Source of the DNA: a virus | IMG/VR virus record: IMGVR_UViG_3300024289_000019 | Span: 1-64,000 of that record | Reading direction: 5' to 3' (one strand) | DNA length: 64,000 nt | Part shown: positions 1-64,000 of the stretch, piece by piece | How positions within the stretch are numbered: the stretch's first letter is position 1 | Layout of the letters: every line of letters starts with the position of its first letter | Position numbers and translations under genes: made by a program | The notes under the pieces: generated by a model | Databases searched by the model: none | Seen by the model: the letters and a program-made list of their open reading frames with translations, nothing else | What the model was told of the DNA's origin: nothing

Positions 1-24
1 AACTGGAGTTTGGGAGTCTCTTGA

Positions 25-576
25 ATGATATATTTTTTATATGATGTTGAAGATAGGAGCCCTTATATTAATGAGGTTGGAGAATATTCTAGTTGTTTAA
101 TTGGAGCTATTGATGAGGCTAACCTGCTATATATAAGATTACCAAAAGTTCTTATTGTTCCTAAAAACGTAGCCATGGCATGGAAATTTGCTGGAAAGTA
201 TAAAGGCTATATAAATGTTAGAGAAAAAACAAGAGTATATGATCAGATTGATCATGAATATTTGAATCCATATAAAGATAAATATCAATATTCTTTGACC
301 GAAGAAGACAAAGAAAATGCTTGTTTATTTCAAAAAGCATTTATGTGTTTCACATTAAACAAATATTATAAAAATAAAATTCGTATTTCTAACTCAACAC
401 CCGCATTTTTACGAGATGAAAATTGGTCTTCAGAACACGTACTTTTAGAAAAGAAAAAAATAGTAGAGTCTGAGATAAATGCTTGCCAAAATTGGATAGA
501 AACTGGTATACTATTAGATAAGAAATTTGGAGTTCAATATGACCCAAATATTGCATCACAAACTATCAATCTTTAA
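25..576 (+). CDS. hypothetical protein, first complete gene of the U32/methyltransferase operon
   Basis: 183-aa ORF; the ATGA at 25-28 overlaps the stop of a probable upstream gene; ends 5 nt before the next gene. Confidence 0.7.
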   Translation: MIYFLYDVEDRSPYINEVGEYSSCLIGAIDEANLLYIRLPKVLIVPKNVAMAWKFAGKYKGYINVREKTRVYDQIDHEYLNPYKDKYQYSLTEEDKENACLFQKAFMCFTLNKYYKNKIRISNSTPAFLRDENWSSEHVLLEKKKIVESEINACQNWIETGILLDKKFGVQYDPNIASQTINL

Positions 577-581
577 GGAAA

Positions 582-2225
582 ATGTTTAGCGTACCTTTAA
601 ATCCAAAATTAAATGAAAATCAACTTAATGATTTTATAAATTTTTTAAAAGATTATAAACCATATATTTATGATTTTTATTTTACATGTAGGATCCCGCC
701 ATTTAATCAAGATGCTATGGGGGATGTTTTTTCTGCTGGGCCAGAAGACCATCAATACCTTATTGATTTAGCATTATATATTCAATCTGAGTTAGGAATT
801 ACTGCTTCTGCAGTTTTTAACAATATCGAGGTCAGGCCAAGTCAAGAAAACCTAGATTTGTTTATTGAAAATTTTAAACCACTATATGAATCTGGTATTA
901 GATCTGCAACAATACCACATACTCATTGGATGGCTACAGGACAAATTAAAAAACAGTTCCCAGAACTTTTTGTAAAAAATACAATATTGAGAAATGTTTC
1001 AGAACCAAGAGACATAGAAAAGCTTGCTAAGGCTGGATTTGATTATATAAATTTAGATCGTGACTTAATGAGGGATCACGAACGTTTAAAAAGGTTTAAT
1101 AAGGCAAAGCAACAGTTTGGCATAAAACTGTCTCTATTGGCCAATGAAGGCTGTTATGGCGGTTGTATAATGATGGACGAGCATTATCAATTTAATAACA
1201 CTAGAACAGATGGACCACAATATTTTAATGACCCAATAAGTAGGGTATCTTGCCCAAAATGGGATCACGAAGATTTTGCACATTCTCTTAAAACAGCCAA
1301 TTTTCCTCCATGGAGAAAGGATTGGCAAGAGTTTTTAGATGATCTTGGAATTGATGTAATTAAAATGCATGGTAGAGAATCTCATACAAGATTAAAAGAA
1401 ACTATGGATATAATTAGAAGGTATGCCAACAATGAAGAAATTTTATTTGATAATTTTAATGATTTTATTGAAGAAACTAATTTGGTTGATAAACCAATTG
1501 CCATCTGGCGCAATAAGATCAAAAATTGTAAATTTGATTGCTGGGATTGTGGGTATTGCGACAAAATAGTTGCAGCTAAATATGGCACTCATATCAATGA
1601 GAAAGTTGCTTTGGTTGCTAAAGAAATTGTTGATTCAGTAAATAATTTAATTGAAATAGATATCCCAGGATTAACTAGTACTCGTGTTCAATCTTTAATT
1701 AATGCAATTGCAAATAAAAGTAAAAAATATTTAGAGGTTGGATCTTATCAGGGTGCAACCGCAGCGGCTGCTTTAAAAGGTAATAGCATAGAAGCGTATT
1801 TTGTAGATAATTGGTCAAATGTTCCACAATCTTTACGAACAGATTGGGACACTCCTAAAAGTAATTCATTGGAAGAATTTAAAGATAATATAAGGCCATA
1901 TATTGGAAATAATAAAATTAAAATATGCAATTCTGATATGTTTAAGGTAAATTTAACAGACATTAAAGATATTGATTTTTTCTTTTATGATGGCCCACAC
2001 GACTTGCAGAATACGCAAAATATAGTAAAATATTACTCAGAGGTTTTTGCAAAAAACACCATTATGATATTTGATGACGCAAATTGGACTCAAGTAGTTC
2101 AAGGCTCTCATAAAGGAATTATTGAGTCTGGTTTAAAAATATTATATAGCAAAAAAATATTAAATAGTTCAGAATCAGATAAAGACTGGTGGAACGGTTT
2201 ATACATATTAGTTACGGAGAAATAA
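582..2225 (+). CDS. peptidase U32-family (Fe-S hydroxylase-like) domain fused to a class I SAM methyltransferase (Methyltransf_24-like)
   Basis: LDRDLMRD, LLANEGCYGGC, SC, KMHGRE and CKFDCWDCGYC motifs (U32-like); C-terminal YLEVGSYQG, VDNW, FYDGPH, IFDD (SAM MTase). Confidence 0.75.
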   Translation: MFSVPLNPKLNENQLNDFINFLKDYKPYIYDFYFTCRIPPFNQDAMGDVFSAGPEDHQYLIDLALYIQSELGITASAVFNNIEVRPSQENLDLFIENFKPLYESGIRSATIPHTHWMATGQIKKQFPELFVKNTILRNVSEPRDIEKLAKAGFDYINLDRDLMRDHERLKRFNKAKQQFGIKLSLLANEGCYGGCIMMDEHYQFNNTRTDGPQYFNDPISRVSCPKWDHEDFAHSLKTANFPPWRKDWQEFLDDLGIDVIKMHGRESHTRLKETMDIIRRYANNEEILFDNFNDFIEETNLVDKPIAIWRNKIKNCKFDCWDCGYCDKIVAAKYGTHINEKVALVAKEIVDSVNNLIEIDIPGLTSTRVQSLINAIANKSKKYLEVGSYQGATAAAALKGNSIEAYFVDNWSNVPQSLRTDWDTPKSNSLEEFKDNIRPYIGNNKIKICNSDMFKVNLTDIKDIDFFFYDGPHDLQNTQNIVKYYSEVFAKNTIMIFDDANWTQVVQGSHKGIIESGLKILYSKKILNSSESDKDWWNGLYILVTEK

Positions 2226-3136
2226 TGCCTAGTTTAAATATTTTGTTTGAAGAGTGGTACTACATATTAATGCTTGGAACTGTAATGGTTCTTTCTTATT
2301 ATGCAAGAAAATTTGATGTCTTTCAACCACTTTATTCTTGGATTGCAAAAAAAATAAAATCAAAAAGAGCAGTAATTGCTATTACATCAGCCGTTTCTGG
2401 AGTGTTGCCAATTAATGGCAGAGTTGTTATTTCAGCTGGAATCTTAAATACAATGGCTCCACAAGATGAGCGTAGAAAAAAATATGGCGTCATAGACTAC
2501 TTGGCAACACATCACTTTTATTTTTGGTCTCCATTAGAAAAGACTGTATTGCTTCCGATGGCGGCATTAAATATTTCTTATGCTTCTTTTATAGGATCGG
2601 TATGGCCGCTGCTTGCAACTTTAGTAGTTTGTATTCTTTATTATATTTTTGGGGTTTTAAAAGAGTCTGATGTAGATATTGTTATTAGGAGTAAGAGAGA
2701 AAAACAATTATTAAACACAAAAAATATAATCAAGGATAATATATTTACATTATTTATAGTCACAGCCATCCTTGCTTTGGGCAACTTTGTGTCATACCAC
2801 AAAGACTATTTTTCAAAAATTGTAGATTCGGCTCACGATTCAGAGATGCTAGTATTAGTCTTACTTGGATCCTTTATCCTATCTTTTATCCTAGGAAGTA
2901 GTGGAAAATTTGCTGGAGTTCTAGCCGTATCCCTACCAATTTTTGGAGCCACCTACCTACCCATACTGTTTGCAGCAAATTGGGCTGGCTACATATTGTC
3001 TCCAATGCATAAATGCATGATAATTGGAAAGAGGATGTTTGGGTCTTCCTTTAAAGAATACTATAGGGTCCTATCAGCAGTAGTCCTATTTGTCTTTTTG
3101 GTATCGATAGTTCAGACTTATACCACAGGGCTTTAA
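2225..3136 (+). CDS. multi-pass membrane protein, DUF401-like putative transporter
   Basis: many hydrophobic helices; GVLPING, HHFYFWSPLE and GYILSPMHKC motifs; start chosen at the TAATG overlap with the previous stop. Confidence 0.6.
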   Translation: MPSLNILFEEWYYILMLGTVMVLSYYARKFDVFQPLYSWIAKKIKSKRAVIAITSAVSGVLPINGRVVISAGILNTMAPQDERRKKYGVIDYLATHHFYFWSPLEKTVLLPMAALNISYASFIGSVWPLLATLVVCILYYIFGVLKESDVDIVIRSKREKQLLNTKNIIKDNIFTLFIVTAILALGNFVSYHKDYFSKIVDSAHDSEMLVLVLLGSFILSFILGSSGKFAGVLAVSLPIFGATYLPILFAANWAGYILSPMHKCMIIGKRMFGSSFKEYYRVLSAVVLFVFLVSIVQTYTTGL

Positions 3137-3140
3137 ACGC

Positions 3141-3179
3141 TTATATTCCAGTGGCTTCTAGAAGGTCGCTGGGGTATAA
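3141..3179 (+). terminator. long G-U-rich RNA hairpin closing the U32 operon
   Basis: TTATATTCCAGTGGCTT...AAGGTCGCTGGGGTATAA inverted repeat directly after the stop codon. Confidence 0.5.
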
Positions 3180-3225
3180 TTAAGAATGTTATAGGGAAAA
3201 GCGGACCTTAACAAAAATGCATTCA

Positions 3226-3234
3226 TGCTATAAT
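3226..3234 (+). promoter_or_regulatory. sigma70-type extended -10 promoter
   Basis: TGCTATAAT upstream of an AGGAG RBS and the ATG at 3251. Confidence 0.6.
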
Positions 3235-3250
3235 TTATACAGGAGAAAAT

Positions 3251-3583
3251 ATGCCTAGTTATGACAGTTTATCAAGTCAGATCACTACTTTTAAAGCTAA
3301 AGTAGATGCTCTGAGCAGCAGCACTCTAACTGCACAAGACCTAGTATTCCTTGCAAAAGCACTGGAGTCAATGGGCAATCTATTGGGAGTTAACGATATT
3401 GTTGCTGCAACTTCTAACAGCATCAATAGTATCCAAACTGCAGGAAGCGGACAAGTAACAACAGTTCAAACTGCAGGAGCAACACAAATTGCTGCTGTTA
3501 ATACAGCAGGAACACAAAACATTGCTAACCTTGCAGGTCAAATTAGCAATTATACTTTATATACAAACATGGGAGTGATTTAA
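3251..3583 (+). CDS. putative virion accessory protein
   Basis: 110 aa, strong RBS, repeated (Q/N)TAG heptad-like units. Confidence 0.6.
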   Translation: MPSYDSLSSQITTFKAKVDALSSSTLTAQDLVFLAKALESMGNLLGVNDIVAATSNSINSIQTAGSGQVTTVQTAGATQIAAVNTAGTQNIANLAGQISNYTLYTNMGVI

Positions 3584-3584
3584 T

Positions 3585-3902
3585 ATGCCAACAGTAAGCT
3601 TGCCAGCTCGATTTGCAGCAGGAACAGCAACTACATCTGAAGTTACAATATTAACAGTTCCTGGTGGAGAATCAGACATTATTACATCTGTTACATTTGA
3701 TAACATTACAGATGCAGCTAATCAGGTTACTTTAAAGATGGCAGGAGTCAACTTTGCAAAGAACCTTGATCTCGCACCAAGATCATTAGTAGTTTTAGAT
3801 TTTAAACAAGTTTTAAACACGGCAGAAACAATTACAGTTCAGGCATCAGTTAACAATGGTGTCACATACTTTGTTTCTGGCGTAAAAGTAATCAATACAT
3901 AA
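3585..3902 (+). CDS. small beta-rich virion accessory protein (paralog of 7823-8182)
   Basis: 105 aa; PARF...VLDFKQVL...FVSGVKV resembles PQRF...TIDLNQVV...IISGVEI. Confidence 0.6.
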   Translation: MPTVSLPARFAAGTATTSEVTILTVPGGESDIITSVTFDNITDAANQVTLKMAGVNFAKNLDLAPRSLVVLDFKQVLNTAETITVQASVNNGVTYFVSGVKVINT

Positions 3903-3918
3903 TTAGGAGATTTAAAAA

Positions 3919-4887
3919 ATGGCTGTAGCAAATTCAACTACACAAATTATAATGCCAGGACTAGATGCGTCTATTCAGTCAAATCTAAATACAGCATTAA
4001 ATACAAACACAACGTTGCAGAATGTTTTAGCATCAGTTGGAAATATTCCACTGAAAGTTGTTAAGCCTGTTACAGTCAAATTAACTTCAACACAGTATTG
4101 GACTCGTCCAGCTAATACACTGTCTTCAGTAGAGGTTACAATTGTTGGCGGCGGCGGAGGCGGCGGGGGATCTCATGGTTCTCACCATGGTGGCGGCGGT
4201 GGTGGTGGAGGACAGGTTATTCGTCGTCACGTAGATATTGCATCTGTTGCAGTAGGACAATCTGTTCTTGTTACAATTGGAACTGGTGGTTCAAGAGTTT
4301 GTGGAAGCACAAATACAAATGGCGGTAGCGGTGGTAATACTACATTTGGTTCATTCTTAACTGCATTTGGCGGCGGCGGAGGCGGCGCTTATGGACAGCA
4401 TGCACCACAATCTCCTGGAGGTTCAACTGGTGGCGGCGGTGGAAGAAACGCACACTCTGCAGGAGGCGGTGGCGGTGGCGCAGGTGGCGCAGGCGGAGGA
4501 GCTTGGGGACAAAATCAAGAACATAGCTGGAGAATGTATGCTGGACACGGTTCACATACACCAACAACAGATGAAGGATCTTCTTCTGGAGGACATGGAA
4601 TGGCTGGACAAAATTCAAGTTCACAGTCTACAACAGGTGGAACTGGCGGATTAGGTTTGTATGGCCTTGGCGGTGGCGGTGGCGGTTCAGGTCGTCACGC
4701 AATGGGCAACGGATCAAACGGTGGTGGCGCAGGTGGCGCAGGAAATGGAAGTCCGTATGGAACTGCTGGACAGCCTGGACAAAATGGTTCTGGCGGTGGC
4801 GGTGGCGGTGCAGATAATGGAGACTGCTCAGGACTTGGTGGAGACGGAGCATGTATTATTACTTATTGGTTAAAGGAGAATGCATAA
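3919..4887 (+). CDS. glycine-rich (polyglycine) fibre/adhesin-like protein A
   Basis: WTRP..VEVTIVGGGGGGG...GDGACIITYW architecture typical of phage Gly-rich domains. Confidence 0.7.
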   Translation: MAVANSTTQIIMPGLDASIQSNLNTALNTNTTLQNVLASVGNIPLKVVKPVTVKLTSTQYWTRPANTLSSVEVTIVGGGGGGGGSHGSHHGGGGGGGGQVIRRHVDIASVAVGQSVLVTIGTGGSRVCGSTNTNGGSGGNTTFGSFLTAFGGGGGGAYGQHAPQSPGGSTGGGGGRNAHSAGGGGGGAGGAGGGAWGQNQEHSWRMYAGHGSHTPTTDEGSSSGGHGMAGQNSSSQSTTGGTGGLGLYGLGGGGGGSGRHAMGNGSNGGGAGGAGNGSPYGTAGQPGQNGSGGGGGGADNGDCSGLGGDGACIITYWLKENA

Positions 4888-5249
4888 TGAGTGAACGCAG
4901 AAATATGGCGTTAGTAAAAGAAGGCACAGTTATAAATACTATTGTTTTTCCAGAAAAAGGAGAACTTTATGACAGCCTTTTGGTAGATGTAAAAGCACAA
5001 TTTTCAGACTGCGACTTAATTGATGCAACTGATTGGGTAGATGAATCACATCCATATGATGTTGTTTCTCCAGGATTTTCATGGGATGGAGAAAAATTTA
5101 TCGCTCCAGCTCCAGGAGTAGATACAGTAACAGAAGAAAGCTTAGAAGAAGCAAAATTAATGATGGAAGCAGATATCGCACGTAGGGCAGAAGAGGCAGC
5201 TAATGATCCTGCTGTAACTCCTGCACCAAAAACAGGAGGAAATGAATAA
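4887..5249 (+). CDS. tail fibre-associated chaperone-like protein
   Basis: ALVKEGTVINTIV...PGFSWDGEKFIAP motif common in genes following Gly-rich fibre genes; TAATG coupling. Confidence 0.55.
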   Translation: MSERRNMALVKEGTVINTIVFPEKGELYDSLLVDVKAQFSDCDLIDATDWVDESHPYDVVSPGFSWDGEKFIAPAPGVDTVTEESLEEAKLMMEADIARRAEEAANDPAVTPAPKTGGNE

Positions 5250-5686
5250 TGCCGATTACATCAATTCCAGAAGCAGTTAGCCCTGCACTTTGGACATACA
5301 CATACTTACAGGCACCAATAAATGGACAAGGTTATACATATTTTAACATTCCTGTTGAATTTATTAATCTTGGAACAATTGCTGCTGGAGGAACTGCAAC
5401 ATGCAATATTGCCGAAGATGGAGTTTTTAGAATGCAAGCAAGCGGTAACATGACAGTAGCATTCACAAACATTCCTACTACAGGTAAAGCAGCATTTTGG
5501 CAGGTAGAAATTAAAGCTGGTGGCTCTTACACAGTTACTTGGCCAGCAGCAGTTAAATGGGATGGCGGTGGAGCTTCTAACGTAGCACCATTGCTTTCAA
5601 CCAATACAACAGTATTGAATTTTTTCACAAGAGACGGCGGTACCACAATTTATGGTGCGTACGCTTTTGCCGATCTTAACGTATAG
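5249..5686 (+). CDS. virion fibre-associated protein
   Basis: VTWPAAVKWDGG..P.L....VLNFFTRDGGTTIYG motif seen in phage fibre domains. Confidence 0.6.
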   Translation: MPITSIPEAVSPALWTYTYLQAPINGQGYTYFNIPVEFINLGTIAAGGTATCNIAEDGVFRMQASGNMTVAFTNIPTTGKAAFWQVEIKAGGSYTVTWPAAVKWDGGGASNVAPLLSTNTTVLNFFTRDGGTTIYGAYAFADLNV

Positions 5687-5699
5687 GAGATAAATAAAA

Positions 5700-6680
5700 A
5701 TGGCTGTAAATTCCACCACAAAGTTACAAGTACTACCAGGACTAGATAGCACAATGCAATCAAATATGCAGATTGCTTTAAACTCAAATTCAACTTTAGC
5801 ATCTGTAATTTCTGCTACTGGTGGAGTTCAAACAAAGCTTTTAAAGCCAGTAACGGTTAAATTTAATTCAACTGGTAACTGGACACGTCCAGCAAACACA
5901 ATGTCTTCAGTAGAAGTAATTTTGGTCGGTGGCGGCGGAGGCGGCGGAGGTTGCCATTCATCTGGTCACGCTGGCGGTGGCGGTGGTGGTGGACAAGTTA
6001 TTAGAAGATTCGTAGATATTTCTTCGGTAGCAGTTGGTTCAAATATTCTTGTTACAATTGGTAACGGTGGTTCAAGAGTTTCTGGTAACAATAATACAAA
6101 TGGTGGAGACGGAGGACAATCAACCTTTGGTTCATTCTTGACTGCAGGCGGAGGCGGCGGAGGCGGCGCTTATGGACAGACTGGAAGACAAGGTAGCGGT
6201 GGATCTTCTGGCGGTGGCGGTGGCCAAGCTTCACACTCTGCTGGTGGCGGTGGCGGTGGCGCAGGTGGCGGAGGATTGCATGGTCGTTGCATGATGATGC
6301 ACCACTCTTGGTACACTTATGGTGGGCAGGGCTCACATAACGTTTCTGGACTTAATGGAGGAGAAGGAGCTTCTATGGGAGGTTCTGGAGAGTATAAGGC
6401 CTCGTCATCAGATCAGAATTGTTGCGGTGGAAATGGCGGACCTGGACTATATGGATTTGGCGGCGGCGGCGGAGGCGGCGGAGATTGGGGTATGGGAGCA
6501 GGTTCAAATGGCGGTGGAAATGGTGGCTCAAGAACTTCGTATAGCCCATATGGAACTGCTGGAGCATCTGGTATAGATGGAACTGGCGGCGGCGGCGGAG
6601 GTTGCCAAGAAGGAAACAGTTCTGGCTTAGGTGGCGCAGGGACCTGTTTAATTACTTACTACGTAAAAGAGAGCGCTTAA
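5700..6680 (+). CDS. glycine-rich (polyglycine) fibre/adhesin-like protein B, paralog of 3919-4887
   Basis: colinear similarity to protein A (KPVTVK..S...WTRPANT.SSVEV). Confidence 0.7.
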   Translation: MAVNSTTKLQVLPGLDSTMQSNMQIALNSNSTLASVISATGGVQTKLLKPVTVKFNSTGNWTRPANTMSSVEVILVGGGGGGGGCHSSGHAGGGGGGGQVIRRFVDISSVAVGSNILVTIGNGGSRVSGNNNTNGGDGGQSTFGSFLTAGGGGGGGAYGQTGRQGSGGSSGGGGGQASHSAGGGGGGAGGGGLHGRCMMMHHSWYTYGGQGSHNVSGLNGGEGASMGGSGEYKASSSDQNCCGGNGGPGLYGFGGGGGGGGDWGMGAGSNGGGNGGSRTSYSPYGTAGASGIDGTGGGGGGCQEGNSSGLGGAGTCLITYYVKESA

Positions 6681-6681
6681 T

Positions 6682-7086
6682 ATGTACGCCGTAATTGAAG
6701 ACAATAAGATTGTCGCATACGGCACAGCAGAGCAAATTCTAAATGTGTCTGTTGGCGAACAAGGTTTAAAATCTGTAATTAAAGAAAATAATCTTATTGA
6801 AGTTGTAACAAAAATAGATTATGACTCTGACACAGAAAAATTAATTTCAGTAGAACCTTATATTGAAGGCAAAAAAGTATATTCTGTTAAAAAAGAAAAG
6901 CTTAGTAAAGAAGAAATTAAGTCTAACATAGATGCACACGTAGATTTTGAACTAATGTCTGTTTCTGGAAGAACTGATAAAGCGGCAAAAGATTACATTA
7001 AAGCTTTGGAAAAAATTAAAGATTCGGCAGATTTGATTTCAAAAATTGAATGGCCAGAAAAACCAGCAGAGGAATCATCTAAATAA
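6682..7086 (+). CDS. fibre assembly chaperone-like protein
   Basis: MYAVIEDNKIV start and YIKAL..I......IEWPEKP C-terminus, reminiscent of tail fibre assembly proteins. Confidence 0.5.
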   Translation: MYAVIEDNKIVAYGTAEQILNVSVGEQGLKSVIKENNLIEVVTKIDYDSDTEKLISVEPYIEGKKVYSVKKEKLSKEEIKSNIDAHVDFELMSVSGRTDKAAKDYIKALEKIKDSADLISKIEWPEKPAEESSK

Positions 7087-7814
7087 TGTTTGTTAATCAT
7101 CGTTCTATATTTAGAAGAAATCGTTTTACACAAAATGGACTACAACTTTGGGTAGACGCAGCCTTACCTGGAACAGTAACAAGAGATGGAAATAATAAAG
7201 TTTCTTTATGGAAAGACAAAACAATTAATGGAAGAAATTTTGTTCAAAATACAGCAGCGCAACAACCAACATTTTTACCTACAGGAATTAATGGTTTAGG
7301 TGCTGTATACTTTGACGGAACAGCATTTAATATGCCATTTTCAGATCAAACTCTTGGTTATATATCTGGATCATCTTTTACAATAGCATACGTTGCTACA
7401 AAAACTGCTGGATCAGCAAACCAATATGTAATTGGTGGTCAAGGAACAGGAACTAGAAATAATCTAATACTTGGATATGTTTCTTCTAACACATATAAAT
7501 TTGGTCTTGGAAATGATGACCAAAATGCAATTGTCAATGTAGTAAATGCTGGTGTTCCAGAGCTTTATTTAGTAACATTTGATTCTTCAACATTTGAAAG
7601 AAGAATTAGAAGAAATACCGCAGACGAAGGACTTGGAGCATCTTCTGGATTAATTTCTGGAATGTCTGGACAGTCCCTTGGAAAATATTTGTCCTCATTT
7701 GGAAACTTTGCAATAGGAGAACTTTTAATTTATAACAGAGTTTTGACTGCATCTGAAATTAATAGCGTTGAACGTGATTTAATGTCAAAGTGGTCAATTA
7801 CTTACGGTAGCTAG
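7086..7814 (+). CDS. LamG/concanavalin-like domain virion protein
   Basis: LQLWVDAA...VSLWKDK...IGELLIYNRVLTASEINSVERDLMSKW. Confidence 0.7.
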   Translation: MFVNHRSIFRRNRFTQNGLQLWVDAALPGTVTRDGNNKVSLWKDKTINGRNFVQNTAAQQPTFLPTGINGLGAVYFDGTAFNMPFSDQTLGYISGSSFTIAYVATKTAGSANQYVIGGQGTGTRNNLILGYVSSNTYKFGLGNDDQNAIVNVVNAGVPELYLVTFDSSTFERRIRRNTADEGLGASSGLISGMSGQSLGKYLSSFGNFAIGELLIYNRVLTASEINSVERDLMSKWSITYGS

Positions 7815-7822
7815 GAGACATA

Positions 7823-8182
7823 ATGCCAATAACATATGAATATTATGCCCCACAAAGATTTGGAAACCCAACAACTCTAACTACAACACCACAAAATATT
7901 TATACATTTGATCAAAAATCAATAATGAAACAGTTATTGGTTGCTAATATTTTTAATGGACTTCTAACTTTCTCTATGTATCTTGTTCCCTCTGGACAAG
8001 TTCTTAAAGAACAATATAAAATTTTTGGAGATGTTCAGGTAGACGCAAACACAGTGTTAACTATTGATCTAAACCAGGTTGTATATCCTGGAGAAGCTAT
8101 TTATGCTCACGCTAATGTGGCAAACGGACTTAACTTTATTATCTCTGGAGTAGAAATATTCAATCCTGTTGAGACGGCATAG
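7823..8182 (+). CDS. small virion accessory protein (paralog of 3585-3902)
   Basis: 119 aa with shared motifs; AGGAG RBS. Confidence 0.6.
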   Translation: MPITYEYYAPQRFGNPTTLTTTPQNIYTFDQKSIMKQLLVANIFNGLLTFSMYLVPSGQVLKEQYKIFGDVQVDANTVLTIDLNQVVYPGEAIYAHANVANGLNFIISGVEIFNPVETA

Positions 8183-8198
8183 TTTAAGGTGATATGCA

Positions 8199-10490
8199 AT
8201 GGCATACAAACAGTATGGAAATGTAATAAATACTTTAAACATAAAAGCAAAAAATATATTTAATTGGAACACAAATTATATAAGTTCCTATGGTTTTCGA
8301 AATTTAAATTCTAAAAATGCCCACACCGCAATTTCAAGATCTACAATTAAAGTTTCAAGTGGAACTGGACAATTACTTGGCTATGTCCCTTCTTTAGTTG
8401 GTTTAAATTATGACACAGCATCATTATTGTTAAGAAATGCTGGATTTACTCCTGATCCAAATTATATTTATTCTAACAGCATTGGTTTTCAACAATATCT
8501 TTCTCAGGGAGGATATGTTTCAGCTCAAGCACCTGCACCTTCAGCATCTTCTGGAACACTACTGGCATTTGGTTCAAGCGTGAGGCTTGATGTTATTCTC
8601 TATACATCTACGCCAATTGATACAAGCACGGTTCCAAATGCCCCACTATGGTCTAATGCTACATCTACAGATTCTGCTGTTACACTAACCTTTTTGACTC
8701 CAAGTAATGGTGGGTCTCCAATTTTAAGATATGAGTATAGTATAACAAATGGTGCAACTTGGATAAATATTAATTTACCAGTAAACAATACATTTACTGT
8801 TTCTGGTTTAACAAATAATGTTAACTATACATTTTATATAAGAGCAGTAAATGCAAAAGGAAATTCTGCATCTTCATCTGGAGTTACAAAAGCGCCCGTT
8901 GCATCAGGAGGAGGCGGAACAGCAGTTGTTCCAGGAACTCCATCTTTTACAGTATCATTTATTACCAATACATCTTTTAGAATAGATCTTACTCCACCAG
9001 CAAGCGATGGCGGATCTCAAATTATAAGATATCAACATTCTCTTAATAATGGTGTTACTTGGACAAATGATTTTACAAATACTGGACCTATTACAGTTTC
9101 AAATTTAACTCCAGGTACATCTTATCAAGTAGCATTAAGAGCAGTAAATGCAATTGGAAATGGTATTGCAACTGCTAGTCAAAATATTTCTACTACTCAA
9201 ATTGTCCCAGAATTAATTGGTATTTCTGTAAATGCTGCAAAAGCAATTATAACTGCATCTGGCTATGTTTATGGAGACGGAACAATTTCAGCCTCAAATA
9301 ACCAGTTTTATTTAGACTATCCTGGAGGATATGTTACAGCACAATCTCCTACTGCTGGAGCAAATTTGGCTGGCGGAGGAACAGTTAGATTAGACTTTAC
9401 ACAATATCTTTCAGCACCATCATATGGAACGGTACCAAATGTTATTGGACTTACCTTATCTGAAGCGGTTACAAGACTACAACAGGCTGGATATTCAAAT
9501 ATAACTCAAATAACAACATCTGATCCAAACAAAACATATCAACAAATTTATGCACAAAATCCAGTTTCTGGAACGGCAGCTCTTGTCAATACAGAAATTA
9601 CAATTAGCTATTCAGATTATACAGGTACTATATCAACACCAACAAATACAGTTAAGCCTTCCATTACTTATGACAATTTGTATGTAGGTTCTGTCTTTAA
9701 AGCAAAAGTAGGTTCTTGGACCGACAGTCCTACATCTTATGCATACCAATGGTATGATACAAATGGAAACAATTTTTTTAATGGAACATCGGTAAATTAC
9801 ACTGCAAATTCTTCTGCAATTTCTAGATCTATAAGACTAAAAGTTTCTGCTACAAATGCTGCTGGTACAAGCTCGTTTGTTTCTGCAGACAACGCATATG
9901 GTCCCATCAAAGATCTTCTACAACCTTCTACAGTTACTACTGCTTCAGTTAATGGAAGACAGTCTACGCAATTAAATATGCAATGGTTTGGAGGAGACTC
10001 ACCATTTTATTTTATTGGTATATATAAACCAGGAACATCTGCATATGTAACTACAAAAATTGTGTCAACAGAGTCTACATCTTTAACTGGATTAACTGCT
10101 GGAACTAACTATTATATACAAATATTTGGCAACAACAATAATGAATATTCTGCTAATTCTAAAACAAGCGAAGTAATATCTACAGTATTTGCAGCAGCTC
10201 CATCAAGTATGGTAATTAATTCTACAACAAAAAGTGGAAACAATATAAACTTTACAGCAACAAAAGGATCAAATACTTCGGCAATTTCATTAATATTACA
10301 AACAACAGGTGGAGGTTCTGTGTCAAACGCCATTGAACAAAAATTTGGATATGACCAATCTACTAATAATGTTTCTGGCTCTTATGATATAACAAATATT
10401 GCTTCTGGTACATATAATTTGGTTGGATATGGTTGGAACCCAGATTACGGTAACTCCCTACTTGCCTCAATTGTTCAGGTTACGATATAA
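8199..10490 (+). CDS. PASTA- and fibronectin type III-repeat virion protein
   Basis: three VP(S/E/N)(L/V)(V/I)G...A...L..AG(F/Y) PASTA-like repeats; FN3 motifs (NGGSPILRYEYS, YTFYIRAVNAKG). Confidence 0.7.
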   Translation: MAYKQYGNVINTLNIKAKNIFNWNTNYISSYGFRNLNSKNAHTAISRSTIKVSSGTGQLLGYVPSLVGLNYDTASLLLRNAGFTPDPNYIYSNSIGFQQYLSQGGYVSAQAPAPSASSGTLLAFGSSVRLDVILYTSTPIDTSTVPNAPLWSNATSTDSAVTLTFLTPSNGGSPILRYEYSITNGATWININLPVNNTFTVSGLTNNVNYTFYIRAVNAKGNSASSSGVTKAPVASGGGGTAVVPGTPSFTVSFITNTSFRIDLTPPASDGGSQIIRYQHSLNNGVTWTNDFTNTGPITVSNLTPGTSYQVALRAVNAIGNGIATASQNISTTQIVPELIGISVNAAKAIITASGYVYGDGTISASNNQFYLDYPGGYVTAQSPTAGANLAGGGTVRLDFTQYLSAPSYGTVPNVIGLTLSEAVTRLQQAGYSNITQITTSDPNKTYQQIYAQNPVSGTAALVNTEITISYSDYTGTISTPTNTVKPSITYDNLYVGSVFKAKVGSWTDSPTSYAYQWYDTNGNNFFNGTSVNYTANSSAISRSIRLKVSATNAAGTSSFVSADNAYGPIKDLLQPSTVTTASVNGRQSTQLNMQWFGGDSPFYFIGIYKPGTSAYVTTKIVSTESTSLTGLTAGTNYYIQIFGNNNNEYSANSKTSEVISTVFAAAPSSMVINSTTKSGNNINFTATKGSNTSAISLILQTTGGGSVSNAIEQKFGYDQSTNNVSGSYDITNIASGTYNLVGYGWNPDYGNSLLASIVQVTI

Positions 10491-10499
10491 TGGAGAGCA

Positions 10500-12236
10500 A
10501 TGTCATATCATCTTAATGTAATTAAAGACAACCCCATGGCTTTCTGGCCTTTGGACGAGTCTATATTTTCTAATACAATTGACATTTCTGGTTCTGGAAA
10601 TAATGGATCTTATGTAGGAACATTTTCTGGAAACATAATGCCTTTAGTATATGGAGGAAGTAACGCAACTAAAATAACTAATACTAGTTATGTGACTTGT
10701 CCAGTAACAAAAAATTTTTATAAAGAAGTAGGCAAAGGTGGTTTTGCTACTTCAGACTATTCAGACAATAGCTTTTCTTTAGAAATCTGGCTAAAGCAAA
10801 ATATATCATCTGGTTCAATGACACCTATATTTGCAGACTCTACCAACAACATAGGGCTATTTTATTTTAATGGAAACATTATTTTTAAAGTAAACTCTCA
10901 ATCTTTAATTTATAAGCTATCATTTGCAGAAAAAGCAATGCATATTGTTGCCTGCTACGGAACTAATTCTATGTCTATATATGTAGATGGTTCATTAGCC
11001 ACATCCCGTTTGCTTGAGTCTTTTAAATTTACCAATAATACTTTGTCAATTGCTTGCGGTCCAACCAATGATGCTCAGGACTATTTTTTAATAGATGCCC
11101 CAGCCATTTATAGATATAAGCTTTCTGCAGAACAAATAGCAGAACATTTTAACTCTGGCCTAGATCATACACAGCCCATACATATTGTTGCTCCAGACAA
11201 TGGCATTTTATTAGGTTTACATGGCCAAAATATTGCACCAGTTTTTATATATCAATACAACAAAGACGTGCAATGGCAATCTTTTATAGATGAAAATACA
11301 TACTATGATGAAGTAAATAAATATATTTCATTTAAAAAATCTACAGGTCCAAAAACATTTATAATTAATGACGTATTTAACGTTCCAACTTCAACCCCAA
11401 TTATTAGTTCAAAAATAGAGTGGAAGGGGGATAAGAATATAACTGTGGAATCATCCATAGACAATACAACATGGGTACAATGTATAAACGGATCTTCCCT
11501 TCCACAATTTAATAAAGAAAACTATACTGGAGATAGCTTGGTATATATTAGAATCACAATGACAACCGATGATTCTGAAATTGATTTTCCAAGACTCTCA
11601 TTATTTAGAGTTTTGTTTTATTCTAAAAAAGAATTATATGCACATAATTATGGATACTACGCTACATCAGAAAAAGAATATGATGCTGCCAATTTTAGTT
11701 ATCCAGTTTTAATTAGACATCCAAATGTTGGTTTAAAAACTTGTGGCACAGGAGGATTTAAGGTAGATATAGATTTGGACATAAGCACTGTAGAGTTTAT
11801 GTTTACCCCGACCAGCCTTGCTGACAATATGGTTTTTTATTGTCCAGATCCAGAGTCTAAATTTGGATGGGCTGGAAACACAGCAATAAAATCCAATATA
11901 TCCAAGGTTTACATAAATGAAGAGGATGTCACCTCTGTTACTAATATTAAATCTAAATTTGTATTAAATGAGCCACATCACGTAGTGCTTGTTTTAAGTT
12001 CACCAGCACAAAATGTATTACAGTTTAATTACTTATCTAATACAAATTATGGCCCCGTATGTAATTATCAAAATATAGGTTTATACCAATACCAGTTTGT
12101 TCCAGGAGATGTTGCCTTCCATTACGATACATATTGTGGCAAACCCTCTATTTCTGTTTCAGATTCGTCACTGGGCCTGACAGAATCTGGAGTAACAACC
12201 TATAATCAAGACTATTTAATAGTATCCAGTGCATAA
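10500..12236 (+). CDS. LamG-domain structural protein
   Basis: DNPMAFWPLDE, FSLEIW, HIVACY, IYVDG, IDAPAIYRYKLS. Confidence 0.65.
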   Translation: MSYHLNVIKDNPMAFWPLDESIFSNTIDISGSGNNGSYVGTFSGNIMPLVYGGSNATKITNTSYVTCPVTKNFYKEVGKGGFATSDYSDNSFSLEIWLKQNISSGSMTPIFADSTNNIGLFYFNGNIIFKVNSQSLIYKLSFAEKAMHIVACYGTNSMSIYVDGSLATSRLLESFKFTNNTLSIACGPTNDAQDYFLIDAPAIYRYKLSAEQIAEHFNSGLDHTQPIHIVAPDNGILLGLHGQNIAPVFIYQYNKDVQWQSFIDENTYYDEVNKYISFKKSTGPKTFIINDVFNVPTSTPIISSKIEWKGDKNITVESSIDNTTWVQCINGSSLPQFNKENYTGDSLVYIRITMTTDDSEIDFPRLSLFRVLFYSKKELYAHNYGYYATSEKEYDAANFSYPVLIRHPNVGLKTCGTGGFKVDIDLDISTVEFMFTPTSLADNMVFYCPDPESKFGWAGNTAIKSNISKVYINEEDVTSVTNIKSKFVLNEPHHVVLVLSSPAQNVLQFNYLSNTNYGPVCNYQNIGLYQYQFVPGDVAFHYDTYCGKPSISVSDSSLGLTESGVTTYNQDYLIVSSA

Positions 12237-12261
12237 TTTTGTCAAACTAGTTGACAAAATC

Positions 12262-12290
12262 TGGACTTATACACATCAAAATGGTAAAAT
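12262..12290 (+). promoter_or_regulatory. head-operon promoter, preceded by a palindrome at 12236-12260
   Basis: TGGACT-17 nt-TAAAAT with extended TG; ATTTTGTCAA-ACTAG-TTGACAAAAT just upstream. Confidence 0.5.
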
Positions 12291-12296
12291 GAAGTA

Positions 12297-12626
12297 ATGG
12301 AAATCAAAGGTATAAACAAGCAGATAATCGAAGAGACCACTCTTGGAATCTATGTCTGGGAAATGCCAGACGGAAGATGGATTGGCGACGACGATGGCAA
12401 TTTTTTGTCAGTTACATCAATGAAAGGCAATAAGTCTAGAATGGATGCTCTGGCAAGGGAAGTTAGGTCTTATGGCATTTATGAAGGCCGTCCGCTATTT
12501 TTGTCAGGCAGACGAAAAATTGATGACGAAGAGTTTGAATATCAAAAGCAAAGATTAGAATGGGGTTTAACGCCAGACCCTTTAGATATTGGCGTATACA
12601 AAGATGAGGTCAGGAAAAACAAATAA
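12297..12626 (+). CDS. phage protein upstream of portal, function unknown
   Basis: 109 aa, TAATG-coupled to the portal gene. Confidence 0.7.
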   Translation: MEIKGINKQIIEETTLGIYVWEMPDGRWIGDDDGNFLSVTSMKGNKSRMDALAREVRSYGIYEGRPLFLSGRRKIDDEEFEYQKQRLEWGLTPDPLDIGVYKDEVRKNK

Positions 12627-14218
12627 TGAAAGTTCAATACGAAGAAGATCCAGTATTTCAAGACAATGATGTACGTGTAAGCACATATGCTGATATGGTT
12701 AGATTTTCAAAGTCTCAAGATGAAGTTACATCTGATGAATTTAAAATGTCTGCAGAAGAATTGCAAAAGGTTGCTGGCATGTCTCCAGCTTTTAGACGCA
12801 AACTTAGCAGAGAACTTTCAAAAGCTTTTACTGGTAAAGAAGGAGCGCAAACTCAACAGAGCCTATTGGCCCAAGCAATCACTGGATACGCTTTCCTAGA
12901 TGTTATTGAGCCAGTTTATAATTTAGAATATTTATCAAGACTATACGAAATATCAACATATAATTATGCTGCATGCAACGCAAAGACTTCAAACATTGTT
13001 GGTCTAGGTTGGCAGTTTATTGAAACAAGAAAAACAAATGACGCATTAGATAGCATTACAGATGAAAAGCAATTAGAAAGAGCAAGAAGAAAACTTTCAA
13101 AGCTTAGATCGGATTTGCAAGACTGGCTAGATCAATGTAATAGCGAAGATACATTTCAAGAAACTCTTATTAAGGTTTGGACTGATTATGAGTCTACTGG
13201 AAATGGCTATATAGAAATAGGAAGAACTGTTCGTGGAGATATCGGATATATTGGACATATTCCTGCGAAGACAATGCGAGTACGTAGATTAAGAGACGGC
13301 TTTGTTCAACTTCTTTATGGAAAGTTAGTATTCTTTAGAAACTATGGGGACCAAGAAACTCCTAATCCAATTTTAGGTGGAAGCGATAGACCTAATGAAA
13401 TTATTCATCTTAAAAAATACACTCCAGTAAATCAATATTATGGAATACCAGACATTATTGCTGCACAGAACTCTGTTGCTGGAAATGAATTTGCCGCTAA
13501 ATATAATTTAGATTATTTTGAGAATAAGGCTGTGCCAAGATATATTATTACCGCAAAAGGCGCAAAGCTTTCTCCAGAATCAGAAAGAAAATTATTAGAG
13601 TTCTTTCAGGTTGGATTAAAAGGAAAGAACCATAGATCCCTTTATATTCCACTTCCAGCAGATACTCCAGAGGCTAAAGTTGAATTTAAGATGGAACCAA
13701 TTGAGGCTGGAACTCAGGAAGGCTCTTTTGACAAATATAGAAAAGCTAATAGAGACGAAATGCTTTTAGCACATCGTGTTCCAATTAATAAGGTTGGTAC
13801 ACCAGAAGGTGTCAATTTAGCAGTTGCTCGTGATGCTGATAAAACATTTAAAGAGCAAGTATGTAGACCAGCCCAAATGAGGCTTGAAAAGAAATTAAAT
13901 GCAATTATTGAAGAAAAAACAGATGCTTTGATAATTAAATTTAACGAATTAAGCCTTACAGATGAAGATACTCAATCTAAGATTGATGAAAGATATTTGA
14001 GAATGCAGGTAATTACTCCTAATGAAGTTAGAATCAGAAAGGGTATGATCCCAATTGATGGAGGCGACGAAGTCGTTGATTTAAAGGGTCAAGATGCTGC
14101 CGAGCAGGCCGCTCAAGCAGGTAATACTAGACAGCGTTCTCAAAATAGACAGGCTAATTCCCCCGATATTTCTGGGGAGGGCAGAAATGCAAAAGGTGAT
14201 GGAAGGCAGGCAGAATAG
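12626..14218 (+). CDS. portal protein
   Basis: DYESTGNGYIE, EIIHLKKYTP..YYGIP, YFENKAVP, AHRVP, ITPNEVR motifs. Confidence 0.9.
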   Translation: MKVQYEEDPVFQDNDVRVSTYADMVRFSKSQDEVTSDEFKMSAEELQKVAGMSPAFRRKLSRELSKAFTGKEGAQTQQSLLAQAITGYAFLDVIEPVYNLEYLSRLYEISTYNYAACNAKTSNIVGLGWQFIETRKTNDALDSITDEKQLERARRKLSKLRSDLQDWLDQCNSEDTFQETLIKVWTDYESTGNGYIEIGRTVRGDIGYIGHIPAKTMRVRRLRDGFVQLLYGKLVFFRNYGDQETPNPILGGSDRPNEIIHLKKYTPVNQYYGIPDIIAAQNSVAGNEFAAKYNLDYFENKAVPRYIITAKGAKLSPESERKLLEFFQVGLKGKNHRSLYIPLPADTPEAKVEFKMEPIEAGTQEGSFDKYRKANRDEMLLAHRVPINKVGTPEGVNLAVARDADKTFKEQVCRPAQMRLEKKLNAIIEEKTDALIIKFNELSLTDEDTQSKIDERYLRMQVITPNEVRIRKGMIPIDGGDEVVDLKGQDAAEQAAQAGNTRQRSQNRQANSPDISGEGRNAKGDGRQAE

Positions 14219-14240
14219 TAATTTTTTAGGCGACTATTCT

Positions 14241-14269
14241 TTGCCTTTTTAATTACTGGTTGCTATACT
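14241..14269 (+). promoter_or_regulatory. sigma70-type promoter
   Basis: TTGCCT-17 nt-TATACT with extended TG. Confidence 0.6.
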
Positions 14270-14278
14270 TTACTTAGT

Positions 14279-15604
14279 ATGGACATTAAAAAAACTAATT
14301 GGTCTAGTGACGGCACCCGTCTATCTATTGGTGTCCCATTTACCAAGGTCAATAAAGAGAACAGAACTGTTTCTGGATTTGCTACATTAAACAATGTAGA
14401 CCAAACAGGAGATGTTGTCACAGCAGAAGCGAGTCTTAAAGCATTTGATGGATTTAAAGGAAACATCCGTGAAATGCATCAACCTATTGCGGTTGGAAAA
14501 GTTGTTTCATTTAAACCAGAAACATTTTTTGATGCAGTAACAAAAAGTTTTTATGATGGCGTATGGGTTAGCGCATATATTTCAAAAGGCGCACAAGACA
14601 CTTGGGAAAAAGTTCTAGACGGCACACTTTCTGGTTTTTCAATTGGTGGAAGAATTAAGGATGCGGAAACAGAAGTAAATAAAGCCGATGGAACATCAGT
14701 AAGATTTATTAAAGATTATGATCTTGTAGAATTGTCTCTTGTAGATTCTCCTGCAAATCAATTATGCAATATTCTTTCAATTGAAAAAGTAGATGGCAAA
14801 TTGGTTCTTAAAGGAATTTCAGCAGGAGTTACAGCAGCAAACGTATTTTTCTGTCAAACAGATGATGTTGTTGTTTCAGACACAGAAGAAGCACGAGAGT
14901 GCACAGCCTGTGGAAAACCAATGCAAGTAATTGGTTGGGTTGAAAACAATGATGTTAATAAAGCAGATTCAGTACGTTATGTTTATGAAACACATGTAAA
15001 AAAGATTTCTAGTTCTGCAAATGAACTTGAAAACAACACCGAAATAAATAAAGGAGGTACAACTATGTCAGATGAAACAATGACAGAAGCAACAGTTGAA
15101 GCAACCCCAGAAACTCCTGCAGCAGAAGTTGTAGCAGAGGCTACACCAGAAGCTCCAGCAGTCGAAGAGGCAGCATCAGAAGTTGCAGAAGCTGCACCAG
15201 CAGCAGAAGTTGCCGCCGATAATGCAGGAGAGCCAGCACCAGCAGTTGCAGAAGAAACAGATTTTGCAAAAATGATTGGTGATCTTAAGGGCTTCTTGTC
15301 CGATACACTTACCAAGGCAGCAGAAACAAATGCGGCACAGGTTGCTGCAGTTAAAGAAACTGTAGAATCCTTTAGCAAGAGTGTTGAAGCAAGAATTATC
15401 GATTTGGCAGAACAACATAATACACTAAGCGAAACCGTAAAAGGTATTCGTGAAACAATCGGTTCCGTAGAAAAGAGAATCGAAGCAGTCGAGGGTGATA
15501 CTGCAATTAAGAAGTCTGCTGACCTTGGCGGGTCAACAGAGTTTGTAAAGAAATCAAAATGGAGCGGCGCTTTCCTCGGTTCCGTGAACGACATTCTAAA
15601 CTAA
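14279..15604 (+). CDS. prohead (capsid maturation) protease with C-terminal scaffold region
   Basis: VSGFAT..NVDQTGD, IREMH, GFSIGG, VELSLVDSPAN; Ala/Glu/Pro-rich linker and coiled-coil C-terminus. Confidence 0.85.
   Translation: MDIKKTNWSSDGTRLSIGVPFTKVNKENRTVSGFATLNNVDQTGDVVTAEASLKAFDGFKGNIREMHQPIAVGKVVSFKPETFFDAVTKSFYDGVWVSAYISKGAQDTWEKVLDGTLSGFSIGGRIKDAETEVNKADGTSVRFIKDYDLVELSLVDSPANQLCNILSIEKVDGKLVLKGISAGVTAANVFFCQTDDVVVSDTEEARECTACGKPMQVIGWVENNDVNKADSVRYVYETHVKKISSSANELENNTEINKGGTTMSDETMTEATVEATPETPAAEVVAEATPEAPAVEEAASEVAEAAPAAEVAADNAGEPAPAVAEETDFAKMIGDLKGFLSDTLTKAAETNAAQVAAVKETVESFSKSVEARIIDLAEQHNTLSETVKGIRETIGSVEKRIEAVEGDTAIKKSADLGGSTEFVKKSKWSGAFLGSVNDILN
15065..15604 (+). CDS. nested in-frame scaffold protein (internal start)
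   Basis: AAGGAGG at 15051-15057 precedes an in-frame ATG at 15065. Confidence 0.6.
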   Translation: MSDETMTEATVEATPETPAAEVVAEATPEAPAVEEAASEVAEAAPAAEVAADNAGEPAPAVAEETDFAKMIGDLKGFLSDTLTKAAETNAAQVAAVKETVESFSKSVEARIIDLAEQHNTLSETVKGIRETIGSVEKRIEAVEGDTAIKKSADLGGSTEFVKKSKWSGAFLGSVNDILN

Positions 15605-15625
15605 AAGGCAGGTGAAAGAAATAAA

Positions 15626-16675
15626 ATGAGCAATGAACTATTAGAAAAAGCAGTAGCAGCAAATACTACTTTGACTACAGGTATGAATGGACAGACCATC
15701 ACTGGTGCTGGCATTCACGTTGGAGCTACTCAAACAGGTGGTCTCCTAAATCCAGAGCAGTCCGCAAGATTCCTTGACTATGTGTTCGACGCTACCGTTA
15801 TTGGTAAAGTCGCACGTACAGTTAGAATGAAGGCTGACACAACTGAGATTGATCGTATCGGAGTTGGCGAGAAGTTGATGAAAGTCGCTTCTGAAGCTAA
15901 CGATACAGCATCAAACGCAGGCGTTACATTCTCCAAGATTTCTCTGACCACTAAGAAGCTTCGTCTTGACTGGGAACTCTCAACAGAGTCTCTAGAAGAC
16001 AACATCGAAGGGCCAGATCTTGAGGACCATATCGCACGTTTGATGGCAACACAAGCAGGAAATGACATTGAGGACCTAGTTCTTAATGGAGATGCTTCTG
16101 CAACTTCAGATGACCTATATAAGGCATTTGATGGTGTTGTCAAGAAGTCAAAGGCTAACGGTCACGTTGTAGATGCAGCGGGAGCTAATATCTCTCGTGC
16201 AGTATTCAACAGTGCACTTAAGGCTCTTCCACGTAAGTACAAGCAACGTCGTACAGACCTTCGCTTCCTTGCTGGATCAAACCTTATTCAGGACTTCCTA
16301 TATACACAAAGCATTGGTACAAACCAGACAATCCCACAAGATATCGCTTCTAGCGTTATCCGTGGCGATGTTGCTCCACTCGGTGGACCAGCTGGTTACG
16401 TAGCACCATTCGCATTTGGTATTCCAATTGTTGAAGTCCCACTTCTAAAGGAAACTCAGACTGGTACCCATACTGGTGCATCAGGAGATCATGGTGACGT
16501 ACACCTCTCATTCCCAAATAACGTTGTTATTGGAATTAAGCGTGACGTAACTGTATACAGATTCTTCTGGCCACGTAAGGACTCAGTAGAGTATACACTT
16601 TATACTCGTGTTGGCGTTCAGATTGAACAAGCAGATGCTTGGGTAGTCGTAAAGAACGTTAAGGTAGCTTCTTAA
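15626..16675 (+). CDS. major capsid protein (HK97 fold)
   Basis: GGLLNPEQS.RF, LSTESLEDNIEG, LPRKY; position after the protease; strongly biased codons. Confidence 0.9.
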   Translation: MSNELLEKAVAANTTLTTGMNGQTITGAGIHVGATQTGGLLNPEQSARFLDYVFDATVIGKVARTVRMKADTTEIDRIGVGEKLMKVASEANDTASNAGVTFSKISLTTKKLRLDWELSTESLEDNIEGPDLEDHIARLMATQAGNDIEDLVLNGDASATSDDLYKAFDGVVKKSKANGHVVDAAGANISRAVFNSALKALPRKYKQRRTDLRFLAGSNLIQDFLYTQSIGTNQTIPQDIASSVIRGDVAPLGGPAGYVAPFAFGIPIVEVPLLKETQTGTHTGASGDHGDVHLSFPNNVVIGIKRDVTVYRFFWPRKDSVEYTLYTRVGVQIEQADAWVVVKNVKVAS

Positions 16676-16694
16676 TTAAATAAGAAGATCTTGT

Positions 16695-16736
16695 AGAGGC
16701 CTCTAAAATTTAATATTTTGGGGGCCTTTACCTTTT
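16695..16736 (+). terminator. intrinsic terminator after the capsid gene
   Basis: AGAGGCCTCTAAAAT/ATTTTGGGGGCCTTT hairpin followed by a T-rich tract. Confidence 0.7.
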
Positions 16737-16777
16737 AATTTTACAATGCTATAATTGATAAGAACAAAGGAGAATGT

Positions 16778-17176
16778 ATGTCATTTTCGACATTAAAAAT
16801 TGCTGAATTACGTCAGGTTGCCGAAGACTTTGCGGTTGAACTACCAAATTCAAAAAACAAAACAGAAATAATTGCAGCCCTCGCTGAAGAAGGCGTAACA
16901 TGGGATGTATACCAAAAGACTATTGAAAATATTGAAGATTCAAAATTAGAGGCAGACGAAGTATTGCCAACTTTTGATCCAAAGAAGGAACAGCCAGAAG
17001 ACACTGTTCTAGTAAAAATGGAACGTGCTAACTTTAGGTATGACGCAATGGGATTCACATTTACCAAAGAACATCCTTTTGTAGCAATGCCTACAGAAAA
17101 AGCAGAAGAAATTTTTGAAAAAGAGGAGGGTTTTCGTTTAGCGACTCCCGTAGAGGTTAGAGAGTTCTACGCATAA
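16778..17176 (+). CDS. head-associated protein with an N-terminal Rho-N/HeH-like motif
   Basis: LKIAELRQVAEDFAVEL....NKTEIIAAL; own promoter TTTACC-17-TATAAT (16727-16755). Confidence 0.55.
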   Translation: MSFSTLKIAELRQVAEDFAVELPNSKNKTEIIAALAEEGVTWDVYQKTIENIEDSKLEADEVLPTFDPKKEQPEDTVLVKMERANFRYDAMGFTFTKEHPFVAMPTEKAEEIFEKEEGFRLATPVEVREFYA

Positions 17177-17188
17177 CGAAAATTTTAA

Positions 17189-18175
17189 ATGGCAGAATTA
17201 TATGTAAACAGTAATGGAGCAATCCGTCAAAAAATTTATTGGGGAGGTCAACCAGTAGATGCAGACGGAAATGTTACCGTTACTGTTTACGATGTAACAC
17301 AGGATCCAGCAGTTGTACCAAACTTAAACCCAACTACACCAATTGGAACTTATATTGCAACAAATCTAGAAACAGATAATGGTAATTATGAAATCGTTTT
17401 GCCTTTCAATATTACTTTTAGAAATAGAAAATTAAAACTTGTCTGGTCCTATCAAGTTTCTGGAAACTCTGCCAGTAACACATCATATGTAGATGTTGTA
17501 ACACCTTACGCAAATTTGTCGGAAGCAATAGATGCTCTTGGAATAGGCGTTGATCCAAGTGATGCAAATTATAAATCTTATGATGAAATAAAGATGGCTG
17601 AAAAATATGCCAGAAAATTAATTGAAAGTTACACAAACGATTACTACTATATATATGATGATTCTGTAACTATTTATGGTAACGGAGATGATTCAATTCA
17701 AACACTTTATAAGATTCAGGAATTGCATGAACTATATGCAGATGATATATTGCTTATAGACAATCCAAATCAAATAAATAATGTTGGTTATAGCGTTGTG
17801 CCAGTTTCAAGTGGATACGGTCTTAAAATTGATAGAAACCTTACAATAGACAACACCGTGTATTTGGCAAACGGCATGGTATCACCAACAGTATATGATA
17901 TTGGATATCAAGGGTTTTTTAGAAAAGGAGTTGCTTATAGAATTCAAGGAAAGTTTGGATGGTCAGATGTTCCAGATGCAATAGAAACAGCAACTATAGA
18001 ACTAATGAAAGACTTTTTCAATAAAGATACCCAATGGAAAAATAAATACGTAAAGAGTATATCTACCTTTGACTGGGACTTTGAATATGACCCACAAGTA
18101 TATAGCGGAACAGGAAACTTTTTTGTAGACAATATCCTCTCTGGATATGTTATTAAACAAATGTTGGTGATTTAA
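17189..18175 (+). CDS. head-tail adaptor/connector
   Basis: ARKLIESYT and GKFGWSDVPDAIETATIEL motifs; position. Confidence 0.65.
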   Translation: MAELYVNSNGAIRQKIYWGGQPVDADGNVTVTVYDVTQDPAVVPNLNPTTPIGTYIATNLETDNGNYEIVLPFNITFRNRKLKLVWSYQVSGNSASNTSYVDVVTPYANLSEAIDALGIGVDPSDANYKSYDEIKMAEKYARKLIESYTNDYYYIYDDSVTIYGNGDDSIQTLYKIQELHELYADDILLIDNPNQINNVGYSVVPVSSGYGLKIDRNLTIDNTVYLANGMVSPTVYDIGYQGFFRKGVAYRIQGKFGWSDVPDAIETATIELMKDFFNKDTQWKNKYVKSISTFDWDFEYDPQVYSGTGNFFVDNILSGYVIKQMLVI

Positions 18176-18600
18176 TGAAAGATTTAGTTAATTCAATATT
18201 AACAATGAAAGCCGATATTTATTCTCAAGAAGATACGCAAGATGAAGATACTGGCGCATTAAAAAAGAATTGGATATTTACAGATACCGTTGATTGCTTT
18301 GCAAAGGGTTCGGTAAGCTCTGCTGGTTCTCGTGGTCAAGACAAACAACAATATACCACTAAATATAAAGATACGGAATCTATACAAATTCGTGTAGACA
18401 AATATATCAATCAAAGGCAAAAAATAACAAACATTAGAAATAAAAATGGAGAAGTTATTTGGTATGAATTAAATTACCCAACTAATACTCCAACAGTTTT
18501 TGAGATAGTGGGAAATACTCCAATAACAGACCCATTTGGAGAAATTCTTGGATGGAATTTATTGGCTCAAAGATCGGAGAATCAGACAATTGGCAACTAG
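18175..18600 (+). CDS. head closure/stopper protein
   Basis: size, synteny, QDEDTGALKKNW. Confidence 0.55.
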   Translation: MKDLVNSILTMKADIYSQEDTQDEDTGALKKNWIFTDTVDCFAKGSVSSAGSRGQDKQQYTTKYKDTESIQIRVDKYINQRQKITNIRNKNGEVIWYELNYPTNTPTVFEIVGNTPITDPFGEILGWNLLAQRSENQTIGN

Positions 18601-19384
18601 TGCTCAGGCTTTAGATGCAGCTTCTAGGGGTCTAGCAGGCCTTATGAGAGGCGTAAAGCCATCTGGAGTCATAGACGATGGCGGAATGGTACAAAAGATC
18701 TCAGCAGCCTTATATTATCAAGCACAGGTAATGACTCATATGGCAACAGAAGATTGTATTCAAGAAGGTTTTACAAATAAGGTGTTTAACAAGATTAATA
18801 CTGATCTAGGAAATTATATAGATATGCAGGCAAGATCTAAACCAAAATATTTACATCATGTTTATGAATGGGGAAAAACTGGAGACAGAACTGCAAGACT
18901 ATTTACTTTAACAAAAAAACAAGAAAAAGATTTTAATTTTACATTATCTTATAAATTTAAACTGTCAAAATCTACAGTTCCAAAAAACGATACTAACAAA
19001 AAATCTTACGTTTTTGCAAATAAAGCATTTGTAATGGAAACTGGAAACCCAGTAACAATTACTCCAAGAACACCACAAGGAAGACTTGCCTTTGCAATAG
19101 GAGATAAAAACATTATTTTGCAGTCTGGTAGATCTGTAAGAGTTTTAAACCCTGGAGGAAAGCAAACAAAAATGGGTTTTGCCAATACCTATAAGTTTTT
19201 TGTTGGAGGTAATCTAATTCAAAATTCAATTAGATCTTCTGGAATTGAAAGAGCATTTGAACTTGTTGTGAGAAGATCTATAATGCTTCCGCCATTGGTA
19301 AGAAGAAAATCATATAGTTATTCTGCTTCTGCAGTAAAAAGTTTAGCTCAAAATGCTGTTCAGTCTAACGGTAGGAATATGTGA
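18590..19384 (+). CDS. neck/tail completion protein
   Basis: TTG start with GGAGA RBS; LHHVYEW motif; synteny. Confidence 0.5.
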   Translation: MATSAQALDAASRGLAGLMRGVKPSGVIDDGGMVQKISAALYYQAQVMTHMATEDCIQEGFTNKVFNKINTDLGNYIDMQARSKPKYLHHVYEWGKTGDRTARLFTLTKKQEKDFNFTLSYKFKLSKSTVPKNDTNKKSYVFANKAFVMETGNPVTITPRTPQGRLAFAIGDKNIILQSGRSVRVLNPGGKQTKMGFANTYKFFVGGNLIQNSIRSSGIERAFELVVRRSIMLPPLVRRKSYSYSASAVKSLAQNAVQSNGRNM

Positions 19385-19893
19385 TGGCAAATTATAAATT
19401 AGATGCGGCTAACGAAGTTAGAAAATTTTTATGGGAAGAATTAAAGTCTCATGACATCTTTGATGCAGACGACTATTATTCTGACAATTTAAATGAAGCC
19501 ATAGTGCCAATTCTGCCAGTTCAACAGCTCCCAGAAATGAATCAGTTTTTAAGCGGTAAAAAGCATATAATTTATGACAAGAGCGGGATGACTTATGAGG
19601 ATAATTGGCTAGTATGTAGCGAACAAATGATGTTTACCCTGTATGCCGTAGACATTTCAGAGCTGAATGAAATGAGGAATTTTATAGTAGATTTGTTCAG
19701 AAGAGCAGACGAATCTGCCAGAGATATCAACAATTTCATAGGAAATAACAATAAATTTAGATTTCATACCTTTTATATAGCCGATATTACGCCAACTGGG
19801 CCTTCAGAAGAGGTTCAGGGCTTTCTTTCGTCAGACGTTATTATAGAAATGAAGTATTCTAGGGATGTTTCTGTCAGCGGCAGGTTTAATTAG
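19384..19893 (+). CDS. tail terminator-like protein
   Basis: acidic ~170-aa protein immediately before the major tail gene. Confidence 0.5.
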   Translation: MANYKLDAANEVRKFLWEELKSHDIFDADDYYSDNLNEAIVPILPVQQLPEMNQFLSGKKHIIYDKSGMTYEDNWLVCSEQMMFTLYAVDISELNEMRNFIVDLFRRADESARDINNFIGNNNKFRFHTFYIADITPTGPSEEVQGFLSSDVIIEMKYSRDVSVSGRFN

Positions 19894-19994
19894 CCTTGCT
19901 TTATGAAGCATTTTGGCCTATTATTATACATAGAGGAAACGCCTAGCCAGCATTGATTTACAATTTTTAAAATTCCAGGAGGTGGAAATAAAAA

Positions 19995-20639
19995 ATGGCA
20001 TTTGAAGCTAAGAATATTATCGTCGGAGCAGCACCACTGTTCCTTTCAAAGAAAGATTCAACAGATTCAACTTATGCAACTGTTCTCCCAGAAGGAGCAG
20101 CAGTAACAGCTAATACATCAATTTATGATGCAGATACTCGTGAGCTTAAAGGCGCAACATTGTCTGGAGCATATGCAAACGTTGGTTACACAAACAATGG
20201 TCTTCAGATTACATATAACCCAACATACGGTTCTGTGACTGTGGATCAGCTTCTTGATACAGCAAAACTTTTCAAGGAGTCTATGGAAGTTATGCTTGCA
20301 ACTGAATTTACCGAAGCAACACTAGAAAACGTTCTTCGTGTATTTGGTCAGGGAGCATCAACTCTTTCAAACGATGCACTTGGTCTCGAAGCGGGAGCCT
20401 TGGGACAGGAGCCAACAGAGCGTCAGCTAATCGCTGTCGGTTTGGCACCACGTAACACAGCTAATAAGAAGCGTGAGCGTGTATATTATGCACGTCGTGT
20501 ACTTTCAGTACAGCAATCACAATTTACATTGGCTCGTAACAATCCAACTGTATTTCCAGTAACCTTCCGTCTTCTTCCTGATGCAGCATATGCAGGGGCA
20601 GAATACGGTAAGATTATTGACCGTGTAATTGAAGCTTAA
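19995..20639 (+). CDS. major tail tube protein
   Basis: NIIVGAA, VGYTNNGLQITYNP...VDQL, FPVTFRLLP; GGAGG RBS; promoter TTGCTT-17-TATTAT at 19896-19924. Confidence 0.85.
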   Translation: MAFEAKNIIVGAAPLFLSKKDSTDSTYATVLPEGAAVTANTSIYDADTRELKGATLSGAYANVGYTNNGLQITYNPTYGSVTVDQLLDTAKLFKESMEVMLATEFTEATLENVLRVFGQGASTLSNDALGLEAGALGQEPTERQLIAVGLAPRNTANKKRERVYYARRVLSVQQSQFTLARNNPTVFPVTFRLLPDAAYAGAEYGKIIDRVIEA

Positions 20640-20669
20640 TACAATTTAATAACAATTTAATAATATAAC

Positions 20670-20699
20670 AGGCCCTCAGAAATGGGGGCCTCGTTATTT
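20670..20699 (+). terminator. intrinsic terminator after the major tail gene
   Basis: AGGCCCTCA-GAAA-TGGGGGCCT with a GNRA loop and T-rich tail. Confidence 0.7.
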
Positions 20700-20752
20700 G
20701 CTTATGCTAGTATTTTTGCTATAATGATATGGAGTATCCAAGGAGGATAATT

Positions 20753-21085
20753 TTGGCAACAACAGTATATGACGTTCAAGAAATTGAATTGCAAAACGGA
20801 TCAAAGGTAAAACTAAAACCCCTTACCATTAAAGAACTTAGAAAGTTCATGACTGTCATTCAGAAGACAGCAGATGTTACAGGAGAAGAAGACACTCTAA
20901 ATATTTTAATTGAGGCTTGCGGAGTAGCTTTGGAAAAACAACTTCCAGAACTTGTTGCAAACAAAGATGCTTTTGAAGATGCGTTGGATGTTCCAACCAT
21001 TAATCGCATTCTTGAAGTTTGTGGCGGAATGAAGATGGACGACCCAAATCTACTGGCGGCAGCAGTTCTAGCTGGTCAGAACTAG
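20753..21085 (+). CDS. tail assembly chaperone (gpG-like)
   Basis: AGGAGG RBS plus TTG start; lies between the major tail and tape measure genes. Confidence 0.8.
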   Translation: MATTVYDVQEIELQNGSKVKLKPLTIKELRKFMTVIQKTADVTGEEDTLNILIEACGVALEKQLPELVANKDAFEDALDVPTINRILEVCGGMKMDDPNLLAAAVLAGQN

Positions 21086-21423
21086 ACTTAGCCGCCTTAG
21101 AAGCACAAGTTTTTTTATCTGGTAGATGGAAAAACTTTGAAGAACTAGAAGAAAATCTTTCAATGCCAGAACTTATACAATTGTTAAAGTCTATAAGTAA
21201 AAAGGAAGATGACAATAGAAGATTCCTAGCGTCTCTGCAGGGAATAAATCTAGGGGAGGATGAAGCAGAAGAGGATGAAAAATTACATCCAACTTTTGAA
21301 GAAATTCAAATGAGAGCGCAAGGCATCAACGGAATTAAAAATGACGTGATTGCACTTCGTGGAAATGCTGCTGCATCAAAAGGTTTCGGTATAAATCAAG
21401 GATTGGGGTATACCGAGGAGTAA
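21043..21423 (+). CDS. -1 frameshift extension of the tail assembly chaperone (gpGT-like)
   Basis: X XXY YYZ heptamer C CCA AAT at 21043-21049 enters the -1 ORF 21019-21423. Confidence 0.75.
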   Translation, partial: PKSTGGSSSSWSELDLAALEAQVFLSGRWKNFEELEENLSMPELIQLLKSISKKEDDNRRFLASLQGINLGEDEAEEDEKLHPTFEEIQMRAQGINGIKNDVIALRGNAAASKGFGINQGLGYTEE

Positions 21424-21427
21424 ATAA

Positions 21428-24400
21428 GTGGCTGAAAATATAAATACTAATATAACCGCCAATGCTGATTTTTCTGGTTTAATAAGTCAGATACATAAAG
21501 CAGTATCACAACTTACTCTTTTACAGCAAAAATTAGGTTCTTCAAACGTTGCATTAACGCAACAAATAAATGCAACAAATAATGCTTTTTCAGATATATT
21601 AAGAAAAAGCAATCAATTCAATACGCACTTTGTATCTTTAGCAAGTGACACAGAAAAATTTGGTAAAGCCCTAGATCAGGGTAAACTTAAATTAAAAGAC
21701 TACTACCAACATTGGCAATCATACCATCGCCAAGCTGGCGGTATGATACGTGATCTCGCTAAACAACAAGTAGCATTACAAAATGCAATTGTTCAGCCAA
21801 TGGGAAGAAATGCCCAGGGTCAAATGATGTTCGATGTGCATGTCCCAACTGGCATAAATGAATTAGCAAATAAGACAAAGCTTGCAAGAATGGAAATGTC
21901 TATTCTGAACAAGGTAATGTCTGATGGTGCTAATCAGCTTATAAATTGGGGTAAAAATACTCAATGGGCTGGTCGTCAGTTAACAGTAGGATTAACTGTG
22001 CCGATGGCAGCATTTGGCGCTGCAGCATCAAAAGCGTTTAGAGAAGCAGATCAAGAACTTACAAGACTTACAAAGGTCTATGGCGGCTTGGCTCCTACAG
22101 CAACTGCAGAGCTACAAAAGGTTAGAGAAGAAACTGTAAAAACAGCAAAAGAATTGTCTGCTGCATATGGAGTTTCATTTAAAGATACAATTGGTTTAGC
22201 AGCGGATATTGCAGCAACTGGTAAACAGGGCGATGAATTACTTGGATCTCTTAAAGAAACAACACGCCTATCAGTACTTGGTGAAGTTGATAGACAAGAA
22301 GCAATGAAAGCCACTCTCGCTATTCAAAATGCTTTTAAAGAAAACACAGATCAACTAGCTAATTCAATCAACTTTTTGAACGCTGTTGAAAACCAAACAT
22401 CTACTACTTTACAGGATTTAGTAGAAGCAATTCCAAAAGCTGGTCCAGTTATAAAAGGTTTGGGCGGAAGCGTTAAAGATTTAGCACTTATGATGGTTGC
22501 CATGAAAGAAGGCGGAATAGATGCAGCACAAGGAGCTAACGCTCTTAAGTCTGCAATGGGTTCATTAATTAATCCAACTAAGGTTGCAGTTGCTCAGTTC
22601 TCTTCATTTGGCATTAATCTAAAACAAATTGTTGAAAGTAATGCTGGAAATATAACTGCAACAATATTAGAGTTGCAAAAAGCGATGGATAAATTAAACC
22701 CATTACAAAAACAACAGGCAATTGAAACTCTATTTGGTAAATACCAATTTGCGAGAATGGGTGCATTATTTGATAATCTGGGGCGAAAGGGATCTCAAAC
22801 ATTACAGGTAATAGATTTAATGAAAGCAAGTACCGACGAACTTGCAAATGTGGCTGGCCGAGAGTTGGCACAGGTAACAGAATCTGCTTCTGGTAGATAC
22901 AGAAGAGCTTTAGAGTCACTAAAGGCTGACCTTGCAACTGTTGGAGAACAATTCTTAGATATTGCAACAAAGATAATAACATTTGGCGACAAGATGCTTA
23001 AAACATTTAATAGTTTGCCAGAACCAGTTAAAAAGTTTGTTGCTTTACTTGGAGGAATAACTGCTTTAGCTGGTCCAATTATTATGTTGACTGGTGTATT
23101 TGCAAACTTCTTAGGATATGTACTTAAAGGCTTTGCTGGCATTAGAGCTTTCTTTAGCCAAGCAAAAGGATTTAAATTATTAACTCCAGAAATGAAAGCT
23201 GCTTCAGAAGCAGGAACTTTAGTAGAAAAAACATTTTATTCGGATGCCGCTGCAGCAAAAGTATTAACAACAGCATTAACTGGTTTAAGACTAGAAATGC
23301 AACAAATAGCAGCATTATCAAGAGCAGGAACAATAAGTGCTGCTCCAGTTATCCGTGGTGCAGGAGAAGGGGTTGGAATAGCACAATATGATTTTGCACA
23401 TTATAACCCTCAATCTAAGTTAAGCGAAGCAGATAGGTTAAAGCAAACCTTCCACACATCTGTTCCGCTTGACCCAATGACAAATAAAGCAATTGGAAGC
23501 AATCCACAAATGATGGCTATGCCAGGATCAAAAGTTCCAACAGTTCCTGGACTTACAATGATCAATGGTGCAAGCACAGCAATAAATGCTTCAGAAGCAG
23601 CAAGATGGCATACAATGATGACTGCTATGGCAATGCGTTCTAAATCTGAAATGGCAAACATTGAAAGAATTATTGATACAACTGGTAAACTTCCAGCAGA
23701 ATTTTTAAATGATTTTAATGTAATACTTCCTAAAATGGAAGCAATTACACAAACTGCAGCTCAATCTTCTGCACGAGTTGCAGCAGCAGCAGAAAGAGGA
23801 ATTATATCTGTTGAAAGAGCTCAAGCTGCATTAACAGCAATTAATGCAAAAATGATTGAAAGAATGAATGCTCTTTCGGTAGCATCTGGAGTCCCAATTG
23901 ATAAAATGACATTGGTTCCAGGAACTAATACGACTATAGCCACAGGAAACGCTATTGATAAAAATCAAGAATACAACATGAGATCCGCTTTGCGTTCTGG
24001 AGAAGGAAGAGCTGGATCTATTACAAGCAAAATAGCTAGAGCAGTTGGATCATCTGTAAGAAGAATTAAATTTGCAGGTGGAGTAACTGCTTTAGGAAAG
24101 TTTTTGCCTAAATTTACAAATATGAAAAAAGCAAAACAAGCTGCAGAAATGCTCAGAAGATTTGCTGAAGAATCAAGAAAGTTTAGCGGAACTAGAACTC
24201 CTAATTTAAGACCTGGTAGCACAAGTGGTTCTTCTACAAATACTACAGCAGAGGCAGATGTAGCGGCAGCTTATGGAAAACTTGCACGTAGAAAAAATAA
24301 AATTTGGGAAGATCCATGGCTAAAAGAAGCTGGTATGACTCCAACATCAGGAGACGATTATTTAGTACATGCATACGGCCCAGGCTATGCTGCCAGAACA

Positions 24401-27400
24401 AAGGGTCTTGAGTTTAGTAAAAATGCTGCAAGAGTTCCTGCTGATAGATTATCAGAATTTGGTTTGGGACATGTCACTACAAAAGCTCCATATTTAGAAG
24501 TATTGCCATCACAATTTATAAAAAATAAAAAAGCTTTCAATGAAGTTTTTGGCACTACAAAATCTGTACAGGATGCATTTAGAAGAGTAGAAGCTGAAGA
24601 CATGGTTAGCCTTATGCTTTTCTTAAAGTCTCAAGGCGTTAAACCTCATACTGCAAAAGAGTTAGCAGGACGTGCTGCAGATCTTCTTAATAAACAAATG
24701 AAAGCATGGGGAAATAAACCTATGACAGAGGCTGATTTTGGTAAAATGTTAAATCAAGTTTCTGTTAGAGCGATAAGAAGTGGTTTCCACCCAAGGATGA
24801 GAGAAGTAATTAATCCATTTGGATATGATGCACATACAAAAAGACGTGGATATGAAGCAATGCCATATCAAGGTGGAGTTACTAAACTTCCAGGATATGG
24901 CGGCGGAGATACAATTCCAGCTTTGCTTGAACCAGGAGAATCTGTTATAACAAAAACAGCAACTGCTGCCAATGAAGGTGCAATTGCATTTATGAATGCT
25001 GGAGGAAAAATTCCAGGATTTGCTTTTGGCGTAACTAAAGTTGGCGCAAAGGTACGTGCTGCAAGAGCCGCTAGACAAGAAAATCTTGCTGCAAATCCAT
25101 ATTATCAGCCAATGGGAATTGGAGCAAACATTGGAGCTTCAATTGGTGGAGGAATAGTTGGAAAAATGACTGGACTTCCAGGCGGAGAACTTATAGGGTC
25201 TTTAATTGGTCCTGCTGTTCTTTCTAGAATTATTGGTGTTTCAAAAGCTTTAGCTCAAGGAATTAAAACTGGAGCAGGCTTTGTAAATATTATAAAGAAT
25301 ATGTCTATGGCTTTAAGATTAACTCCATGGGGACTTGCTGCAACTGGAGTTGCAATGCTTGGGCTTAAAATATTTAATATGTGGAAAACTGCAAAAGCAC
25401 AATCAGATGCCGCAGCACAATCATTTAAAGCAAATGAAAAAATTGCTGGCCAACTTGGAATTAAATACACAACTCTTTCTGGTAAAATTAAAGCGGCACA
25501 GGAAGATGCAAAGAGACAAAAAGCCATCCTTGATGCCGTGCTTGAAACAAATAGAAAGGCTGGCGGCACAGGCGGACTTTCAATAACAATTAAAGAGTTA
25601 AAAGATCTTCAGGACAAGGCAAAGAAAACACAACCAGATGTCATTAAACTATTTGATGCTATGGATAGAAAAGATGTTGTTGCAAATGCAGCGGCATTAA
25701 AAGCGCAAATGGTTGCAAGCGGCATAGCTGCTGAAGATGCAACTAAGCAAATATTTGCAATTATGACTCAGTCAAATAAGGCTGGGCAAGCAGTTGCTGC
25801 AATATCTTCTAAACCATTTATGGAAATAAAAGACAAGGTTTCTGCTGCAACAGTTTCGGTAAATACATTCAATAAGGCGTTAGGCATTTATGGCATTAAT
25901 GGAAACGAGTTAGCGGCAGCTTTTGAAGGATCAATGGATGCAATTGATTCTTATTATAATAGTCTTGTTGGAACAAAAGATGAGACTGGAAAGATTATTA
26001 CTGAAACAGAAGCATTAAAGATGACCATGGATAAATTAAATGGTTCCGCTTCTACCAATAGACAGCTAGGACAGTACAATCTTGATTTAATATTAAAACA
26101 AAAACCAGAATTAAAAGGCATACTATCTGCAACAGATTCAACAGCAGATGCATATGCCAAGATTAAACTTTATACTTCTGGAGTAGTAGATGATTTAAGT
26201 AAGATTAGCGGTCTACAAGCTCAAGCAATGTTGGCAGTACAAAATGCTTTAAATCAATCAGCAACAGGATTGACAACGGATGTAGAAGGTAATAAGAGTC
26301 CATTAGCTGCACTAGCTAAACTTGGTTCTGCTGCAGCAAAAGCTGCAGCAGCCTCAGCAGCCGCATCTTCTAGAGCTTCTCAGGCTGCACAAAGAGATAT
26401 TGATAAAGAGTCTAAAGCAATTGATAAAAAGATTGCTGCAATTAAAAAAGAAGCAGATGCTAGAAAGAAAGCTTTACAGGTACAACAAGATGCTGCTGAT
26501 GTTGGATTACAAATTCAAGAAGCACAACTTAAATATCAAAATGCTATAGCAACTGGTAACATGACAGAGGCAGCCAGTGCCCAGCTTGAAATACAAAGAC
26601 TTACATCAGCTCATCAGACAAAACTTGCACAAGAAGCTATTGAAAATAAAGCAGATAAAGATACTGAAGCTTTGCAGGCTAAAAAAGAAGGACTAGCGGA
26701 CTCTTTAGCTGCTGCACAAAAAGCAGCTGCCGCTGCTGCAAAGAAAGCGGCTGATACTGCAGCAACTTCAGATAGCATTAAAACAATTCAATCTACAATT
26801 GCTACAATTATAACAAATGCTGGTCTGACGACAGATAAAAATAAAATTGAAGCATACGGATATCAATTAAAAGATCAGCTTGAGGCATTAAGAAAGCTTG
26901 GCAAAGAAGGTGTAGCAGCAGCAAATGCTATTGCTCCAGCACCTACTACAGCATATGAAGGTTCGCAATTAGTTACTAAGACTCCAGACTATAGCAAGAT
27001 TGTTTCAGATTTAGCTAAAAAGAATATTGAAGCAGCAGCCGCTACTGGTAAATTTACTGGATCAGTTGAAGAATTTAAAAAAGCAGTTGCTGATTTTGCA
27101 AGAGAAGCTGGCGGAGGAAAAACTAAATCTTCTGCAATTCAAGTTGGATATAATGCAAAGTATAAATTAGATGCAAATAAAACAAATATTTTAGACAATG
27201 ATTCCAAAAAGGCTATTGTAAAAGATTATGGATTTAAAGCAGGAGAATTTTTTGAATATAATGGAAGGGTATATAGAGTAAAAAGTTCAACAGATATTGT
27301 TGCTCAAAATTATTCTGACGGCGGTACAGTTTTTGGTGCAGGAACTGCAACTTCTGATTCAATTCCAGCTATGTTATCAAATGGAGAATATGTAGTTAGA

Positions 27401-27691
27401 GCTTCTGCTGTTCAAAAATATGGGACAGCAACAATGGATGCAATAAATTCAATGAAGTATGCTACTGGCGGAATGATATCTTCATATGGTAACATTAATA
27501 GGTATTCCACAGGCGGAAGATTAAAATATCATGATGGTGGAATGGCTGGAAATGCTATAGGAACAAACGTTGTTATTAATAACGATATTCAAGTAAATGG
27601 AACTAATTTAAGTGGCGAAGAAATTGCAAGAGCAATTATGATTGAACAAAATCGTCAGATTTCAATGTCTGGAAAGAGTAGGAGCTATTAA
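21428..27691 (+). CDS. tape measure protein (TP901-family core)
   Basis: 2087 aa, Ala-rich helical; GRQLTVGLTVP, FLNAVENQT, SDSIPAMLSNGEYVV. Confidence 0.92.
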   Translation: MAENINTNITANADFSGLISQIHKAVSQLTLLQQKLGSSNVALTQQINATNNAFSDILRKSNQFNTHFVSLASDTEKFGKALDQGKLKLKDYYQHWQSYHRQAGGMIRDLAKQQVALQNAIVQPMGRNAQGQMMFDVHVPTGINELANKTKLARMEMSILNKVMSDGANQLINWGKNTQWAGRQLTVGLTVPMAAFGAAASKAFREADQELTRLTKVYGGLAPTATAELQKVREETVKTAKELSAAYGVSFKDTIGLAADIAATGKQGDELLGSLKETTRLSVLGEVDRQEAMKATLAIQNAFKENTDQLANSINFLNAVENQTSTTLQDLVEAIPKAGPVIKGLGGSVKDLALMMVAMKEGGIDAAQGANALKSAMGSLINPTKVAVAQFSSFGINLKQIVESNAGNITATILELQKAMDKLNPLQKQQAIETLFGKYQFARMGALFDNLGRKGSQTLQVIDLMKASTDELANVAGRELAQVTESASGRYRRALESLKADLATVGEQFLDIATKIITFGDKMLKTFNSLPEPVKKFVALLGGITALAGPIIMLTGVFANFLGYVLKGFAGIRAFFSQAKGFKLLTPEMKAASEAGTLVEKTFYSDAAAAKVLTTALTGLRLEMQQIAALSRAGTISAAPVIRGAGEGVGIAQYDFAHYNPQSKLSEADRLKQTFHTSVPLDPMTNKAIGSNPQMMAMPGSKVPTVPGLTMINGASTAINASEAARWHTMMTAMAMRSKSEMANIERIIDTTGKLPAEFLNDFNVILPKMEAITQTAAQSSARVAAAAERGIISVERAQAALTAINAKMIERMNALSVASGVPIDKMTLVPGTNTTIATGNAIDKNQEYNMRSALRSGEGRAGSITSKIARAVGSSVRRIKFAGGVTALGKFLPKFTNMKKAKQAAEMLRRFAEESRKFSGTRTPNLRPGSTSGSSTNTTAEADVAAAYGKLARRKNKIWEDPWLKEAGMTPTSGDDYLVHAYGPGYAARTKGLEFSKNAARVPADRLSEFGLGHVTTKAPYLEVLPSQFIKNKKAFNEVFGTTKSVQDAFRRVEAEDMVSLMLFLKSQGVKPHTAKELAGRAADLLNKQMKAWGNKPMTEADFGKMLNQVSVRAIRSGFHPRMREVINPFGYDAHTKRRGYEAMPYQGGVTKLPGYGGGDTIPALLEPGESVITKTATAANEGAIAFMNAGGKIPGFAFGVTKVGAKVRAARAARQENLAANPYYQPMGIGANIGASIGGGIVGKMTGLPGGELIGSLIGPAVLSRIIGVSKALAQGIKTGAGFVNIIKNMSMALRLTPWGLAATGVAMLGLKIFNMWKTAKAQSDAAAQSFKANEKIAGQLGIKYTTLSGKIKAAQEDAKRQKAILDAVLETNRKAGGTGGLSITIKELKDLQDKAKKTQPDVIKLFDAMDRKDVVANAAALKAQMVASGIAAEDATKQIFAIMTQSNKAGQAVAAISSKPFMEIKDKVSAATVSVNTFNKALGIYGINGNELAAAFEGSMDAIDSYYNSLVGTKDETGKIITETEALKMTMDKLNGSASTNRQLGQYNLDLILKQKPELKGILSATDSTADAYAKIKLYTSGVVDDLSKISGLQAQAMLAVQNALNQSATGLTTDVEGNKSPLAALAKLGSAAAKAAAASAAASSRASQAAQRDIDKESKAIDKKIAAIKKEADARKKALQVQQDAADVGLQIQEAQLKYQNAIATGNMTEAASAQLEIQRLTSAHQTKLAQEAIENKADKDTEALQAKKEGLADSLAAAQKAAAAAAKKAADTAATSDSIKTIQSTIATIITNAGLTTDKNKIEAYGYQLKDQLEALRKLGKEGVAAANAIAPAPTTAYEGSQLVTKTPDYSKIVSDLAKKNIEAAAATGKFTGSVEEFKKAVADFAREAGGGKTKSSAIQVGYNAKYKLDANKTNILDNDSKKAIVKDYGFKAGEFFEYNGRVYRVKSSTDIVAQNYSDGGTVFGAGTATSDSIPAMLSNGEYVVRASAVQKYGTATMDAINSMKYATGGMISSYGNINRYSTGGRLKYHDGGMAGNAIGTNVVINNDIQVNGTNLSGEEIARAIMIEQNRQISMSGKSRSY

Positions 27692-28146
27692 TGCCAACAG
27701 TATATTTACCTCAAGGGTCTTTGCTATATTTTGACATATCTACAACAAGTACTCCAGACTGGAAAAAGATTTCAGAACATAACAGGTCCGCCCTTGCCCT
27801 AGATACACAAAGATTTGAAAAGGTTCAGAGAATGTCTAATGGAACCCTGAGAAAGATATTTATTGCAGATAAGAAAACATTTTCTACTTCATGGAATATG
27901 ATTCCTTCATATAGCACAATGACTTTAGATGGCGGATGGGGAGCAGAAGATATTAGATCCTTTTATCATGGGATAGGTCAAAAAACATTTAAAATAAAAA
28001 TTGCATATAGTGCCACAAGAACAGAAGAGTTTGTAGTCTCATTTACATCTGCTAATTTTAACATTTTAAAAAGAAATGTTAAGGCTAAAACATCTGATTC
28101 AGCACAAGAGTTTTGGGATGTAAATATTTCACTGGAAGAAGTATAA
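27691..28146 (+). CDS. minor tail (distal tail-like) protein
   Basis: RMSNGTLRK, WDVNISLEEV; directly after the tape measure. Confidence 0.65.
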   Translation: MPTVYLPQGSLLYFDISTTSTPDWKKISEHNRSALALDTQRFEKVQRMSNGTLRKIFIADKKTFSTSWNMIPSYSTMTLDGGWGAEDIRSFYHGIGQKTFKIKIAYSATRTEEFVVSFTSANFNILKRNVKAKTSDSAQEFWDVNISLEEV

Positions 28147-30134
28147 TGATTCAAATATCTTCATTAGAAGCAGTTAAGGACATTTTTAAAAAGAATTCTT
28201 CTATTAAAATGGGCGTGGGCGCAACCATGTCTATTAATGTTAATAGCATGGTTACATTTTCTGAAAGTTCAATAACTGGAACTCCATACCAAACCATAAA
28301 CGGACGTCAACCATTTAAAAAATTGTTTCCATTAGATACAATTGTTAGACCATATAGGCCCCAATTAGCAGGAATTAAATACGGAATTTCTGGTGATGTT
28401 GCTACTAAAACTTATGCAGATCCAAGATCAGTTGATTATAAGCCAGAATCTCAATCTGGAAATGTTGTTAAGTATAGAACTTATTATCCAGGAAATTCTG
28501 TATATTATAAGTATTGGTTAACTCCTCAAGGTGAAGCTGCCTCAATAAATATTACATATCCTAAAACGGTTTATGCAAATAAAGTTGTTGTCAAGTTTGA
28601 GATATCACATGCTAAACCATCAGCTTGGTCTTTAAATATTGGAGGCAAAACTGCAAGTGGTAGTTCTTTAGACATAGGATCTTTTACAAGCACATCTTAT
28701 GATGCTGGAGTTTTAACTCTTTATTATAATGGTACTTCCTGGTCAACAAATAAAAATGATTTAAATTTAAATCAATATCATTCGTTTACTTCGCTATCTT
28801 TAAATGCTACAAATCCTGGCGGTTATATTGGAGTTATTGAAGTAGCTCCACATATAGTTAGAGACTTAACTCCATATATAGTAGATTTTGATTTAAGAAA
28901 AGAGTCTAGTGCAAGCACAGAAGGACTTGTTCCAGTTGGAAACATTACTGCTAATTCTCTTTCTCTTAACCTAAATTGTTATAAAGATAAAGTTGAAGGA
29001 AACTCAATAACTTTTAAGTCCTACTTAAAAACAGATGTAATTGATTTAAACAATATGTATTTGTATAAAAATGCAGAAGTTGATTTATTTATTAAGGTTT
29101 ATGATTCTGCTGGAGAATCAGAAGATATTGCGGGCAAATATTATAAAGTTCCACAAGGACTATTCTATCTAGATTCTTGGGACATATCTGAATTTGGAGA
29201 TGTATCTTTAAACATGTTAGATTCTGCAAAGGTTCTTCAAGATACTTTATCCCCAGACCTTCTATGTGAAAACTATTCTTCCGTTGCAATTATTAGAAGA
29301 ATGTTAGATTCGGTTGGGTTTACTAAATACAATTTTAATTATGTTCAAAATGATAATTCAATCATATCTCCAAATTATTGGTGGTCAGATAGCACAGCAA
29401 CGGTATGGGAAAATCTTCAATCTTTATGTAGAGACTCTCAAATGAGTGCCTTTGTAGATGAATTTGGTGTGTTACAGTTCTATACAAGGGAATATCTATT
29501 TGGAACAAAGTCTTCTGTTTGGACATTTAGATATGATCCATTAAAAGATGCACAAAATAATATAACTGAACAGTCTAATATAATTCAATTAAGCAAAGTT
29601 GATTTACCATCTTCAAATCAAGTTAAGGTTGTTTACTACAGCACTGTAACATCCTCATACGAACAAAGTAGTGCTCCGCTGTGGTCTTCTGGAAATTCCT
29701 GGCTTGCCGCCGCATCTCTTAGCGAAAATCTTTTATCCAATGAGGTTCCTACAGAAAACAATAAAGTTTATTTATCTTTAACTCCAATCACTATAAATAC
29801 TTTATCTCAAGAACAAATTGTATACAGCTTTGCTGGACATTTCCTATTGGGATCAGAAATAATAGAATACGATGCAATTGAGTATCAGTATACAGATATT
29901 TCAACTGGAAGTTCTGTAAAGGTTGATGTTACTGGAGAATCAGATTTGTTAAAATATAGAGGCAAGGCTTTAATAATTCAACAAGGTCCAAAGATGTCGA
30001 CAACATTTATTCCTAGTGGTAGATATAGAATTAAAAAAAGAGGAGCCTTTGGAACTACCCCACAAAATCATTTAGTTAATGCTCAAAATGAAATTTCTGG
30101 GTGGAATGGAAAAGTAGGGGCGGTGTGGAAGTAA
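28146..30134 (+). CDS. minor tail/baseplate hub protein (N-part)
   Basis: VWENLQSLCRDSQMSAFVDEFGVLQFY; TAATG coupling. Confidence 0.65.
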   Translation: MIQISSLEAVKDIFKKNSSIKMGVGATMSINVNSMVTFSESSITGTPYQTINGRQPFKKLFPLDTIVRPYRPQLAGIKYGISGDVATKTYADPRSVDYKPESQSGNVVKYRTYYPGNSVYYKYWLTPQGEAASINITYPKTVYANKVVVKFEISHAKPSAWSLNIGGKTASGSSLDIGSFTSTSYDAGVLTLYYNGTSWSTNKNDLNLNQYHSFTSLSLNATNPGGYIGVIEVAPHIVRDLTPYIVDFDLRKESSASTEGLVPVGNITANSLSLNLNCYKDKVEGNSITFKSYLKTDVIDLNNMYLYKNAEVDLFIKVYDSAGESEDIAGKYYKVPQGLFYLDSWDISEFGDVSLNMLDSAKVLQDTLSPDLLCENYSSVAIIRRMLDSVGFTKYNFNYVQNDNSIISPNYWWSDSTATVWENLQSLCRDSQMSAFVDEFGVLQFYTREYLFGTKSSVWTFRYDPLKDAQNNITEQSNIIQLSKVDLPSSNQVKVVYYSTVTSSYEQSSAPLWSSGNSWLAAASLSENLLSNEVPTENNKVYLSLTPITINTLSQEQIVYSFAGHFLLGSEIIEYDAIEYQYTDISTGSSVKVDVTGESDLLKYRGKALIIQQGPKMSTTFIPSGRYRIKKRGAFGTTPQNHLVNAQNEISGWNGKVGAVWK

Positions 30135-31571
30135 ATGTTGCCACCAGAGGATAGAGAGCCAGGTACACAGCCAAATGGACTTCCGTGGCCTTCAGGATCA
30201 CCACAAGCAGAGGCTGCAGGTTCTGCTGGAAATGATTCGCTTAAAGCAATTGGAGTTGTAGACGCAAGTAATGAAAAGTATGACGGTGTAGAAGTTTTAT
30301 CGTATACTTTAAACAAAGAATTTACAGTTGAAAAGTCTTTGTTGACAATAAATACTGACCAAAGCGACAATACAGTTTCAATTATTAGCAAAGATTCTGG
30401 AATGTCAACAACGGGATCATACTATGCTTTTGGAACCACCATGTTTTTTAAACCAACATTAGAAGATTTAAAGCAAAATGCTGGCATAGGATTCTTTTTG
30501 TCTGGGGAAGGTTCTACTGGATACTATGTTCAAATTAGAACCACTTCAACAGCAGCTGCTCAGGGTGGTAATGAGTTTAAATTTTTAAAAATTAAAAATG
30601 GAAATATGACAGCCTTAGAAGATTCTCAAGGAGTTTCTGATGCAGCTAAATTAACTGCTGTTTATTCTGGGTCATCATATAAAATTGATGTTTATGTAAA
30701 AGTTTCCGCAAATAGAGTAGACTTAATTGGATATGTAAATGGATTTAAAATTACAGCATCTGACACTGGAACAAAATATGGTAACACAACAACTCCAAAA
30801 CTTTCAACAACAAGTAATATTGGACTGTATGCAAGAAGAGGTACCGTAGCTTTTGACTATGTATATGCAATTCCAATTACTAAAGACCAATACGATAGCG
30901 CTGAACTTTTTAATGTTTATAAAAGACAGTTTGCTAATACTGCCGTAACCACTTCTTATGGAGATGTTTTTATATCTGGATTGGAAAAGGTAGAACAAAA
31001 TTCAAATGGATACATAGAAGAATTTGGTCCAGTTGCTAGAGAAATAAGAAGCATTAAAATTAGATATGATGCTGCACCAGCATATCCAAAGTATCCAACT
31101 ACTGGAGTTAATCAGGCAGTTTCAATTGTTGCTTCTAATCTATCTACGTTTACTGGAGAGGTTTATGTGTTAAATAATGCGGGAACTTATATTCCGTTAG
31201 ATGATTCAGCAGGAACATCTTTTGCAATTATTGGTAACAGCGTTATTCAGTCAAGCCCTTTAACCTATACAGAAGATCCAACAGACCCATACTCTCCAAC
31301 AGAACCAGTTTCCTTTGATTCTCAATGGATACAAAGAGCTGATGACGCTAAAAATCTTTATGATTGGATTGTAAATCAATGGAAAAATAAACAAATGGTT
31401 ATTAAAGTAGATACATTCGCAAACCCTTTAATTTCAGTAGGAGATGTTATATCTGCAAAACACGAATACCTTGGAGTTACAGATAATATAAAATTTGTTG
31501 TTACAAACGTTAATCAATCTTGGGGGGATGGACTAAGTACTCAAATAGTCGCTAGATCAATTTATAGTTGA
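30135..31571 (+). CDS. minor tail protein (hub C-part-like)
   Basis: EEFGPVARE, FDSQWIQ, FANPLISVGDVI; same frame as the previous gene, TAA-ATG abutting. Confidence 0.6.
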   Translation: MLPPEDREPGTQPNGLPWPSGSPQAEAAGSAGNDSLKAIGVVDASNEKYDGVEVLSYTLNKEFTVEKSLLTINTDQSDNTVSIISKDSGMSTTGSYYAFGTTMFFKPTLEDLKQNAGIGFFLSGEGSTGYYVQIRTTSTAAAQGGNEFKFLKIKNGNMTALEDSQGVSDAAKLTAVYSGSSYKIDVYVKVSANRVDLIGYVNGFKITASDTGTKYGNTTTPKLSTTSNIGLYARRGTVAFDYVYAIPITKDQYDSAELFNVYKRQFANTAVTTSYGDVFISGLEKVEQNSNGYIEEFGPVAREIRSIKIRYDAAPAYPKYPTTGVNQAVSIVASNLSTFTGEVYVLNNAGTYIPLDDSAGTSFAIIGNSVIQSSPLTYTEDPTDPYSPTEPVSFDSQWIQRADDAKNLYDWIVNQWKNKQMVIKVDTFANPLISVGDVISAKHEYLGVTDNIKFVVTNVNQSWGDGLSTQIVARSIYS

Positions 31572-31591
31572 CCAAATGGTATAATAAAAAA

Positions 31592-32056
31592 ATGGCAAAA
31601 GATAATATTGCAACGAATGAAGTTAGTAAAAATGCTCCTATATTTTTAGCTGTTGGACAATACGAGCTTGCAGACCTAGATCCTTTATTTGCTAGAATTC
31701 TAGGTTCTGGTAAATTTAGTGGCTATGGAGCCGCAGGACTTTTTGGTTCTGGAGATGGTTTAGGTAATTGGGGAGGCAGCAGTGGAACTGGTACGGGAAC
31801 TGGAACGGGAACTGGTACGGGAACTGGAACGGGTCCTGGAGGAACATTAACTGTCCCACAAGGTCCAGGCAAACCATTCTTTCCAGAAGTTACTTTAACA
31901 TTTGATTACCCAGCTCCAGATTTATCAAGCATTGAAATTTATAAACAAGAAATGAATTATAGTACAAATCCGCCAACAGTAGATATTACTTTTAGAGTAA
32001 GAAATACAACTGGGTATCCAGTGGTTGGTTTAAATGCAAAGGTGCCAAAACAATGA
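31592..32056 (+). CDS. tail protein with a Gly-Thr repeat linker
   Basis: ATG after TGGTATAAT; (GT)n tract. Confidence 0.55.
   Translation: MAKDNIATNEVSKNAPIFLAVGQYELADLDPLFARILGSGKFSGYGAAGLFGSGDGLGNWGGSSGTGTGTGTGTGTGTGTGPGGTLTVPQGPGKPFFPEVTLTFDYPAPDLSSIEIYKQEMNYSTNPPTVDITFRVRNTTGYPVVGLNAKVPKQ
31784..31831 (+). repeat. tandem repeat, 2 x 24 bp (GGAACTGGTACGGGAACTGGAACG), encoding Gly-Thr
   Basis: direct reading of the sequence. Confidence 0.9.
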
Positions 32057-32928
32057 TAACTAAATTTGGAAGAAGATTTATAGCTCAATACTTAGCTGGA
32101 CAAACATCTTTTCCAGCCCAAGATCTTGCGGTTGGGATAGATAGTACTCCTACAAATGTAAATGGAAACGATACAAGGCTTGGTTTTGAGTTTTATAGAA
32201 TTCCTATAACATTGGGAACAATTGATATTCAAACTGATCAAAATGGTAACAGCACATATGCGGTAGTTTATAAAACTACTTTGCCACAAGATGTTGCTGG
32301 CAAAATAAAAGAGATAGGATTGTATCCTTCTTCAAGATTATCAGTTAATAATTATGATAGCAAATTTATTTCAGATTTTGAAAACAATTTGCTTTGGACA
32401 GATTCAAATGGGAACAATCCAGAATTGGTTACAAGTCCATCGGCAAGAATTGGTGCTACTTTAGCTAAATGCAATGTTGTAAGTTCTCAAACAAGAGAAT
32501 TTATAACAAAAATTAATTCCTTAGATATGTCTGGATACAGCGCAAATGACACGCTTACATTTGCATTAAATCAATCAGACATAAATTTAAATTCAATAAA
32601 GATTAAATTTTATAGCTCAGATACATCCTATTCCTACATTAACTTTACTTCATTGTCTGGAACTGGAGAAAAAATCTTATCAGCTAATTTGTCTCAAATT
32701 CAAACATTTGGAAGCCCAGATGTTTCATCAATAAACAAAGTTGGTGTAGAAGTGGTTGCAAAAAATACTGGAGATACCGTAGTTTATTTTGATGGAATAC
32801 GAATAAATGATGAAGACACATTTGATCCTAGATTTGGCCTAATTGCTCGTTCTGTTTTAAGCGAAACATTAGACAAAAAAGCTGGAAGGCCAGCTGATAT
32901 TGAATTTAGATTAGGAATTAATTTCTAA
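32053..32928 (+). CDS. tail/baseplate protein
   Basis: MITKFGRRFI, DTRLGFEFYRIP, IKEIGLY (fibre-base-like motif). Confidence 0.55.
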   Translation: MITKFGRRFIAQYLAGQTSFPAQDLAVGIDSTPTNVNGNDTRLGFEFYRIPITLGTIDIQTDQNGNSTYAVVYKTTLPQDVAGKIKEIGLYPSSRLSVNNYDSKFISDFENNLLWTDSNGNNPELVTSPSARIGATLAKCNVVSSQTREFITKINSLDMSGYSANDTLTFALNQSDINLNSIKIKFYSSDTSYSYINFTSLSGTGEKILSANLSQIQTFGSPDVSSINKVGVEVVAKNTGDTVVYFDGIRINDEDTFDPRFGLIARSVLSETLDKKAGRPADIEFRLGINF

Positions 32929-35300
32929 TGGCAGATCCAAATGTTCTAATTCCAGCAGATCTTAACTTTAATGGCTATCCAGATCCCAGCGATAAAAATT
33001 ATTGGGACGTAAAGATAACTGGATTAAAACCAAATACTGGCTACGGAATACAATTCCAATGGGTATTTGAAGGTGGAAAGCTTGGCCTTTGGTCTGCAAC
33101 AAGATATATTTTAACTAATGCAGTTCCAGCTCCAGGTGAACCAGAATTATCTTTAAGCAATGTTCAAGGTGGACAAGGTGTAATTAAAGTTACATGGAGT
33201 GGAAAAGATTCTGGTGGAAATACAATTCCAAATGTTAAACGTGTCAACATTCATATATCTGGCGGAAAGTTTGGGGATGGATCTACTCCAGCAGATTATT
33301 TTTTAGAGCCTGGAACCAAAATAATTGCAGCAGAAGCTGGCGTTTATATGGTTCAGTTAAAAGCTTTAGCTGCAGATGAAAAAACATATTCGGTATTTAG
33401 TCAAGTAAGAACAGTTACAGTTACTGGAACTTCTGTAATTGTAGAAACCCCAACTCTTCCAACTGGTCTATCCGTTTCTCAAAGTGCTTTTGCGGTTGCT
33501 GTTAACTGGGGAGGAACATATTCTGGAAATAATTTTGAAGGATTTAAATCAATAGATGTTCATGTAAGCGGATCCGATCTTGGAGCAACGACTACTTCTG
33601 GATTTAGTGCATCAACTCAAGTAGCAACGTTAACTGTTAATTCAACTACAAACAGACAAAATGTTGGGCTAGATAATTTAAGAGTTGCTTTAGGCTTAGC
33701 TTCAAATAATGATGCTTATACTGCGCCAATGTTTTTTTATTACATTGCAAGAAACTCTAAAGACGAATTGTATAGTGTAAATGGAAATCCAACTTACACT
33801 AGAATAAACTCTACTTCAGTTAATCCTAAAAAAGCTAATTTAATAGATTTAGAAAACGGATTAATATCTATTCAAAATCTTGTTGCTGGTAATGGCCAGT
33901 TTGCTTCTTGGCTACGTGCAGGCGGAGATGGCGGAGCAAGGATAGAATTAAGTGGAACAGATACAACAACTCCATCAGGATCAAGCTATCCAGTTAAAAA
34001 GGGTTTGGTTGCATATTCTACTGGCAATGTAGAAATATTTAATTTAGATATTGGAACTTCTCCAAAACTTACAATTAGGGGAGATGGGGAATTTAGCGGT
34101 AGCCTTGCAATTGGTGCTGGAAATAATATTTTTAAGGCTGAACCAAATGCTGGTTCAAGTGTAAGAGGAATTTGGCTCGGACACGCTGATTTTGGTTCTG
34201 CCCCATTTAGCGTTGCCAACACTGGAATTATAAAAGCAGAGTCTGGAACAGTAGGTGGACTTACTCTTTCAGCTCAATCAATTGGAAATACTGGAAATAC
34301 TTTTAAAATTGATAAAGACGGAATAATAACTTTAGGTGCAACTAGTGGAAATCATATAAGAATTGCTTCTGATGGAACTGAAGCTGGAATTTATCATAAA
34401 CTAAATAATAATACTGTTGGAAATTTTAAAATAACAACTTCAGGAACTATGCAATTAGGCAATGACATTGGAACTCAAAACTTTTTAACTTGGAATGGCA
34501 ACTCTTTAACCATGCGAGGAAATATTGAAATTATTGGTGGAGTTACAAAGCAAGCAATTGATGAAGCGGCTCAAAAAGCACAACAAGCAAAAGATGCACA
34601 AGAAGGTTTTGCAGGATCTCTTGCAGGACTATCGATTACTGTTAGCGGAAATACAAGTAGTATTGGTCAATTAAATACATTTAAAGAAGGTGTAGCGGAT
34701 CCAAATACAAACTATACCACTATTAATGGTGGTAAAATATCAACTGGAGTTATAGCTTCAAATGCACAACTTGGAGGTCTTCCGTATACAGCAATAGATT
34801 TAGATTCAGGAGACCTCTATCTTGCTGGAGGTGCATTAACATTTGATTCAAATCCATTAAATAATTCGTTTATTATGACAATTGGAAATATGAAAATTGG
34901 TAGAAATTTATTTCCTTCAAGTGGCACAAGTACTGAAGGTATATGGATTAATACTACAAATTATTGGCAAAGCGATGGAAAATTTGCTCTTGGGGATAAT
35001 ATACTTTCATTTGGCGGAGGAACAGCTGTAAGAGGGAATCCTCTTTTTATTAATAGTGGATATATAAGATTTACTAATTTTACTAATTCTATTTTAGAAA
35101 GTGATGGAAATAATTATGCTGGAGATAATACTGTAGTATTAAATACCAGTGGAGAATTAACTAGAGGTAGAGCTTTTTATTATGGATCTACAACAACTCC
35201 AACATCTGCAAATACTTCAAGACAGGTCTACGATTCCTATACTGGAGGTTATGTAAGTGTAGCTTTTAGGGCAGGAGATATATGGATGACGGTGGATTAA
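32928..35300 (+). CDS. tail fibre protein with FN3-like domains
   Basis: ITGLKPNTGY FN3-like start; GIWLG...APFSV...G fibre motifs. Confidence 0.65.
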   Translation: MADPNVLIPADLNFNGYPDPSDKNYWDVKITGLKPNTGYGIQFQWVFEGGKLGLWSATRYILTNAVPAPGEPELSLSNVQGGQGVIKVTWSGKDSGGNTIPNVKRVNIHISGGKFGDGSTPADYFLEPGTKIIAAEAGVYMVQLKALAADEKTYSVFSQVRTVTVTGTSVIVETPTLPTGLSVSQSAFAVAVNWGGTYSGNNFEGFKSIDVHVSGSDLGATTTSGFSASTQVATLTVNSTTNRQNVGLDNLRVALGLASNNDAYTAPMFFYYIARNSKDELYSVNGNPTYTRINSTSVNPKKANLIDLENGLISIQNLVAGNGQFASWLRAGGDGGARIELSGTDTTTPSGSSYPVKKGLVAYSTGNVEIFNLDIGTSPKLTIRGDGEFSGSLAIGAGNNIFKAEPNAGSSVRGIWLGHADFGSAPFSVANTGIIKAESGTVGGLTLSAQSIGNTGNTFKIDKDGIITLGATSGNHIRIASDGTEAGIYHKLNNNTVGNFKITTSGTMQLGNDIGTQNFLTWNGNSLTMRGNIEIIGGVTKQAIDEAAQKAQQAKDAQEGFAGSLAGLSITVSGNTSSIGQLNTFKEGVADPNTNYTTINGGKISTGVIASNAQLGGLPYTAIDLDSGDLYLAGGALTFDSNPLNNSFIMTIGNMKIGRNLFPSSGTSTEGIWINTTNYWQSDGKFALGDNILSFGGGTAVRGNPLFINSGYIRFTNFTNSILESDGNNYAGDNTVVLNTSGELTRGRAFYYGSTTTPTSANTSRQVYDSYTGGYVSVAFRAGDIWMTVD

Positions 35301-35301
35301 T

Positions 35302-38300
35302 ATGGGCATGTATAGAAAAACAGATCCAGACACAGCATCTGGTGCAGCCAGTAATTATACAGATTCTGGTAAAAATTGGAGAAAGCATTCAAATTTTTTT
35401 AGAAAAACAAATGATAATGAGACTGCATCTTTAACTGCAGTACCAGGAAGATATACAGATAATACTAGAACTTGGAGAAGAATAAATTCTTTATGGATGT
35501 ATAATTTTTGGTACGATTCATTATCTTGGGGATGGAAAAGAATACATTATAAAAATGCTAACGTACCATATGCAACAACTGCACCAACGCTTAGATACAA
35601 TTCTTATAATGGCAAAATAATAGATACTTATGAAACTGATGCGGTAGCATGGTGGGCATCAGATCCTTACCAGCCTCAATGGGCTCAAATGGGTCCAGGT
35701 CCAGCAGGAATTGGTCAAGATGTATGGTATTTAGACAGCAATGGTAATCAAGTTGGATCATCAACTCCAACATTTTTATGGGGAAAAGATGGGGTATGGT
35801 TTAATTCTTCTACTGCAACAACTGATGGAACAATTGTTTATAATAGCGAATTTGCTACGCCAGAACTTGCTGCATATTCTTATGATGACGAAGGAAACTA
35901 TAATGGCGACAAGTTAAGAAATTCTCAAGCGGTGCTAGAAGCATATGATAGATATTATATTTGGTACAAGGTAAGCAAAAGTCGTACAGTTGGAGGAAAT
36001 ACATTAACTGGACAAGCATTTAGTCAGGCGGTATATATTACCAGACAAGAACCTGTAGTAACATCTTTTGTAATGCAATCTCCAGAAACAGTTGCAGTAG
36101 GTACCGCAAAAACTGTAACATTTAATATTAGAAATGAATGGTGGAGAAAGGCAAGTCAAACACAATCATATATTGAGTGGCACGAACTTGATACACCTAC
36201 ACAAACTCCAACATACTCTACTTTAAAAAAATCAGATTTATTATATCTAACAACAATAACAACAGAAAATTCTACCTCTTTACAAGGATCGTACTCTTAC
36301 ACGCCAGTAGGCGTTGGTAAATACGTGCTTGCTAAACTTGTTGTAAAAAATAGTTATACAGATAAACCTCCAGTAACCGATATAGTTAGAACTCAAATAA
36401 CTTCTGTTGCAACTGCAGCAACAAGTGGTCCATTTACAATTAGTGGTGTAACTAAAAATTATCCATCTTATGATTCCACTTATGGATACCAAAGATCTGT
36501 ATCTGTTAACATAGGTCAATCTGCAAATGCAACAAAATATGAAGTACAGATAGAAGGGCAATATCCGTTTGATGGTAGCGGGTATGGAGGAGGATCCTAT
36601 TCCACATGGACTGTTTTACAAAGTTATGCTAGTGCTCCTTATGTAAACGAGTCTAGTCGTTCTGGAGGAATATTAACATATTCAAAAAATGTTGCAGATT
36701 ATCAATTTTATAGGGTTACAGTAAGAGCAAGTGTTGACGGAAATAGTGCTACTTATGCATATAGTAATAATGGAACAAGTAGTACTCCATCTTATGTTTA
36801 TGCAGAAGGATTTGGCCCATCTACACCTTATATTTCAAACATAACCACCAGTTCTAATACAATTGGAACATACATTAATTTTGATGTAAGTTTATCAAGT
36901 GAGGGAAGTAATAGATTATCTTATTGGCAATACTCAATGGATGGCGGATATAGCTGGAATACCCCAAGCGGTTATGATTACATAGCGTTTAATGGAGCAA
37001 GGTTTTATGTGTCTTCTGGAACATATTATTCTTTTATGATTAGGGCAAATAATATGGATGGATTTACATCTTCATCTAGTAATCAGCTTTCAATAACATC
37101 TTTTCAAAAACCAGGAGACCCTACAAATGTTGTTTTCCATACGTACAACAATTATGAAGGAACAATATACTTTACGACTGGAAGTAATACTCAATCAGTT
37201 CAGTACTATTTAGATTATGAATCTGGACTACAATATGAAAGCAAAGATACTTATATAAATATTGGTTCTAACGATTATGGAAGTATGACAATTTCTGGAA
37301 TGTCTTCTCTTAGCAGATCTTATACGCCGTACCTTCTTGCTTATTCTGGTACAAATAAAACTGGTGGACAAGGAAACTCTTTATCATATTCACCTAGATC
37401 TTTAAATGGTACAAATAAACCAACGGCAACTTTTAGTGGTACTCCTACAGTTTCTAATCAAAGGACCGTAACAGCTTCTTGGACGGGCGGAGGAGCAGCA
37501 AACGAATATTATGTTCAGCTTTATGATTACTATGGAGGTTATGTTGTAGCCTCAACAACCACAACTTCAACTTCAGCATCTTTTGGACCATCAGATGGAA
37601 CCGATTATGCAAAAACATATTATTTCTTTATTACGCCAAGATATAGATATGCTGGAAGCATTTATACTGATGGACAACCAGCGGCGTCTAGTAACGTTAC
37701 AACATATGCAAATTTGACTGCTCCCACAATTACTGATGTTCAAACATCTGATGGTAATAATTGGACAATTACTGTAAGTGGTGGAGGGCCATACTATCAA
37801 GTTTATTGGTTATCATCAACCCCTGGCCCATCAAATACACTAACCAATTATGATGCCGCAAGTACATCTACTACAATTTCTGAAACTTATTCAACTACAG
37901 GAAGCGTTTATTGGTGGGCCAGATCTTCTACAGAAAATAGAGGAAATACAACAACTAGTGGTAATGCAACAATTGGAACATTTTCAGACTGGTCTTCATA
38001 TTATTTGGCGCATCAAGTTACGTATAATTATAATGGCGGGTCTGGAAGTACTTCTAGAGCAACAGTAAAAGATTCAACATACACACAATTACCAACCCCA
38101 AATAATAGATCAGGATATACATTTAATGGCTGGTATACAGCATCTTCAGGAGGCACCTATCTTGGAGGAAGTGGAAGTTATGTATATATAACTTCAACCC
38201 AAACAATATATGCCCAATGGACTTTAAACCTTTCTTCTCCAACAATTTCAAGTGTTACTTTTAATTCATCTAATAATACATGGACTGTTAATTATTCTGG

Positions 38301-39612
38301 AGGATCTGGTCCATACTATCACATATGGTATCAAACAACTTCATCAACAACTACAGTGCCATCTTTATCTGGTACTAAAAATAGTGTTGCAGATCAAACT
38401 TCTAGCTCTGCTTCTTCAACAGATAAAGTTTTGTCTCCATCAGCTGGATACGCATATTATTGGTGGGTGAGATCATCAACTACGTTAAATGGAACTGGTG
38501 ATGGAGTTGTAAGCGATTGGAATGGTCCAGTAACAATGTCCCCAATGAATACATCTGCCCCTACATTATCTGGAACAACAAAAGTTGGACAGACACTCAC
38601 ATTTGGTGTTGGCTCGTGGGTTAATGCTACGTATTACGATCTTGAATTATATAGAGGAACCGCAGGAGTTATTACGTCTGAAACACAGTCAAAAGATGCT
38701 GGAAATTCAACAAGCAGCACTTATGTTATTCCTTCTTCAGATTTTACAGATCCCAATAATAGAAAGTATTATAGATCGTTTGCTAAAGGATTTAATCCAT
38801 CATATACAAACACCTCATTTGTTGCTGGTACTGAACTTGGACCACTTGTAAACCTTACCTTGTATACAATTTCATTTGATAGCAAGGGTGGTTCTGCTGT
38901 ATCTGATTTAACTCAGTCTACAGAAGGTGGGTCAATTGCAAAGCCATCAGATCCAACATTGAGTGGTCAAAATTTTGGTGGCTGGTCTACAACCAATGGC
39001 GGTACCACAGCGGTATCTTGGCCAAGAACTCCATCCTCAAATGAAACACTATATGCTATTTGGACTTCAGCAGCATCATATTCTATTACATATAATGGAA
39101 ATGGAAACACTGGTGGAAGTACTACAGCAACAACTGGTAATGGTTCTGTTACTGTAAGAGCAAACGGGTTTACGAGAACAAATTGTACATTTTCAAGTTG
39201 GAATACTTCAGCGGATGGTAGTGGAACAACCTACTCACCTAATGATAGTTATAATTTAACAGCCAACGTTACCTTCTATGCTATCTGGACTGCTGTTACA
39301 AACTCAGCTACTGCACCTACTGGATTTAAATTTGATGGAAATAACCTTCCAACTTCGGGAAGAAAACGATGGTCTTGGACTGGTGTTGGAACAGTTACTG
39401 GTGGAACAGCAACTGGTATTAGGGTACAGATAAGTTCAACAAGTTCTACTTCTGGATTTTCCATAGCAACTGGCTCACCACTCGCTCTAACTGCAAGATC
39501 TTATGATATTGCAGTTAGCCCAGTTACCAGTGCCAGATGGTTAAGAATAGCAATGGAGTATACTGATGGTCTTGGAGTAACTAGGGTTGGAACATATACA
39601 AGTGCACTATAA
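35302..39612 (+). CDS. large receptor-binding/tail-associated protein with Ig/FN3-like domains and three InlB B-type (Listeria-Bacteroides) repeats
   Basis: 1436 aa, S/T/Y-rich; VTYNYNGG..P..R.GYTFNGWY..YAQW-type repeats at about 38010, 38860 and 39080. Confidence 0.7.
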   Translation: MGMYRKTDPDTASGAASNYTDSGKNWRKHSNFFRKTNDNETASLTAVPGRYTDNTRTWRRINSLWMYNFWYDSLSWGWKRIHYKNANVPYATTAPTLRYNSYNGKIIDTYETDAVAWWASDPYQPQWAQMGPGPAGIGQDVWYLDSNGNQVGSSTPTFLWGKDGVWFNSSTATTDGTIVYNSEFATPELAAYSYDDEGNYNGDKLRNSQAVLEAYDRYYIWYKVSKSRTVGGNTLTGQAFSQAVYITRQEPVVTSFVMQSPETVAVGTAKTVTFNIRNEWWRKASQTQSYIEWHELDTPTQTPTYSTLKKSDLLYLTTITTENSTSLQGSYSYTPVGVGKYVLAKLVVKNSYTDKPPVTDIVRTQITSVATAATSGPFTISGVTKNYPSYDSTYGYQRSVSVNIGQSANATKYEVQIEGQYPFDGSGYGGGSYSTWTVLQSYASAPYVNESSRSGGILTYSKNVADYQFYRVTVRASVDGNSATYAYSNNGTSSTPSYVYAEGFGPSTPYISNITTSSNTIGTYINFDVSLSSEGSNRLSYWQYSMDGGYSWNTPSGYDYIAFNGARFYVSSGTYYSFMIRANNMDGFTSSSSNQLSITSFQKPGDPTNVVFHTYNNYEGTIYFTTGSNTQSVQYYLDYESGLQYESKDTYINIGSNDYGSMTISGMSSLSRSYTPYLLAYSGTNKTGGQGNSLSYSPRSLNGTNKPTATFSGTPTVSNQRTVTASWTGGGAANEYYVQLYDYYGGYVVASTTTTSTSASFGPSDGTDYAKTYYFFITPRYRYAGSIYTDGQPAASSNVTTYANLTAPTITDVQTSDGNNWTITVSGGGPYYQVYWLSSTPGPSNTLTNYDAASTSTTISETYSTTGSVYWWARSSTENRGNTTTSGNATIGTFSDWSSYYLAHQVTYNYNGGSGSTSRATVKDSTYTQLPTPNNRSGYTFNGWYTASSGGTYLGGSGSYVYITSTQTIYAQWTLNLSSPTISSVTFNSSNNTWTVNYSGGSGPYYHIWYQTTSSTTTVPSLSGTKNSVADQTSSSASSTDKVLSPSAGYAYYWWVRSSTTLNGTGDGVVSDWNGPVTMSPMNTSAPTLSGTTKVGQTLTFGVGSWVNATYYDLELYRGTAGVITSETQSKDAGNSTSSTYVIPSSDFTDPNNRKYYRSFAKGFNPSYTNTSFVAGTELGPLVNLTLYTISFDSKGGSAVSDLTQSTEGGSIAKPSDPTLSGQNFGGWSTTNGGTTAVSWPRTPSSNETLYAIWTSAASYSITYNGNGNTGGSTTATTGNGSVTVRANGFTRTNCTFSSWNTSADGSGTTYSPNDSYNLTANVTFYAIWTAVTNSATAPTGFKFDGNNLPTSGRKRWSWTGVGTVTGGTATGIRVQISSTSSTSGFSIATGSPLALTARSYDIAVSPVTSARWLRIAMEYTDGLGVTRVGTYTSAL

Positions 39613-39621
39613 GGAGAAAAT

Positions 39622-39834
39622 ATGATAACAAAAGATGATAAAATACAAATTGTGAATAATAAAATAAGCATACTTGAGGGTGTGATTTATAATTTAGACA
39701 TTGAGATGGCTGCAGAATCAGCCAAATCTAATCCAAATAATGAACATATTGAAAATCTTTTATCTGAAAAAAACGACAATTTACTAGCGTTAAACGCTAT
39801 TAATGAGATCCTAGACATTCTAGTTTTAGAATGA
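39622..39834 (+). CDS. small coiled-coil protein (paralog of the next gene)
   Basis: TKDDKIQIVNNKISILE..IYNLDIE. Confidence 0.6.
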   Translation: MITKDDKIQIVNNKISILEGVIYNLDIEMAAESAKSNPNNEHIENLLSEKNDNLLALNAINEILDILVLE

Positions 39835-39856
39835 TATAATATGAAAGGAGGAAACA

Positions 39857-40087
39857 ATGACAGAAACAACAGAAACACTGCTTACCACTGAGGATAAGCA
39901 TGCTATTTTAAATCAACATATTAAAAGCCTAGAATATAATATATATGGTCTTGAGCTTGACCTTATGGTTGAGAATGCTGGAACACCAGATCCAGATAGA
40001 GTTACATCTATTAATGCACAGATATCAACTGCTAATGCAAAAAGAGATGTACTGGTTGCAGAACGAGCAGAAGTATTAGGATTGTAG
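39857..40087 (+). CDS. small coiled-coil protein
   Basis: TTEDKHAILNQHIKSLE.NIYGLELD; AGGAGG RBS; promoter TAGACA-17-TATAAT at 39812-39840. Confidence 0.65.
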   Translation: MTETTETLLTTEDKHAILNQHIKSLEYNIYGLELDLMVENAGTPDPDRVTSINAQISTANAKRDVLVAERAEVLGL

Positions 40088-40093
40088 GATACA

Positions 40094-40282
40094 ATGGCTG
40101 AAAAAGCAGAATTAATAATTACAGCACTGCAACAAAGAATGGGTGAAATAGTAGCAAACTATGAAACTCAAATTGCAGTATTGAGAGCAGAAATAACTAT
40201 TCTTATGGAGCAGTCAAAGAAGCAGGATGCCCTTGCGGAATATGCAAATTCATTAGAAGAAAAAATTAGTGGGGTAGAGTAA
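40094..40282 (+). CDS. small coiled-coil protein
   Basis: 62-aa ORF in operon. Confidence 0.6.
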   Translation: MAEKAELIITALQQRMGEIVANYETQIAVLRAEITILMEQSKKQDALAEYANSLEEKISGVE

Positions 40283-40283
40283 A

Positions 40284-40718
40284 ATGGCAGATACAAGTTT
40301 TAATTTTGAAGATGGGGCACCAATTTCTGCTTCAGAGTTAAGAAAACTTGTCGAGTATATTAACAAGGTAAATGCACAGGCCATATCCTTGCCAAGTCAG
40401 TTTGGTACTTTAGCTGATAAAGCTATTGCACAAAAAATGACTGCTGGATCTGTTTCTGTTCCAAGCCTAAGTTTAACGGCAGCAAAAGAAGTGCCAATTG
40501 TATTTACCCCACCACTTACTTCGGTTCCAGCAGGAGTCCAATTAACTGTAGAGACAAGTTCTGTTGACTCAGAAATAATTGTTTTTTTGAAAGCAAATAC
40601 TGCAACTTCTACAGGATGCACTGCAGTTTTAACCAGAGCCGCTAACGCTATTGGAAAATCTATAACAAGCCCAGGTTCTGTAAAAATACATTATTTTGCC
40701 ATAGCAAAATCTTCTTGA
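40284..40718 (+). CDS. putative tail-tip/fibre-associated protein
   Basis: FEDGAPISASEL N-terminus; IVFTPPLTSVP and IHYFAI lectin-like C-terminus. Confidence 0.5.
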   Translation: MADTSFNFEDGAPISASELRKLVEYINKVNAQAISLPSQFGTLADKAIAQKMTAGSVSVPSLSLTAAKEVPIVFTPPLTSVPAGVQLTVETSSVDSEIIVFLKANTATSTGCTAVLTRAANAIGKSITSPGSVKIHYFAIAKSS

Positions 40719-40771
40719 CAAAATATAAAGTAATAGTAAAATTATACAACCAAAGTCACTGACGTGACTTT
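40715..40771 (+). promoter_or_regulatory. promoter for the replication region with a downstream palindrome
   Basis: TTGACA-16-TAAAAT; AAAGTCAC-TGAC-GTGACTTT followed by T tract (operator or terminator). Confidence 0.55.
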
Positions 40772-40789
40772 TTTCATGTTAGGATTTAA

Positions 40790-41590
40790 ATGACAAATGA
40801 TTTAAAATGGATGCTGTCGTCAGACCAGCAGTTCCCTTATCAAGATGATAAGATGATTGAATTATGGTTTAAGGTTTTAAAATGGTTTAAGCCAGATGTA
40901 GTAGACTATTTAGGTGACACAGACGATCAGGCATGCTATAGCAAATATACTGAAGGTCGTTCAGCAGAGTTTTTAAATCTTCACAAAACAGACAGCGCTG
41001 ACCTTATTGTTCCTATGATGAGACACGAAGCTAAAGGTGCAAGAGATTTTTATGCTAAGACTCGTGAGATGCTTCCAGACGCACAATTATTTTCTGCATT
41101 AGGAAACCATGACATACGTATCTTTGATTATATAGATAAAAAACTTCCAGAGTATGCAGCACAAGTAACACCAGAAGCGCTATGGTCTTTGGATTCATTA
41201 GGGTATGAATATATTTATTATAACGAACTCCCTAAGCGCCGTTTTGGCGATATACATGTTCATCATGGAATTTCTATTGCCGCAACTGGGTCAGTTCGCA
41301 AGGATATGGAAGATCTTCAAGTTTCATTAATACGTGGTCATTCACATAGAATTGCATCACATTTAGTTACATATGAATTAAGAAACAATGGAGAAGGAGA
41401 AACTCTTCGTGGTTATGAAATTGGACATATGTGTGATGAAAAGGGTCCAGGCATGAAGTATACCCAACATCACGATTGGCAAAAAGGATTTGCAATTGCA
41501 CATATTGTCAACGATTATCCTCATATTCAAATGATTCACGTAGCACCAGATTATTCATGTGTTGTAGATGGGAAAGTATTTAAACTATGA
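40790..41590 (+). CDS. calcineurin-like metallophosphoesterase
   Basis: SDQQ, LGD, GNHD, HHG, GHSHR motifs. Confidence 0.85.
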   Translation: MTNDLKWMLSSDQQFPYQDDKMIELWFKVLKWFKPDVVDYLGDTDDQACYSKYTEGRSAEFLNLHKTDSADLIVPMMRHEAKGARDFYAKTREMLPDAQLFSALGNHDIRIFDYIDKKLPEYAAQVTPEALWSLDSLGYEYIYYNELPKRRFGDIHVHHGISIAATGSVRKDMEDLQVSLIRGHSHRIASHLVTYELRNNGEGETLRGYEIGHMCDEKGPGMKYTQHHDWQKGFAIAHIVNDYPHIQMIHVAPDYSCVVDGKVFKL

Positions 41591-41775
41591 TGCATTGTAG
41601 AAGATGTGGCGGACGAGTTTTTATAGATAGAGTCTTTTCACAAAAACTACATATTGAATTGTATTGTCTGCTTTGTGGAAGACGTTGGATGATTAATAAA
41701 GAAATGAGTATATTTGGAAGATGGCTAGACGAAAAAGAGCTAGAACAAAGAAAAACTTTCGGTATTTCTTCTTAA
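41587..41775 (+). CDS. zinc-ribbon protein
   Basis: CRRCGG...CLLCG. Confidence 0.65.
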   Translation: MMHCRRCGGRVFIDRVFSQKLHIELYCLLCGRRWMINKEMSIFGRWLDEKELEQRKTFGISS

Positions 41776-42209
41776 ATGAAAAATTACATAAAGTTTTAAA
41801 ATCTTCTAGAGTAAAAGATCAGATCATTGCCTGGTCTTATTTAGATAAAAAAAGAGTTTTATACTCATATGCTGAAGTAATCAAATATATGGAAAGAGCG
41901 TATTCTCTTAAAGAAGTGTGCTTTATTTTAGATAAACATGTTGTAACTGTAAAAGACTATATTGGTGAAGGCAAAATTAGACAGCCACAAAAAATATATC
42001 CTATAGGAAATTCTGAAAGCACAAAATGGTCTCAATATATGTTTAATCAAAAAGACATATTAGAGTTACATGATTACATATTGAGCAGCGGTAGAAATAC
42101 TGAGAACCTGCCAACAAAAACTGAATTACTGGCCTTGCTAAATCATAATGTCATATTGTATACTAAGACATCCGAAGGCACCTTTGTCCCAGTATGGAAA
42201 GCAGAATGA
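41721..42209 (+). CDS. putative DNA-binding (HTH) protein
   Basis: AYSLKEVCFILDKHVVTVKDYI, MerR/excisionase-like HTH. Confidence 0.55.
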   Translation: MARRKRARTKKNFRYFFLNEKLHKVLKSSRVKDQIIAWSYLDKKRVLYSYAEVIKYMERAYSLKEVCFILDKHVVTVKDYIGEGKIRQPQKIYPIGNSESTKWSQYMFNQKDILELHDYILSSGRNTENLPTKTELLALLNHNVILYTKTSEGTFVPVWKAE

Positions 42210-42499
42210 GAAAAAAACAAGAAGAAGAATTTGAAAAGCTTGACAGTTCTACGGCTTTTACTAGAATTGCAGGCAACCTAGATCTTGCATCTATGCATGC
42301 AAATAAAAAGAAAGATGTGCAAGGGCTAATCACAGTCGCAGTTGCTTGGATGCAATTTTCTGATTTTATTGCTAATGGAGAGATGCCAAAAAAGAAATTT
42401 ACAATAGGATTTGGACCAGAAGAGGAGGAGCAAGATGAAAGACCAATCAACCGTCGTAAAGGTAGATCTTCAATTCACAAGAAATCTAGGGAACTATGA
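42206..42499 (+). CDS. hypothetical protein
   Basis: ATGA-coupled ORF. Confidence 0.5.
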   Translation: MRKKQEEEFEKLDSSTAFTRIAGNLDLASMHANKKKDVQGLITVAVAWMQFSDFIANGEMPKKKFTIGFGPEEEEQDERPINRRKGRSSIHKKSREL

Positions 42500-42659
42500 A
42501 AGTATTAAGATTGGTATAGGCGTAGAAGATATTGTTCGTGACGGCGAAAATGTTGATTCTGCCACAAATAGAGTTTATAAATTTGTTGAAGATAAATTAA
42601 TTCAAAAAGCTTCCGAGATAGAAGAGGAATTGAAAGTTGGCAAGCAAGGAAAACAGTAA
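42435..42659 (+). CDS. hypothetical phage protein
   Basis: TRNLGNYESIKI motif; GAGGAG RBS. Confidence 0.65.
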   Translation: MKDQSTVVKVDLQFTRNLGNYESIKIGIGVEDIVRDGENVDSATNRVYKFVEDKLIQKASEIEEELKVGKQGKQ

Positions 42660-43014
42660 ACAGGCTCACGCTCTGCTTACACATTATATTTATTTGTTTA
42701 AGGATAAATATAATCGTGACCCAATTTTAAATAGGTATAGAGAAAAATGGGGTATGCAAGACGTTATAGATACTGTTGGATATGAACGTGCCAAAGATTT
42801 GATAGAATATTATTTTACTTTTAATAGATATAATCATCCCTTACAATGGTTTTTTTATAATTTTGATAAATTAGATAAGCTTTGGAAAGATATAGAGGAT
42901 GACAAAGTGCATAGAGATATGCTAAGATTAAAGACCAAAGAAATGGTGGAAGAGAGAGAAAGGCGGTTAGATGAACACGGAAGCAACGCTGATATCAGCA
43001 GTATGCAAAAATAA
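42637..43014 (+). CDS. hypothetical protein (possible helicase loader)
   Basis: 125 aa, directly upstream of and overlapping dnaB. Confidence 0.55.
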   Translation: MASKENSKQAHALLTHYIYLFKDKYNRDPILNRYREKWGMQDVIDTVGYERAKDLIEYYFTFNRYNHPLQWFFYNFDKLDKLWKDIEDDKVHRDMLRLKTKEMVEERERRLDEHGSNADISSMQK

Positions 43015-44197
43015 AGATATAGCCACTTTACTTGCCGATAATGTTGACGATTTATTTACCTCCCATAAAGATGTTTGGGAAGGCTTAAAGTCTTATTATT
43101 ATAAATTTAAAGCAGTTCCAGATATCGGAATCCTTACGGATAGGTTCAGAGACTTTGACCCATCAGAGGTTAAAGGTGAAACTGGATATTATTTAGACCA
43201 ACTTAAAGCAGAATATCTTTCTAGCAAATTAAAGGGCATTATATTACGTGGAGGGTCTGCGTTAAAAGAAGATGCTCCTTCTAGAATTATTGCTAATATG
43301 CAAGCGGAGCTTGCAAGCCTTTCTAAATTTACTAGCAACGTAAGAGATTTAGATGTTACCGATTTTGAATCTGCAGAAAAATATTTTGAGCAAGTCAGAA
43401 AACGTTCTGGCATTATGGGTGGAAGTCCAGGAATTCCTACTGGCTTTAAAGCAATTGATACAGCATATGCAACTGGAATGGCTCCAGGACATTTAATTGT
43501 TGCTATTGGTTGGCCAGGTAGAGGAAAGACTTGGTTTACTTCCTACCTTGCATGCAAAGCATGGGAACAAGGTTTTAAACCCATGATTATATCTCTTGAA
43601 ATGTCTCCAGAAGATATGCGTAATCGTATTTACACAATGATGGGATCTGGATTGTTTAAGGCAAGTGATTTTTCTAGAGGCGATGTAAATGTTGATGACT
43701 TCAGGTCCTGGAGTAAAAAGAATTTTGAAAACAAGAATGGTTTCATACTTGTTTCAAATGAAGGAATGGGTTCGGTAAATGCAAATACTGTTCAAGCTAA
43801 AATTGACCAGCATAAACCAGATATTGTAATCCTTGATTACCACCAGTTGTTTGCTGATACAAAAGGAAGCACTGGGGCTACTGAGAGAAATATGAACGTT
43901 TCTCGTGAATTTAAAATGTTGGCAATGAACAATAATATTCCTATTATTGACATTACCGCTGCAACTATGGATGATGTATCAGATCAAGACAATCCGCCTA
44001 TGCTGTCACAAGTGGCATGGTCAAAAGCTATTGAGTATGATGCTGATATGGCAATAGCCATTCATAAATATAATGACACAAACATGATTGAAATTGTGTC
44101 CAGAAAGAACCGCCACGGCAGCGACTTTGGCTTCTATTTGGACTGGGATATTAATAGGGGTATAATTAAGGAGATATATGAAAATATACCTAAATGA
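42971..44197 (+). CDS. dnaB: replicative DNA helicase
   Basis: GWPGRGKT Walker A, SLEMS, ILDY, IEYDAD, KNRHG. Confidence 0.92.
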   Translation: MNTEATLISAVCKNKDIATLLADNVDDLFTSHKDVWEGLKSYYYKFKAVPDIGILTDRFRDFDPSEVKGETGYYLDQLKAEYLSSKLKGIILRGGSALKEDAPSRIIANMQAELASLSKFTSNVRDLDVTDFESAEKYFEQVRKRSGIMGGSPGIPTGFKAIDTAYATGMAPGHLIVAIGWPGRGKTWFTSYLACKAWEQGFKPMIISLEMSPEDMRNRIYTMMGSGLFKASDFSRGDVNVDDFRSWSKKNFENKNGFILVSNEGMGSVNANTVQAKIDQHKPDIVILDYHQLFADTKGSTGATERNMNVSREFKMLAMNNNIPIIDITAATMDDVSDQDNPPMLSQVAWSKAIEYDADMAIAIHKYNDTNMIEIVSRKNRHGSDFGFYLDWDINRGIIKEIYENIPK

Positions 44198-44496
44198 CCC
44201 ATCAACGTATACAACGATTTCAGGTCAGAGCAGAATTCAATAGTGATGCAGATATCATCCGAGTTCGTGCTCAGTACGAGTCACTTCTAATACAGGAAAT
44301 GAGAGACAAAGGATTTGTAAGAGTCCTAGATATTGATCCATCATTTTCAACATCATATGAAAACAACATATGGTCTTTTATATTAACAATGCATAGCGTA
44401 TACGTAGGAAAGAAGAAAGCATGGGAATCAGAGGGAATCTCGCAAGGAAAGTTGATTCCACGAGATACACGTCGTCACACATTAAATCAATTCTAA
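44194..44496 (+). CDS. hypothetical protein
   Basis: 100-aa ORF between helicase and primase. Confidence 0.6.
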   Translation: MTHQRIQRFQVRAEFNSDADIIRVRAQYESLLIQEMRDKGFVRVLDIDPSFSTSYENNIWSFILTMHSVYVGKKKAWESEGISQGKLIPRDTRRHTLNQF

Positions 44497-45413
44497 AGTC
44501 ATTAAATGTTTCTGTAGTTGGAGAGACTGGCAATGACTTCCTGTGCTATTGTCCATTCCATTCCAATAGACATAGTGCCAGCTTTAGCGTTTCTAAAGAA
44601 ATAGGTGCTTGGCTATGTTTTAATCCTGCTTGTGGCGAGAGCGGAACATTAATTGATTTAGTTAAAAAAATAACTAAAAGAAATGATTTTGAGGCTTTAA
44701 GATTTGTATCTCTTAAAGAAGCAGAAGTTCTTTCAAATTTTGATGAACTTTTAGAAAGTGCCGTGGAGGAAAAAGAAGATTTTATTGAGTTTGATTCAAG
44801 CACACTTGACAAACTATCTTTAGAAATGAAAGAATATTCTGAAGGAAAAGAGTATATGTATACTCGTGGATTTAAAGATGAGACATTGGAGTACTTTAAT
44901 GTTGGATATTCTAAAAACCGTAATATGGTTACAGTTCCTGTTCATAGCCCAGACGGCATTTGTGTTGGCGTTGTTGGGCGCAGTGTTACACAAAAAGAAT
45001 TTAAAAACTCACCAGGGCTACCTCGCAATTCTACTCTTTTTAACATTCACCGTGCTAAGCGTGTGGGGGCAAATTGTATTATTGTTGAATCTTCGTTCGA
45101 TGCAATGAGAGTGCATCAGGCTGGATTTCCAAATGTTGTTGCTACTTTAGGCGGACATATATCTTCAAATAATTTATCTTTATTGAATAGATATTTCAAT
45201 AGACTTATAATTATGACAGATAATGATGAGGCTGGCAGATCTTTGGGAAATAATATTTTTAATAAATTAAGAAACAAAGACATCTTGTGGGCATCCTATG
45301 AATATGGTAAGATATACCCACATAACGCAAAAGATGCTGGTGATATGACTGACGAAGAGATAAAGCTTTGTATAAATAACTCTGCATCACATATTGAATA
45401 TATCAACTGGTAG
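44421..45413 (+). CDS. dnaG: DNA primase (CHC2 zinc finger + TOPRIM)
   Basis: CPFH...CFNPAC, VESSFD, DNDEAG, KDAGD; true start may lie slightly downstream. Confidence 0.9.
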   Translation: MGIRGNLARKVDSTRYTSSHIKSILKSLNVSVVGETGNDFLCYCPFHSNRHSASFSVSKEIGAWLCFNPACGESGTLIDLVKKITKRNDFEALRFVSLKEAEVLSNFDELLESAVEEKEDFIEFDSSTLDKLSLEMKEYSEGKEYMYTRGFKDETLEYFNVGYSKNRNMVTVPVHSPDGICVGVVGRSVTQKEFKNSPGLPRNSTLFNIHRAKRVGANCIIVESSFDAMRVHQAGFPNVVATLGGHISSNNLSLLNRYFNRLIIMTDNDEAGRSLGNNIFNKLRNKDILWASYEYGKIYPHNAKDAGDMTDEEIKLCINNSASHIEYINW

Positions 45414-45470
45414 TGATATAATAATAATACAGATGGATATATACCATCACCTATATAGCAAAGGAATAAA

Positions 45471-46145
45471 ATGGGAATAGTAAAAGGTCTAAAAGACCTA
45501 AATAAAACATTAGACAAGCCGCAATCTTCTGGCGGAGACTCAGCAAAAGGTCGCTGGCTCAAACTTGAAGATGGAGAAAGCATCAAAGTAAGATTTCTTC
45601 AAGAGTTGGATCCAGATTCTCCAACGTACAACGATAAGCTTGGACTGGGCTTTATTGCAGTCGAACACACAAATCCAAAAGATTATCGCCGTAAAGCGCT
45701 ATGCTCTATTGACGACCAAGGAAAGTGTTGGGGTTGTGAGCAACACCGCAAAGATTATAAGGCTGGCTGGAAAGGTCGTTCACGACTTTACATCAATGTT
45801 CTTGTTGATGATGGCAAAGAAGAGCCATATGTAGCAATCCTTTCTCAGGGCAGTAGTGGGAAAACAATTACTCCAACTCTTATTGAGTATGCTGGAGAAA
45901 TGGGATCCATTACAAATCTCATGTGGAGAATTAAGCGCTCTGGCACAAAAACAGACACCAGTTATACAATCATTCCTCTTGCTAAAGACGAGGTAGAATT
46001 TGATGCGTCAAAGCTTGAGATTTTTGAATTGGAAAAGACAGCAATTCGTGATCTTCCATATTCAGAACAAGAAACATTTTATCTATTCGGAGATAATGAA
46101 AAGAGCGAAGGCTCAGAAAATACCACCAGTAATTTAGAGTGGTAA
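45471..46145 (+). CDS. single-stranded DNA-binding protein (gp32-like)
   Basis: WLKLEDGESIKVRF, His/Cys Zn site, IKRSG...TSY, acidic tail; promoter TTGAAT-17-TATAAT at 45394-45422. Confidence 0.7.
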   Translation: MGIVKGLKDLNKTLDKPQSSGGDSAKGRWLKLEDGESIKVRFLQELDPDSPTYNDKLGLGFIAVEHTNPKDYRRKALCSIDDQGKCWGCEQHRKDYKAGWKGRSRLYINVLVDDGKEEPYVAILSQGSSGKTITPTLIEYAGEMGSITNLMWRIKRSGTKTDTSYTIIPLAKDEVEFDASKLEIFELEKTAIRDLPYSEQETFYLFGDNEKSEGSENTTSNLEW

Positions 46146-46148
46146 CTA

Positions 46149-46196
46149 TTGACAGTTCATGGGGGAAAGTGTTAAGCTTTCCCCCTATAACTTTTT
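46149..46196 (+). promoter_or_regulatory. overlapping terminator hairpin and promoter
   Basis: TTGACA-18-TAAGCT interleaved with GGGGGAAAG-TGTTAAG-CTTTCCCCC and a T tract. Confidence 0.55.
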
Positions 46197-46205
46197 AGGA
46201 GTAAT

Positions 46206-46700
46206 ATGCAAACTTTTTTACCTTATCCGTCTAAGCGTGAAAGCTTAGATGCTTTAGACAATAAACGACTTAATAAACAAATCTTAGAGTGCTATCAGAT
46301 ACTTAATATATTAACTGGCAACTCAAAATCAAATGCTTGGCGTCATCACCCTGCCGTTTTAATGTGGGAAGGCGCTGAATCAGAATTGTATCGCTATGCT
46401 ATGACTGCTGTTGTTTTAGCCGATATGCGTGGTATCAAAACAGATAAAAATAAGGAAAACCTAGAACGTCTATCTCGTTCTCGTGCTTCTTTAATATGGG
46501 AAGATAATACTCCTTTATGGGCTATTAATCCAACTACAATTAAACGTGTAAATGCTACACACAAGGCCAACCTATATCGTAAAGATCCTATATTCTATGT
46601 AGATTTTGCAGATTCAGTTGATAGCGAATACAACAAGCCTTGTTGCGATAAATGCTTGTACTATTGGCCAACACATGTTTTGAGGTCAATTGCAGCATGA
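46206..46700 (+). CDS. pyrimidine-dimer DNA glycosylase / DenV-like (MSMEG_6728-type)
   Basis: MQTFLPY...LDNKRLNKQILE..QI...HHPAVLMW.G...H..NL.RKDP. Confidence 0.8.
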   Translation: MQTFLPYPSKRESLDALDNKRLNKQILECYQILNILTGNSKSNAWRHHPAVLMWEGAESELYRYAMTAVVLADMRGIKTDKNKENLERLSRSRASLIWEDNTPLWAINPTTIKRVNATHKANLYRKDPIFYVDFADSVDSEYNKPCCDKCLYYWPTHVLRSIAA

Positions 46701-49700
46701 GTTTTGCACACCTTCACGTACATTCGTACTACTCTTTAATGGATGGATACAATTCTCCAAAAGAGTTATTGGAGGCTGCAAAAAATGTAGGGCAAACGGC
46801 ATTAGCAATTACAGACCATGGAACCCTGTCTTCTCACAGAGAAATGCAAATTGCTGCAAAAGAATTAGGAATCAAACCAATACTTGGAGTAGAAGCATAC
46901 ATTTCTCCAACAGATAGGTTTGATAGATCTTCTGGAACAGATAAAAGCATACAGGCATATAACCATATTATTTTGTTAGCTAAAAATGACGTAGGCCTTA
47001 AAAATATAAATAGATTACAAGAAATTGCTTGGACTGAAGGATTTTATTCTAAGCCACGTATTGATAGAGAAATATTAAAAGAGTTTTCTAAAGATATTAT
47101 AATCCTTTCTGGATGCTTGAATGGTCTTATTTCAAAATGTATTGAAAAGAATGAATTTGCTGATGCCAAAATGATGGTCAAATGGTTTAAAACAAATTTT
47201 GGAGACAACTTTTTTATTGAAGTTCAGCCTGCTAATCCACCAGAAATTAATAAAAAGCTTTTAGAATTGGCTGATGAATTTAATGTCAGGCCAGTAGCAA
47301 CTGCCGATGCTCATTTTTCTAAAGAAGAAGAAAGGGCATTAGAAGAAGCAATGCTTATTCTTTCAACTTCTCCAAAAGTAAACAAGGATCTTGATTTTGA
47401 TAAATCTCGCAAGTTTGACAATATGTTCGATAGATTCAACTACCTTTGGCCAGATAGAAGAATCTCGTTTGAGCATTTAGACCTGTTTATTATGAGCAGA
47501 GAACAGATGTCTGAAAGATTTAATAAACAAGGAATTAGTAGAACCGATATTTATGACAACACCATGTATATTGCAGACATGGTTGAAGAATATACCTTTA
47601 AAGAGAATCTAGACCTTCTGCCAGTCCCAAAGACTAATGCTGATAAGAAGCTTAAGGAGATGGCTGAAGAGGGTCTTAAAAGGCTTGGAAGGGCTTCTGA
47701 TGGGGTCTACAGAGAGCGCCTAGAGGAAGAACTTGGGGTTATCAAGGATAAAAATTTTGCCTCCTACTTTCTTATTGTTTCAGACATGATCAATTGGGCC
47801 AAAGACAATGGCATAAGAGTTGGACCAGGTCGTGGCTCTGCAGCAGGATCTTTAGTTTGTTATACATTGGGAATTACAGATGTAGACCCAATTAAATATG
47901 ATCTACTGTTTTTCCGATTTATTAATCCAGAACGTAATGACTTTCCAGATATTGATACGGATTTTGAAGACCGCCGCAGAAAAGAAGTTAAAGATTATCT
48001 AAAAAAGAAGTTTAAACACGTAGCGTCTATTTCTACATTTACTTACTTTAAAGATAAAGGTGTAGTTCGTGATGCTGCTCGTGTATTTATGATTCCACTG
48101 CAAGAAGTTAATCGTGCATTAAAAACCGTAGACACGTTTGAAGATTATATGGAGTCTCCAAATACAAAAGAGTTTAGAATGAAATACCCAGAGGTCGGTT
48201 GGCTTGCTGAAAATTGGAGAGGCCGAATTAGAAGTACTGGTGTTCATGCCGCTGGAGTTGTTGTTGCTAAAGATGAATTAAGAAACTATGCACCAATTGA
48301 AACTCGTGAAGATCCAAAAGATAAGGTATCTGGAAGAATTCCAGTGGTTGGTTATGAAATGGAAACCGTTGCAGACATAGGTTTGATTAAGATGGATGCT
48401 CTTGGACTCAAGGCATTGTCTATTCTCTCAGACACTTTGTCATCAATTAAAGATAGATACGATAAAGACATTGTTCTTTCTGATTTAGACTTAGAAGATA
48501 AAAAGGTTTATGAAAGTTTAAACCAAGGCTACACCAAAGGCATATTTCAGGCTGAAGCAACTCCGTATACAAACCTTCTAATTAAAATGGGCATAGATAA
48601 GTTTGAGGATTTGGTAGCTTCAAATGCTTTGGTTAGACCTGGTGCAATGAATACTGTTGGAGCTTCCTATATTAACAGAAAAAACGGTAAAGAAGCAGTT
48701 GAATATACGCATCCAATACTAGAGCCTTTTACAAAAAATACCTACGGTGTTATTATATATCAAGAGCAAGTTATGCAGGCTTGCGTACATTTGGGAGGCA
48801 TGACTTGGTCTGAGGCTGATAAAGTTCGTAAGATCATTGGTAAGAAAAAAGATGCAAAAGAATTTGACCAATTCAAGGATAAGTTTGTTACTGGGGCTTC
48901 AAAACACATTTCTAAGAAACAGGCAGAGGAACTCTGGCATACTTTTGAGGCTCATGCTGGCTATTCCTTTAATCGTTCTCACGCTGTTGCTTATTCCATG
49001 GTATCTTATTACACTGCTTGGCTTAAGACTTACTATCCCCTTGAGTTTATGTTTGCGGTTCTTAAAAACGAAACTGATAAAGATGCTAGGACGGAATATT
49101 TAATTGAGTCTAAAAGATTAGGCTTAAAGGTATTGTTGCCACATATTAACGAATCGGAAGTTGATTTTTGTTTGCAAAAAGACTCTATGCGATTTGGACT
49201 AGCAGACATTAAATATATTTCAAATAATATTGCTAATAAGATTATAAAACATCGTCCATACATGAATTATGCAGATTTTACTCAAAAAGCTGCAATGAAG
49301 AACAGTGGAATTAATAGTCGTGCAATTTCAGCATTAAATTCAATTGGTGGCGCTGCATTTAAAGATAATGAGCGTAGAGGAAATGAACAAGAAAACTTTT
49401 ATGAATATCTAGGTATTCCTCAGTTTAATCTGCAAGATTTACCTCCAAGAATTAAAGCTCAAGCAAAACCAATAGAGGATTTTGATGACCTAGGTTCTTT
49501 TGTAATGTTTGGTATGGTTAAAAACATTAAGCGTGGCACTGGCTGGGCTAGAGTTGAACTAGTAGATGAAACTGGTTCTATTGGGTTATTTCATAACGAA
49601 CAAACGCAAATAGAGACTGGACAGATGTACTTTGTGCTTGTTGGAGACAATCGCATTGCTAGATACGTAAAGGTTTCAGAAATAAATAAAGAAAATGACG

Positions 49701-49969
49701 ACGTATTTGTTGACTATTTGTATAGAAAAGAGTACGAAGATTTAGATGAAGACAAGTATCTGGTATTAAATTTTACTCCATATAAGACAAAGGCTGGGAA
49801 AATGATGGCCCACATTGTTTTAACAAATAAAAATAAAGAGTTAAAAAGAGCTATTGTTTTCTCTACTATGTATAAAATTGCTTTGGCAAAAATGAGAGAG
49901 GGAATGGTATGCGACGTTGTTATCAATAAACTTGACGATGGAACACTAATGATAAAGGAAATAAAATGA
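46697..49969 (+). CDS. dnaE: DNA polymerase III alpha subunit
   Basis: HLHVHSYYS PHP domain, GPGRGSAAGS, PDIDTDF, HAAG, YSFNRSHA. Confidence 0.95.
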   Translation: MSFAHLHVHSYYSLMDGYNSPKELLEAAKNVGQTALAITDHGTLSSHREMQIAAKELGIKPILGVEAYISPTDRFDRSSGTDKSIQAYNHIILLAKNDVGLKNINRLQEIAWTEGFYSKPRIDREILKEFSKDIIILSGCLNGLISKCIEKNEFADAKMMVKWFKTNFGDNFFIEVQPANPPEINKKLLELADEFNVRPVATADAHFSKEEERALEEAMLILSTSPKVNKDLDFDKSRKFDNMFDRFNYLWPDRRISFEHLDLFIMSREQMSERFNKQGISRTDIYDNTMYIADMVEEYTFKENLDLLPVPKTNADKKLKEMAEEGLKRLGRASDGVYRERLEEELGVIKDKNFASYFLIVSDMINWAKDNGIRVGPGRGSAAGSLVCYTLGITDVDPIKYDLLFFRFINPERNDFPDIDTDFEDRRRKEVKDYLKKKFKHVASISTFTYFKDKGVVRDAARVFMIPLQEVNRALKTVDTFEDYMESPNTKEFRMKYPEVGWLAENWRGRIRSTGVHAAGVVVAKDELRNYAPIETREDPKDKVSGRIPVVGYEMETVADIGLIKMDALGLKALSILSDTLSSIKDRYDKDIVLSDLDLEDKKVYESLNQGYTKGIFQAEATPYTNLLIKMGIDKFEDLVASNALVRPGAMNTVGASYINRKNGKEAVEYTHPILEPFTKNTYGVIIYQEQVMQACVHLGGMTWSEADKVRKIIGKKKDAKEFDQFKDKFVTGASKHISKKQAEELWHTFEAHAGYSFNRSHAVAYSMVSYYTAWLKTYYPLEFMFAVLKNETDKDARTEYLIESKRLGLKVLLPHINESEVDFCLQKDSMRFGLADIKYISNNIANKIIKHRPYMNYADFTQKAAMKNSGINSRAISALNSIGGAAFKDNERRGNEQENFYEYLGIPQFNLQDLPPRIKAQAKPIEDFDDLGSFVMFGMVKNIKRGTGWARVELVDETGSIGLFHNEQTQIETGQMYFVLVGDNRIARYVKVSEINKENDDVFVDYLYRKEYEDLDEDKYLVLNFTPYKTKAGKMMAHIVLTNKNKELKRAIVFSTMYKIALAKMREGMVCDVVINKLDDGTLMIKEIK

Positions 49970-50214
49970 TAGAAGTTATATTAACAGAGGATGAGGCAAA
50001 AGATCTAGAAGATACACTGATTCATCACATGGAGCAGTGCTATAACACTCTTTATGATTTAGAAGGAGTAGAAGAAAATTTTGAGCCGTATAATCCCTTT
50101 GACGGTTGCTCAAATTGTGAAACAAGAGAATTTTTGATGAAAACTGTAGAATGGTTTAGAAATAACAAAGACCTAGCAATTTGGGTCGGAGAAAAGGAAA
50201 TAAAGCATGACTGA
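49966..50214 (+). CDS. hypothetical protein
   Basis: ATGA-coupled; CSNC motif. Confidence 0.55.
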   Translation: MIEVILTEDEAKDLEDTLIHHMEQCYNTLYDLEGVEENFEPYNPFDGCSNCETREFLMKTVEWFRNNKDLAIWVGEKEIKHD

Positions 50215-50407
50215 AACAACAGAAATGTCGCAAGAGATAAACGTAACTAGCCTTCTCGTGGCTATATTAAAAACACTTAAGTCTGTAGAAGTTTCTTCAG
50301 AACTGATTTTAAATCCAGCAAATGAAGATACTGGCTTAATGGTTACATACAATGAAGAAAATAGAACTTTTATTATATCGCTAGGAGAGATAAATGGGAG
50401 TAATTAA
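50207..50407 (+). CDS. hypothetical protein
   Basis: overlapping ORF with an AAGGA RBS. Confidence 0.55.
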   Translation: MTETTEMSQEINVTSLLVAILKTLKSVEVSSELILNPANEDTGLMVTYNEENRTFIISLGEINGSN

Positions 50408-50798
50408 GACAGATAATTTTAGAACACCACCAAATACAGAAAAAACTACTCAAACTGCATCAAGTGTGCTTTTAGATTATGGTTTAGATGCATTATCTGC
50501 AATTTTGCATGAATCTGCAGTAGAAAAAGGTTTTTGGGATGGAGAATATGATTATGATAAGTTTGGAAATAAATTAGCATTAATTCATTCAGAAGTAACA
50601 GAAATGCTTGAGGCTATCAGAAAACAAAAGGGTAGCCGTGAAATTACTGAAGAAGCAGCCGATATTCTAATTAGACTTTTAGATCTATATGCGGCTCTAA
50701 GAAATGCTGGATTAATTGAAGATTCACTAGACGATATATTAGACTATAAAGTTGATAAAAATAGAGGTCGTCCAAGACTTCACGGCAATTTATTTTAA
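50394..50798 (+). CDS. MazG-like NTP pyrophosphohydrolase
   Basis: KLALIHSEVTEMLEA.RK...EEAADILIR.LD. Confidence 0.8.
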   Translation: MGVIKTDNFRTPPNTEKTTQTASSVLLDYGLDALSAILHESAVEKGFWDGEYDYDKFGNKLALIHSEVTEMLEAIRKQKGSREITEEAADILIRLLDLYAALRNAGLIEDSLDDILDYKVDKNRGRPRLHGNLF

Positions 50799-50831
50799 TG
50801 CTATACTATGTAAACAAAAGAAGGAAAATCA

Positions 50832-51830
50832 ATGGATATAGAAGAAATTTTAGCGGGACTGGATCCCAAAACTCGTAAAAGAGTTCAAATAGCAGTAGAA
50901 GTAGAAAATCATAAACAAAAAACTCCTAGCATAGGCCTATCGCTTGCGCTTAAAGGTGGATTTGGTTATGGCAGACAAGTCCTTGTATGGGGAAATAAAT
51001 CTGCAGGAAAGTCTTCATTTTGTTTACAAATGATTGGTATGGCACAAAAAGAAGGAAAAACTTGTGCATGGATTGATTCTGAAGAGTCTTATGACCCACA
51101 GTGGGCAGAAAAACTAGGAGTTGATTCATCAAAGCTTATATATTCTACAGCTAAATCTGTAAACGATATGGTAGATGTTGCTACTCAATTAATGAATGCT
51201 AATGTGGATGTTATAGTAGTAGACTCAATATCAGCGTTGCTACCAGCCATTTACTTTGAAAAAGATAGCGATGAATTGAAAAAGCTTGAAGATACTAAGC
51301 AAATTGGTGCTGAGGCAAAAGACATGACTCATGCAGTCAAAATGCTTAATTACGCAAATAAAAACACGCTGCTTGTTCTTATATCACAACAGCGTAATCA
51401 ATTTGGAAGTATGCATGCTTCACACATTCCAACTGGTGGAATGGCAGTCAAGTTCTTTTCTTCAACAGTTGTAAAGCTTTGGTCTTCTGAAGCTGAGGCT
51501 AATGCTATCAAGTCTGGGGTTAAGGTTGGAGATAAAATTATTGAGCAAAGAGTAGGCAGACCAGTTAATTGGATTATTGACTATAATAAACAAGGTCCTC
51601 CAAATCTTTCTGGTCAATACGATTTTTACTTCCAGGGAGACGTACTTGGTATAGATCAAGTTGGAGAAACTTTAGACGTTGCAGAAATGTATGGCATCAT
51701 AGAAAAAGGCGGAGCATGGTATACAATTGGAAAAGAACGTTTTCAAGGTAGAGCAAAAGCAGTCGAATATTTAAAGTCTAATCCAGATGTAGTTTCTGAG
51801 TTACAGGAGAAAATATATGCCAGATCTTAA
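50832..51830 (+). CDS. recA: RecA/UvsX-like recombinase
   Basis: GNKSAGKS, WIDSE, VVDSISAL, TGG.AVKF, IEKGGAWY. Confidence 0.92.
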   Translation: MDIEEILAGLDPKTRKRVQIAVEVENHKQKTPSIGLSLALKGGFGYGRQVLVWGNKSAGKSSFCLQMIGMAQKEGKTCAWIDSEESYDPQWAEKLGVDSSKLIYSTAKSVNDMVDVATQLMNANVDVIVVDSISALLPAIYFEKDSDELKKLEDTKQIGAEAKDMTHAVKMLNYANKNTLLVLISQQRNQFGSMHASHIPTGGMAVKFFSSTVVKLWSSEAEANAIKSGVKVGDKIIEQRVGRPVNWIIDYNKQGPPNLSGQYDFYFQGDVLGIDQVGETLDVAEMYGIIEKGGAWYTIGKERFQGRAKAVEYLKSNPDVVSELQEKIYARS

Positions 51831-52020
51831 TGATTTTTTAAATAATCAAAAAGAAGAAGTTGTTGAAAATTACATTGATTCTGATATTCCAACTATGGGT
51901 GGTTCTTTTATGTGCCAAGAGTGTGGAACTGAGGTTAATAATGCATTCTTTAGACACAAGGAGGAAAGACTTACTTGGACATGTCCAATTGGTCATGTTT
52001 CATCAGTCCCATTTAAATAA
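51817..52020 (+). CDS. zinc-ribbon protein
   Basis: CQEC...C..GH. Confidence 0.55.
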   Translation: MPDLNDFLNNQKEEVVENYIDSDIPTMGGSFMCQECGTEVNNAFFRHKEERLTWTCPIGHVSSVPFK

Positions 52021-52328
52021 TGTCGGAAATATCGGAAGCAAAAAGAGACGGCGCAAGACAACATAAAAACAGCGGACGTGGTAATTATCAGAAGGGTGAC
52101 GCTACGTGGAAAGATTTCGTGGTGGATTATAAAGAGTACGAAAAATCAATCTCTATTTCGCAAGATATCTGGGCTAAGATTTGTACAGACACTTTTAAAG
52201 TTAGTAGGGATAAATATCCAGTACTTAAACTCATCCTTGGCGGAGCTAGTAGCAAAACAAGGTTGGCGGTAATAGAATGGTCTTTGTTAGAACAATTAGT
52301 AGAAGAATGGGAGAAACGAAATGTCTAG
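52020..52328 (+). CDS. Holliday junction resolvase-like PD-(D/E)XK nuclease
   Basis: E......GA..HKNSG....KGD....VDYKE. Confidence 0.65.
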   Translation: MSEISEAKRDGARQHKNSGRGNYQKGDATWKDFVVDYKEYEKSISISQDIWAKICTDTFKVSRDKYPVLKLILGGASSKTRLAVIEWSLLEQLVEEWEKRNV

Positions 52329-52461
52329 CGGACAATATAAACCACATTATGGATTTAATAGTGTTCAAATTAAAAATGGAAGAATTGTAAGAATGAGAAA
52401 AGATGGAACAATCAAGGCGGATCTTGGTCCATATCCTAAAGAGAAAAGAGATAAAAAGTGA
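52321..52461 (+). CDS. small basic protein (46 aa, not in ORF track)
   Basis: MSSGQYKPHYGFNSVQIKNGRIVRMRKDGTIKADLGPYPKEKRDKK*; GGAGA RBS. Confidence 0.55.
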   Translation: MSSGQYKPHYGFNSVQIKNGRIVRMRKDGTIKADLGPYPKEKRDKK

Positions 52462-52616
52462 GAGATGTTTTGTTGACCACTCTTGTTGGAGCAGTTGTTG
52501 GCGCAGTATTCAGTGCATTTAAATTGCCAATTCCTGCCCCGCCAGTATTTGCAGGACTAATGGGAATTGTTGGTTTGTGGATTGGATACGCTTTAATTAC
52601 TAAGGTATTGGCATGA
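52458..52616 (+). CDS. XapX-domain (DUF1427-like) small membrane protein (52 aa, not in ORF track)
   Basis: GAVVGAVFSAFKLPIPAPPVFAGLMGIVGLWIGY; GTGA overlap with the previous gene. Confidence 0.75.
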   Translation: MRDVLLTTLVGAVVGAVFSAFKLPIPAPPVFAGLMGIVGLWIGYALITKVLA

Positions 52617-52717
52617 TTCAATTTTTGTTTGGCGTAATGCTTGGGTTTATTGTAGGATACCCCATGGGACTTTGGGCAATAGGATATACAAGGAGATTTA
52701 ATGAGCGACAAAAGTAG
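52613..52717 (+). CDS. small single-TM protein (34 aa, not in ORF track)
   Basis: MIQFLFGVMLGFIVGYPMGLWAIGYTRRFNERQK*; ATGA overlap. Confidence 0.5.
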   Translation: MIQFLFGVMLGFIVGYPMGLWAIGYTRRFNERQK

Positions 52718-53036
52718 TCTGGAATTAATTAGTGATATAACAGAGTTTAACGATCTTCATGACTTTATGAAGGACGAACAACTTGATAGGGCCATGGCAG
52801 TAATAATTAATATTATTGCTAAGCCAGATATTCCTGCAGCAAAAGCACATTTATTGATTGTTGAGTTGCAGGGTATCTCTGCAAAATTCGGTGTTCTTGC
52901 AGCATACTACACAACAATAGCTAAAGACAAAGCTGGCACTATCAACAATAATAAAAAAAATATTTATTATTCAGTAAAGGAGTCGATAGACAAACTTGTA
53001 GACGCTCTCAAGTATGTTGTTCGTTATAATGGCTAG
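52701..53036 (+). CDS. hypothetical protein
   Basis: 111 aa; AAGGAG RBS. Confidence 0.65.
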   Translation: MSDKSSLELISDITEFNDLHDFMKDEQLDRAMAVIINIIAKPDIPAAKAHLLIVELQGISAKFGVLAAYYTTIAKDKAGTINNNKKNIYYSVKESIDKLVDALKYVVRYNG

Positions 53037-53823
53037 AGAAATAGTTAAAAATCTTAAATTTAAAAAATATGAAGGAAGCTTTGACGTTCAAGAGTTTTCC
53101 AGTCTTTTAGACGAGGCGTACCTTTCTACTAAACGACCAGATGGAGAGATGACAAAAAAATCTTTTAGCCCAAGCTCATTTGGTTATGGTCAAGGGAACT
53201 GTCCTAGGTATTGGTATATGGCTTTTAGTGGGGCTTATTTTATAGACAATAATGATGCTCAAGCCGTTGCAAATATGTCTCAAGGAACTCAAGCACACGA
53301 AAGATTGCAAAAATTAATATCTAGTCAATCTAGCGATTTATTTAAATCTACTAAAATAAACTCAGTTAGTACTGAAATTGAGATTACTAACGAGTATCCA
53401 CCAATTAGAGGTTTTATAGATCTATCAATTGATTGGGATGGCACACCAGTATTGGGAGAAATTAAAACAGCAAAACAAGAAGTCTGGGATACTAGACAGG
53501 CAGAAATGTCAGCATCATCCAATCACATTTTACAACTCCTTACATATATGAAATTAAAAAATGTTAAAGAGGGCTTCTTCTTGTATGAAAATAAAAATAC
53601 GCAAGAGATTCTTATAATTCCAATTTATATGACACCAAAAAATGAAAAATTAATTGATGATTTATTTAATTGGCTATGCAAAGTTTATGACAATTTTAAA
53701 GCAGGATTACTCCCAGAAAGACCTTTTCAAAAGACATCCTATGCTTGCAAAAACTGCCCTATTAGAAAAGAATGCTGGAAAGGCAAAGACGGAGATGTTG
53801 TGATAGAGGCATATCAAACATGA
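53029..53823 (+). CDS. Cas4-like Fe-S PD-(D/E)XK exonuclease
   Basis: SPS..G..CPR, GT..H, GFID, EIKT, QL..Y, CKNCP...C. Confidence 0.8.
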   Translation: MAREIVKNLKFKKYEGSFDVQEFSSLLDEAYLSTKRPDGEMTKKSFSPSSFGYGQGNCPRYWYMAFSGAYFIDNNDAQAVANMSQGTQAHERLQKLISSQSSDLFKSTKINSVSTEIEITNEYPPIRGFIDLSIDWDGTPVLGEIKTAKQEVWDTRQAEMSASSNHILQLLTYMKLKNVKEGFFLYENKNTQEILIIPIYMTPKNEKLIDDLFNWLCKVYDNFKAGLLPERPFQKTSYACKNCPIRKECWKGKDGDVVIEAYQT

Positions 53824-54095
53824 TATGTTCAAATAAAGATTGCAAAAAAGAGTTCGAGAAGAAAACTCATAATCAAAAATATTGCTCTGATGAATGTTGT
53901 AGGGTTGCTACTAATAAACGAATCATGGAAAAATATTATGAGAAAAAAGCAATCCGAAATGGTGCTGTAAGGCTATGTAAATGTGGCAATAGGCTTAGTA
54001 GATATACAGAAAAAACAGTATGTGTCATGTGTGTTGCTAAAAGTAAAAAAGAAACCAGGAAAAAATTAAAGGAAATGATTGATGGGATTAGCTGA
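53820..54095 (+). CDS. Cys-rich zinc-finger protein
   Basis: CSNKDC...YCSDEC...CKCG...CVMC. Confidence 0.65.
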   Translation: MICSNKDCKKEFEKKTHNQKYCSDECCRVATNKRIMEKYYEKKAIRNGAVRLCKCGNRLSRYTEKTVCVMCVAKSKKETRKKLKEMIDGIS

Positions 54096-54648
54096 TCTAG
54101 TAAAAACAAAAGCTCATAGAGTTTTAGGTATAGATGCCTCAACAAACTCTGTGGCTTTCTGTTTAATGGAAAATGATATTCCAATTAAGTGGGGAAAAAT
54201 TGAATTTACTGGATCAGATATATATGAAAAAATATATGACGCAAAAATTAAAACCCATGCAATGCTTAATGAATTAAAGGCAGATTATATTGTTGTAGAG
54301 GGGGCAGTGTTTGTCAAATCCCCAGATGCTGTGATAAAATTGTCCTATGTATATGGTGTCATCATTGCTGAGCTTATGTCTACTGGGGCTAGTGTTATTA
54401 CTATATCTCCTACATCTTGGCAGGCTTATATTGGAAATAAAAACCCAACAAAGCTGGAGAAAGACAAACTTAGGTTTGAAAATCCAGGACATGCTGACTC
54501 TTGGTACAAAGCAAAAATGCGGGAGATCAGAAAGCAAAGGACTGTAGATTATTTTAATAAAAAGTATAACTTACAGTTAGACGATTTTGACGTAGCAGAT
54601 GCATTCGGCATCGCTCATTATTCGAATACGGTGTTAACACAAAGATGA
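54082..54648 (+). CDS. ruvC: RuvC-like Holliday junction resolvase
   Basis: VLGIDAS, IVVEG, DVADAFGIA. Confidence 0.8.
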   Translation: MGLADLVKTKAHRVLGIDASTNSVAFCLMENDIPIKWGKIEFTGSDIYEKIYDAKIKTHAMLNELKADYIVVEGAVFVKSPDAVIKLSYVYGVIIAELMSTGASVITISPTSWQAYIGNKNPTKLEKDKLRFENPGHADSWYKAKMREIRKQRTVDYFNKKYNLQLDDFDVADAFGIAHYSNTVLTQR

Positions 54649-54791
54649 AATTGTATCAAAGCCAGACATGGTTATATAGAAGATATGTAGTTCAGAAAAA
54701 AACTGTTACGGAAATTGCTGATGAGTGTAAAGTTTCAGCAATGACTATACAGAGATATTTAGAAAAATTTGGAATGATAAAGAGGAGATAG
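54645..54791 (+). CDS. small HTH protein (48 aa, not in ORF track)
   Basis: MKLYQSQTWLYRRYVVQKKTVTEIADECKVSAMTIQRYLEKFGMIKRR*; ATGA overlap. Confidence 0.65.
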   Translation: MKLYQSQTWLYRRYVVQKKTVTEIADECKVSAMTIQRYLEKFGMIKRR

Positions 54792-54792
54792 T

Positions 54793-55116
54793 ATGCTAGA
54801 GCCAGTATTTGCAGACATGAAGGAATTTAAGTGTGACGACCTTTATTTATTAACTGTTGGAACGGAAGCGGGTAGAGAAATTTATAATGCTTGCCACGAA
54901 ATTGCTCACATGCTAATTAAAAAGAACATTGCTTATGGCAACTCCGCCCTTGACCCAGTTAGAGTATTTTCAAAAGCGGGGCCACGAGAGCAGTTATATG
55001 TTCGTATTGATGATAAATTAAATAGGTTAATGAAGGGTACAGAATACCCAGGCGACAACGATATTGATGATTTGATTGGATATCTAATTCTGCTAAAAAT
55101 AGCTAAATCGATTTGA
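54793..55116 (+). CDS. nucleotide-modification-associated (Nmad1/DUF1599-like) all-alpha protein
   Basis: KKNIAYGNS, VRIDDKLNR, DDLIGYLIL. Confidence 0.65.
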   Translation: MLEPVFADMKEFKCDDLYLLTVGTEAGREIYNACHEIAHMLIKKNIAYGNSALDPVRVFSKAGPREQLYVRIDDKLNRLMKGTEYPGDNDIDDLIGYLILLKIAKSI

Positions 55117-55141
55117 TTTTTTAGTCGACTAAGATTATAAT
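55113..55141 (+). promoter_or_regulatory. promoter of the terminase operon
   Basis: TTGATT-17-TATAAT with palindrome TTAGTCGACTAA in the spacer. Confidence 0.55.
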
Positions 55142-55147
55142 ATTAAT

Positions 55148-55687
55148 ATGGAAATAGAATTAGCAGACCATTTTGATAAAATGAACAAGGTGGTTTCAGA
55201 ACTACTAAAGGGTAATAACCCAACTCAAATTGCTACAATAACTGGATACAAAAGAGCAGAAGTACTGGACTTAATAGACGAATGGAAGAGCGTTGTCCAT
55301 AACGACTCAAGCGCAAGAGAACGTGCTAAAGAGGCTGTCTCTGGTGCTGATCAACATTATGCAATGCTTATTAAAGAGGCATGGAGCACTGTAGAGGCTG
55401 CCGATGCTCAAGGTCAACTTAATGTTAAGGCTAATACATTAAAGCTAATTGCTGATATTGAAACAAAAAGAATTGGCATGCTTCAGCAGGTAGGGCTATT
55501 AGACAATGCAGAGTTGGCAAATCAAATTGCAGAAACTGAAAAGAAACAAGAAATTCTTGTAGGCATATTAAAAGAAGTTACTGCTGGTTGTCCAAAATGT
55601 AAACTAGATGTTGCAAAAAGATTGTCGCAGATTACTGGAGTGGTAGAACCAGTTGTAATTGATACAGAGGAAGCAAGTGGATCTTAA
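55148..55687 (+). CDS. probable terminase small subunit (N-terminal HTH)
   Basis: LLKGNNPTQIATITG HTH; overlaps the large terminase gene. Confidence 0.55.
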   Translation: MEIELADHFDKMNKVVSELLKGNNPTQIATITGYKRAEVLDLIDEWKSVVHNDSSARERAKEAVSGADQHYAMLIKEAWSTVEAADAQGQLNVKANTLKLIADIETKRIGMLQQVGLLDNAELANQIAETEKKQEILVGILKEVTAGCPKCKLDVAKRLSQITGVVEPVVIDTEEASGS

Positions 55688-57473
55688 TTTTAATGATCTT
55701 ATTGATATCCTAGACGGAGAGGAATTTGATGAAAGACCAGTCGATTTACGAACATTCGTTACAAGCCAAGATTTCCTTGGACTCCCTGAACTTTCGGAGT
55801 ACCAGTATACACTCATTGAGAAGAGCAGCCAGATCTACAAAGAATCCACACTTATCAAACTATTTGGACAAGAAGAAGGAACCCGCAGATACAAGCAAAC
55901 TTGCAATGAAGTAATTGCACAATTGGGCAAGGGTAGTGGTAAAGATTATTGCTCAACAATATCTGTAGCGTATATAGTTTATTTACTATTATGCTTAAAA
56001 GATCCAGCAACATATTATGGAAAACCAGCTGGAGACTCAATTGATATTATTAATATTGCTATTAACGCACAGCAAGCAAACAATGTTTTCTTCAAGGGAT
56101 TTAGAACTAGAATTACTAGATGCGGGTGGTTTGCTGGGAAATATACAGAAAAAGCTTCCGAAATAAAATTTGATAAAAATGTAAATGTTTATTCTGGCCA
56201 TTCAGAGAGAGAAGCATTTGAAGGATATAACGTTATAGTTGTTGTTCTAGACGAGATAGCAGGCTTTGCGGTAGAAAATACAACTGGACACGATCAGGCT
56301 AAAACAGCAGATGCAATATATGAAATGTATAGAGGATCAGTTGACTCTCGTTTTCCAGATTATGGAAAAGTAATTCTTTTGTCTTTTCCAAGATTTAAGG
56401 GTGATCCAATTCAAAAGTTCTACGATCAAGCAATTGCTGAAAAAACTGTAACAATAAGAAAACATAAGTTTAAAATAGACCAAGACCTTCCAGATGGAAT
56501 TACTGGCAATGAATTTGAAATAGAATGGGAAGAAGACAATATAATTTCTTATAGAGTGCCTAAAGTATATGCTTTAAAAAGACCAACTTGGGAAATTAAT
56601 CCAACAAGATCTTTAGAAGATTTTAAAATTCCTTTTTACAAAAATGCTTTAGACGCACTAGGGAGATTTGCATGTATGCCGCCAGAAATGGTTGATGCAT
56701 TTTTTAAGTCTAGAGAAAAAGTAGAAAAAGCTTTCAACAAGGCACACCTTGCTGTGGATGGATTTGGAAGGATCGAAGAGTGGTTTATACCAGATCCAGA
56801 CAAAGATTATTTCATACACGTAGACCTTGCACAAAAACATGACCATTGCGCTGTTGCAATGTCTCATGTTAATAAATGGGTTAACGTAAAGGTTACAGAT
56901 AATTATTCTCAGCCAGCACCAGTAATTGAAGTTGATGCAATTAGATATTGGACGCCTACACCAGATAAGTCTGTAGATTTTACTGAGGTAAAAGATTTTA
57001 TATTGGCTTTAAAAACTCGTGGATTTAAAATTCGTGTGTGCACATTTGATAGATGGAACTCTCATGACATGATGCAACAGTTAAAAACTTATGGCATCAA
57101 TACAGAAATATTATCTGTTGCCAAAAAACATTATGACGATATGGCTATGGTAGTTTTAGAAGAAAGATTAAATGGTCCGCACATCCCTTTACTCATTGAT
57201 GAATTATTACAGTTAAAAATTATGAGAGATAAAGTTGACCATCCAAGAAAAGGTTCTAAGGACTTGGCGGATGCTGTATGTGGATCAATATTTAATTGTA
57301 TAAGCATGAGCAGATTTGACACCAATCAAGAAGTAGAAATTCACACATACGAATCAATGAATTATAAAGCTGACTTTGGAGAAGAAAAAGAGGAATCTAT
57401 TAATCTTATTAAGCCTCCAAAAGCAATGCCAAATGACTTACAAGACGCTATAGGAAGAATGATGGTTTTATGA
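55677..57473 (+). CDS. terL: terminase large subunit
   Basis: GKGSGKD Walker A, VVLDE Walker B, HVDLA..HD, TFDRW, KVDHP..GSKDLADA. Confidence 0.9.
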   Translation: MDLNFNDLIDILDGEEFDERPVDLRTFVTSQDFLGLPELSEYQYTLIEKSSQIYKESTLIKLFGQEEGTRRYKQTCNEVIAQLGKGSGKDYCSTISVAYIVYLLLCLKDPATYYGKPAGDSIDIINIAINAQQANNVFFKGFRTRITRCGWFAGKYTEKASEIKFDKNVNVYSGHSEREAFEGYNVIVVVLDEIAGFAVENTTGHDQAKTADAIYEMYRGSVDSRFPDYGKVILLSFPRFKGDPIQKFYDQAIAEKTVTIRKHKFKIDQDLPDGITGNEFEIEWEEDNIISYRVPKVYALKRPTWEINPTRSLEDFKIPFYKNALDALGRFACMPPEMVDAFFKSREKVEKAFNKAHLAVDGFGRIEEWFIPDPDKDYFIHVDLAQKHDHCAVAMSHVNKWVNVKVTDNYSQPAPVIEVDAIRYWTPTPDKSVDFTEVKDFILALKTRGFKIRVCTFDRWNSHDMMQQLKTYGINTEILSVAKKHYDDMAMVVLEERLNGPHIPLLIDELLQLKIMRDKVDHPRKGSKDLADAVCGSIFNCISMSRFDTNQEVEIHTYESMNYKADFGEEKEESINLIKPPKAMPNDLQDAIGRMMVL

Positions 57474-57721
57474 CAAATATATATCAAGAGAGAGCAAAAG
57501 AGTGTAAATGTTGTGGAAAACATGTGCCACTACCAACTGTTTTACGTGAATATAATGGAGTAATGATGTGCCCAACTACCTATGCAAACGTTTTGGAGTA
57601 TACTAGGATATGGAAGCAAATAGGTTCTAGACCAGCTGGGAGTATTAGAAAACATTTTTCTGAATATGTCCAACAAGTTGTTGAAACAACTATTGACATA
57701 TCTGATCAGACAAAGATATAA
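57470..57721 (+). CDS. hypothetical Cys-containing protein
   Basis: CKCCG...CPT; ATGA-coupled. Confidence 0.55.
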   Translation: MTNIYQERAKECKCCGKHVPLPTVLREYNGVMMCPTTYANVLEYTRIWKQIGSRPAGSIRKHFSEYVQQVVETTIDISDQTKI

Positions 57722-57722
57722 T
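57693..57722 (+). promoter_or_regulatory. promoter for the CAT-anticodon tRNA
   Basis: TTGACA-18-TATAAT with TCTGATCAGA palindrome in the spacer. Confidence 0.6.
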
Positions 57723-57730
57723 ATTCCAAC

Positions 57731-57804
57731 GTGGCAGTAGCTTAGTTGGTTAGAGCCCCGAACTCATAATTCGGTAGTCGTAGGTTCGAGTCCTACCTGC
57801 CGCA
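57731..57804 (+). tRNA. tRNA with CAT anticodon (elongator Met or Ile2)
   Basis: acceptor GTGGCAG/CTGCCGC, anticodon arm CCGAA-CTCATAA-TTCGG, GTTCGAG T-loop; no encoded CCA. Confidence 0.9.
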
Positions 57805-57817
57805 CAAGGAGAAAGAA

Positions 57818-58126
57818 GTGGAAAACATGAATAACATGGAACACTATATTGAAATAGGCGCTATTGAAATAGAGGGCGTTGATGAAACTGGTGAATTAGT
57901 TCTTTCAATTAGTGAAAGGGCAAAAGATATTGCTCCAGAACTATGGGCTGCTCATGTTCAACATATTGACGAAACTCTTCTTGAGCTGTATAAGTCTGGT
58001 TACATGGATGTAGAATACGATGAAGATCTTGAACCAAACTTTAAATTAAGTGATGAAGGAATAAAAATTGCAAAAGAAATGGGGTTAATTCCTATGGATA
58101 AACAAAGGAATATCCCAAATAATTAG
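57818..58126 (+). CDS. hypothetical acidic protein
   Basis: 102 aa; AGGAG RBS. Confidence 0.6.
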   Translation: MENMNNMEHYIEIGAIEIEGVDETGELVLSISERAKDIAPELWAAHVQHIDETLLELYKSGYMDVEYDEDLEPNFKLSDEGIKIAKEMGLIPMDKQRNIPNN

Positions 58127-58134
58127 GAGGAATT

Positions 58135-58380
58135 ATGCCTTGGAAAGTTGAAAAAGGTGCAGCAGGTTGTAATGGGTATGCAGTAGTAAAAGAAGATACT
58201 GGTGAGCTTGTTGGGTGTCATCCAACAAAAACAGCAGCAACAGCACATCTAAAAGCTTTATATGCAAATGAGGTAGAAAAGGCAAACCCTTGTTGGGACG
58301 GGTATGAAATGATTGGGTGGAAAACCCAAAATGGAAAAAGAGTTCCAAACTGTGTAAAAACAAAAAAAGTTTTTTCATAA
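58135..58380 (+). CDS. small two-module phage protein
   Basis: GCHPTKTAA..HL.ALYANE module plus PCWDGYEMIG.K..NGKRVPNCV module; AGGAGG RBS. Confidence 0.65.
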   Translation: MPWKVEKGAAGCNGYAVVKEDTGELVGCHPTKTAATAHLKALYANEVEKANPCWDGYEMIGWKTQNGKRVPNCVKTKKVFS

Positions 58381-58388
58381 TTGATTTA

Positions 58389-58489
58389 GTAATATAATTA
58401 TCCTGTAGGCGCTAACCCCCCTACGCATTCGGGCTCGCTACCTTGGGATGATTATGGTTACGTAAAGGCTAACTTCGGTTAGCCTTTAC
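58389..58489 (+). ncRNA. putative structured ncRNA or tRNA leader
   Basis: about 16-bp outer stem 58389-58404/58445-58461 with G-U pairs, inner GTAGG/CCTAC hairpin with a C-rich loop, then a 12-bp C(UUCG)G hairpin at 58462-58489. Confidence 0.45.
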
Positions 58490-58493
58490 TTAT

Positions 58494-58566
58494 GCCCTTG
58501 TAGCTCAGTGGATAGAGCGAGACTCTTCTAAGGTCTGCGTCGGAGGTTCGATTCCTTTCAGGGGCG
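58494..58566 (+). tRNA. tRNA-Arg (TCT)
   Basis: acceptor GCCCTTG/CAGGGGC, anticodon arm AGACT-CTTCTAA-GGTCT, GTTCGAT T-loop. Confidence 0.9.
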
Positions 58567-58585
58567 CTTTTTGGTATAATAGCTT

Positions 58586-58640
58586 TGGATCGCCATTAGG
58601 GGTCCATTAATTAACTTATTCGCTTAAAAGGAGGAATAAA
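58586..58640 (+). promoter_or_regulatory. ROSE-like RNA thermometer in the Hsp20 5' UTR
   Basis: TTATTC-G-CTT pairs with GAG-GAATAA across the SD with a bulged G (UYGCU motif); 5' hairpin TGGATC/GGTCCA; promoter TGGTATAAT at 58572-58580. Confidence 0.6.
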
Positions 58641-59066
58641 ATGGTAACACAATTCGCAATGGATTTTTTTAATGATCCATTTTTTATCGGGTTCAATCGT
58701 GATTTTGACAAATTGTCAAGAATTCACACCCATGCAGCAGGAACAAATTATCCACCATACAATGTAATCACAACAGACAATGAAGATAAATTCTTTATTG
58801 AAATTGCGGTTGCTGGATTTTCAAGAGAAGACCTTGATGTATCTGTAAAAGAACAGGTATTGACCGTAAAGGGAGAAATCAAGGATTCTAAAGAAGAGAC
58901 AAAGTATGCTCACCGTGGAATTGCAGCACGTAAGTTTGTTCGTGAATTTGCCCTAGGTGAATTTATTGAAGTAACTGGTGCTACAGCGGAAAACGGAATG
59001 CTAAAAATTTCGTTGGAACGTATTGTTCCTGAAGACAAAAAGCCAAAATCAATTAGAATCAAGTAA
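58641..59066 (+). CDS. small heat shock protein (Hsp20/IbpA family)
   Basis: NYPPYN, IEIAVAGF, HRGIAARKF.REF.L, A..ENGML.I.L. Confidence 0.92.
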   Translation: MVTQFAMDFFNDPFFIGFNRDFDKLSRIHTHAAGTNYPPYNVITTDNEDKFFIEIAVAGFSREDLDVSVKEQVLTVKGEIKDSKEETKYAHRGIAARKFVREFALGEFIEVTGATAENGMLKISLERIVPEDKKPKSIRIK

Positions 59067-59107
59067 TAGGTCTAGACAGACCTATTTGTTTGAGGTATAA
59101 TTATATT

Positions 59108-59164
59108 GTGTACCGCCTAAGTTGCGGACATAAGGGCCCTGGGCATGGCCAAGTAAACTGCCCA
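59108..59164 (+). ncRNA. 5' leader with a hairpin and a compact H-type pseudoknot
   Basis: TGT-A-CCGC/GCGG-ACA hairpin; S1 GGCC 59135-38/59147-50 and S2 TGGGCA 59140-45/TGCCCA 59159-64; promoter TAGACA-17-TATAAT at 59073-59101. Confidence 0.45.
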
Positions 59165-59181
59165 TTTTATAATGGAGAGCC

Positions 59182-59916
59182 ATGGAGATTATTGATTTAG
59201 AGCAACCAAATGTATTAATCATTAAAAATTTCTTTTCTAAAGAAGAAGTTGAAAAAGTTTTAATTCCAATGAAAGAAACTTCTGAAGAAATTTGGAATCT
59301 TCAGGGTGAAGCCAAAAAAGAAGATTCTACTAGAATTAAAAGAATGTCAGAAAGACTTATTGAATCTGATAACATGAATTGGTATGGAATGACTATGGAT
59401 ATTACAAGTCGTGTTGATGCCTATAGAATGTATTCACATCTCCCACATGCTTTTTTAATAGAAAAAGAGCAACAAATAAAAAAAATAATAACAAATAAAT
59501 TTAAACAAAATGTTGTTTTACAGCTCTCTGGTCTTCATAGGTGGAGGCCAGGAAGAGAGCAAAAGCCTCATATAGATTATTATGATTCTAGTGAACAGCA
59601 TGATTTTGATATGTTAGAAAAATATAATCTGACAAAAGATCGTTTAGAAGAATTTGAGCATTCTTTTAATGACAAACATTATTCTTCATTAGTTTATTTT
59701 AATGAAGATTATATGGGTGGAGAACTATATATGCCTCAATGGGATTGGGAAATAAAACCTGAGACAGGTATGTTAATTGCTTTTGAGGGAAATCAAAATC
59801 ATTTACACGGAGTAAAGATGATGGAAGAAGGAATAAGATATACTTGGTCTATTTTTTGGACAAGATTTGAGTGGGCTATGAAAAACAAAATTAAAGATAG
59901 TAAAGTGAGCATGTAA
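59182..59916 (+). CDS. 2OG-Fe(II) oxygenase (prolyl-4-hydroxylase-like)
   Basis: PHID, YFNEDYMGGEL, IKPETG, HGV, RYT. Confidence 0.85.
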   Translation: MEIIDLEQPNVLIIKNFFSKEEVEKVLIPMKETSEEIWNLQGEAKKEDSTRIKRMSERLIESDNMNWYGMTMDITSRVDAYRMYSHLPHAFLIEKEQQIKKIITNKFKQNVVLQLSGLHRWRPGREQKPHIDYYDSSEQHDFDMLEKYNLTKDRLEEFEHSFNDKHYSSLVYFNEDYMGGELYMPQWDWEIKPETGMLIAFEGNQNHLHGVKMMEEGIRYTWSIFWTRFEWAMKNKIKDSKVSM

Positions 59917-59920
59917 TCTT

Positions 59921-60103
59921 ATGCCTATTTATGAATACAAATGTATTATTTGTGAACATATCAAAGAAATAAACAAATCAATTGATGAAGCAACAATGAC
60001 AGAGATTTGTGAAAAATGTGGTGCCGCAATGGTTAAGCAATATGGATCTTTTGGTATTCAGTTCAAAGGTTCTGGTTTCTATAAAACAGATAACGCTAAG
60101 TAG
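59921..60103 (+). CDS. FmdB-family zinc-ribbon protein
   Basis: MPIYEYKC..C...CEKCG...FKGSGFYKTD. Confidence 0.85.
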   Translation: MPIYEYKCIICEHIKEINKSIDEATMTEICEKCGAAMVKQYGSFGIQFKGSGFYKTDNAK

Positions 60104-60153
60104 TCCAATGATATAATTAATTAAGCAAACATAGTTTGCTTAGGAGATTATAG

Positions 60154-62115
60154 TTGACTAGAACTAAGTTATGGAGATTATCTTTAGCCGCCATTTTAGG
60201 ATTTGGTTGGCTATTTCTCACACCCGCTTCTTATAGCGACGATCCACTTGGAACTGCCGCTCAGCAGATAGATCAACTTGAGGTGGATGTTCAAAAACTC
60301 AATGATAAGGTTTCAACACAGGCTAAGATAGATATAGCCAATTCAAAATATGATTCCGCCGTTGCTGCAAAGTCTGACATGGATTCTAAACAGGCAATTA
60401 AAGCAACGAAACAAACTGAATATGATAACGCAGTTTCTGCATTAGCAACAGCATTATCAGAAAAAAATGCAGCACAATCGGCAGTAGATGGACAAACTGT
60501 TGTAGTTGCTACAGCAAATACTAATAAGCAAAATAAAAAAGATACCTTAGATGCTGCTAACATAAATTTACAAACTCAAGCATCTGGCAATAGCTCACAA
60601 ACAAATACGCTAGATGCTTATTTATACGACTGTTACACTTGGTATAACAAATATAATTCTGCACCAGATCTTGAATGTCCAGATGGAAGAGGTGGCGGAA
60701 ATGCTATAGCAATGGGTCCTTGGTCAGGTATTAATTTTAATTTTGGTAGTGGTGGTCCAGCAGGGTTGTACGATGACTATCAAATTAAATGGGTAGGATA
60801 TATTAAAACTACACAGCATTGGACTCCACAATTTAGATTATGTTCTGATGATGGAATGATATTAAAAATTAGTGGACTTACTGTTGTTAATAATTGGTAT
60901 GATCGTGGTGGTCAATGTGGAGCGTCAAACGGATACTATATGGCATCAAATGGGTGGGAGCCTATAGAAGTATGGTGGTATGAAAATGGTGGAGGAGCCA
61001 ATGGAAGCCTACAATGGAATATAGGTAATGGATGGACAGTTATTCCTGCTAATGTATTTTCAATTACATTACCACAAAATAGTCCAGAATATGAAGCAGC
61101 GTTAGCTGCACAAATTACTGCACAACAAGAGTATGCCGCTGCTCTTGCTACATATAATACTGAAAATGATAAATTAACTCAATATAATCAAACTCTTTCT
61201 AGTAAAACAACTGCATATAATACTGCTGTTACAGATAAAAATACTGCACAGACTTCTTTGGCTACTGCTACAACAAATTATAATAATTCAGTAACTACAT
61301 ATAATACGTCAATTACTGAATTAAATACTGCAATTACTGATGCACAAAATGAATATAATAGTCAATGGAATTTAGAAGAGCAGCAGAGAATTCAAGCAGC
61401 TATTGCACAGGCTTTAGCAAATCAACCACAGCCTACTCCAGAGCCAACTACTGAATCTACTCCAGAGCCATCGCCTGAGCAAACAACACCAGTCGATCCC
61501 ACTCCAACTCCAGATTCTGAAACCACAGATGAACCGAAGCCAGATATAACTGCTGATCCTGAGCCCACTGTTGAGCCTTCACCAGAACCTTCACCTCTGC
61601 CATCGGATATAAATCCAGATCCAACTCCTGAACCAGAGCCAACTCCTGCTGAACCTTCTTCAAAACCATCTGCTAATACTATCACAGAAGAGACAGCAAA
61701 TCTAATTGCAGATTTAACAAGTAAAGATACATTAACTAAATTAACTCCAGAACAAAAGCAGGCGGTAGCACAGGGTCTTGGAATTAAAACAGAAGAATTA
61801 GCAAAGGTAGCAGCATTGGCAGCTACTGATAAAAATTTAGCAACAGCCTTACAAGAATTTGGCGATAGAATTAAAGAAAATACTAATGCTCCTATGCCAT
61901 ATACATTAGCAGATGCAACAACAGAGGTTGCCACAGAAGCATTTTTATCAGACCCAATTGGAGCCATTACAGATATTGATTTTAAAAAATTACTTAGCCC
62001 ATCAGAATGGGGTAAGGATATGACAGATGACCAAAGAGAAAAAGCGCAGGAAGTAATTGTTCCTGTAGTTATTGCAGCAAATATTGTGGCAGCAGCCATG
62101 ACAAGGAGGATATAA
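60154..62115 (+). CDS. secreted/membrane-anchored PA14-domain protein with coiled coils and a Pro-rich stalk
   Basis: signal peptide; INFNFGSGG, SDDG, WYENGGGA (PA14); PTPEP repeats; hydrophobic C-terminus. Confidence 0.75.
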   Translation: MTRTKLWRLSLAAILGFGWLFLTPASYSDDPLGTAAQQIDQLEVDVQKLNDKVSTQAKIDIANSKYDSAVAAKSDMDSKQAIKATKQTEYDNAVSALATALSEKNAAQSAVDGQTVVVATANTNKQNKKDTLDAANINLQTQASGNSSQTNTLDAYLYDCYTWYNKYNSAPDLECPDGRGGGNAIAMGPWSGINFNFGSGGPAGLYDDYQIKWVGYIKTTQHWTPQFRLCSDDGMILKISGLTVVNNWYDRGGQCGASNGYYMASNGWEPIEVWWYENGGGANGSLQWNIGNGWTVIPANVFSITLPQNSPEYEAALAAQITAQQEYAAALATYNTENDKLTQYNQTLSSKTTAYNTAVTDKNTAQTSLATATTNYNNSVTTYNTSITELNTAITDAQNEYNSQWNLEEQQRIQAAIAQALANQPQPTPEPTTESTPEPSPEQTTPVDPTPTPDSETTDEPKPDITADPEPTVEPSPEPSPLPSDINPDPTPEPEPTPAEPSSKPSANTITEETANLIADLTSKDTLTKLTPEQKQAVAQGLGIKTEELAKVAALAATDKNLATALQEFGDRIKENTNAPMPYTLADATTEVATEAFLSDPIGAITDIDFKKLLSPSEWGKDMTDDQREKAQEVIVPVVIAANIVAAAMTRRI

Positions 62116-62312
62116 TGAAAATAATTAAAGGTTTCTTTAATTGGATATGGGAAGCGATCAAGGAAAGTATAGCCCAGCTATGGACCCTCCTCGGATTTTT
62201 CATAGCCTGGTTGACCCTTACAGGGACAGCACAGGATGTAGTGGGCCTAGCAACAGTGATAGTTACTGTAATTTGGCTAATAACCATCCCTTTAAGAAAA
62301 AATGAGGAATAA
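62115..62312 (+). CDS. small two-TM membrane protein
   Basis: WTLLGFFIAWLTL.G.A..VVG; TAATG coupling. Confidence 0.65.
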   Translation: MKIIKGFFNWIWEAIKESIAQLWTLLGFFIAWLTLTGTAQDVVGLATVIVTVIWLITIPLRKNEE

Positions 62313-62326
62313 GGTATAATAGTGGT

Positions 62327-62545
62327 ATGAAAAGAATAATTGCTATTGCTTTATCAGGTCTATTAATGCTATCATTAAGTAGCTGTGGCTTTCAGGGTTC
62401 ATACAGATACCCATGCCAAGACCCTGCGAATTGGGAGAAGGCGGAATGCAATCCTCCAATTTGTGAAGCAACAGGAACATGCACTAAAGATATAATTGGT
62501 AAAGCATCAACTACTACTACTGAAACAGGTACAACAAATGGCTAG
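62327..62545 (+). CDS. small Cys-rich lipoprotein
   Basis: lipobox LSSC; YRYPCQDP.NW...ECNPPICEATGTC. Confidence 0.7.
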   Translation: MKRIIAIALSGLLMLSLSSCGFQGSYRYPCQDPANWEKAECNPPICEATGTCTKDIIGKASTTTTETGTTNG

Positions 62546-62978
62546 AGAAAGATTAAGTCCACAGGATTTGGACGCTAGATTAAAATTTATTTTAGGAATT
62601 ACATTAGGGTCTATTCTATTCCTTACAGCAGTAGGAATTTTATACGGACTTTTGTTTGTAACGCAACCAATCGGAGCACAGTCAGAAAATGATAAAATGT
62701 TTTTTAATGTGCTTGGATCTGTAGCAACTTTTATTACAGGAACGTTGGCTGGCCTACTAATTGGTCAATCAGGTGCTAAAGATATTATGAAAGCACAACT
62801 TGATAATAAAGAAATGGATGCTAAAAATACCCAAGCAGATAAAAAGCTTGAATCAGAATTATCAATTAATGAATTAAAGGCTGATGTAGAAGCAGACGCA
62901 GTTCGTGCTCGTCTTGCAGCAAAACCTGATGGTGCAATGCCAGCAGAGCAACCAGTTGATACAGAATGGGATAAATAA
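62538..62978 (+). CDS. two-TM holin-like membrane protein
   Basis: two TM helices; directly upstream of the endolysin. Confidence 0.5.
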   Translation: MARERLSPQDLDARLKFILGITLGSILFLTAVGILYGLLFVTQPIGAQSENDKMFFNVLGSVATFITGTLAGLLIGQSGAKDIMKAQLDNKEMDAKNTQADKKLESELSINELKADVEADAVRARLAAKPDGAMPAEQPVDTEWDK

Positions 62979-62980
62979 TT

Positions 62981-63571
62981 ATGACAGATTTTCCAGTCCC
63001 AGCAGAAACATCTAAAGCGCCAGCAGGTACTGCTGCACGTTTAATCCAAGTTGCTAAATCCCAGGTAGGTTATATCGAGGGACCAAAAGACAACGAGACA
63101 AAATATGGAGCGTACACCAAGGCAAATTTCCAACCTTGGTGTGGAAGTTTTGTAATGTGGTGTGCAAACGAAGCAGGCGTCAAAGTTCCAAATACAGTTT
63201 ATACTCCAGGTGGTGCAGCGGCATTTAAAAAAGCTGGATCTTGGATTGACGGAGACATTGCTGATCCTGAGCCAGGAGATATTGCCTATTTTGATTTTCC
63301 CTCAGATGGCGTTGATCGTATATCTCATGTCGGAATTGTTATTGAAGATAATGAAGACGGGACCGTTTGGTGTGTTGAAGGAAATACTACTGGAGACGGT
63401 AAAAAAGGAAGTCAAAGGAATGGCGGAGAAGCCTGCAAAAAATTACGTGCATATAAGAAAAATAAGAAAAATGTACAAGTTTCAATTGTAGGTTTTGGAA
63501 GGCCAAAATTTAAATCTGGATTATCAACAACTAATGCATCTGGGGCAAAATGCCCTACTTGTGGAAAGTAA
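62981..63571 (+). CDS. CHAP-domain endolysin
   Basis: A.SQVGY.EG, PWCGSFVMW, PGDI..F, HVGIV, EGNT, GFGRP. Confidence 0.85.
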   Translation: MTDFPVPAETSKAPAGTAARLIQVAKSQVGYIEGPKDNETKYGAYTKANFQPWCGSFVMWCANEAGVKVPNTVYTPGGAAAFKKAGSWIDGDIADPEPGDIAYFDFPSDGVDRISHVGIVIEDNEDGTVWCVEGNTTGDGKKGSQRNGGEACKKLRAYKKNKKNVQVSIVGFGRPKFKSGLSTTNASGAKCPTCGK

Positions 63572-63584
63572 TATAAAAATAGTA

Positions 63585-63630
63585 TTGACAATGCCCTGTG
63601 GGAATATGTATAATGTATACCACAGGGTTT
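63585..63630 (+). promoter_or_regulatory. promoter for tRNA-Asn inside a terminator-like inverted repeat
   Basis: TTGACA-18-TATAAT; CCCTGTGG...CCACAGGG flanks the -10. Confidence 0.6.
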
Positions 63631-63636
63631 CCCCTT

Positions 63637-63709
63637 TGATCCATAGCTCAGTCGGCAGAGCGGGAAGCTGTTAACTTCTAGGTCCCTGGTTCGAGTCCAG
63701 GTGGATCAG
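63637..63709 (+). tRNA. tRNA-Asn (GTT)
   Basis: acceptor TGATCCA/TGGATCA, anticodon arm GGAAG-CTGTTAA-CTTCT, GTTCGAG T-loop. Confidence 0.9.
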
Positions 63710-63725
63710 CGAGAGAAAGAAAAAA

Positions 63726-63956
63726 ATGATTGCTCAAGAAAACAAAGTAAACAAGTTAATTAAAAACTTTAAAACAGATTACCAAGAAGCATTTTGGGAC
63801 GGGTATACACTTGTAGTGTGGAAACGTGATCCTTCTGGCTTTTCAAATAAACGTGGAATGTTTAGAAATGAAACTTGGGGCTTAACAACTAGATTTAATA
63901 TGACAGACGGCGGAGTTTGGGATTTGCCTGAGCGTTATGTCAAATATATTAAATGA
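63726..63956 (+). CDS. hypothetical protein
   Basis: 76 aa; FWDGYT...W...GF....G.F....WG. Confidence 0.6.
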   Translation: MIAQENKVNKLIKNFKTDYQEAFWDGYTLVVWKRDPSGFSNKRGMFRNETWGLTTRFNMTDGGVWDLPERYVKYIK

Positions 63957-64000
63957 TCTAGGCGTAGACTCAGATGATTTTGAATGGTGGCATCTAGCGG
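63937..64000 (+). CDS. 5' end of a truncated gene, possibly a WhiB-family regulator
   Basis: MSNILNDLGVDSDDFEWWHLA runs off the window; W..LA could precede the first Cys of a WhiB, but no Cys is visible. Confidence 0.3.
   Translation, partial: MSNILNDLGVDSDDFEWWHLA

Follow-up and report, generated by a model that had tools for sequence, protein, structure and literature searches.

In this viral genome, a U32-like Fe-S TIM barrel and an O-methyltransferase-like domain are joined in a single 547-aa protein (ORF2), and we give about even chances to the view that ORF2 is a two-domain enzyme that hydroxylates a ring and then O-methylates it within a fibre-associated cassette of 5 genes. Characterised members of the U32 superfamily (UbiU/UbiV, TrhP, and RlhA) contain a [4Fe-4S] cluster and are required for the O2-independent, prephenate-dependent hydroxylation of (hetero)aromatic rings, and the name of the group goes back to peptidase or collagenase activity. 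To our knowledge, no enzyme class other than this superfamily hydroxylates without O2 by drawing the oxygen from an organic donor (prephenate), and we know of substrate assignments for only 3 of the approximately 12 U32 subfamilies. Hydroxylation followed by O-methylation is established for the pairs UbiU/V and UbiG as well as TrhP and TrmR (PMC6747719, PMC10990095, PMC6599085, PMC6158493), and by analogy the same sequence of reactions is plausible for ORF2: The Fe-S barrel would place a hydroxyl on a carbon of the substrate's ring, and this hydroxyl would then be capped by the attached methyltransferase to give a methoxy group. We infer cluster binding, hydroxylation, O-methylation, the order of the steps, and the target.

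The window, i.e., the whole stretch of 64 kb that we analysed, contains 3 ORFs of 183, 547, and 315 aa at its start, all on the + strand and the third listed at positions 2189–3136. These had been described in the original prediction as 3 tightly spaced or overlapping genes. The tight coupling is real (the spacer between ORF1 and ORF2 is 5 nt), and all motifs that had been quoted for the ORFs were found in the sequence, but the block comprises 5 genes rather than 3 (Table 1). Because the ends of the record overlap (its final 186 nt equal window positions 1–186 at 98.9% identity), homologs of the cyanophage clusters T4-GC351 and T4-GC353 lie directly upstream of ORF1. The order of this conserved five-gene block is thus GC351-like, GC353-like, ORF1 (GC352-like), ORF2, and a DUF401-like membrane protein (ORF3). 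Scans for promoters and terminators gave hits at chance level only.

Table 1. Features of the cassette and its neighbours (window positions unless stated otherwise).
Feature	Position	Strand	Basis or remark
GC353-family gene, 3' end	1..28	+	TGA stop at 26-28 overlaps the ORF1 ATG; read from sequence
GC353-family gene, body	record positions 111415-112143 (end of record)		GC353 profile against the phage's own genome, E 6.6e-28
ORF1, 183 aa, shortened T4-GC352 member	25..576	+	ORF list; bridging-profile matches
ORF2, 547 aa, U32-like Fe-S TIM barrel plus O-methyltransferase-like domain	582..2225	+	equals cyanophage T4-GC354, phrog_1458
U32-like domain, aa 1-340, TIM barrel plus helical C-terminal Cys-rich segment	582..1601	+	AlphaFold2, structural match, hhalign
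E189-G-C191-x3-C195	1146..1166	+	aligns with the first two U32 cluster Cys (CX6C), with a 3-residue deletion
C224 in SCPKW	1251..1253	+	falls on U32 cluster Cys 4 (C-R-W)
K261-M-H-G-R-E	1362..1379	+	aligns with U32 K-I-E-G-R
C316-x3-C320-x2-C323-x2-C326, extra four-Cys motif	1527..1559	+	invariant in 36 sequences
Class I SAM methyltransferase domain, aa 345-547	1614..2225	+	Pfam Methyltransf_24; model
ORF3, DUF401-like multi-pass membrane protein	2225..3136	+	Pfam DUF401; GTG at 2189 is an alternative start
Gly_rich_2 fibre-like protein, downstream neighbour	3919..4887	+	Pfam PF21722
Second Gly-rich fibre-like protein, paralogous neighbour	5700..6680	+	ORF list

The N-terminal domain of ORF2 (aa 1–340) had been predicted to form a U32 TIM barrel, and AlphaFold2 indeed models it as a TIM barrel (pLDDT 92.5, pTM 0.91) whose best match among 48,161 solved chains is a U32 protein, Mk0906 (5d88_A; Z 16.9, rmsd 3.1, 222/247 residues). 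The second-ranked match reaches only Z 13.3, and Mk0906 also shows the highest target-normalised TM-score (0.69) in the Foldseek list. Comparison of the ORF2-family alignment with 16 genuine PF01136 proteins by hhalign (86.9% probability, E 4.2e-6, 114 columns) suggests a moderate profile–profile homology that is confined to the barrel core. The Pfam U32 model itself (PF01136, cut-off 22.4 bits) gave no match to ORF2 at E ≤ 0.1, matched 1 of 36 ORF2 relatives (E 0.033), and found nothing in searches of the phage genome or of a Leptospirales genome that carries a homolog (see below). Because this model is silent, the label “U32-like” rests on fold and profile–profile evidence. Sequence searches of the PDB with ORF2, its methyltransferase domain, and the family profiles returned nothing significant.

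All 36 homologs in the alignment (27–49% identity) retain seven Cys residues (C191, C195, C224, C316, C320, C323, and C326), in agreement with the Cys conservation that had been expected, and E189, H201, K261, G264, and R265 are conserved in at least 90% of them. Under permissive hhalign settings, C191, C195, and C224 fall on U32 Cys 1, 2, and 4, while K261, G264, and R265 fall on the KIEGR motif. The canonical U32 pattern consists of 4 Cys arranged as CX6CX15CX3/4C (PMC6747719); in the hhalign comparison, this pattern is absent from the ORF2 family, which displays CX3C-X28-C and has no counterpart of the third Cys. The additional CX3CX2CX2C motif, which also occurs in ORF139 of Ralstonia jumbo phage RP12, is not matched by any conserved residues in the 16 U32 proteins that we compared and might supply a cluster ligand. 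Our direct observations concern the fold, residue conservation, the arrangement of the domains, and the linkage of the genes, and the sequence and model of the N-terminal domain suggest that it belongs to the U32 superfamily as a very divergent branch.

Such a remodelled Cys pattern with an extra four-Cys motif, in a domain outside Pfam U32, would also suit a barrel that is not a hydroxylase at all and instead carries out other Fe-S redox chemistry or acts as a peptidase or collagenase on Gly-rich fibres, with the methyltransferase serving a different site or substrate. Most relatives indeed have no methyltransferase, Gly-rich fibre-like proteins are encoded just downstream in this phage, and not even for canonical U32 proteins has direct hydroxylase activity been demonstrated or reconstituted in vitro (PMC10990095). 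We nevertheless consider this reading improbable: The residues in common with U32 proteins are precisely the Fe-S cluster residues and those of the KIEGR motif, and consecutive steps would most simply account for why abundant lineages repeatedly show a fused domain of the O-methyltransferase type. Furthermore, homologs of the Gly-rich proteins are found downstream in just 13 of 65 related loci, so that they are neighbours of the cassette and not conserved parts of it, and the earlier suggestion that these virion proteins are the substrate is unlikely to hold as an obligate relationship.

The U32-like family to which ORF2 belongs is small and mainly viral: 1.84 billion proteins contain 310 clusters of it at 50% identity, and more than 1,891 homologs of ORF2 were counted. 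Stand-alone proteins make up 72 of the family clusters, compared to 7 with a fused methyltransferase. The extra extensions of family proteins such as P0131, P0250, and P0150 gave no Pfam match, and no Rosetta-stone fusion emerged from them. Since most family clusters, the Ralstonia jumbo phages, and the Leptospirales chromosome do without the methyltransferase, hydroxylation would be the core activity of the proposed enzyme, and the predominance of clusters lacking a methyltransferase also means that the two activities need not share one atom.

The C-terminal part of ORF2 matches Pfam Methyltransf_24 at 34.8 bits (cut-off 26.3) and is modelled with a pLDDT of 93.7. Its top 5 structural neighbours are small O-methyltransferases (Z 15.9–16.8), though many methyltransferases score Z 15–17, and enzymes such as tRNA m1A58 methyltransferase trail the O-methyltransferases by only approximately 1–1.5 Z; UbiG is among the Foldseek matches. 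Across 68 fused proteins, G387, G391, D470, D498, D499, and N501 are conserved at 95–98%, and the D...DD.N positions are presumably where the metal ligands of cation-dependent O-methyltransferases lie. Judging from the model, the domain is a class I methyltransferase that appears closest to cation-dependent O-methyltransferases, with a putative specificity for O atoms. This likeness, which extends to TrmR, fits hydroxylation followed by methylation.

TrmR converts ho5U to mo5U (PMC6158493), and its place among the structural neighbours (Z 15.3) brings up RNA as a target, with the fusion acting as a one-polypeptide version of TrhP plus TrmR that would convert pyrimidines in tRNA or rRNA of the host or phage first to the 5-hydroxy and then to the 5-methoxy form and thereby tune translation during infection. 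RNA is the target in 2 of 3 characterised U32 systems, namely 23S rRNA for RlhA and tRNA for TrhP (PMC5727448, PMC6599085), and source annotations name some ORF2 homologs “O-methyltransferase YrrM.” We regard an RNA target as quite improbable, however, since TrmR ranks only 12th, level with many unrelated methyltransferases, and Pfam detects no RNA-binding domain in ORF2. The window encodes 3 tRNAs (Met-CAT, Arg-TCT, and Asn-GTT), none of which we take to belong to the xo5U-bearing set. In addition, the gene is always accompanied by GC351, GC352, and GC353 homologs (plus the membrane protein where present) and sits amid fibre and virion genes rather than genes of nucleic acid metabolism.

This linkage is seen across a broad range of genomes. 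Among 50,697 phage records, the ORF2 fusion and GC353 were each found in 126 records with identical organism breakdowns, GC352 in 123, and the DUF401-like gene in 12. The 126 isolate records are mostly marine cyanomyoviruses, and thousands of metagenomic proteins come in addition. Viewed from the membrane protein, 64 viral DUF401-like loci have a U32-like gene upstream in 62 cases, of which 59 are fused to a methyltransferase, and 60 of the loci carry GC353. The U32-like and DUF401-like genes are paired without a methyltransferase in the Ralstonia jumbo phages RP12 and RP31 and on one Leptospirales chromosome, the only cellular locus retrieved by a profile search of genome contigs. A prophage origin of the Leptospirales copy was rejected, as its flanks are ordinary cellular genes. 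Phages of unrelated lineages and one bacterial chromosome thus show the predicted co-occurrence; the enzyme and its neighbours do recur together, but the set as first proposed had missed the GC351 and GC353 partners. With this result, none of the three outcomes that the original prediction had named as refuting it was observed. The ORF2-type gene is annotated as hypothetical in every record, and we found no relevant publication when searching the literature for phage U32 proteins, DUF401, and the cyanophage locus tags. The cassette is widely shared yet unstudied, and its enzyme represents a deeply divergent U32-like branch that is invisible to Pfam.

For ORF3, the predicted DUF401 relationship is confirmed by a Pfam match of 40.9 bits (cut-off 24, E 2.1e-10) in two stretches, next to a weak CitMHS match and membership in phrog_14035, and the homologs in RP12 and Leptospirales match DUF401 too. 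Equivalence to TIGR00529 (the AF0261 family) was not seen (40.4 bits, cut-off 378.4), and our literature search found no characterised DUF401 member. The most likely start codon is the ATG at 2225, judging from its overlap with the ORF2 stop (TAATG), the GGAG that precedes it at 2216–2219, and the equivalent start position of ORF3 homologs. Family members share the invariant motifs GVLPxxGRV, THHxYxWSPLEK, GSSxKxAG, and SPxHKC; the last of these had been thought to end the protein as SPMHKC, but it occupies residues 271–276 of 315. The 25 Spirochaetota loci with canonical DUF401 genes that we inspected have heterogeneous neighbours and no U32 or U32-like gene within 1.5 kb, so the pairing is specific to the viral DUF401-like subfamily.

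In 3 unrelated contexts, the DUF401-like gene lies immediately after the enzyme gene or overlaps it, and this arrangement is what one would expect if the enzyme performed small-molecule chemistry at the membrane, similar to UbiU/V plus UbiG: A lipid-soluble aromatic such as a quinone or envelope component would be hydroxylated and O-methylated, with the DUF401-like protein delivering the substrate or anchoring the enzyme. Apart from RNA, U32 proteins are known to act only on polyprenyl phenols bound to the membrane, which are then O-methylated at the new hydroxyls (PMC6747719), UbiG appears in the Foldseek list as mentioned above, and a patatin-like lipase gene lies 3' of the pair in Leptospirales. 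The membrane protein is accessory, however, being present in just 12 of the 126 enzyme-bearing isolate phages, and no SCP2 domain or other lipid-binding partner and no membrane or lipid signature in the universal partners GC351–353 were found, while the genomic context consists of fibre genes. Membrane chemistry of this kind is therefore unlikely in our view. In the original prediction, the transporter would import a cofactor or metal; in the favoured reading of ORF2 as a two-domain enzyme, the DUF401-like protein would be an optional helper, perhaps in substrate supply or as a membrane tether of the enzyme.

Of the remaining partners, ORF1 has no Pfam or PHROG match, and the GC351-like proteins gave nothing in Pfam either. 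ORF1 can be linked to GC352 through bridging proteins of approximately 240 aa that match both the ORF1 profile (E 1e-28 to 1e-32) and the GC352 profile (E 1e-27 to 1e-36); the link depends on these bridging sequences because the direct hhalign comparison is weak (15%). By this sequence evidence, ORF1 qualifies as a shortened member of the T4-GC352 family and not an orphan. A relationship of the GC353 family to ORF1 was rejected after hhalign showed no relation, and a search of the Atlas with the GC353-like protein produced no usable match. When the U32-like domain, ORF1, and the GC353-like protein were modelled as a complex, the score was 0.00, which carries no weight either way.

Tail-fibre and virion genes lie on both sides of the cassette, which travels with them. 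At the RP31 locus, ORF133 and ORF140 on the flanks encode virion proteins, and ORF135–137 were not detected in virions. Our best guess for the substrate of a hydroxylating and O-methylating ORF2 is a protein or ligand connected with the fibres. A more specific scenario of virion maturation, in which a receptor-binding or fibre protein, or a ligand that it carries, would receive a methoxy-aromatic mark and GC351–353 would serve as substrate, scaffold, or chaperone, seems rather doubtful to us; if true, it would provide the first protein or virion substrate of the U32 superfamily and a new post-translational modification affecting host recognition by abundant aquatic phages. The conservation of an O2-independent type of Fe-S enzyme in phages of oxygen-producing cyanobacteria is unexpected, and its fixed association with 3 uncharacterised proteins next to fibre genes suggests that a step of virion biogenesis or host takeover has gone unrecognised. 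Knowing what the enzyme acts on would broaden U32 chemistry and give a function to 4 or 5 conserved cyanophage clusters (T4-GC351–354).

Compared to known systems, ORF3 resembles the DUF401 group of the ion transporter superfamily (PF04165, TIGR00529) in its Pfam match and multi-pass topology but is shorter, with a score far under the TIGR00529 cut-off. The methyltransferase domain shares the Rossmann fold and the motif I E-x-G-x-x-x-G with enzymes of the COMT/CCoAOMT type (Methyltransf_24, Methyltransf_3), its D...DD.N pattern stands where their metal ligands presumably lie, and COMT-like enzymes and TrmR are its structural neighbours, whereas no solved chain matches it at the sequence level. 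With TrhP plus TrmR (B. subtilis yrrMNO) and UbiU/V plus UbiG, ORF2 shares the pairing of a U32-type enzyme with a class I O-methyltransferase; those are separate proteins that act on tRNA U34 or polyprenyl phenols, whereas ORF2 is one polypeptide in a fibre-gene context. Finally, ORF2 has in common with U32 proteins (UbiU/UbiV, TrhP/YegQ, RlhA/YdcP, and Mk0906, PDB 5D88) a TIM barrel in which the Cys follow the same strand and K-x-x-G-R occupies equivalent positions, but differs from them by its CX3C...X28...C arrangement, the extra CX3CX2CX2C motif, the fusion to a methyltransferase in many phages, and its tie to GC351–353 and a DUF401-like protein.

The three genes at the start of the window (see table) belong to a genuine enzyme system, widespread yet unstudied; no publication on the U32-like/methyltransferase enzyme or its cassette was found in the literature. 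The source record (112,301 bp, viral, rated complete by CheckV) encodes a portal, a head protease, a terminase and a DnaB-type helicase. Window positions 1-186 match positions 112116-112301 of the whole record with 98.9% identity over 186 nt (2 mismatches), so that the phage genome probably takes a circular, circularly permuted or terminally redundant form, although the record bears the class "linear". Once the ends are joined, the stop codon of the final gene of the linear record, which matches the profile of the cyanophage GC353 family (111466-112104), overlaps the ATG of ORF1, and the gene preceding it is a homolog of cyanophage cluster T4-GC351. The original prediction of a three-gene operon holds for the tight spacing or overlap of its members, but the block is longer, running from the GC351-like and GC353-like genes through ORF1 and ORF2 to the DUF401-like ORF3.

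Features of the window and their coordinates
Feature	Position	Strand	Remark
ORF1	25-576	+	183 aa
ORF2	582-2225	+	547 aa
ORF3	2189-3136	+	as listed, from GTG 2189
Gly_rich_2 protein, first paralog	3919-4887		Gly/His/Cys-rich
Small ORFs trailing first paralog	4851-5686		
Gly_rich_2 protein, second paralog	5700-6680		Gly/His/Cys-rich
Small ORFs trailing second paralog	6682-7086		
tRNA gene	57731-57805		Met-CAT
tRNA gene	58494-58567		Arg-TCT
tRNA gene	63637-63710		Asn-GTT

ORF1 and ORF2 are separated by 5 nt, and ATG 2225, preceded by GGAG at 2216-2219, overlaps the TAA stop of ORF2; this ATG is the likelier start of ORF3 because ORF3 homologs begin at the corresponding residue. ORF3 matches DUF401 and residues 384-499 of ORF2 match Methyltransf_24, both above the Pfam cut-off. 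The PHROGs assigned to ORF2 (phrog_1458), its N-terminal two thirds alone (phrog_36869) and ORF3 (phrog_14035) are all listed without known function. ORF1 had no match in Pfam, PHROGs or a phage tblastn search. Proteins of around 240 aa from related contigs, however, match both a clean ORF1 profile (E 1e-28 to 1e-32) and a clean profile of T4-GC352 built from cyanophage and Leptospirales sequences only (E 1e-27 to 1e-36), with the matched regions overlapping, and these bridging proteins identify ORF1, by profile comparison, as a shortened GC352.

The ORF2 fusion corresponds to cyanophage gene cluster T4-GC354. A search of 50,697 phage records finds it in 126, of which 77 are Synechococcus, 38 "Cyanophage", 8 Prochlorococcus and 3 Ralstonia; each annotates it as hypothetical. 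GC353, which lies directly upstream of the fusion in cyanophages and is homologous to ORF140 of Ralstonia jumbo phage RP12 and to a 245-aa Leptospirales ORF, is likewise present in 126 records with an identical organism breakdown, while GC352, GC351 and the DUF401-like gene occur in 123, 142 and 12 records, respectively; all 12 of the latter are phages that also carry a U32-like gene. At least 517 viral stretches in IMG/VR encode DUF401-like relatives. The 80 loci that we fetched are the closest relatives and not mutually independent; among the 64 whose upstream sequence extends for 3.5 kb or more, a U32-like gene lies upstream on the same strand in 62 (methyltransferase-fused in 59), GC353 is present in 60, and the start of the DUF401-like gene is no more than 150 nt away in 48. 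The sole exceptions, IMG/VR loci L090 and L091, lack a U32-like gene within the 4-6 kb that precede the DUF401-like gene. In the S-CAM4/ACG-2014j cyanophage records (H42-H47), the DUF401-like gene lies around 58 kb from the fusion, a linkage at genome level only.

Independent evidence for the pairing, read from gene order, comes from two further sources. In Ralstonia jumbo phages, a stand-alone U32-like ORF (40% identity, Cys motifs kept) overlaps the DUF401-like gene. A Leptospirales MAG (L007:1847-11179, on a 6.4-Mb contig) carries GC353, GC352, U32-like and DUF401-like genes in the same order as the final four genes here, without the methyltransferase; this copy sits among ordinary cellular genes, between a 1,523-aa DUF6519/LamG (Laminin_G_3) protein and a patatin-like gene, and is apparently chromosomal rather than a prophage. 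The co-occurrence originally anticipated is borne out for the U32-like and DUF401-like genes across viruses and a cellular contig. Since canonical DUF401 genes had no U32 or U32-like neighbor in 25 Spirochaetota loci, the pairing is specific to this DUF401-like subfamily. That the cassette instead performs small-molecule chemistry at the membrane is an idea to which this partnership draws attention, but we give it only a small chance.

An exhaustive search of 1.84 billion proteins with ORF2 residues 1-340 yielded no more than 310 clusters (50% identity); of the near-complete ones, 72 were stand-alone (around 340 aa) versus 7 with the methyltransferase fusion. Three representatives (P0131, P0250 and P0150) have N- or C-terminal extensions of 160-230 aa on the U32-like domain with no match to Pfam or cassette profiles. 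In 36 diverse members (27-49% identity to ORF2), seven Cys are invariant (C191, C195, C224, C316, C320, C323 and C326), as the original prediction required, and conservation reaches 90% or more at E189, H201, K261, G264 and R265.

The AlphaFold2 model of this domain (pLDDT 92.5, pTM 0.91) is a beta/alpha barrel followed by helices, and its top match among 48,161 representative solved chains is the U32 protein Mk0906 (5D88; Z 16.9, rmsd 3.1 Å, 222/247 residues), in agreement with the predicted U32 TIM barrel. Methylenetetrahydrofolate reductase comes second (Z 13.3), with other generic barrels below; Foldseek ranks 5D88 third by E-value yet best by target-normalised TM-score (0.69). The Pfam U32 model gave no match to ORF2 at E<=0.1, while hhalign against 16 bona fide PF01136 members taken from Spirochaetota genomes aligned 114 columns of the barrel core at 86.9% probability (E 4.2e-6). 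In a permissive alignment, C191/C195 pair with U32 cluster Cys 1 and 2 with a 3-residue deletion, C224 ("SCPKW") with the fourth ("C-R-W") and K261/G264/R265 with the "K-I-E-G-R" motif; the third cluster Cys has no equivalent. Fold match, hhalign, aligned residues and the missing Pfam match together place the domain as a distant U32-superfamily member outside the Pfam family. A barrel that is not a hydroxylase, for which the remodeled Cys pattern might speak, is unlikely given the retained motifs.

Residues 345-547 have no relative in the PDB at sequence level, but their confident model (pLDDT 93.7) is that of a class I methyltransferase, which together with the Pfam match upholds the proposed SAM methyltransferase. 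Small O-methyltransferases take the first five places among the structural neighbors (5x7f with Z 16.8, then 6g7d, 8c9v, 3tr6 and 4oa5), a preference that is only slight because tRNA m1A58 methyltransferases reach Z 15.6; TrmR of B. subtilis (5zw3) scores Z 15.3. In a set of 68 distinct fused proteins, the residues G387, G391, D470, D498, D499 and N501 are 95-98% conserved, a pattern that would fit a SAM motif I (the glycines) and a putative Asp/Asp/Asn metal site. TrmR among the neighbors would suit RNA modification by the fusion, a reading that we consider unlikely. The tRNAs encoded in the window are, to our knowledge, not of kinds bearing 5-oxyuridines.

In this phage, tail-fiber, fiber-assembly and virion-protein genes lie upstream of the cassette and fiber-like Gly_rich_2 proteins downstream; the two paralogs with their trailing ORFs look like a local duplication of a fiber-like unit. 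A Gly-rich homolog follows in only 13 of 65 related loci, a result that argues against the suggested Gly-rich virion proteins as an obligate substrate. Virion mass spectrometry of Ralstonia jumbo phage RP31 found ORF133 and ORF140, which stand on either side of the cassette and are listed as virion proteins without assigned function, but not ORF135-137 (DUF401-like, U32-like and GC353-like) in its gel-band survey (PMC5468394 Table S3); as weak evidence, this absence is consistent with enzymes that have no structural role although their genes lie among those for virion proteins.

Newly shown here are the end overlap joining the cassette, the assignment of ORF1 to GC352, the phyletic profile that GC353 shares exactly with the fusion, the copy on a Leptospirales chromosome and the alignment to U32 motifs at residue level; data from the RP31 proteome and the negative result for Gly-rich proteins are newly brought to bear. 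The simplest reading of ORF2, whose chemistry we infer throughout, is hydroxylation of a substrate by the U32-like barrel followed by O-methylation of the new hydroxyl by the fused O-methyltransferase-type domain; most relatives have no methyltransferase, which would make the barrel reaction the central step. Characterized U32 proteins are Fe-S proteins needed for O2-independent hydroxylation with prephenate as oxygen donor (PMC10990095), and in both known pathways of this type an O-methyltransferase acts after them, UbiG after UbiU/V and TrmR after TrhP (PMC6747719, PMC6158493). The published motif of U32 proteins, CX6CX15CX3/4C, binds a [4Fe-4S] cluster in UbiU and UbiV (PMC6747719); compared with Pfam U32 proteins, the ORF2 family has a remodeled Cys pattern and an extra invariant CX3CX2CX2C.
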